Source: Candidatus Hermodarchaeota archaeon (GTDB lineage: Archaea > Asgardarchaeota > Lokiarchaeia > Sigyniarchaeales > SOKP01). Taken from it: a stretch of DNA of 20,987 nt. A model generated the notes under the pieces. It ran no database searches, was not told where the DNA came from, and saw nothing but the letters and a program-made list of their open reading frames with translations. Below, in pieces: positions 1 through 20,987 of the stretch. Made by a program: the position numbers and the translations under genes. The stretch spans positions 1-20,987 of the forward strand of contig JBHLLP010000055.1 in assembly GCA_048885525.1 (NCBI GenBank). The letters are read 5' to 3'. How positions within the stretch are numbered: the first letter of the stretch is position 1; each line of letters begins with the position of its first letter.

Positions 1-1421
1 TAAATCTGTAACTCAAAGGATAAATCAAGTTTATTTTCATTTTTAGTTAATTCTCCATAGTCTTTATGCAGGCTTGCAACTCGGTTGGCGATAGCTGCTC
101 CTGCTGTGTGATCAGCACCCATAGGTGAAGTTGCATAAGTAACCCCCATTGCTTTAAAGACTCTGCTATCATAAGCAGAAATTCCTTGTCCTTTTACGTG
201 AGGAATTCGTTTAGCATTGAGTATTTCTCCAACATTTTTAACACCATTACCATATAATTGCCCTTCTTCAGAATTATTCCGAATTTCAATATCTAAGATT
301 TCGAAAGCTTTTTCAGCATCTCCCCACTCTATTTTTCCACAATCCATAGCTACACCCACAGTTCCGCCAAACTCAATAGTGTCAATACCCACATCATCAC
401 ATAAATGATCAATTTTAGCTAGACTGTCTAAATCGTCAATCATCAAATTACTGCCATTTAAAGCCATTGTTTCATATTCTAGACTTGATGTAATGTGTTT
501 CCCTTCTTCATCAACAACTAAATTCGAACATTTTATAACGCATGTTGGAGAACATGATAATCTTTTTTTACCTCCTCTCGCAACTACAAGATCATGAAGA
601 GATTCTCCTGAAATACTATCAATTTTATCGTAAGATCCCATTCTAAAATTTTGTGTTGGTATACCCCCATATCCACTCATTGCCGCCATCATCATAGGAG
701 TGCCGAATATTGAAAACTTCTCTTTAGTTTGCGCCAATTCTTTTGCGAAAGGGGTTGAGACTTCTCTGAATTTTTTGATATCAAAAATTTCTGTTTTTGA
801 AGTTTTGGGGGGAATTATCACAATTGCTTTAATCCCTTTAGAACCCATTACAGCTCCTAATCCTCCTCGAGCAGCATGCCTACTTGGGTACCCCTCTAAA
901 TCATTTGCCCCTATTGTTGCAGATTTCATCATGTATTCACCCGCCGGACCAATAGAGTAAATACCTATTTTTTCTCCATATTGTTGTCTTAAATTCGAAT
1001 GAAGTTCATAATTTCCCAAACCTTTATATTCATTAGCAGTTAAAATCTTAATACTTTCTTCATCGATTAAGATAAGCTTTAGTACCGGTGATATATCTTC
1101 TAATACGATTGCTCTAATACCATGTCTAGCTAACAACATGGCAGGTCTTCCGCCCACATTAGCTTCCTTTATCCCAGTAGTCAAGGGACTTTTTGCACCT
1201 ATTGATGTACGGGCAGAACAAGGAAATGGACTGCCTCCAAGAAGACCATTGGCAAAAATTAGTTTATTTTCTCTTCCTAAAGGATTACATAGTGGAGGGA
1301 CTTCATTATGAATAATCTGAGAACTTAGACCTCTAGCACCACGCAGAAAAAAGTTTGAATCTGAAGATACGTCATCAAATCGAATATCCTCATTCCGTAC
1401 ATTTATTCTAACAATTTTCAT
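1..1421 (-). CDS. aor: Aldehyde:ferredoxin oxidoreductase family (tungstopterin, 4Fe-4S), 3'-partial
   Basis: Not in the ORF track. Hand translation from ATG at 1421 gives MKIVRINVRN...RGARGLSSQII...NPLGRENKLIF...SARTSIGAKSPLTTGIKEANVGG, and near the left edge TSPMGADHTAG in the same frame. These are AOR-family motifs. The reading frame continues past the window edge. Confidence 0.93.
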   Translation of the reverse strand, partial: MKIVRINVRNEDIRFDDVSSDSNFFLRGARGLSSQIIHNEVPPLCNPLGRENKLIFANGLLGGSPFPCSARTSIGAKSPLTTGIKEANVGGRPAMLLARHGIRAIVLEDISPVLKLILIDEESIKILTANEYKGLGNYELHSNLRQQYGEKIGIYSIGPAGEYMMKSATIGANDLEGYPSRHAARGGLGAVMGSKGIKAIVIIPPKTSKTEIFDIKKFREVSTPFAKELAQTKEKFSIFGTPMMMAAMSGYGGIPTQNFRMGSYDKIDSISGESLHDLVVARGGKKRLSCSPTCVIKCSNLVVDEEGKHITSSLEYETMALNGSNLMIDDLDSLAKIDHLCDDVGIDTIEFGGTVGVAMDCGKIEWGDAEKAFEILDIEIRNNSEEGQLYGNGVKNVGEILNAKRIPHVKGQGISAYDSRVFKAMGVTYATSPMGADHTAGAAIANRVASLHKDYGELTKNENKLDLSFELQI

Positions 1422-1470
1422 ACTTAAACACAATAATATCTTAAATTATTTTATTTTTTCTCTTATTAGT

Positions 1471-2313
1471 TTATTTCATTGGAATGCCATCCGAGCATGA
1501 GACTCCTACTTGGCATAAACCACAAGCAAAAATATCTATCCCATAAGTTTGATTAATAAAGGGAATTGTACTCGTTACATGTGGAGCGCAAATCATTTTA
1601 TCGTGCCGATTCTCGAAGGATATAGCATTTACAGGGCATCTAGAAATACAATCTCCACATTTAATACAAAATTCATAAGGATCTGAAGGTCGATTATGAG
1701 AATCAGATGGAAGTTTAAAATCAATAACTAGGCTACCACACCTCATTGCTTTTCCTCGCGAATTGATAAATCCATCAGATAATCCAAATGAACCCAAACC
1801 TGCTGCAAAACAATTATGTCTATGAGACCAGTTAGATACCCAAATTTTTCGGTTAACCTTAAATAATTTCTTGTCTAGAGTTGGAGCAAAAGCATTGATT
1901 CCAAGCTTTTTTAATTCCTCAATTAGGTACTCTTGAATGTTCCTATTTGCTTGTTCTCCAAAGAGCCTTGTATGAGCCCATCTTTCAGAGGGCATTGTTT
2001 TAGAATAACTATAATTCTCAGTTTTAGTCTTTTGATTTATAGGTAAAATATATGCTACTACACTAAGACTTTCATTGTTAAATTCAATGTGATCTTTCTT
2101 ACAATACCACTCATAAGCTTCAGAAGGAGTTAGATGAAATTCACCAATAATACTTTTATATTTAGTATAAATAGCATCATTTCCATCAGCGATACCAACA
2201 ATCACATTTGGCTCAAAAATAAAAGATCCATCAACATGGTTCATTTTATTACTCTCATCATTTTCAAGGAATCCATTGATCTTATTGATAAACCATTCTT
2301 TATTTACATCCAT
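1471..2313 (-). CDS. Epoxyqueuosine reductase (QueG)/reductive-dehalogenase-like Fe-S protein
   Basis: 280 aa. SNWSHRH..FAAGLGSFGLSDGFI..RGKAMRCGS motif, ferredoxin motif CIKCGDCISRCP and C-terminal C...CGLCQVGVSC. Confidence 0.78.
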   Translation of the reverse strand: MDVNKEWFINKINGFLENDESNKMNHVDGSFIFEPNVIVGIADGNDAIYTKYKSIIGEFHLTPSEAYEWYCKKDHIEFNNESLSVVAYILPINQKTKTENYSYSKTMPSERWAHTRLFGEQANRNIQEYLIEELKKLGINAFAPTLDKKLFKVNRKIWVSNWSHRHNCFAAGLGSFGLSDGFINSRGKAMRCGSLVIDFKLPSDSHNRPSDPYEFCIKCGDCISRCPVNAISFENRHDKMICAPHVTSTIPFINQTYGIDIFACGLCQVGVSCSDGIPMK

Positions 2314-2458
2314 AGTACTAACTTAATTATGTTTACCTTCCTAATTTAATTCCTAAATTTTTAATATCTAATTAATTTTTGTCTTATAGTATGGAAAATA
2401 ATAATTGAATCACTACATCAACTAAAGAAATTTAACCGTAATTTAATTGTAATATAAT

Positions 2459-3370
2459 ATGGATGATATCGATCTTAAAATTATTCTGCTTTTAATGAAT
2501 AATTCAAGATTAACATATCGAGAGATCTCTAACCACTTAGGGTTATCTGTCAATGCAGTGTATAAAAGAATTCAAGCTCTTATAGATATAAAGACTATAG
2601 AAAAATTCACTGCAAGGTTGAAACCCTATGCTATCAATGCTATTTATACATTCATTTTTGGTCAAAGCGATGCTCAAGATATGGATAAAGCGATAATTGA
2701 ATTAAGCAAGCATGACAATACTTGGCAGATTGCATTATCAAGTAGAAATTATGTATATATAGGAGCTATGTTAGAAAATATTCATCAATTAGATGATTAT
2801 GCTTCTTTTGTATCCCAAGTAGTTAAAATTCATTCTCCAAAGATTGGACTACTTTCAGGGGTGCATTATACTGCACCAATACCATATATAGTCCCAAAGT
2901 CAAGATCAATGAATTTTGATCAACTTGATATAGATATTATTCGATCATTACATAATGATTCAAGAAAACCAGTATCAGAGATAGCAGATGAAGTTAATAG
3001 TACTTCAAATACAATTCGAAGACGCTTAACTCGAATGATTGAGGAAGGCATCATTGAATTATCTATTAATTTTAATCCTGAAGCTTCAAGTGATATTTTT
3101 GCCACATTCCAAATAACTGTAAAACCTTCAGTTGATAAAAACGAAATTGCACAAATATTAAATGATAAATTTCATCCAAATCTATTTTATTGCTGGACAT
3201 TTAGCAATCTCCCCAATATAATTTTATGTTGGGTTTGGGCTAATAATACGAAAGAACTAACTGAATTAGTTGAAAATATAAAAAAAGAAAATATCGATTC
3301 AATTGTTTTTGATATCATGTATAAAGTATATTACTTCGATACTTGGAAAGAAAAAATTTTATATAAATAA
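2459..3370 (+). CDS. Lrp/AsnC family transcriptional regulator with two tandem HTH+effector modules
   Basis: 303 aa. MDDIDLKIILLLMNNSRLTYREIS..LGLSVNAVYKRIQAL and a second copy DQLDIDIIRSLHNDSRKPVSEIA..VNSTSNTIRRRLTRMIEEGII. Confidence 0.9.
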   Translation: MDDIDLKIILLLMNNSRLTYREISNHLGLSVNAVYKRIQALIDIKTIEKFTARLKPYAINAIYTFIFGQSDAQDMDKAIIELSKHDNTWQIALSSRNYVYIGAMLENIHQLDDYASFVSQVVKIHSPKIGLLSGVHYTAPIPYIVPKSRSMNFDQLDIDIIRSLHNDSRKPVSEIADEVNSTSNTIRRRLTRMIEEGIIELSINFNPEASSDIFATFQITVKPSVDKNEIAQILNDKFHPNLFYCWTFSNLPNIILCWVWANNTKELTELVENIKKENIDSIVFDIMYKVYYFDTWKEKILYK

Positions 3371-3410
3371 AAAAAGTTAAAAAATTTTAATTCATGTTGA
3401 CTTTAATCAC

Positions 3411-3752
3411 TCACAAACTTAACCAAATTGCTACTCTTATGAAATGTATGATATAGGTACTAATACCAGCAAATAAAACTATCTTCTTCAAATTTTTTTT
3501 ATATTGTAATTTTTTCTGATTTAGCTCTCTTTTCCATGATATTAAGCCAATAATCCCTACACTCCCAGCAATTCCTGATAAGCTAATTTCTGAAAAAAGG
3601 AGAAACCAAGAAAAAATTGGATTTACTGTACCAAAAGTATCCCCTCCAGTACTTGCAAGATAAATAGCTCGGACAAGGAAAAAAATTGGACCTCCGCCTA
3701 AAAGGATCCATTTCGACTGATTTAAAAATAGTTTGACATTTGATTTGTTCAT
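3411..3752 (-). CDS. Small membrane protein (about 3 TM helices), unknown function
   Basis: 113 aa with three hydrophobic segments. Start overlaps the flavodoxin stop (ATGA, 3749-3752) and is preceded by purine-rich AAGGGG. Confidence 0.75.
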   Translation of the reverse strand: MNKSNVKLFLNQSKWILLGGGPIFFLVRAIYLASTGGDTFGTVNPIFSWFLLFSEISLSGIAGSVGIIGLISWKRELNQKKLQYKKNLKKIVLFAGISTYIIHFIRVAIWLSL

Positions 3753-4243
3753 ATTTTAATCCCCTTTTTAATTTCTGATTGATTTTTGCGATTATTTACC
3801 TTGTCTGAGATATTTAGTCCGATCTGTTCCATCAAATCTAAAGTTGCATCTTTTAAAGGACCTTTCTGATCAAGAACTATTGCAGTAATAGTGGGATGGA
3901 TTATCTTTATTTTTATCTTATTTAAATATCTTGTAATCCTTTTGGCAGCAGATCCAGCTAATCGGAATTCTCCTTTAGTTTCAAATGCAAATCCATATTT
4001 ACCTTCCATTTTAAGATGTTTAATCTTGTTTAAAAATGATTTCATCTTCTTTGAAGCCCCTCGATAATGGGTTGGACCTCCAATTCCAATAATATCATAG
4101 TTTTTTAATTCTCCAATTTTAAAATCATCGATAGAACTACTATCCACATAAAATCCTCCTGCTTCTAAACCACGACTCAACGACATTGCTACTTTCTTTG
4201 TATTTCCATATACAGAATCATAGAGAATTACAACTTTTTTCAT
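3749..4243 (-). CDS. Flavodoxin-domain protein
   Basis: MKKVVILYDSVYGNTKKVA (FMN phosphate loop), YDIIGIGGPTH and GFAFET. GGAGG SD upstream. Confidence 0.9.
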   Translation of the reverse strand: MKKVVILYDSVYGNTKKVAMSLSRGLEAGGFYVDSSSIDDFKIGELKNYDIIGIGGPTHYRGASKKMKSFLNKIKHLKMEGKYGFAFETKGEFRLAGSAAKRITRYLNKIKIKIIHPTITAIVLDQKGPLKDATLDLMEQIGLNISDKVNNRKNQSEIKKGIKI

Positions 4244-4434
4244 ACTTTTCCCTCCTTTCTTAATGTTTGTAGCATTTCATAATTTTTCCGATAAAAGACT
4301 TTTGTGAAAAAACCATGTTCACGTTGACAAAAAGGCAAACTATTTGAATTAGAATGATATTTTTTGCATTCCTCACAATTACCATGATTCGAACATCCTG
4401 TTTTAGGGCACGGGCATTTAATACTAATGAGCAT
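4240..4434 (-). CDS. Small Cys/His-rich putative metal-binding protein
   Basis: CPCPKTGCSNHGNCEECKKYH...LPFC. Start moved from the track's TTG (4470) to ATG 4434 (or ATT 4428) because GAGGTG lies at 4440-4435. Stop overlaps the flavodoxin start (ATGA). Confidence 0.75.
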   Translation of the reverse strand: MLISIKCPCPKTGCSNHGNCEECKKYHSNSNSLPFCQREHGFFTKVFYRKNYEMLQTLRKEGKV

Positions 4435-4719
4435 CACCTCAAATTTTTTTAATTTATGTATAGAATACAACTTGATATAATTCTAAGTTTAAATGAGAGT
4501 AAATGAATCAACACATTTCATTATCAAATTTTGTTAACTTTTCAACTAATTGGTGGATAAATAAACTATCAAATTCATAATTTTTTTACATTTTAATTGA
4601 AAATCCTATATTTTCCATAGATTATCATTATAGTTTTATATAAATTTCAGCGTACAAGGAAATATATGAAGAATATGGAGTCTAATAAATTAACTCAAAA
4701 TTAAATGAGGTGAAAATTA

Positions 4720-5046
4720 TTGGAAATAAATAAAAACTCAATAAAAAACATATTGAAAAAGATAATAAAAACAACATTATTTCTATTCTATACAAGTTTC
4801 GTAGTTGCTCTAATAACAGGTGGAATTGCTTCAGGTATTATGACTTTAATTCCAGATGAGGCAAGTAAACCATGTTATCTGGGATACTACGCACATTGCT
4901 CATTTACACCCTACAGCACATTGATTTTATTCACAATGGCTATAATTGGCACAATCTTATTTTTAAAACTTATAAAATATGCTAGAAGGAAATATAATGA
5001 GTTTGTAGAAGCAAAACCAACTATAAAAGCTTTAATACAAAGTTAA
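4720..5046 (+). CDS. Small 2-TM membrane protein with a Cys-pair loop
   Basis: 108 aa. Two hydrophobic helices flank ASKPCYLGYYAHCSFTPYST. GAGGTG (4707-4712) lies 7 nt before the TTG start. Confidence 0.8.
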   Translation: MEINKNSIKNILKKIIKTTLFLFYTSFVVALITGGIASGIMTLIPDEASKPCYLGYYAHCSFTPYSTLILFTMAIIGTILFLKLIKYARRKYNEFVEAKPTIKALIQS

Positions 5047-5070
5047 AATTAAAAAAAAAATTTTTTTTTC
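5047..5070. terminator. Candidate bidirectional oligo-A/oligo-T terminator
   Basis: A10 (5051-5060) is immediately followed by T9 (5061-5069) between convergent ORFs, giving a U-tract on either strand. Confidence 0.5.
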
Positions 5071-5204
5071 CTTAAATTTTCATTTACTCCTTTTAACTTT
5101 ACCATAATTTCTACTCCAGATTCCGTCTCTGGATAATCTACTGGAAGAGAATCTAAATATTTCTGAAGCTTACGATATATGTCATCTTCAATTTCAACAC
5201 TCAT
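5049..5204 (-). pseudogene. Truncated N-terminal remnant of a 4Fe-4S dicluster-domain protein
   Basis: MSVEIEDDIYRKLQKYLDSLPVDYPETESGVEI resembles the recalled N-terminus (YRxLQxxLDxxPxGxPxTESGVEIxxLKxLF) of a family of larger Fe-S proteins, then decays into ...NLRKKKFFF* after 51 aa. Confidence 0.65.
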
Positions 5205-5532
5205 AGATGTTATTTATTTTCAATACCTTTAAAAACTATTTAGAAGATCTGATGTATTTTAAAGGATTTAGTAAAAAGGTAGAAATGTTTAGCTACATTT
5301 TCTTATTATTTAATTTCTTAAGGTTTTATAAGATATTTATTAACCCATATCGCCAGATTTCCTTTGTCATAAAGATATTTTAAATTAAATTTAAATTTGT
5401 AATTCACTTAATTTACTTTGTAATTAAGTTTAGACAAATTTAACAAAAGCAATATTAACGGAGATAAGTATATCTTATTTAGAAACTTGGAAATTAATTA
5501 AAGCAAAAAAATCTTGAAGAGGTAGATTAATT

Positions 5533-5754
5533 ATAACAAAAAAAACACTAGATTACGTATGTTCTATTTGCGGAGAATCCAAGAAATTAAATGAGTTAGG
5601 TATAATATATTTAGGTAAAGTACGACTGAATTACTGTGAGGATTGTATTGGATCATGCCATTCCTGTGGAAAAAGTTTTCCAGCTGACGATTTAGTTAAT
5701 ATAGGAGGAAGGGATCATTGTAAATATTGTATGGAACATTGGCCAGATTATTAA
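5533..5754 (+). CDS. Small double zinc-finger protein, LIM-like spacing, non-canonical ATA start
   Basis: Not in the ORF track. 73 aa: ITKKTLDYVCSICGESKKLNELGIIYLGKVRLNYCEDCIGSCHSCGKSFPADDLVNIGGRDHCKYCMEHWPDY. Four CxxC pairs; GAGGTA at 5519-5524. Confidence 0.72.
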   Translation: MTKKTLDYVCSICGESKKLNELGIIYLGKVRLNYCEDCIGSCHSCGKSFPADDLVNIGGRDHCKYCMEHWPDY

Positions 5755-5886
5755 CAGTGGAAAAAATAAAACTAAACACTTTCACAAATTTTTTCAATTT
5801 TATTTTTAACAATAGGGAAAATATACCCACTTTTGATTAATTTATAAAAAAAAATTCAGAAAAACAGATATTCAACTATACAAGTA

Positions 5887-5933
5887 CAAAAAGATTTAAA
5901 TATGTGATATTCGTAAATAAGCATATCACGTAT
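5887..5933 (+). promoter_or_regulatory. Candidate BRE/TATA promoter of tfb with overlapping inverted repeat
   Basis: Purine-rich AAAAAGA followed by TTTAAATA (5895-5902). Inverted repeat ATATGTGATAT (5900-5910) / ATATCACGTAT (5923-5933). Confidence 0.45.
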
Positions 5934-6010
5934 ATTAAATTATTATCAAATGTTTAATACTTGTGATTTCATTTGCGCTTTTTAAATAATTTGATGCATT
6001 GTGAATAATT

Positions 6011-6937
6011 ATGAACGAGCAGTATCGTGACCGATTCTTTAATAATAAATTTGATGAAGATCAATTACCTCAATCAAATTGCTGTAATAATCCATTTATT
6101 GAGTCACGGGACGGCAACAAAGTTTGTTTAAATTGTGGAGTGATTTTTGAACGAACTTTCGTAGGGAATGAAAGGCGTGCTTATACCATTGAAGAAATTC
6201 AGAATCGTCGAAGGACAGAACCACGATGGAGAGATTTTGGACCTAGAACTATGCTCCCGAACACAAAAACAGATAGTAAAGGTAAATCTATCGGGGCAAA
6301 GGAGCAAGCTCTTTTCTCTCGACTTTCAAAAATTCAAAATTCATTAATTTCTAGCATAGAGCGGAATTTTTGGGAAGCAAAGCCAAAATTAAAAATGTTA
6401 ACATCAAAACTTAATATTCCAGAATATATTGCTGAAACAGCATGGAAAATATATAGCATTGTTGCAAAAAAGAAATTAACGATGGGAAGATCAATCAATG
6501 GCTTTATTTCTGGATCTTTATATGCTGCAATTCGAGTTCATGATTTTCCCCGATTATTAGATGAGGTATGTGAAGCCTCATTAACACCAAGGCGAACGGT
6601 TCATAGGAGTTTAGCTATGATTATTCGTGAGGTATTACCGGAACTTAATTTAAGATACCAGCCTATTACTGCTGAAAGTTTGGTATTTCGATTTGGTAAT
6701 GAGTTGGATTTACCGATTAAAATTCAAAAAAATGCAATTAATATGTTAAAAGATGCTTCTAAAAACGGTCTCAAACGGACTGGAAAAGACCCGAAAGGAT
6801 TAGCAGCAGCTTGCATTTATATTGCAGCTAAAAATGGATGTATTCGTAAAACTCAATCACGCGTGGCTGATGTGGCAAAAATAACAGAGGTTACGCTTAG
6901 AAGTCGAGCTAAACAAATTAAAAGTAAATTATCTTAA
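6011..6937 (+). CDS. tfb: Transcription initiation factor IIB (TFB)
   Basis: 308 aa. Zn ribbon CC...VCLNCG, B-reader-like ERRAY, two cyclin repeats (MGRSING..GSLYAAIR; GKDPKGLAAACIYIAA) and HTH TQSRVADVAKITEVTLRSR. Confidence 0.95.
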   Translation: MNEQYRDRFFNNKFDEDQLPQSNCCNNPFIESRDGNKVCLNCGVIFERTFVGNERRAYTIEEIQNRRRTEPRWRDFGPRTMLPNTKTDSKGKSIGAKEQALFSRLSKIQNSLISSIERNFWEAKPKLKMLTSKLNIPEYIAETAWKIYSIVAKKKLTMGRSINGFISGSLYAAIRVHDFPRLLDEVCEASLTPRRTVHRSLAMIIREVLPELNLRYQPITAESLVFRFGNELDLPIKIQKNAINMLKDASKNGLKRTGKDPKGLAAACIYIAAKNGCIRKTQSRVADVAKITEVTLRSRAKQIKSKLS

Positions 6938-6965
6938 CTTCTTTTTTATATTTTTGAAAAAACAT

Positions 6966-7523
6966 TTAAGATTTTTCTTCCTGTTCCTGCAGAAGAGTGT
7001 ATTTTATTCCAACAGCAGTTATGACTAATCCAACGAGTAGAAAATAAGTATTTGCTGAAATAAAGAAAATCCAAAATATTGCAGGCATAATTGGAGTGAT
7101 ATTCATATTATAAAAAGCAGATTGAAAAGAAATAGTAGTCAATGTTGACGTAATCTTTGTTTTACCTAATAAGACTAAATAATTCATTTTAACAAAACCT
7201 GCTAATAAAACTACCATTCCGATAACAACCAGGAACTTTGCTAATGGAATACTTTCAATGTTATCTCTCGAAGCCACTTTAAACATAAAAAATCCAATAG
7301 TAAAATAAAAGATTACTGCAAAAATCATGAAAAACCATAATACGGTTCCTTCAAGCGGGAAAATTGTGGAAGAATATATAAACTCAGCTAGTAAGAAGGA
7401 ATCTCCATCGAGGTTAAAATATACGAAATTTAACAATATAATAAAAACAATTTCGACTAAAGAAATAATAATATATATAGAACCTACGATTTTAAGAAAT
7501 TTTAAGACTTTTTCGTATTTCAT
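6966..7523 (-). CDS. 4-TM membrane protein, unknown function
   Basis: 185 aa with four long hydrophobic segments and short loops. Confidence 0.8.
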   Translation of the reverse strand: MKYEKVLKFLKIVGSIYIIISLVEIVFIILLNFVYFNLDGDSFLLAEFIYSSTIFPLEGTVLWFFMIFAVIFYFTIGFFMFKVASRDNIESIPLAKFLVVIGMVVLLAGFVKMNYLVLLGKTKITSTLTTISFQSAFYNMNITPIMPAIFWIFFISANTYFLLVGLVITAVGIKYTLLQEQEEKS

Positions 7524-7672
7524 AATAAATACACTTTAATCTTTTTAAAAAGCAAGAAAATTTTTTATGCAATTATACTATTATTGTTTTTGAAATTAAT
7601 AAAAATTTTTAATATTATTGCTTTTGACAAATTTTATTTATTGGTAATTATATATTCCGAAATGATTTATTT

Positions 7673-8644
7673 TTGAAAAAGAAGAAGAATTCTAATTCAG
7701 AAATCTCTGTATGTTCGCATAAAAATGTCAAACAAGATAGTGGATTCATTGTTTGTCAAGATTGCGGATTAATTATGGAAGACGGTTTAGCTTTTGAATC
7801 TACAGTAGCAACGAGTGACTTTTTTACTGATTCCCAGAGAGATTATGAAAGAAGGATCAAACTAAGCGACTCAAAGGCTCTCCAAGATCCAGTTATAAAA
7901 GAGAAATACGACCGCATAAAGACCTTAGAAAAATGGTTTCGAGACTATGAATCTGATTTTACTGAACAAAAAAAGACAATTGACTTACTTAAAAGCCATG
8001 GAATTGGATTAAACATTGATAGTGTGAAATTTCAAGGAATTAAAGATAGGTATTTAAAGTATAATAAGTACCACCGTCACAATTATCAAAACATGGTCAT
8101 AATTTTTCTTGCGATTGTATGGATGAAAATTAAGGACACTACAAATATAAGGATCGAGGAATTCATCAAAGTTTCAAGGGAGTTAGGACACAAAATAAAC
8201 AAAAAGATGTTGAATAATGCGATGTTAAAAGTCAAAAGGACTGAAAATATGTTAAAAAGTAAGAAAACTAAATCAGAACTAGAAAGAGAAATCAAAAATA
8301 GGATAAAAATTGTATTTCAAAAAGATTTGAACCATATTCCTTTTGAAGCAGTAAAAGAATTTTTTACTGATAAAGAAGAATTTGAGAAAGTAAAAATGGA
8401 AATGTTGTTATTAGCTGATAAAATATTGAATAAAATCTCATACAAACAAATCCAGAATCTTAATTATAAAGCATTCACAGCAGGTTTAATTTATTACGTT
8501 GGTCAATCTCTTGATAATCGAAAAATATTTACTCAAAGTTTAATTGAACATACAAGTAAATTTTCAAGTACTACTATTAGAAAGAAATATCATGAATTGA
8601 AAGAATTATTTGGAGATGCTCAAACTCTTAAACTCCAAATTTAA
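7673..8644 (+). CDS. Divergent TFB/TFIIB-like protein (Zn ribbon plus cyclin-fold repeats)
   Basis: 323 aa. CSH..(x)..GFIVCQDCGLIM Zn ribbon, AFTAGLIYYVG and FTQSLIEHTSKFSSTTIRKKYHEL correspond to the TFB second cyclin repeat and HTH. TTG start is uncertain. Confidence 0.75.
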   Translation: MKKKKNSNSEISVCSHKNVKQDSGFIVCQDCGLIMEDGLAFESTVATSDFFTDSQRDYERRIKLSDSKALQDPVIKEKYDRIKTLEKWFRDYESDFTEQKKTIDLLKSHGIGLNIDSVKFQGIKDRYLKYNKYHRHNYQNMVIIFLAIVWMKIKDTTNIRIEEFIKVSRELGHKINKKMLNNAMLKVKRTENMLKSKKTKSELEREIKNRIKIVFQKDLNHIPFEAVKEFFTDKEEFEKVKMEMLLLADKILNKISYKQIQNLNYKAFTAGLIYYVGQSLDNRKIFTQSLIEHTSKFSSTTIRKKYHELKELFGDAQTLKLQI

Positions 8645-8731
8645 AAATTATTTCTTAAGGCTAAATCCTTAATAAGCATTGAAATAATATTAAATAATAT
8701 TTATATTAAAATCATAGTTTAAATTATTAAG

Positions 8732-11602
8732 ATGGTATCATCAGAGATGGAAAAACCAAACCATTATTATAATCGACCAATTGAAGATTTGGTTAAACAA
8801 TTCAGTACTAATTTAGATAGAGGATTAAAATCGTCAGAATTAAATCAAAGATATTTAAAATTTGGATATAATGAATTACCAAAAATAAAAAAATCAATTT
8901 GGAAGATTTATCTTGCTCCAATTTTCAATTTTTTGATAGTTATTCTTATTATAACAGGTGTAGTAATAGTAATCTTGGGTTCTGCCGAAGAGACAGTTAT
9001 CACTTTTACCGTTGTAATTTTAAACTCTGCAACAGTAGTAATTCAACAATATAGAGCGCAAAAGGCTTTAGAATCTCTACGTCAAATCTCTGCATTAAAA
9101 GCAACAGTAATTCGAGATGGTAATCAATTAGAAGTACCAAATAGAGAATTAGTACCTGGAGATATTGTAGTATTGGAACAAGGGGATAAAATTCCTGCTG
9201 ATGGGAGAATTATAAGTCACGTAAATCTTACAGTTGATGAAGCCCCTTTGACCGGAGAAAGTGAGCCTGTAGAAAAAATAACTGAAGAAATCCAAGGTAA
9301 GGGCATTTTAATACAAAAACAATCTAATATGATATTCATGGGAACATATATTTATACAGGGAGGGCAAGATCATTGATTACTGGTACAGGTATTAATACT
9401 GAGATTGGTAAAATATCTGAAACACTAAATGAAATGGGTAGTATTGAAGATATCCCCTTGACAAGAAAATTAAATAGATTAGGGTATATTTTAGGTACAA
9501 TCGTAGTAATAAATTTGATTATTTTAATTGTTTATAAATTTTCTTTATTGTTAATTGAAGAAAATTTCATCCAATCAGAAATAAGTAGCACTCTTGTTAG
9601 TTCTATATTAAGAGCAACAAACATTTTACCCATAAATCTTCCTATTTTATCAACGTTAGTTTTAATTACGGGAGTGCTAAAAATGGCTCAAAGTGGTGTA
9701 ATCATCAAAAATCTTTCTTCAATAGAATCTCTTGGTAGAGTTTCTGTAATTTGTTCAGATAAAACAGGAACTATTACCAAAAATGAAATGACAGTTGAAA
9801 AATTTTGGATTAACGAAGAAGAATATGATGTTACTGGCTCGGGCTACGACTCTGAAGGAGAAATATATCAGAATAATACACCTGTAAGTTTGAAAGATAA
9901 TCCTACTTTTATTAAGTTTATAGAATCAATGGTGTTAAATAATAATGCCCAACTTGTATATGAAGATGTTAAAATCCGATTAAAAGAAAAAAGAGAAATA
10001 GCAGTAAGGCGAGCCTTAGGTTCTCCAACTGAAGCAGCTTTATTAGTACTAGTTGAAAAAGCGGGATATATCCCTCATGATGTAAAAAAAGAATATGAAT
10101 TTATTACTGAATATTCTTTTAGTTCTGAATTAAAACGTATGAGCTCAACATATAGGTCAAATAATAAGAAAAGTGATATATTTGTTTTTACCAAAGGAGC
10201 TCCCGAAAGGATTATTGAAATTTCTTCTAGTATTGATATAAATGGAGATATAAAACCTTTAGATTCTGATGTTAGAGAAAAAATATTAAATAAAATAGCA
10301 GATCGTGCAAATGAGGGATATAGAATTCTCGCTTTATCTTATAAAACACTAGATTATATCAACAAACCTAAACGAAAAGATATTGAAAAGGAACTAATCT
10401 TATTAGGATTTGTTTCAATTATGGACCCCCCAAGAAAAGGTGTTAAAGAGTCTATTGAACAATGCCAAAATGGAGAGATAAAGGTTATAATGATTACAGG
10501 GGATCATCCCGCGACAGCGAAAACCATCGCTTCACAGATGGGGATTTACAAACAAGGGGATTTAGTCATCGAAGGATCTCAATTAAAAAATTCAGCAAAA
10601 TTAGATTTTAAAAATATATCAGTCTTTGCTCGTGTAGAGCCTTCAGATAAAGAGATTATTGTCAAACGTTACCAAGATAACGAGCAAGTAGTCGCCATGA
10701 CAGGCGATGGCATAAATGATTCACTAGCTTTAAAGCTTGCTAATGCAGGTATAGCTATGGGTATTACAGGAACAGATGTTGCAAAAGAAACCGCTGATAT
10801 GGTTATATCAGATGATAATTTTACTTCTATTGAAAAAGGTGTAAGAATTGGTCGTGGTTTATTTTCGAAAATTAGGACAATAATCTATTTTTTTATTTGT
10901 TTGAATATAATGGAAGCTATCATCTTTTTTACTTATGAATTCATACCTACATTTGATCTCTTTAGTTCAGAATGGCAGCACATCTACATTTTTGGTATTG
11001 TACACTCTCTTCCTTCATTAGCCCTAGTAATCGATACTCATCCTAAAGATATTATGCTTGAACCTCCTAGGGACGAAGAGCAGATACTAAATAAAAATAT
11101 GTGGATAATGCTGTTAACACAAGCTTTTCTTATGGGTATTGGATTAGTTTTAGCTTTGCAATTAAGTTTAGGGCAAGTTGTTCCTTTAAATGATTGGAAC
11201 TTAAATCCTTATATTAGTTATATCAATCCTGCTTCTCCTTCTTCTGAATTGGTCGCCCAAAAAGCAAGAACTATGTTTATTACAACACTTTATATTGTCG
11301 AAACGAATTTCATATGGACTTTTAGAAGACCGAATAAATCTCTTGTTAGAAGTATCAAAGAAGAATTCAGCCTTTCATTATTAGTTATTTGTATATTTAC
11401 ATTGCTTTTACATATTCTCTATATTTGCTTTTCTTACCTTGTTAACTATTATGTAAATGATGTTTTCGGGTTAGATTTACAGATAAATTTTATGTTCCTT
11501 AGTGGAACAGATTGGATACTTTGCATTTTGCTTGCTTTACCAGGTCTAATAGGTATAGAGGTATTTAAATACATTGCTCGAGAGAGGAATATTCATTTTT
11601 AA
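8732..11602 (+). CDS. P-type ATPase, P2-like scaffold with atypical membrane site (copy 1)
   Basis: 956 aa. LTGES, CSDKTGT (D343), KGAPE, DPPR, MITGDH, FARV, TGDGIND, about 10 TM. M4 reads ILPINLP. Confidence 0.95.
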   Translation: MVSSEMEKPNHYYNRPIEDLVKQFSTNLDRGLKSSELNQRYLKFGYNELPKIKKSIWKIYLAPIFNFLIVILIITGVVIVILGSAEETVITFTVVILNSATVVIQQYRAQKALESLRQISALKATVIRDGNQLEVPNRELVPGDIVVLEQGDKIPADGRIISHVNLTVDEAPLTGESEPVEKITEEIQGKGILIQKQSNMIFMGTYIYTGRARSLITGTGINTEIGKISETLNEMGSIEDIPLTRKLNRLGYILGTIVVINLIILIVYKFSLLLIEENFIQSEISSTLVSSILRATNILPINLPILSTLVLITGVLKMAQSGVIIKNLSSIESLGRVSVICSDKTGTITKNEMTVEKFWINEEEYDVTGSGYDSEGEIYQNNTPVSLKDNPTFIKFIESMVLNNNAQLVYEDVKIRLKEKREIAVRRALGSPTEAALLVLVEKAGYIPHDVKKEYEFITEYSFSSELKRMSSTYRSNNKKSDIFVFTKGAPERIIEISSSIDINGDIKPLDSDVREKILNKIADRANEGYRILALSYKTLDYINKPKRKDIEKELILLGFVSIMDPPRKGVKESIEQCQNGEIKVIMITGDHPATAKTIASQMGIYKQGDLVIEGSQLKNSAKLDFKNISVFARVEPSDKEIIVKRYQDNEQVVAMTGDGINDSLALKLANAGIAMGITGTDVAKETADMVISDDNFTSIEKGVRIGRGLFSKIRTIIYFFICLNIMEAIIFFTYEFIPTFDLFSSEWQHIYIFGIVHSLPSLALVIDTHPKDIMLEPPRDEEQILNKNMWIMLLTQAFLMGIGLVLALQLSLGQVVPLNDWNLNPYISYINPASPSSELVAQKARTMFITTLYIVETNFIWTFRRPNKSLVRSIKEEFSLSLLVICIFTLLLHILYICFSYLVNYYVNDVFGLDLQINFMFLSGTDWILCILLALPGLIGIEVFKYIARERNIHF

Positions 11603-11718
11603 AATAATATCAAGTTTAAAAAGACACTAATTAATGAATTTTAGCAAAAAGCAATAAATTAAAAGTGAATGTTATCATAGGTTATTTATTAAATTGAATT
11701 ATATTTAGAATTCAATTA

Positions 11719-11726
11719 TTTATATA
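11719..11726 (+). promoter_or_regulatory. Candidate TATA box for the second ATPase (possibly leaderless transcript)
   Basis: TTTATATA begins 27 nt before ATG 11746 and no SD is present. AT-rich background lowers certainty. Confidence 0.35.
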
Positions 11727-11745
11727 AAGCTGTGGAAGACCCAGT

Positions 11746-14661
11746 ATGGAATCTACAGAAAAAAATTTTTATAATCTTGAATTAAGCGAGATCTATAAAA
11801 AATTTCAAACCGATCCTAAAAACGGTTTATCTGCAAAAGAAGCAGCGAATCGATTAAAAGAATATGGTTTAAATGAAATCCCTAAAGTATCCAAAGGTTT
11901 TATTAAAATATATCTTGCGCCATTATTTAATTGGTTAATCGTGATATATTTAATAGGGGCAGTAATACTAATTTTAGCATGGGCTTTCGGTGGACAGGGA
12001 GATTTAATAACTGTTGCACTGACTTTATTTATCGTCCTCTTAAATTGTTTAGTTGCTATCATTCAACAATACAGAGCAACTAAAAAGCTTAAAGCTTTAC
12101 GTGAATTAACTGCTCCCACATCAACTATAATTAGAAACGGGCAAAAACAAGAGGTTTTAACCAAAGAAATTGTTATAGGTGATCTATTAGTTTTGAATCA
12201 AGGAGATAAAATTCCTGCAGATGCGAGAATAATCGAATCGTTTAATTTAGTAGTAAATGAGGCTTCATTAACAGGAGAAAGTGAACCCGTAAGAAAAAAG
12301 GAAATAGGAGAAGCGTTGACAAAAAGAGACATCTCTATAGGAGAACGAAGTAATATGGTTTTTTATGGAACATTTATTTCGACAGGAACAGGTAAATCAA
12401 TCGTGGTAAAAACTGGTGGAAATACTGAAATAGGAAAGATTTCTCATGGTTTAGAAGAAGCTGGTACGAGTGAGATTCCAATTAGACAAAAAATGAATAA
12501 TTTTGGTAAATGGTTAGGGATTATTGTGTTTATTTTTTGGTTTATAACATTAATAATTATCTGGGTTGCAAGGGGGACACCTGAAATTGTGGAGAGTTTA
12601 AACTCTGCTCTCGATCTTATGCCAATCAACATACCATTGTTGGTTACAATTGTCTTAATAACTGGAGTTCTTGCTATGGCTCATCGTGGTGTAATTATAA
12701 GAAATCTTGCTTCAGTTGACAGTTTAGGACGTGTAAGTGTTGTATGCTCTGACAAAACGGGTACATTAACTAAGAACCAGATGAGTATTCAACATGTCTG
12801 GACAAATGGATCAATCTTTCGAGTAACAGGTAGTGGTTATAGTCCTGATGGAGATATTGTGCTTATGGATGATCCCAAGAATCATATTTATGTCAAACAT
12901 ATCGATGAATACCCATATCTCAAATTGCTTTTAACCTCTGGATTTCTAAATAATAATTCTGCTTTAGTAAAAAATGAAATTGAAATATCTGGGAAGACCT
13001 TATATAATTGGAATGTAATTGGCTCTCCTACTGAAGGAGCACTAATGGTCTTATTCCAGAAGGGTATGGGTGATTATCTTCTTGAAGATTATGAATCTAT
13101 TACAGAATATCCATTTGATTCTTCTTTAAAACGAATGACTAAGCTTTATAAAAGAGATCAAGTATACATTTCCTTTACTAAGGGGGCAAGTGAAATTTTA
13201 ATGCCTTTATGTTCAAAAGTAATATATAATGATAGTGTAATCGAATTCACTGATGAGATAAAAAAGAAGATTATGGAAATTGTAGATTTATACGCTAATC
13301 AAGGATATAGAATTTTAAGTTTATGTTATAAAGAAATGAATCAGATTCCTCCAGAAGGAGATAAAGGTAGAAAAATAAGTGAAACAGATTTAACATTTAT
13401 TGGGTTTGTTACAATTTTAGATCCACCAAGAGAAGGTGTAAGAGAGTCTGTAGAACAATGTTATGAAGCGGGAGTTGACGTTGTAATGATCACAGGAGAC
13501 TCTCCTGCTACAGCAAGGGCTATTGCTTCACAAATCGCTATAATAACTAAAGAAAGTGATATAGTTGTAGAAGGAAAAAGTATTAACAATATTGAATCTT
13601 ATGATGAATTTTCTAAAATTAAGGTATTTGCTCGAGTATCTCCCGAGCATAAAGAAGATATCGTTGAAAAATATCAAGAACAAAAAAAGGTTGTTGCTAT
13701 GACAGGAGATGGTGTAAATGATGCTTTAGCTTTGAATATGGCTGATGCAGGAGTAGCTATGGGAATTTCCGGTACTGATGTGGCTAAGGAAGCTTCAGAT
13801 ATGGTAATATCTGATGACTCTTTTAATTCAATAGTAACAGGCATTCAACATGGAAGGGGGATATTCGCAAGAATCCGTGCTGTGGTATTTTTTTATATTG
13901 TTATTAATGTGTTTGAAGGAATTGTGCAATTTTTATTAGCAATTATCTTAGATTTACCTTATTTCTTAGATGAGGCTTTCTATTATCAATGGGTTTTTCT
14001 ATCAATAACTTTACATATTTTTCCAGGATTAATTCTTACATTTGATACTACTTCAAAAGATATAATGAAAGAAAAGCCACGAGACTCAGAAGAAATCCTT
14101 TCAAAAAATACTTTTCGTCTATTATTGATATTTGGCATTTTACTTGCAATAAGTATGATAATAGTGTACTTCATAACTATTACAGGCTTCTATCCTGTTT
14201 TTCCTGAAAATATTGTTCCTGGATATTTATATTATGATGAAACACTATTACCTCCTGAGGTATATAATCTTCCAGCCGTAGAATTAGCCGAGATTCTAGA
14301 AAAGATAAATGTAATTAGAACTATTGGAAAAACCTTAACAATGATGATGTGTGTTCTATTTTTCTGCGAATCCTTTCTTGTATATCAGATTAGAAGACCA
14401 AATAAATCTTTAATTAAGAGTCTTATCGAAGATCGAAATAAATTTATGTTTATTCTGATTGGAATTTTATTCTTTGTTTTCATCGCTCTACTTTATATTC
14501 CCGGAGTACAAACTTTCTTAGCAGATTCATGGAGGATCAATTTTATGTTTATGCCTTTAACAGGATTAGATTGGTTGGTATGTTTCTTAATTTCTTTAGT
14601 CTGTATCGTATCATTTGAGATTGTAAAATGGTTAGCGCGTAGAAAAAGTATTACTTTTTAA
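11746..14661 (+). CDS. P-type ATPase, P2-like scaffold with atypical membrane site (copy 2)
   Basis: 971 aa. LTGES, CSDKTGT (D336), KGASE, DPPR, MITGDS, FARV, TGDGVND, about 10 TM. M4 reads LMPINIP. Confidence 0.95.
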   Translation: MESTEKNFYNLELSEIYKKFQTDPKNGLSAKEAANRLKEYGLNEIPKVSKGFIKIYLAPLFNWLIVIYLIGAVILILAWAFGGQGDLITVALTLFIVLLNCLVAIIQQYRATKKLKALRELTAPTSTIIRNGQKQEVLTKEIVIGDLLVLNQGDKIPADARIIESFNLVVNEASLTGESEPVRKKEIGEALTKRDISIGERSNMVFYGTFISTGTGKSIVVKTGGNTEIGKISHGLEEAGTSEIPIRQKMNNFGKWLGIIVFIFWFITLIIIWVARGTPEIVESLNSALDLMPINIPLLVTIVLITGVLAMAHRGVIIRNLASVDSLGRVSVVCSDKTGTLTKNQMSIQHVWTNGSIFRVTGSGYSPDGDIVLMDDPKNHIYVKHIDEYPYLKLLLTSGFLNNNSALVKNEIEISGKTLYNWNVIGSPTEGALMVLFQKGMGDYLLEDYESITEYPFDSSLKRMTKLYKRDQVYISFTKGASEILMPLCSKVIYNDSVIEFTDEIKKKIMEIVDLYANQGYRILSLCYKEMNQIPPEGDKGRKISETDLTFIGFVTILDPPREGVRESVEQCYEAGVDVVMITGDSPATARAIASQIAIITKESDIVVEGKSINNIESYDEFSKIKVFARVSPEHKEDIVEKYQEQKKVVAMTGDGVNDALALNMADAGVAMGISGTDVAKEASDMVISDDSFNSIVTGIQHGRGIFARIRAVVFFYIVINVFEGIVQFLLAIILDLPYFLDEAFYYQWVFLSITLHIFPGLILTFDTTSKDIMKEKPRDSEEILSKNTFRLLLIFGILLAISMIIVYFITITGFYPVFPENIVPGYLYYDETLLPPEVYNLPAVELAEILEKINVIRTIGKTLTMMMCVLFFCESFLVYQIRRPNKSLIKSLIEDRNKFMFILIGILFFVFIALLYIPGVQTFLADSWRINFMFMPLTGLDWLVCFLISLVCIVSFEIVKWLARRKSITF

Positions 14662-14664
14662 AAT

Positions 14665-14690
14665 TATCTCTTTTTCTCTTTTTTTTCTTA
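14665..14690 (+). terminator. Pyrimidine/T-tract archaeal terminator after the ATPase pair
   Basis: TCTCTTTTTCTCTTTTTTTTCTT directly after the stop at 14661. Confidence 0.5.
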
Positions 14691-14741
14691 AAATCGGTAA
14701 TAAAAGACAATTTTTTACTATAAATTGGATTATTTTTTCCC

Positions 14742-14858
14742 ATACTAATAGGAGAGAGAGTAAAATTAGAACCAACTAAGAGAGAGTATATTGAGTCATT
14801 TCTAAAATGGTTTAATCCTTATGGGAATTTTAGTATAAGAATGCAATCTCAAAAATAA
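14742..14858 (+). pseudogene. N-terminal remnant of a RimJ/RimL-type GNAT acetyltransferase
   Basis: 38 codons, ILIGERVKLEPTKREYIESFLKWFNPYG..., resembling the RimJ/RimL N-terminus (MLxGxRVxLxPxxxExxxxxxxWxNDPE). ATA sits at the Met position and the stop is early. Confidence 0.55.
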
Positions 14859-14980
14859 GAAATAAATAATTAAGCATATAAGTTTTAAAATAATTAACTA
14901 TTTTTGAGAGCAATTTAGTTTTTAAAATATTTATAATTCAAATAATTATTATTGAACAATAAAAAATTAGGTGTAATTAT

Positions 14981-16303
14981 TTGAGTAAATCAATTGTATC
15001 GATTGTAAGGTATGAAAAAGCCTTAGATTCAGTTCGTAAGGCTATCAAACTTTCAAATGGATTTGAAAAACTACCAAATAAAGCGAAAGTGTTTATTAAA
15101 CCAAATATAGTCTATTGGAATCGACATTGTGATTTTCCAAAATGGGGTGTTATTACAACTTCACGCGTAATTGAAGATGTCATTATTTTACTAAAAGAAC
15201 ACGGAATTGATGATATTACCATTGGAGAAGGAATCGTATCAGGAGATCCTAAAGACACAGAAACTGCTAAAGATGCTTTTGAAAAACTTGGTTATAATAT
15301 TTTAAAGGAACAACATGGGGTTAAGTTAATTAACACTTTTGAAAGACCATTTGAAAAAGTTGAACTTACAGAAGGCTTAACAGCTAAAATGAACTCCGAT
15401 ATGCTTAATTCGGATTTTCTAATTGACATACCTGTCCTTAAAACTCATGCACAATGTGTTGTAAGTCTAGGAATAAAAAATTTAAAGGGATTGATTAACA
15501 TTGCTTCACGTAAGAAATTCCATAGTGCAGATCCGATTAGAAATCTTCATTATAATGTAGCTCAACTCGCAAATAAAACTCCTCCTTGTCTAACGATTAT
15601 TGATGGAATTTATACACTTGAACGTGGGCCTGGATTTGATGGGAAAGCCCATAGAAGTAACATTTTAGTCGCGTCAACTGATATTTTTGCAGCTGATGTT
15701 GTCGGGGCTAGTCTACTAGACATTGATCCATCAGCAGTTCCTCATCTGGTACAGGCTGCAAAAGATAGAAATCGTCCTATAGATTTGTCTGATATCGAAA
15801 TTGTTGGTGAAAAGATAGAAGATTTAGCCTCTCCTCATGAATGGGATTACATATATGCTGAAAATAATACTTTGCCCCTTCCATACCAAAGAGCAGGAAT
15901 AACTGGTATTAAGTATCATAAATATGATGAAACAATGTGTACATATTGTTCAGGAATGAATGGTATCATTTTGTCAGGCATAAAAATGGCTTGGAAGGGT
16001 GAACCCTTTGATAATATTGAAGTTTTAACAGGAAAAGTAATGAAACCTACTCCTGGAATGAATAAAACTATCTTAGTTGGGCAATGCATATATAATGCGA
16101 ATAAGGATGATCCTAATATTAATGAGATGATTGTTATTAATGGATGCCCCCCATCAGTCGAAGATATTGAAAAATCGTTAAAACAAGTAGGAATTAAAGT
16201 ACCTTCTTATATTTTTAAAAATCTGGATAAAGCACCAATGCTATTTATGGGAAGATATCAAAATAGACCAGAATTTGAGGAATTTCTTTTCAAAATTAAA
16301 TAA
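14981..16303 (+). CDS. DUF362-domain protein with C-terminal putative Fe-S domain
   Basis: 440 aa. VFIKPNIV, IGEG, IPVLKTH...SLGIKNLKG and IIDGI..LE..GP (DUF362). C-terminal CTYC...GQC...GCPP. TAGGTG lies 7 nt before the TTG start. Confidence 0.88.
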   Translation: MSKSIVSIVRYEKALDSVRKAIKLSNGFEKLPNKAKVFIKPNIVYWNRHCDFPKWGVITTSRVIEDVIILLKEHGIDDITIGEGIVSGDPKDTETAKDAFEKLGYNILKEQHGVKLINTFERPFEKVELTEGLTAKMNSDMLNSDFLIDIPVLKTHAQCVVSLGIKNLKGLINIASRKKFHSADPIRNLHYNVAQLANKTPPCLTIIDGIYTLERGPGFDGKAHRSNILVASTDIFAADVVGASLLDIDPSAVPHLVQAAKDRNRPIDLSDIEIVGEKIEDLASPHEWDYIYAENNTLPLPYQRAGITGIKYHKYDETMCTYCSGMNGIILSGIKMAWKGEPFDNIEVLTGKVMKPTPGMNKTILVGQCIYNANKDDPNINEMIVINGCPPSVEDIEKSLKQVGIKVPSYIFKNLDKAPMLFMGRYQNRPEFEEFLFKIK

Positions 16304-16346
16304 TTCTTTTAAATATTTTTTTTTTTTTAAAAAGAGGTAATGTTTT

Positions 16347-17480
16347 ATGGATATTTCAGATATAAAAATTGGAACTGAAAGCAGCATATTCGGCCCAATT
16401 GATAAGGGAATTAATCAAATAAAAAGATTAGAGGAAATTGGTTATGATTCTGTTTGGATGGCAGATCATTTAATGGGTTGGACTCCGGAATCAATCTGGA
16501 CCCCAGATCTTATAAAAATTGCTAGGATTCAACAAGATCCACATATTTTTCATGAAGTTTATTCTTTACTGGCTGTTGCGGGATGGATTACAAAAAAAAT
16601 TTTGTTAGGAACAAGTGTTACTGAGACTTTTAGACGACATCCAGCTGTATTAGCACAAACTTTAATAACCCAAGACAATATTTCTAAAGGTAGAATTATT
16701 TTAGGGATAGGTACAGGTGAAGGAGAAAATATTATACCTTATGGAATAAAATGGGATAAACCTGTTAGTAGATTAGAAGAATCTATAAAAATAATTAAAC
16801 TCCTATGGAAAAGTGGTAAAAAAGTAAATTTTGAAGGTAAATTTTGGAAGCTGAAGGATGCTGTATTAACTGCAAAGCCATTTAGAAAAAATAAATATCC
16901 TCCTATCTGGATAGCAGCACATGGACCAAAAATGCTGGATTTAACTGGGCGATTGGGTGATGGATGGTTACCAGCATATTCAGACCCTCAAGCTTATAAA
17001 TATAGGTTAAATCATATTCACAATGCAGCAAAAAAAGCTGGAAGAGATACCGATGAGATAACTCCGGGATTGTATGCATATACAATTATAGATGAAGATC
17101 ATAATGTATGTGATGATTTAATTGGCAGTCCTTATGTTAAAAATATGTTGTTGGCATTTCCGAATTCTATTTATAAAGAATATGGAACTGAACATCCATT
17201 AGGTGAAGATTTTTACGGATTAATTGATTACATTCCTACAAAATATAACAAAGAGACAATCTTGGAAGCTATTAAAAAAATCCCCCATAAAATGTGTGAT
17301 GACCATATCTTACATGGAACACCTGATGAAATAATTAATAAAATTGAAAAATATGCACAGGTTGGAATGAAGCATATTGTTCTTACTAATTTCACATTTG
17401 TAAACGATTTGTCAAAAATTAAAAGTTCATTCCACAATATGCAAAAAGTATTGAATTATTTCAAGGATAACAAACCTTAA
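16347..17480 (+). CDS. LLM-class (luciferase-like), probably F420-dependent oxidoreductase
   Basis: 377 aa. GYDSVWMADH, LGTSVT..RRHPAVLAQ, SKGRIILGIGTGE, PIWIAAHGPKML.LTGRLGDGW and GTPDEII. GAGGTA SD lies 7 nt before the ATG. Confidence 0.92.
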   Translation: MDISDIKIGTESSIFGPIDKGINQIKRLEEIGYDSVWMADHLMGWTPESIWTPDLIKIARIQQDPHIFHEVYSLLAVAGWITKKILLGTSVTETFRRHPAVLAQTLITQDNISKGRIILGIGTGEGENIIPYGIKWDKPVSRLEESIKIIKLLWKSGKKVNFEGKFWKLKDAVLTAKPFRKNKYPPIWIAAHGPKMLDLTGRLGDGWLPAYSDPQAYKYRLNHIHNAAKKAGRDTDEITPGLYAYTIIDEDHNVCDDLIGSPYVKNMLLAFPNSIYKEYGTEHPLGEDFYGLIDYIPTKYNKETILEAIKKIPHKMCDDHILHGTPDEIINKIEKYAQVGMKHIVLTNFTFVNDLSKIKSSFHNMQKVLNYFKDNKP

Positions 17481-17742
17481 AAATTTAGAAGAGAAAATTT
17501 TATGTAATATTTATAATATTTTTATTTTATCGTTAATTTCAATTTTCAAGCAAGATTTTTTACATTTCAAACACAAATTCAGGTTTCATAATAACTAATA
17601 AAATATTATGTACATATTTTAATAATTCAATTTCCGATTTTGATATAATAAACCAGAAAAAAAAATAAATTTAAAGATTCAAAACACTATTACAAAAATA
17701 TTAGGTATATAATTTATAGTTTTAAGGATAAAAACTCTTATA

Positions 17743-20700
17743 ATGATCTATAGTCACAATACCTCAAAAAATAAAAGGATTAAAGTAATTGTTATTACAT
17801 TTTCAATTTTAATTATCTTAAGTTTTATAGACTTTAATAATTCCTTAATTTCTATAATTAACTCCAATGAAGAAAAGCAATTTAATGACGATTTAAATGA
17901 TTTTAAAAATCCTAAAATAAATTCGAACGGTCCAAATGCAAGACCTTTGTTAATATATCAGCATGCCACTATTTCCAACACCTTTCTCCCTTTATCATTA
18001 CCTCAAAATGTCAGTTTTACATTATCAGAAAATTGGATTTCTAAAAATGTTACACTATATTATGATGGAGTATCTCATAAAAAGGATTGGATTATCAATG
18101 GGACTTTTGATACTGGTGTAGCTCCATGGCAATTTATTACTTCTGATATTACAGTAATAGAGAGTATAGCATGGCAACCAGAATATGTGGGGATAGAAAT
18201 TGCTAAAAATAAACTAGTTCCTAAAGGAGCTTACGGTTTTTATGAAGATAATTTTACAATTGCTGAACCATTAGCTTCTAATACAATTGCAACTTTATCT
18301 ATGAGATACAAACATACTTTAGAGGCAGGAGGATCGATTTCAAATGAAAATATTAGTGCTTTTATTTCTATTGCAGCTGGAAATGTTCAAAAAAACATTT
18401 CTATACCCTTTATTGATTTGGTGAAAAATTATTGGACAGAGATGAGTGTAACCTATGATCTCACAAATATTGGTCAGCAACTTCCCAATAATATTACAGT
18501 AAGAGCAGGAGTTTATGTACATAATGAGACTCAAACTAGTCCCAAAATACACTATCTTTATCTTGACGATATTAAATTTCAAGTTTGGACTGAACCAAAT
18601 GAAAAAAATTTAATTATCGCCAAGGATGTTGATTTTAATGTGGAATATGGTTATCAAAACATTACATATGGTAAAGGCAAAACCTTTATTGATATCGAAA
18701 GAAATAGTACAGTAACTAGAGACGTTAAATTCACAATCTCAAAAAATTCGACTATTACAAATGAATTATTTATCTATAACATAACTATTGTTTCGCAAAC
18801 AATTAAAATTTTTAATTCAACAATAAATGGTCAAACTGGTAGTCTTTATTTGCCTCAAACTGACATAAATTGGAAAATAGAGTGTTCTATTTCAATTCCT
18901 TATGGTTATATTAATAATTGGGTTGAAATCAAGAAGCCTATTGATTGGAACGTTACTTCTGTCTTGAATGGATATGGAGTTGAAAAAAAATCAAGCTGCA
19001 TTGGGATAGAATATGGTTCTGACAGTTTAATAATACCTATTGGGGAATTGAGTACCGGCTTTTGGACCGTTCAAGCAATTGGGGTAAATTATATTAGTAA
19101 AGGAACTATGGCTGTTTGGAATGGAACACATCATAATGAAGAATACCTTGTTTCATACGGAGATAACTTTCTTATAAAAGTAAGTTTAAATGAGACAATT
19201 TCTTTGACGAATACACAAATAAATTGCACAATTGAATATCCTAATGGCACGATTTTCAATGAAATTCAAAAAGAACCATTATCATACGATGTAGATCTTG
19301 AAGATTTTACAGTTGGAGATAACATGTCGGTTGGAGAATATCAAGTAAGTATAATATGGACGAATAATCAATCTTATTTAAGAAGAGATAAAGTAGGATT
19401 TTCTCAATTTTCATTCAAAGTATGGCATCATACAAATCTAACTGCTATAAATTCTTATGTAGAAAGAGTTTCCGGAGAACCACTTTTAATAAGAGTAAAG
19501 TATGTGGATTTAGATTTTAATAAAAATATTGATTTTGCTACAGTAACTTATAATTCTACTTTCGGGACTTTTGGAAATATGGCTTATATTGGTTCAGGAG
19601 TCTATGTTATCGACGTTGATTCAAGTGGATTAGGAGTTGGAGATTATTATTTTTCATTCAATGCTTCAAAAAGTTACTATGAGAATCAATCTATAGCAAA
19701 TCTAATTCATTTAAAAATAATAATTCAACCACTAGAATTAGAGGTTCCGCATACTATTATCAATGCATTAGCAAATGATTATGCTATTTGTCAGATAAAT
19801 GTTACTGGAGCGATTTCTGGAACTTTATTACCTGGTGATACAAATATTACTACTGATTGGATGAATCCGTATTCTGTTACAAATATTAGTACTGGTATAT
19901 ATGAACTTAACTTTTCAACATATAATATCCCATCTCAAGGTATTACAGAAGTTTATACTGTTACTATTTTTGCTAATAAGACTGATTATGGAAGCACTAC
20001 TGGCTTTATTTCGATACAGGTACAACCCTTAGCTGCCACAGTAAATCTAAATCAATCTATCGTTAATATATTATTCAATGAGAGTTTTTATTTAAAGTTG
20101 AATTATAGTGAAACTGGAACTGGTGAATTAATTGCCGGAGCCCAATTAAATGTAACATGGACATCAACCTATACGATTTATCCTGTTTCTGATGGTTTTA
20201 TAGTATTTTTTTCTACTGTCAATCTTTCGATAGATATTTATACAATTATCTTTCAATTAAGTCATCCAGGGTATGAAACTACTTTTGAGAAGATATTTGT
20301 AAATATAGGTCCAAAACTAGCTTATATAGAACTATATTTGAATCAAGAAGACAGAACAACAGAAAAGACCATCACAATTGAATCCAATGAGGATTTGAAT
20401 ATTACCGTATTATGTAAGGATTCTTTAACAAATAATTTCATTTCTGGTGCTATGGTTGAATTGAATGGACCAGGAGTTTCAAGAATCTTAAATGAAAATG
20501 GGCAACAATATGAAACTAATTTAAGTGCAGGTTCTTTACCTATTGGAATTCATTTCCCAACAATTACAATCAATAAAGAAAATTATTTCCTCACTTCAGA
20601 AACTTTTAAAATTGTAGTAGAACAAGTAGAGATTTCAGTAGGGACTATAGGTTTTAAAACATCTCTTGACGTATATGCTGGAAGCACTCAATTAATTAAG

Positions 20701-20987
20701 ATTAACTTGACTGAACAAAATACTGGAATTTTAATTCCGAATGCTAATATTTCATTCTTGTGGAGATATTCCACAGAATTAAATTACTTTGAAGATTTAG
20801 GTGATGGGACTTATCAAATTCAAATAAATATTCCAAGCAGTGCATCGGGAAGTTTTAGAGTTGATCTTCTGATATCAGTTGAAGAAGGATTTTATAAAAT
20901 TACGGAATTCTCTTTTCTTATTGTAGTATTACAAGAATCAACTGGTGATAATACTTTAGTTTGGATAGTTTCGATAATACTATTAAG
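17743..20987 (+). CDS. Large cell-surface glycoprotein with CBM-like and Ig-like repeats, 3'-partial
   Basis: Not in the ORF track. Hand translation from ATG 17743 shows no stop over 1081 codons. N-terminal KNKRIK plus hydrophobic segment, beta-rich repeats (GxYxIxxxT/S...Y...xxxKxxY), many NxS/T sequons, and a hydrophobic helix starting at the edge (TLVWIVSIILL). Confidence 0.88.
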   Translation, partial: MIYSHNTSKNKRIKVIVITFSILIILSFIDFNNSLISIINSNEEKQFNDDLNDFKNPKINSNGPNARPLLIYQHATISNTFLPLSLPQNVSFTLSENWISKNVTLYYDGVSHKKDWIINGTFDTGVAPWQFITSDITVIESIAWQPEYVGIEIAKNKLVPKGAYGFYEDNFTIAEPLASNTIATLSMRYKHTLEAGGSISNENISAFISIAAGNVQKNISIPFIDLVKNYWTEMSVTYDLTNIGQQLPNNITVRAGVYVHNETQTSPKIHYLYLDDIKFQVWTEPNEKNLIIAKDVDFNVEYGYQNITYGKGKTFIDIERNSTVTRDVKFTISKNSTITNELFIYNITIVSQTIKIFNSTINGQTGSLYLPQTDINWKIECSISIPYGYINNWVEIKKPIDWNVTSVLNGYGVEKKSSCIGIEYGSDSLIIPIGELSTGFWTVQAIGVNYISKGTMAVWNGTHHNEEYLVSYGDNFLIKVSLNETISLTNTQINCTIEYPNGTIFNEIQKEPLSYDVDLEDFTVGDNMSVGEYQVSIIWTNNQSYLRRDKVGFSQFSFKVWHHTNLTAINSYVERVSGEPLLIRVKYVDLDFNKNIDFATVTYNSTFGTFGNMAYIGSGVYVIDVDSSGLGVGDYYFSFNASKSYYENQSIANLIHLKIIIQPLELEVPHTIINALANDYAICQINVTGAISGTLLPGDTNITTDWMNPYSVTNISTGIYELNFSTYNIPSQGITEVYTVTIFANKTDYGSTTGFISIQVQPLAATVNLNQSIVNILFNESFYLKLNYSETGTGELIAGAQLNVTWTSTYTIYPVSDGFIVFFSTVNLSIDIYTIIFQLSHPGYETTFEKIFVNIGPKLAYIELYLNQEDRTTEKTITIESNEDLNITVLCKDSLTNNFISGAMVELNGPGVSRILNENGQQYETNLSAGSLPIGIHFPTITINKENYFLTSETFKIVVEQVEISVGTIGFKTSLDVYAGSTQLIKINLTEQNTGILIPNANISFLWRYSTELNYFEDLGDGTYQIQINIPSSASGSFRVDLLISVEEGFYKITEFSFLIVVLQESTGDNTLVWIVSIILL

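Follow-up and report, generated by a model that had tools for sequence, protein, structure and literature searches.

Organization of the locus

Two P-type ATPase genes lie head-to-tail on the window, the whole stretch of 20,987 nucleotides that was analysed. Both copies, A and B, are full-length and share 42% identity; their coordinates and those of the residues discussed below are listed in Table 1. TGES, DKTGT, KGA, TGD and GDGxND are present in both copies with frames intact, and dN/dS values of 0.08–0.13 were obtained for both paralogues against 13 orthologues, indicating strong purifying selection. The scores of copies A and B for TIGR01494 (P-type superfamily) were 276–288 bits, with a cut-off of 62. 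An earlier note on this DNA had described the pumps as catalytically intact, and the five unbroken motif sets and the purifying selection bear this out. It had also placed Ile at the position of SERCA E309 in both copies, after Pro300 (nt 9629) and Pro293 (nt 12622), with 43 residues between the M4 Pro and the phosphorylated Asp (D343 in A, D336 in B) and with TGES, not DGET, in both A domains; these readings were all reproduced. The same 3.58-Mb genome (99% complete) encodes one canonical P2A pump with PEGL (contig C9) and one P1B pump (contig C7).

Table 1. Coordinates of the two tandem genes, their spacer and the residues compared with SERCA
Feature	Position (nt)	Strand	Basis
Copy A: P-type ATPase of 956 aa, paralogue in the His-site P2 clade	8732..11602	+	ORF
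Copy A M4 motif: P300, I301 (E309 position), N302 (G310 position)	9629..9643	+	
Copy A phosphorylation motif, D343	9758..9772	+	
Copy A M5 N725 and E728 (SERCA N768, E771), retained	10904..10915	+	
Copy A M6 H758 (SERCA D800); N796 position is F754	11003..11005	+	
Copy A M8 E857 (SERCA E908), retained	11300..11302	+	
AT-rich spacer between copies A and B, 143 bp	11603..11745	no strand	
Copy B: P-type ATPase of 971 aa, paralogue in the His-site P2 clade, with one of the MK-D1 copies as its orthologue	11746..14661	+	
Copy B M4 motif: P293, I294, N295	12622..12636	+	
Copy B phosphorylation motif, D336	12751..12765	+	
Copy B M5 N721 and E724, retained	13906..13917	+	
Copy B M6 H757 (SERCA D800); N796 position is S753	14014..14016	+	
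Copy B M8 E875, retained	14368..14370	+	

Position among P-type ATPases

Among the NCBIfam profiles, P2A/SPCA ranked first and P4 near last, P1B being lowest apart from P4. Scores of 428–494 bits were obtained with TIGR01116 and TIGR01522 against cut-offs of 703 and 798, these models being eukaryote-centred, so that prokaryotic P2A pumps may fall short of them too. Assignment to P5 failed, with no PPxLP motif in M4 and 246–254 bits for TIGR01657 (cut-off 618). Assignment to P3A failed likewise: M5 Glu and M6 His stand in place of M5 Arg and M6 Asp, the clade is separate from P3A, and its median score for the P3A profile (316 bits) is below that of ordinary P2A pumps (409 bits).

Trees (LG+G4 and C20-PMSF) were built from P1, P2A, P2B-like, P2C-like, P3A and P3B sequences and 6–12 metagenome P4A sequences, leaving P5, P4B and eukaryotic P2C/P2D outside the sampling. 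The clade of copies A and B, an old and Asgard-centred branch, was monophyletic (SH-aLRT 100) and lay within the P2 radiation, separate from P1 and P3. An AlphaFold model of copy B (pLDDT 83) found its best fold matches in SPCA1, SERCA, LMCA1 (Z 33), the PfATP4 Na+ pump (Z 31.7) and Na,K-ATPase, and SPCA1, a Ca/Mn pump, was the top match by both sequence and fold. Both the tree and the structural comparison had been proposed in the earlier note, and both pointed to P2 pumps. Both copies have a complete 10-helix P2 fold. ESM Atlas features of the C-terminal membrane part corresponded to generic cation-ATPase clusters only. With P2A pumps (SERCA1a/2, SPCA1/PMR1, Listeria LMCA1) the clade shares the ten-helix fold, the A, N and P domains, TGES, the 43-residue spacing, the M5 Asn and Glu, the M8 Glu and the best sequence (~30–35% identity), profile and fold matches.

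A rebuilt ion site

Residues of the membrane site were compared in an alignment of 79 dereplicated clade members and 96 canonical P2A pumps, which was later extended (P2A 96–108). The register was set by the P2A columns and by alignment with H,K/Na,K-ATPase, and site ligands and M1 entry acids were defined after PMC3997511.

The column of E309 reads Ile in 77%, Val in 9% and Phe in 9% of the clade (also Leu and Trp), as against Glu in 100% of P2A (96–108 sequences), and the G310 position is Asn in 92–96% of the clade. The N796 position carries Phe, Tyr or Ser, compared with Asn in 97% of P2A, and T799 is lost. The D800 position is His in 99% of the clade (78/79) and Asp in 94% of P2A. Thus the site II ligands E309, N796 and D800 read I/I, F/S and H/H in copies A/B, and of the P2A site I ligands N768, E771 and E908 are present while T799 and D800 are lost. 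The retained acids are kept strictly: E771 in 100% of the clade (93% of P2A) and E908 in 96% (44% of P2A), with N768 in 86%; Hodarchaeaceae members have lost the M8 Glu. The entry path is neutralised, E109 being replaced by Gln and the M1 Asp by Asn, and M2 holds 0.39 acids per sequence versus 2.96 in P2A. Small residues that line site II are replaced by bulkier ones. Met is frequent at two positions of M4 (63% each), and 37% of members have Cys at one position of M5.

By this alignment, Ca2+ site II and the acidic entry path are erased, and what was site I is now Asn(M5)-Glu(M5)-His(M6)-Glu(M8), the Ile at E309 being one part of a coordinated rebuild common to the whole clade. The change of D800 to His with E771 and E908 kept, which the earlier note had missed, is to be regarded as more telling than the M4 Ile. 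In SPCA, PMCA and LMCA1 it is site II that survives and site I that is lost; the clade does the opposite. No described pump with site II erased, site I kept and His at D800 was found in the literature searched. Subfamilies of P-type ATPases are defined by a few membrane residues, and the clade offers a natural experiment on cargo change in these pumps and on built-in counter-ions.

Relationship to P4 flippases

The M4 motif had been taken in the earlier note as flippase-like, with the pumps as possible P2-to-P4 intermediates. P4 marker residues and the hydrophobic gate at E309 were taken from PMC4937031. By the same source Ile or Val at this position is also the state of P3A H+ pumps, as was seen in the P3A sequences of the alignment, and Ile at E309 is therefore not a flippase marker. 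The likeness to P4 (ATP8A2, Drs2) is confined to the Ile after the M4 Pro of the PISL-type motif; the next residue is Asn here and Ser, as in P4, only in Heimdallarchaeaceae members. The M5 Lys (K873) and M6 Asn (N905) of P4 are both missing, as is DGET: M5 reads Asn..Glu and M6 has no Asn, while Lys/Asn was found at M5 in 12/12 aligned P4 sequences. On the M5 Lys the earlier note was thus correct. The 43-residue spacing is that of P1, P2 and P3 in the aligned set; the linker is shorter than in the P4A-type proteins, which were retrieved with 53 residues by a pattern that itself imposed 53. A profile of 34 P4 proteins gave a median of 112 bits for the clade versus 105 for ordinary P2A, and TIGR01652 (P4) gave 108–118 bits with a cut-off of 431. 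CDC50 (PF03381) had no match in the 99% complete genome, in a search that was run without a working positive control. P4B flippases lack CDC50.

In the trees a very long stem led to P4, whose placement was unstable. A tree constrained to join P4 and the clade was not rejected (p-AU 0.78), the free quick search being poor in that test; P4 was therefore grafted onto each branch of a fixed backbone, with 83 placements under plain LG and 15 chosen placements under a mixture model. Grafting P4 as the sister of the entire clade gave rank 28 of 83 (p-AU 0.155); later runs gave 0.09 and 0.056, and the largest mixture-model test 0.043. All nested placements tested under the mixture model were rejected (p-AU 0.0003–0.026), including those beside the Heimdallarchaeaceae PISI members (p-AU 0.005–0.009); under plain LG a few nested placements were not rejected (p-AU up to 0.096). 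The sister position is thus borderline, and an origin of P4 within the clade is rejected under the mixture model. On these comparisons nothing apart from the Ile marks the clade as lipid flippases, and neither its membership in P4 nor a place between P2 and P4 is supported; the flippase idea loses its footing with the Ile/Val of P3A, the missing marker residues and a P4 profile score at the level of ordinary P2A. The best 50 fold matches of the copy B model contained no P4 structure, a list that is no test of P4 affinity.

Distribution and naming

The M4 motif followed by DKTGT at the 43-residue gap was matched in 270/400 Asgard genomes and by 0 in the reversed control, so the matches are not due to chance. 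The pattern missed Heimdallarchaeaceae, where clade members whose position 310 is Ser, Thr or Ala occur in 27/31 genomes (the PISI reading, with Ser, in 23 genomes), bringing the total to ~297/400. In ten genomes of eight other Asgard families only canonical pumps were above threshold. Matches were found in 2/401 Thermoproteota genomes, and a few members from Nitrososphaeria, Bathyarchaeia and Methanomethylicus nest among Asgard sequences. Carriers include Thorarchaeia, Hodarchaeum, Sigynarchaeum, Harpocratesius, bins of Hermod-, Atabeya-, Hel- and Heimdallarchaeota, and Ca. Lokiarchaeum ossiferum; the cultured Promethearchaeum syntrophicum MK-D1 has three unlinked clade copies in addition to canonical pumps. 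Most close homologues (70–91% identity) bear the label Promethearchaeota/Lokiarchaeota and some another Asgard label, which places the host among the Asgard archaea, most likely in Lokiarchaeia.

When 1.84 billion representatives were searched with a profile, ~40 clade-type clusters, whose named members are archaeal, came first and ordinary PEGL pumps directly after them; neither P4 nor P5 was among the best 150 matches. No clade member was found in viral contigs or on plasmids, the best plasmid matches reaching ~32% identity. In bacteria the DNA pattern matched only out of frame or within non-ATPase genes, with the exception of an Aerophobetes bin that holds a Loki-type tandem pair, probably through misbinning.

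No description of the clade was found in the openly searchable literature, subscription papers (e.g. TCDB-based prokaryotic P-type surveys) lying outside this scope. It is apparently an undescribed variant subfamily of P2 ATPases, for which prior mention is possible; the earlier note had claimed as much for a probable Asgard archaeon. Its expectation of mis-annotation was confirmed, databases often labelling the clade as Ca2+-transporting or cation-translocating ATPase. In a survey of Asgard transporters the P-type entries are confined to putative pumps for Ca2+, Mg2+ and copper, and the Ca2+-pump call was used there as an argument for Asgard calcium signalling (PMC7997004). Some three quarters of the Asgard genomes have the clade; it is rare in other groups and makes up an unrecognised part of Asgard membrane physiology behind 'Ca2+-ATPase' labels.

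Gene neighbourhood

At least 18 of 24 genomes from the same genus share the order A then B, with an unrelated gene inserted in the spacer in some relatives. Copies A and B fall in different subclades of the tree and by this measure are old paralogues. Other Asgard classes mostly have one copy, Thorarchaeia a single one. The tandem synteny suggested for examination in the earlier note thus holds within one Lokiarchaeia family and is not a trait of the subfamily. Upstream of the pair in this genus lie genes for TFB, a small membrane protein and a TFB-like protein. In 3 loci the two copies are separated by a VTT/DedA gene. A gene for a RimJ/SpeG-like GNAT follows the pair in most same-genus loci and is absent in this genome. 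Neighbours in other Asgard classes are unrelated; comparison of neighbourhoods revealed no conserved partner subunit across Asgard classes and no conserved metal-homeostasis genes. Gene neighbours do not decide the cargo. A scan for promoters and terminators gave fewer sites than shuffled sequences, the model being bacterial and the host archaeal. The single RNA run with the MK-D1 orthologue was rejected as expression evidence, since its 67-kb contig of flat depth represents DNA carry-over.

Candidate cargo and mechanism

The pumped substrate is probably a small ion other than Ca2+. A non-Ca2+ substrate had been anticipated in the earlier note, and a normal Ca2+ pump would be very unlikely, since E309, N796 and D800 are all lost. 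Our tentative choice, held at somewhat less than even confidence, is a one-site pump for protons or monovalent cations with the His as built-in counter-ion. Each pump would cycle normally, with phosphorylation at D343 or D336 and dephosphorylation by TGES, and would move one proton or monovalent cation (Na+, K+ or NH4+) via the single rebuilt site. The two glutamates at the E771 and E908 positions would hold the ion, and the invariant His would be both protonatable partner and counter-ion, neutralising them once the ion leaves. The logic would be that of P3A H+ pumps (AHA2, Pma1, archaeal P3A), except that M5 and M6 have exchanged their charges.

That the buried acids are kept more strictly than in P2A argues for a charged, cationic cargo, and the hydrophobic M4 gate, the M2 Asn and the single M5/M6 acid-base pair mirror P3A, which favours a proton or monovalent-cation pump. 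Precedents for a counter-ion are R655 for D684 in AHA2 (PMC10654040), the M6 His of P1B-4 pumps (bioRxiv 2021.09.01.458532) and K586 of KdpB (PMC12629597). The likeness to P1B-4 (sCoaT, CtpD) lies in an invariant His in M6, and these pumps differ in class and topology, with 8 helices and an SPC motif. Several observations weigh against a pump for protons or monovalent cations. Some Asgard/TACK genomes have true P3A pumps alongside the clade, so the clade is not simply a P3A replacement; without the M1/M2 entry acids the cation route of SERCA is gone, and their loss would agree with a neutral or organic cargo as well; members from Hodarchaeaceae do without the M8 Glu; and the Glu-His-Glu arrangement could be a purely structural network.

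Export of one of the divalent transition metals Mn, Fe, Zn, Co or Ni through a single site, with the His, the two Glu and the Asn as ligands, is unlikely but the most serious competitor. Such a ligand set suits transition metals, Met and Cys are frequent at the M4 and M5 positions given above, and the top match SPCA1 transports Mn as well as Ca. An M6 His-Glu motif is used by P1B-4 pumps, in which the His has, however, been proposed as counter-ion, not ligand (bioRxiv 2021.09.01.458532). Against metal export stand the lack of a metal-binding domain and of a Cys motif in M4, the low P1B profile scores, the P1B pump already present in the genome and neighbourhoods without conserved metal-homeostasis genes.

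It appears quite unlikely that the clade comprises convergent lipid flippases or organic-molecule transporters, working through an M1/M2/M4/M6 groove that has become neutral, the Glu-His-Glu set serving only to stabilise the core. P4 and P5 ATPases carry organic cargo along the M1/M2/M4/M6 side, the side that is stripped of acids in the clade, which keeps a lipid or organic substrate in play. The gate residue at E309 is hydrophobic as in P4 (PMC4937031), the PISI motif occurs in Heimdallarchaeaceae, and the VTT/DedA and GNAT genes near the pair could be read in the same direction. These neighbours are nevertheless local and differ in other Asgard classes, the gate residue is shared with P3A, the P4 marks in M5, M6 and the A domain are missing, the strictly conserved buried glutamates are unlike P4, and the residues of the wall are bulkier, not more open. 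Taken broadly, as a prokaryotic P-type translocase of lipids or organic solutes that arose by convergence from P2A or as a distant P4 sister, such a function is judged improbable; if true, it would imply active lipid asymmetry in archaeal relatives of eukaryotes.

A Ca2+ or Mg2+ pump with a modified site I only is distinctly doubtful. N768, E771 and E908 are retained, the P2A/SPCA profiles score best (460–494 bits) and the fold is nearest to Ca2+ pumps, but the scores lie far under the TIGR01116 and TIGR01522 cut-offs and canonical P2A pumps are kept in the same genomes. D800 coordinates Ca2+ in both sites, and occlusion requires E309 and N796 (PMC3997511); because D800 serves both sites, its loss makes a residual Ca2+/Mg2+ pump less likely.

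An origin of the clade as archaeal sister or ancestor of the eukaryotic P4 flippases is very improbable, since the Asgard distribution, Heimdallarchaeia included, the unrejected constrained tree and the three p-AU values above 0.05 for the sister placement are set against its rank among the 83 graftings, its p-AU of 0.043 in the largest mixture-model test, the nested placements rejected under the mixture model and P4 profile scores at the level of ordinary P2A.

The preferred proton or monovalent-cation pump and its competitors are experimentally tractable, the genes being single-subunit and copies being at hand in cultured MK-D1 and in Ca. Lokiarchaeum ossiferum.

Variation at the membrane sites

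Heimdallarchaeaceae orthologues of the pumps (L462-L466; genomes G055, G051, G063, G053 and G078), including those of Ca. Heimdallarchaeum aukensis (UJG41771.1) and H. endolithica, carry Ser, Thr or Ala directly after the M4 Ile, which renders the motif almost P4-like. Despite this, Glu in M5, His in M6 and Glu in M8 are all retained, and according to the trees the resemblance is convergent. In Hodarchaeaceae-type members (L115, L146 and L153), the otherwise conserved M8 Glu (E908) is replaced by Ile, possibly reflecting a further shift of cargo or stoichiometry. Separately, some Lokiarchaeia genomes (G203, G266, G271 and G274) encode three to four P3A-motif ATPases each, partly in tandem.

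Gene neighbourhood

Features of the window outside the pump genes
Feature	Position	Remark
Canonical TFB	6011-6937	
Divergent TFB-like Zn-ribbon gene	7673-8644	Weak match, N-terminal only
Open-ended ORF, at least 1081 aa	17743-20987	No Pfam match

Between the two upstream genes (window 6011-8644) lies a third, which encodes a membrane protein of 185 aa that matches no Pfam family, and this trio is kept 5' of the pumps throughout the genus. The two ATPases are separated by a VTT/DedA-domain membrane gene in three loci (L071:6891-7736, L084 and L187) and by a C-GCAxxG-C-C gene in four others. A RimJ/SpeG-like GNAT acetyltransferase gene, located immediately 3' of copy B in most same-genus loci (L074:9539-10087 and 16 others), is missing from the window.

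A Loki-type tandem pair was also present in an Aerophobetes bin (locus L456, contig G404:C68), probably a misbinned Asgard contig; the same luciferase-like gene is found downstream.

Follow-up and report, generated by a model that had tools for sequence, protein, structure and literature searches.

Tandem P2-like P-type ATPases from a Hermodarchaeota archaeon belong to an apparently Asgard-only clade with an M6 histidine in a rebuilt ion pocket

The window, by which we mean the whole stretch of 20,987 nt analysed here (contig JBHLLP010000055.1 of assembly GCA_048885525.1, Candidatus Hermodarchaeota archaeon, forward strand, positions 1 to 20,987), carries two genes for His-type P2-like P-type ATPases. 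ATPase A (P0001; 8732..11602, 956 aa) was delineated from its ORF and translation, Pfam and NCBIfam, and its paralogue ATPase B (P0002; 11746..14661, 971 aa) from its ORF, Pfam, NCBIfam, AF2 and Foldseek; they and all motifs located below lie on the + strand. The two proteins are 42% identical and both ORFs are complete P-type ATPases, with the Pfam domains E1-E2_ATPase, Cation_ATPase_N, Cation_ATPase_C, Hydrolase and Cation_ATPase. The catalytic motifs are intact in both, namely the A-domain phosphatase motif TGES (9251..9262 in A, 12271..12282 in B), the phosphorylation motif DKTGT (9758..9772 and 12751..12765), TGD, and the hinge motif GDGxND, which reads GDGIND in A (10703..10720) and GDGVND in B (13705..13722). 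Judging by these motifs, both genes are predicted to encode catalytically competent P-type ATPases, and their scores against the superfamily model TIGR01494 (276 and 288 bits, for a cut-off of 62) place them in the P-type superfamily.

At the level of the predicted fold the pair belongs to the P2 pumps, with a ten-helix membrane domain, the Cation_ATPase_N and _C domains and P2 pumps as the closest structures. In the AF2 model of ATPase B (mean pLDDT 82.4) the M4 helix is unwound at residues 290-294, i.e. at PINIP. The best Foldseek matches of this model are SPCA1 and SERCA2b in E2P-like states, and the top 50 are all SPCA, SERCA, Na,K- or H,K-ATPases (P2A or P2C), with TM-scores of ~0.7. The top sequence match is LMCA1 (E ~1e-127). 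Assignment to the SERCA- or PMR1-type equivalogs of P2A was rejected, with scores for A and B of 460 and 428 bits against a cut-off of 703 for TIGR01116, which is the top NCBIfam match of A, and of 459 and 494 bits against 798 for TIGR01522.

In P-type ATPases a few residues of M4, M5, M6 and M8 determine substrate specificity, and to our knowledge every previously defined subfamily can be recognised by a signature of this kind. An earlier note on this DNA had described a His for Asp in M6 of both proteins, and its strings and coordinates agree with ours to the base: M6 reads QHIYIFGIVHSLP in A (residues 749-761, 10976..11014; codon of H758 at 11003-11005) and QWVFLSITLHIFP in B (residues 748-760, 13987..14025; codon of H757 at 14014-14016), the equivalents of SERCA N796/T799/D800 being F/V/H and S/L/H, as had been claimed. 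In M4, the canonical PEGLP is replaced by PINLP in A (residues 300-304, 9629..9643) and by PINIP in B (residues 293-297, 12622..12636; motif and AF2 model), with Ile at the gating Glu (E309) and Asn at the Gly. This Gly-to-Asn change, which yields PxNxP and was absent from the note, is the constant partner of the M6 His in this sample. All three side-chain ligands of Ca2+ site II (E309, N796 and D800) have been replaced, which bears out the note's view that this site is lost. Retained, again as described, are the residues of Ca2+ site I, namely the N..E of M5 (LNIME in A, residues 724-728, 10901..10915; INVFE in B, residues 720-724, 13903..13917), whose Asn and Glu correspond to N768/E771 of SERCA and N776/E779 of Na,K-ATPase, and the Glu of M8 (YIVET in A, residues 854-858, 11291..11305; FFCES in B, residues 872-876, 14359..14373); across the clade the M5 Glu (E724 of B) is invariant, the M5 Asn mostly kept and the M8 Glu present in ~90%.

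The equivalence of the His to the M6 Asp (SERCA D800, Na,K-ATPase D808) is seen in independent HMMER alignments to solved structures. LMCA1 'qllfinlvnDslp' is aligned to 'qhiyifgivHslp', and for Na,K-ATPase alpha1 'idlgtDmvp' is aligned to 'lsitlHifp' and 'tsNipE' to 'viNvfE'; a 74-residue M5-M6 piece on its own had no match in the PDB, and it was a longer piece that gave the Na,K-ATPase alignment. By homology to D800/D808, the His is predicted to face the M5 and M8 glutamates.

Outside the four core helices, the motifs KIYLAP in M1 (A, residues 58-63, 8903..8920; B, residues 54-59, 11905..11922) and IQQYRA in M2 (A, residues 104-109, 9041..9058; B, residues 106-111, 12061..12078) are present in both proteins as had been noted, although the second Q of M2, at ~91%, is not invariant in the clade. 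The M1 motif contains clade-specific Tyr, Ala and Pro for canonical F, x and Q, and the second Q of M2 stands where canonical relatives have Glu in 96%. The sister groups, in which the Asn and the His are already present, lack these changes in M1 and M2. Further clade-specific features are an insert in the M7-M8 loop with conserved Asn and Lys, and a hinge that reads GDGVNDAL in place of the canonical GDGVNDAP: Leu follows in A (Pro in 94% of canonical sequences) and A-L-A-L in B.

Variation of the His among homologues would, by the earlier note's own test, have refuted its reading. The residue is effectively invariant across a deep clade, being found in 47 of 48 full-length representatives at 50% identity, 120/120 close homologues, all 16 homologues taken from other Asgard genomes and 7/7 sister-group proteins. 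Within a set of 145 sequences it occurs in 47/47 members of the clade and in none of the 97 canonical relatives outside it, which have Asp at this position in 90 cases and E, S or N in the other seven, a pattern far beyond chance. An alignment of 29 clade members that are 34-56% identical to P0002 gives the same picture, with H757, P293 and E724 among the few invariant membrane residues and N295, P760 and E875 at least 90% conserved. Other positions are freer: I, V, F, W or L occupies the E309 position, and that of N796 is variable (F/Y in the P0001 type, S/T/A in the P0002 type). The M4 pattern across the clade is P-[IVFWLM]-[NST]-x-P, with the Asn ~90% conserved and PISIP or PITIP in some members. 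P0150, the sole protein in the sample without the His, has PVSIP in M4 and has lost the His, the Asn and the M8 Glu together, and P0140 combines PIMIP in M4 with 'HD' in M6; judging by these two, the M4 Asn and the M6 His go together in the sample. The M6 His is thus a signature of the clade rather than a mark of decay, and since it is effectively invariant at such depth, the note's argument for selection is well supported.

In the FastTree and IQ-TREE phylogenies alike, one branch, supported at 100%, has all the canonical pumps to one side of it. A and B, which both carry the defining combination of M4 PxNxP, M6 His, M5 Glu and M8 Glu, fall on the other side, in the main clade, likewise with 100% support. 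Of 400 Asgard genomes, 302 (about three quarters) contained the family, which did not turn up in any of the 803 genomes sampled from three further phyla, so that, as far as sampled, this branch of P2-type (SERCA/PMR1-like) ATPases is apparently confined to Asgard archaea. One cluster member labelled 'Candidatus Aerophobetes bacterium' (90% identity) might be taken as spread to bacteria; we treat it as a probable mis-binning because the protein is at least 90% identical to Lokiarchaeota proteins. A separate contig search rested on the universal motifs CSDKTGT and GDGVNDA; none of the 80 loci listed had the M6 His on inspection, and the contig matches listed are canonical pumps from many phyla and no guide to the range of the clade.

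Comparison with known families places the pair nearest to the P2A pumps (SERCA, SPCA1/PMR1, Listeria LMCA1), with which it shares the ten helices, the N- and C-terminal cation-ATPase domains, the catalytic motifs TGES, DKTGT, TGD and GDGxND, the M5 N..E, the M8 Glu and the Q....P frame of M6. It differs from them in having PxN(I/L)P rather than PEGLP in M4, a His rather than Asp in M6, no M6 Asn, a neutral M1/M2 funnel, the M7-M8 insert and the GDGVNDAL hinge. We therefore rejected a P2A Ca2+-ATPase assignment both by M4 (PINLP/PINIP for the gating-Glu motif) and by M6 (F..VH and S..LH for N796/T799/D800). The P6 pumps (Mycobacterium CtpE type) are likewise P2-like and prokaryotic, and the defining feature of their branch is that the M6 Asp is missing (PMC10654040); they keep PEGL and have Ile for the Asp (PMC10654040), whereas A and B have lost PEGL and carry His, and P6 membership was rejected. 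In the P1B-4 pumps (sCoaT, CzcP, PfeT) an essential M6 His packs against the M4 motif at a single transport site, and has been proposed to act as a ligand and/or a built-in counter-ion (PMC8880997). They are nonetheless a different family with eight helices, SPC with its Cys in M4, HEGxT in M6 and no Cation_ATPase_N/_C domains; A and B reach only 170-240 bits with the NCBIfam heavy-metal models, and P1B-4 membership was rejected because they have P2 architecture with neither motif. On this analogy, the likeness is one of putative mechanism, not of descent.

The same genome encodes a canonical Ca2+ pump with PEGL and NIATDG (N..TD) motifs, so the A/B pair is not by default the cell's Ca2+ exporter. 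It also has a copper pump of CopA type. Further transport genes are those for CorA, MgtE-like proteins and two exporters of CDF type, and there is thus no obvious transport gap pointing to a metal; CNNM was absent from the genome in the search for such gaps. Around the pair the gene order is TFB, a 185-aa membrane protein, a TFB-like gene, ATPase A, ATPase B and DUF362. This synteny from TFB to DUF362 is kept only inside the window's own family, and outside it the gene neighbourhoods revealed no partner gene that is conserved, no metal regulator and no candidate for a subunit. Gene context says nothing about what is transported.

Taken together, the pocket is rebuilt around an invariant His, so A and B almost certainly move a substrate other than Ca2+, and the Ca2+ label on the clade is probably wrong. 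We consider it somewhat probable that they are single-site P2-like pumps with a normal E1/E2 cycle that transport one non-Ca2+ cation per cycle, with the His as a ligand. The two-Ca2+ pocket would have been converted to a single site by dismantling site II, through replacement of the gating Glu by a hydrophobic residue, release of the M6 Asn to vary and exchange of the bridging M6 Asp for His. The conserved pocket that remains would consist of the M4 Asn of PxNxP, the M5 Asn and Glu, the M6 His and the M8 Glu. In the main clade, M1 and M2 have neutral residues where the cytoplasmic entry funnel is otherwise acidic. With a single rebuilt site, one non-Ca2+ cation would be moved in each normal E1/E2 phospho-enzyme cycle, the His serving as a nitrogen ligand in E1 and possibly, in addition or instead, as a built-in counter-ion. 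We infer the single-site stoichiometry and the role of the His, and likewise the substrate and the direction of transport. Sites for Ca2+, Mg2+, Na+ and K+ use oxygen ligands, and His together with carboxylates typifies transport sites for Zn, Fe, Mn, Co and Ni, e.g. in CDF proteins. A borderline divalent metal (Mn2+, Fe2+, Co2+, Ni2+ or Zn2+) would accordingly be the most likely substrate, with H+ as our second choice; the candidates put forward in the note were a proton relay, a soft metal or a polar headgroup. A transition-metal P-type pump in which a membrane His of M6 and the M4 motif work together provides a precedent (PMC8880997; PMC10654040). What counts against a metal is that no metal-binding domain, metal-responsive regulator or conserved functional neighbour was found. 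The metal reading is further weakened because a neutral entry funnel would suit H+ no less than a divalent cation and because P3A proton pumps, too, have a hydrophobic residue for the M4 Glu.

These last points lead to the most serious competitor, an electrogenic H+ pump of P3A-like kind that moves no metal, a minority reading that we nevertheless take seriously. Here the His, with a pKa near neutral, would take up and release the proton while forming hydrogen bonds with the M4 Asn and with the Glu of M5 and of M8. As in P3A pumps (AHA2, Pma1), whose plant and fungal H+-ATPase M4 motif is P-I-A-M-P, a hydrophobic residue replaces the M4 Glu within PxxxP and a single titratable residue occupies the central M6 (D800) position; the acidic M1/M2 entry funnel is neutralised, a Pro has been gained in M1, and by our own reasoning an ATP-driven H+ extruder could serve fermentative Asgard cells. 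However, every P-type H+ pump known so far relies on a carboxylate rather than a His, and P3A pumps have Asp in M6, Arg in M5 and no counterpart of the M5 and M8 glutamates that are conserved here. No conserved membrane Arg or Lys to drive a pKa switch was found, and TIGR01647 (P3A) gives 337 and 349 bits, under its cut-off of 615 and below the P2A models. With the M6 His and an M5 N..E that lacks the Arg, this score excluded the pair from P3A. A pump for a hard divalent cation (Ca2+, Mg2+ or Mn2+) with 1:1 stoichiometry as in LMCA1, PMCA or SPCA, in which the His would tune affinity or pH dependence, strikes us as unlikely. It is Ca2+ and Mn2+ pumps that match best in sequence and fold, members are annotated 'Ca2+-transporting ATPase' in the sources, and the M5 Asn and Glu and the M8 Glu are kept; yet the M4 Glu and M6 Asp that all single-site Ca2+ pumps retain are both lost, the Ca2+-ATPase equivalog scores are well under cut-off (460 vs 703 and 494 vs 798), a canonical Ca2+ pump lies elsewhere in the genome, and CorA and MgtE are available for Mg2+.

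More improbable still is transport of an organic substrate that is bulky or polar, for instance a polyamine or the head group of a lipid, past a hydrophobic-gate M4 of the form P-I-N/S/T-I/L. The M4 resembles the P-I-S-L, or more broadly P-I-(S/N/T)-(L/I), of P4 flippases with their hydrophobic gate residue, some members have PISIP or PITIP, and among prokaryotes the host lineage stands nearest to the eukaryotes, to which P4 pumps are thought to be unique (PMC10654040). Against this, the P4 flippases have DGET, a different M5 and M6 and usually a Cdc50 subunit, are found in eukaryotes only and show very weak sequence similarity to A and B. The pair has TGES, its TIGR01652 scores of 108 and 118 bits fall far below the cut-off of 431, no P4 or P5 structure is among the top 50 fold matches, and the second Pro of PxxxP follows the P2/P3 pattern; P4 membership was rejected on the first two of these grounds. 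That the proteins are decayed or non-transporting paralogues, e.g. sensors or scaffolds, is the reading to which we give least weight: the joint loss of His, Asn and M8 Glu in P0150 would fit it, but the catalytic motifs are all intact, and strong conservation of the membrane residues extends through a deep clade that occurs in 302/400 Asgard genomes.

A bolder reading, which we regard as tentative and rather doubtful, is that the clade is an Asgard-specific, family-level branch whose substrate lies outside the P2 repertoire (Ca2+, Mn2+, Na+, K+, H+). One possibility is a transition metal held at a His/Glu/Glu/Asn site whose origin would be separate from that of the P1B pumps. Less likely than that is a polar head group moved via the P-I-N/S-L hydrophobic gate, which, if true, would mean that flippase-type transport had a prokaryotic fore-runner here, in the lineage leading to eukaryotes.

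Whatever the substrate, a new signature, PxNxP with an M6 His, is conserved in about three quarters of the sampled Asgard genomes alongside an ordinary Ca2+ pump. Further prokaryotic P-type families are expected according to a recent review (PMC10654040), and the His-type clade, so far an uncharacterised branch of calcium-pump-like ATPases, is a concrete candidate for one; no paper describing it was found in the literature, while a prior TCDB assignment is possible, the FUPA definitions lying outside that search. At present the clade's members carry the annotation 'Ca2+-transporting' or 'cation-translocating' ATPase. A survey of the Asgard transportome regarded the presence of putative Ca2+-ATPase orthologues in each of the five Asgard proteomes as an argument for Ca2+ signalling (PMC7997004), an inference that should rest on the canonical pump type and not on the His-type clade. 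Genes of the clade often form a maintained tandem pair.

The window holds two neighbouring ATPase genes on the plus strand, those of ATPase A (P0001; 956 aa, 8732-11602) and ATPase B (P0002; 971 aa, 11746-14661), whose products share 42% identity over their full length. In Pfam, both have every domain of a P2-type cation ATPase, and their TGES, DKTGT, TGD and GDGxND catalytic motifs are intact. In NCBIfam they match best to the Ca2+-ATPase equivalogs of SERCA type and PMR1 type, though scoring well under the curated cut-off of each (SERCA type, 460 and 428 bits vs 703; PMR1 type, 459 and 494 bits vs 798). At the ion site, M4 reads PINLP in ATPase A and PINIP in ATPase B, as opposed to the PEGLP of P2 pumps, and M6 contains a His in each (H758 at nt 11003; H757 at nt 14014). 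M5 reads LNIME and INVFE, M8 reads YIVET and FFCES, and the two proteins have KIYLAP in M1 and IQQYRA in M2 in common; the strings and coordinates listed in an earlier note on this DNA all proved correct when the sequence was read again. HMMER alignments with pumps of solved structure match the His to the central Asp of M6: '...lvnDslp' of LMCA1 pairs with '...givHslp', and in Na,K-ATPase alpha1 'idlgtDmvp' of M6 pairs with 'lsitlHifp' and 'tsNipE' of M5 with 'viNvfE'. The Asp in question is SERCA D800 (Na,K-ATPase D808); in SERCA, D800 bridges Ca2+ sites I and II.

We searched 1.84 billion 50%-identity representatives and aligned the best 150 relatives, which split cleanly into two types: about 48 combine P-[IVFWLM]-N-x-P in M4 with the M6 His (hereafter the clade), and all others combine a PEGLP-type M4 with N..(T)D in M6 (the canonical pumps). 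The earlier note had attributed the His to selection rather than decay, and this was borne out by its presence in 47/47 clade sequences of a 145-sequence set and in 120/120 close homologues of P0001; outside the clade, the same position is Asp in 90 of 97 sequences and E, S or N in the remaining seven. It also occurs in 16/16 homologues taken from 12 other Asgard genomes and in 7 more sister-group proteins (Helarchaeota, Lokiarchaeia or Promethearchaeota by name). Among 29 diverse clade members with 34-56% identity to P0002, H757, P293 (M4), E724 (M5) and the catalytic residues are invariant, and N295 (M4), P760 (M6) and E875 (M8) show 90% conservation or more. Positions flanking the His vary freely: at the N796 equivalent, P0001-type proteins carry F or Y and P0002-type proteins S, T or A, and at the T799 equivalent V, L, A, T, S, I or M occur. 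The sole clade member without the His, P0150 from a JGI metagenome, has PVSIP in M4, 'TQFA-PSI' in M6 and Gln for Glu in M8, having lost His, Asn and Glu together, and may have decayed or re-specialised. Taken with P0140, the clade member with PIMIP in M4, which has 'HD' in M6, it indicates that M4 Asn and M6 His go together in our sample.

In each of two unrooted trees (FastTree, 145 rows; IQ-TREE LG+G4, 43 rows), a branch supported at 100% has every canonical pump on the same side. Proteins with the His fall into a main clade, again supported at 100%, and two small groups that read IP[FWV]NFP in M4 and diverge closer to the canonical pumps; on these sequences, the simplest reading would be that the His arose once and was later lost once. 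Sister groups have the Asn and the His but retain the canonical M1 'PQxFD', which argues that the M4/M6 pair was the core change and that neutralisation of M1 and M2 came later. Since P0001 and P0002 sit in different deep subclades, their duplication is old.

We conclude that the remodelled site is real and strongly selected, and that it marks a candidate new subfamily of P2-type ATPases. The pair is P2 in fold and overall sequence, yet lacks the P2A site features and falls under the equivalog cut-offs, and 'Ca2+-ATPase' is likely a wrong annotation for the clade. Membership of P6 was ruled out, as that family keeps PEGL and replaces the M6 Asp by Ile (PMC10654040); P3A, P4 and P1B-4 were each ruled out by family scores and motifs. 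Further prokaryotic P-type families are to be expected according to a 2023 review (PMC10654040). Our literature search found no description of the clade, which may nevertheless fall in an existing TCDB 'FUPA' bin.

Modelled with AF2 on the clade alignment (mean pLDDT 82.4, pTM 0.73), P0002 has M4 unwound at residues 290-294. The model's best 50 PDB matches in Foldseek are all P2 pumps, with SPCA1 and SERCA2b in E2P-like states at the top, and a P4-like carrier of large substrates is a less likely reading. Both the M4 Glu and the M6 Asp, which to our knowledge every Ca2+ pump retains, are gone from the pair, and residual transport of Ca2+, Mg2+ or Mn2+ also seems less likely; the phosphorylation and dephosphorylation machinery is entire, and decay of the pair ranks no higher. 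A single site would instead comprise the Asn of M4, the Asn and Glu of M5, the His of M6 and the Glu of M8. Imidazole in combination with carboxylates and amides makes up the ligands of transition-metal transport sites, not of those for Ca2+, Mg2+, Na+ or K+. P1B-4 pumps likewise use a membrane His, there in the HEGxT motif, where H657 packs on the SPC of M4 and has been proposed as a built-in counter-ion and possibly a ligand (PMC8880997; PMC10654040).

Because of this ligand chemistry and the P1B-4 precedent, our preferred model is a pump that moves one cation and whose M6 His would act as ligand and/or titratable counter-ion, with a borderline divalent metal as a first guess at the substrate. 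A serious rival is a P3A-like proton pump; the hydrophobic residue in M4, the neutral character of the entry funnel and the Pro in M1 support it.

Other positions also set the clade apart. M1 carries Tyr, Ala and Pro, the last in place of a Gln that is 91% conserved among canonical pumps; M2 has Gln for Glu, and M4 has L298, L299 and T306. The P-domain hinge reads 'GDGVNDAL' vs the canonical 'GDGVNDAP' (GDGINDSLAL in P0001, 10703-10732; GDGVNDALAL in P0002, 13705-13734), with Pro in 94% of canonical P2 relatives and Leu in 87% of the clade, and the Thr of the pre-M3 'TPLQ' is Ile in 85% of the clade. These last two changes are both clade-specific and lie outside the ion site. The extracellular M7-M8 loop (14200-14330 in P0002, with an equivalent in P0001) carries a clade-specific insert whose conserved Asn (N822) and Lys (K862) are absent from canonical relatives, and which might serve for docking or belong to an exit pathway. 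An 'RRPNKS' motif follows M8.

The clade is widespread among Asgard archaea. Using the C-terminal M5-M10 segment of P0001 as query, for which canonical pumps reach only E ~1e-7, we found matches at E of 1e-10 or better in 302 of 400 genomes from the window's phylum and in 72 of 90 high-quality genomes. The window's own family matched in 121/134 genomes, nearly all with two hits spaced by about 3 kb on the same strand, and thus conserves the tandem pair; other Asgard families usually carry only one copy. No match reached an E-value of 1e-15 or lower in 301, 251 and 251 sampled genomes from three other phyla (those of a 'Methanosarcinales'-labelled MAG, a Methanobacterium and an Anaerolinea). 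Close homologues with a source name are labelled Promethearchaeota, Lokiarchaeota, Thor-, Hermod- or Hodarchaeota, and named clade members are Asgard except for P0399 (TKJ45548.1), deposited as 'Candidatus Aerophobetes bacterium Ae_b3b'. Being at least 90% identical to Lokiarchaeota proteins, it probably lies on a contig mis-binned into a bacterial MAG. As far as searched, the clade is Asgard-restricted, Thermoproteota and most bacterial phyla lying outside our sample.

Besides the pair, the window's genome, which is Asgard (Promethearchaeota/Lokiarchaeia-type; GC ~30%), encodes two more P-type ATPases, four in all. One is a CPC copper pump of CopA-like type (contig 7, L005:3473-6376), which has an HMA domain and ends in a Cys-rich C-terminus; the other is a canonical P2A Ca2+-type pump on the minus strand of contig 9 (L006:2158-5007), recognisable by AVPEGL, NIATDG and QILWLNIATDGIP. 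The genome also has CorA, MgtE-like genes and two CDF genes. Neighbours of the pair include DUF362 and F420/luciferase-like oxidoreductase genes and, directly upstream (6011-8644; also L087:2903-5522 and L090:14262-16907 in related genomes), a block of a 308-aa TFB, a multi-pass membrane protein of 185 aa encoded on the opposite strand, and a divergent 323-aa TFB-like gene with only a weak Zn-ribbon match. At least three genomes of the family share the synteny of this block, which other Asgard families do not conserve; neighbour order, syntenic only inside the family, says nothing about the substrate. Further upstream lie a tungsten-type aldehyde:ferredoxin oxidoreductase (3-1433; AFOR_N and AFOR_C domains) and an adjoining 4Fe-4S protein (1471-2313). 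A homologue of the oxidoreductase is near the ATPase in L087 and L091 as well, which may be loose synteny only. An open-ended ORF of >1081 aa at 17743-20985, without a Pfam match, has an N-terminal membrane anchor and many N-x-S/T sequons and is probably a large glycosylated surface protein.
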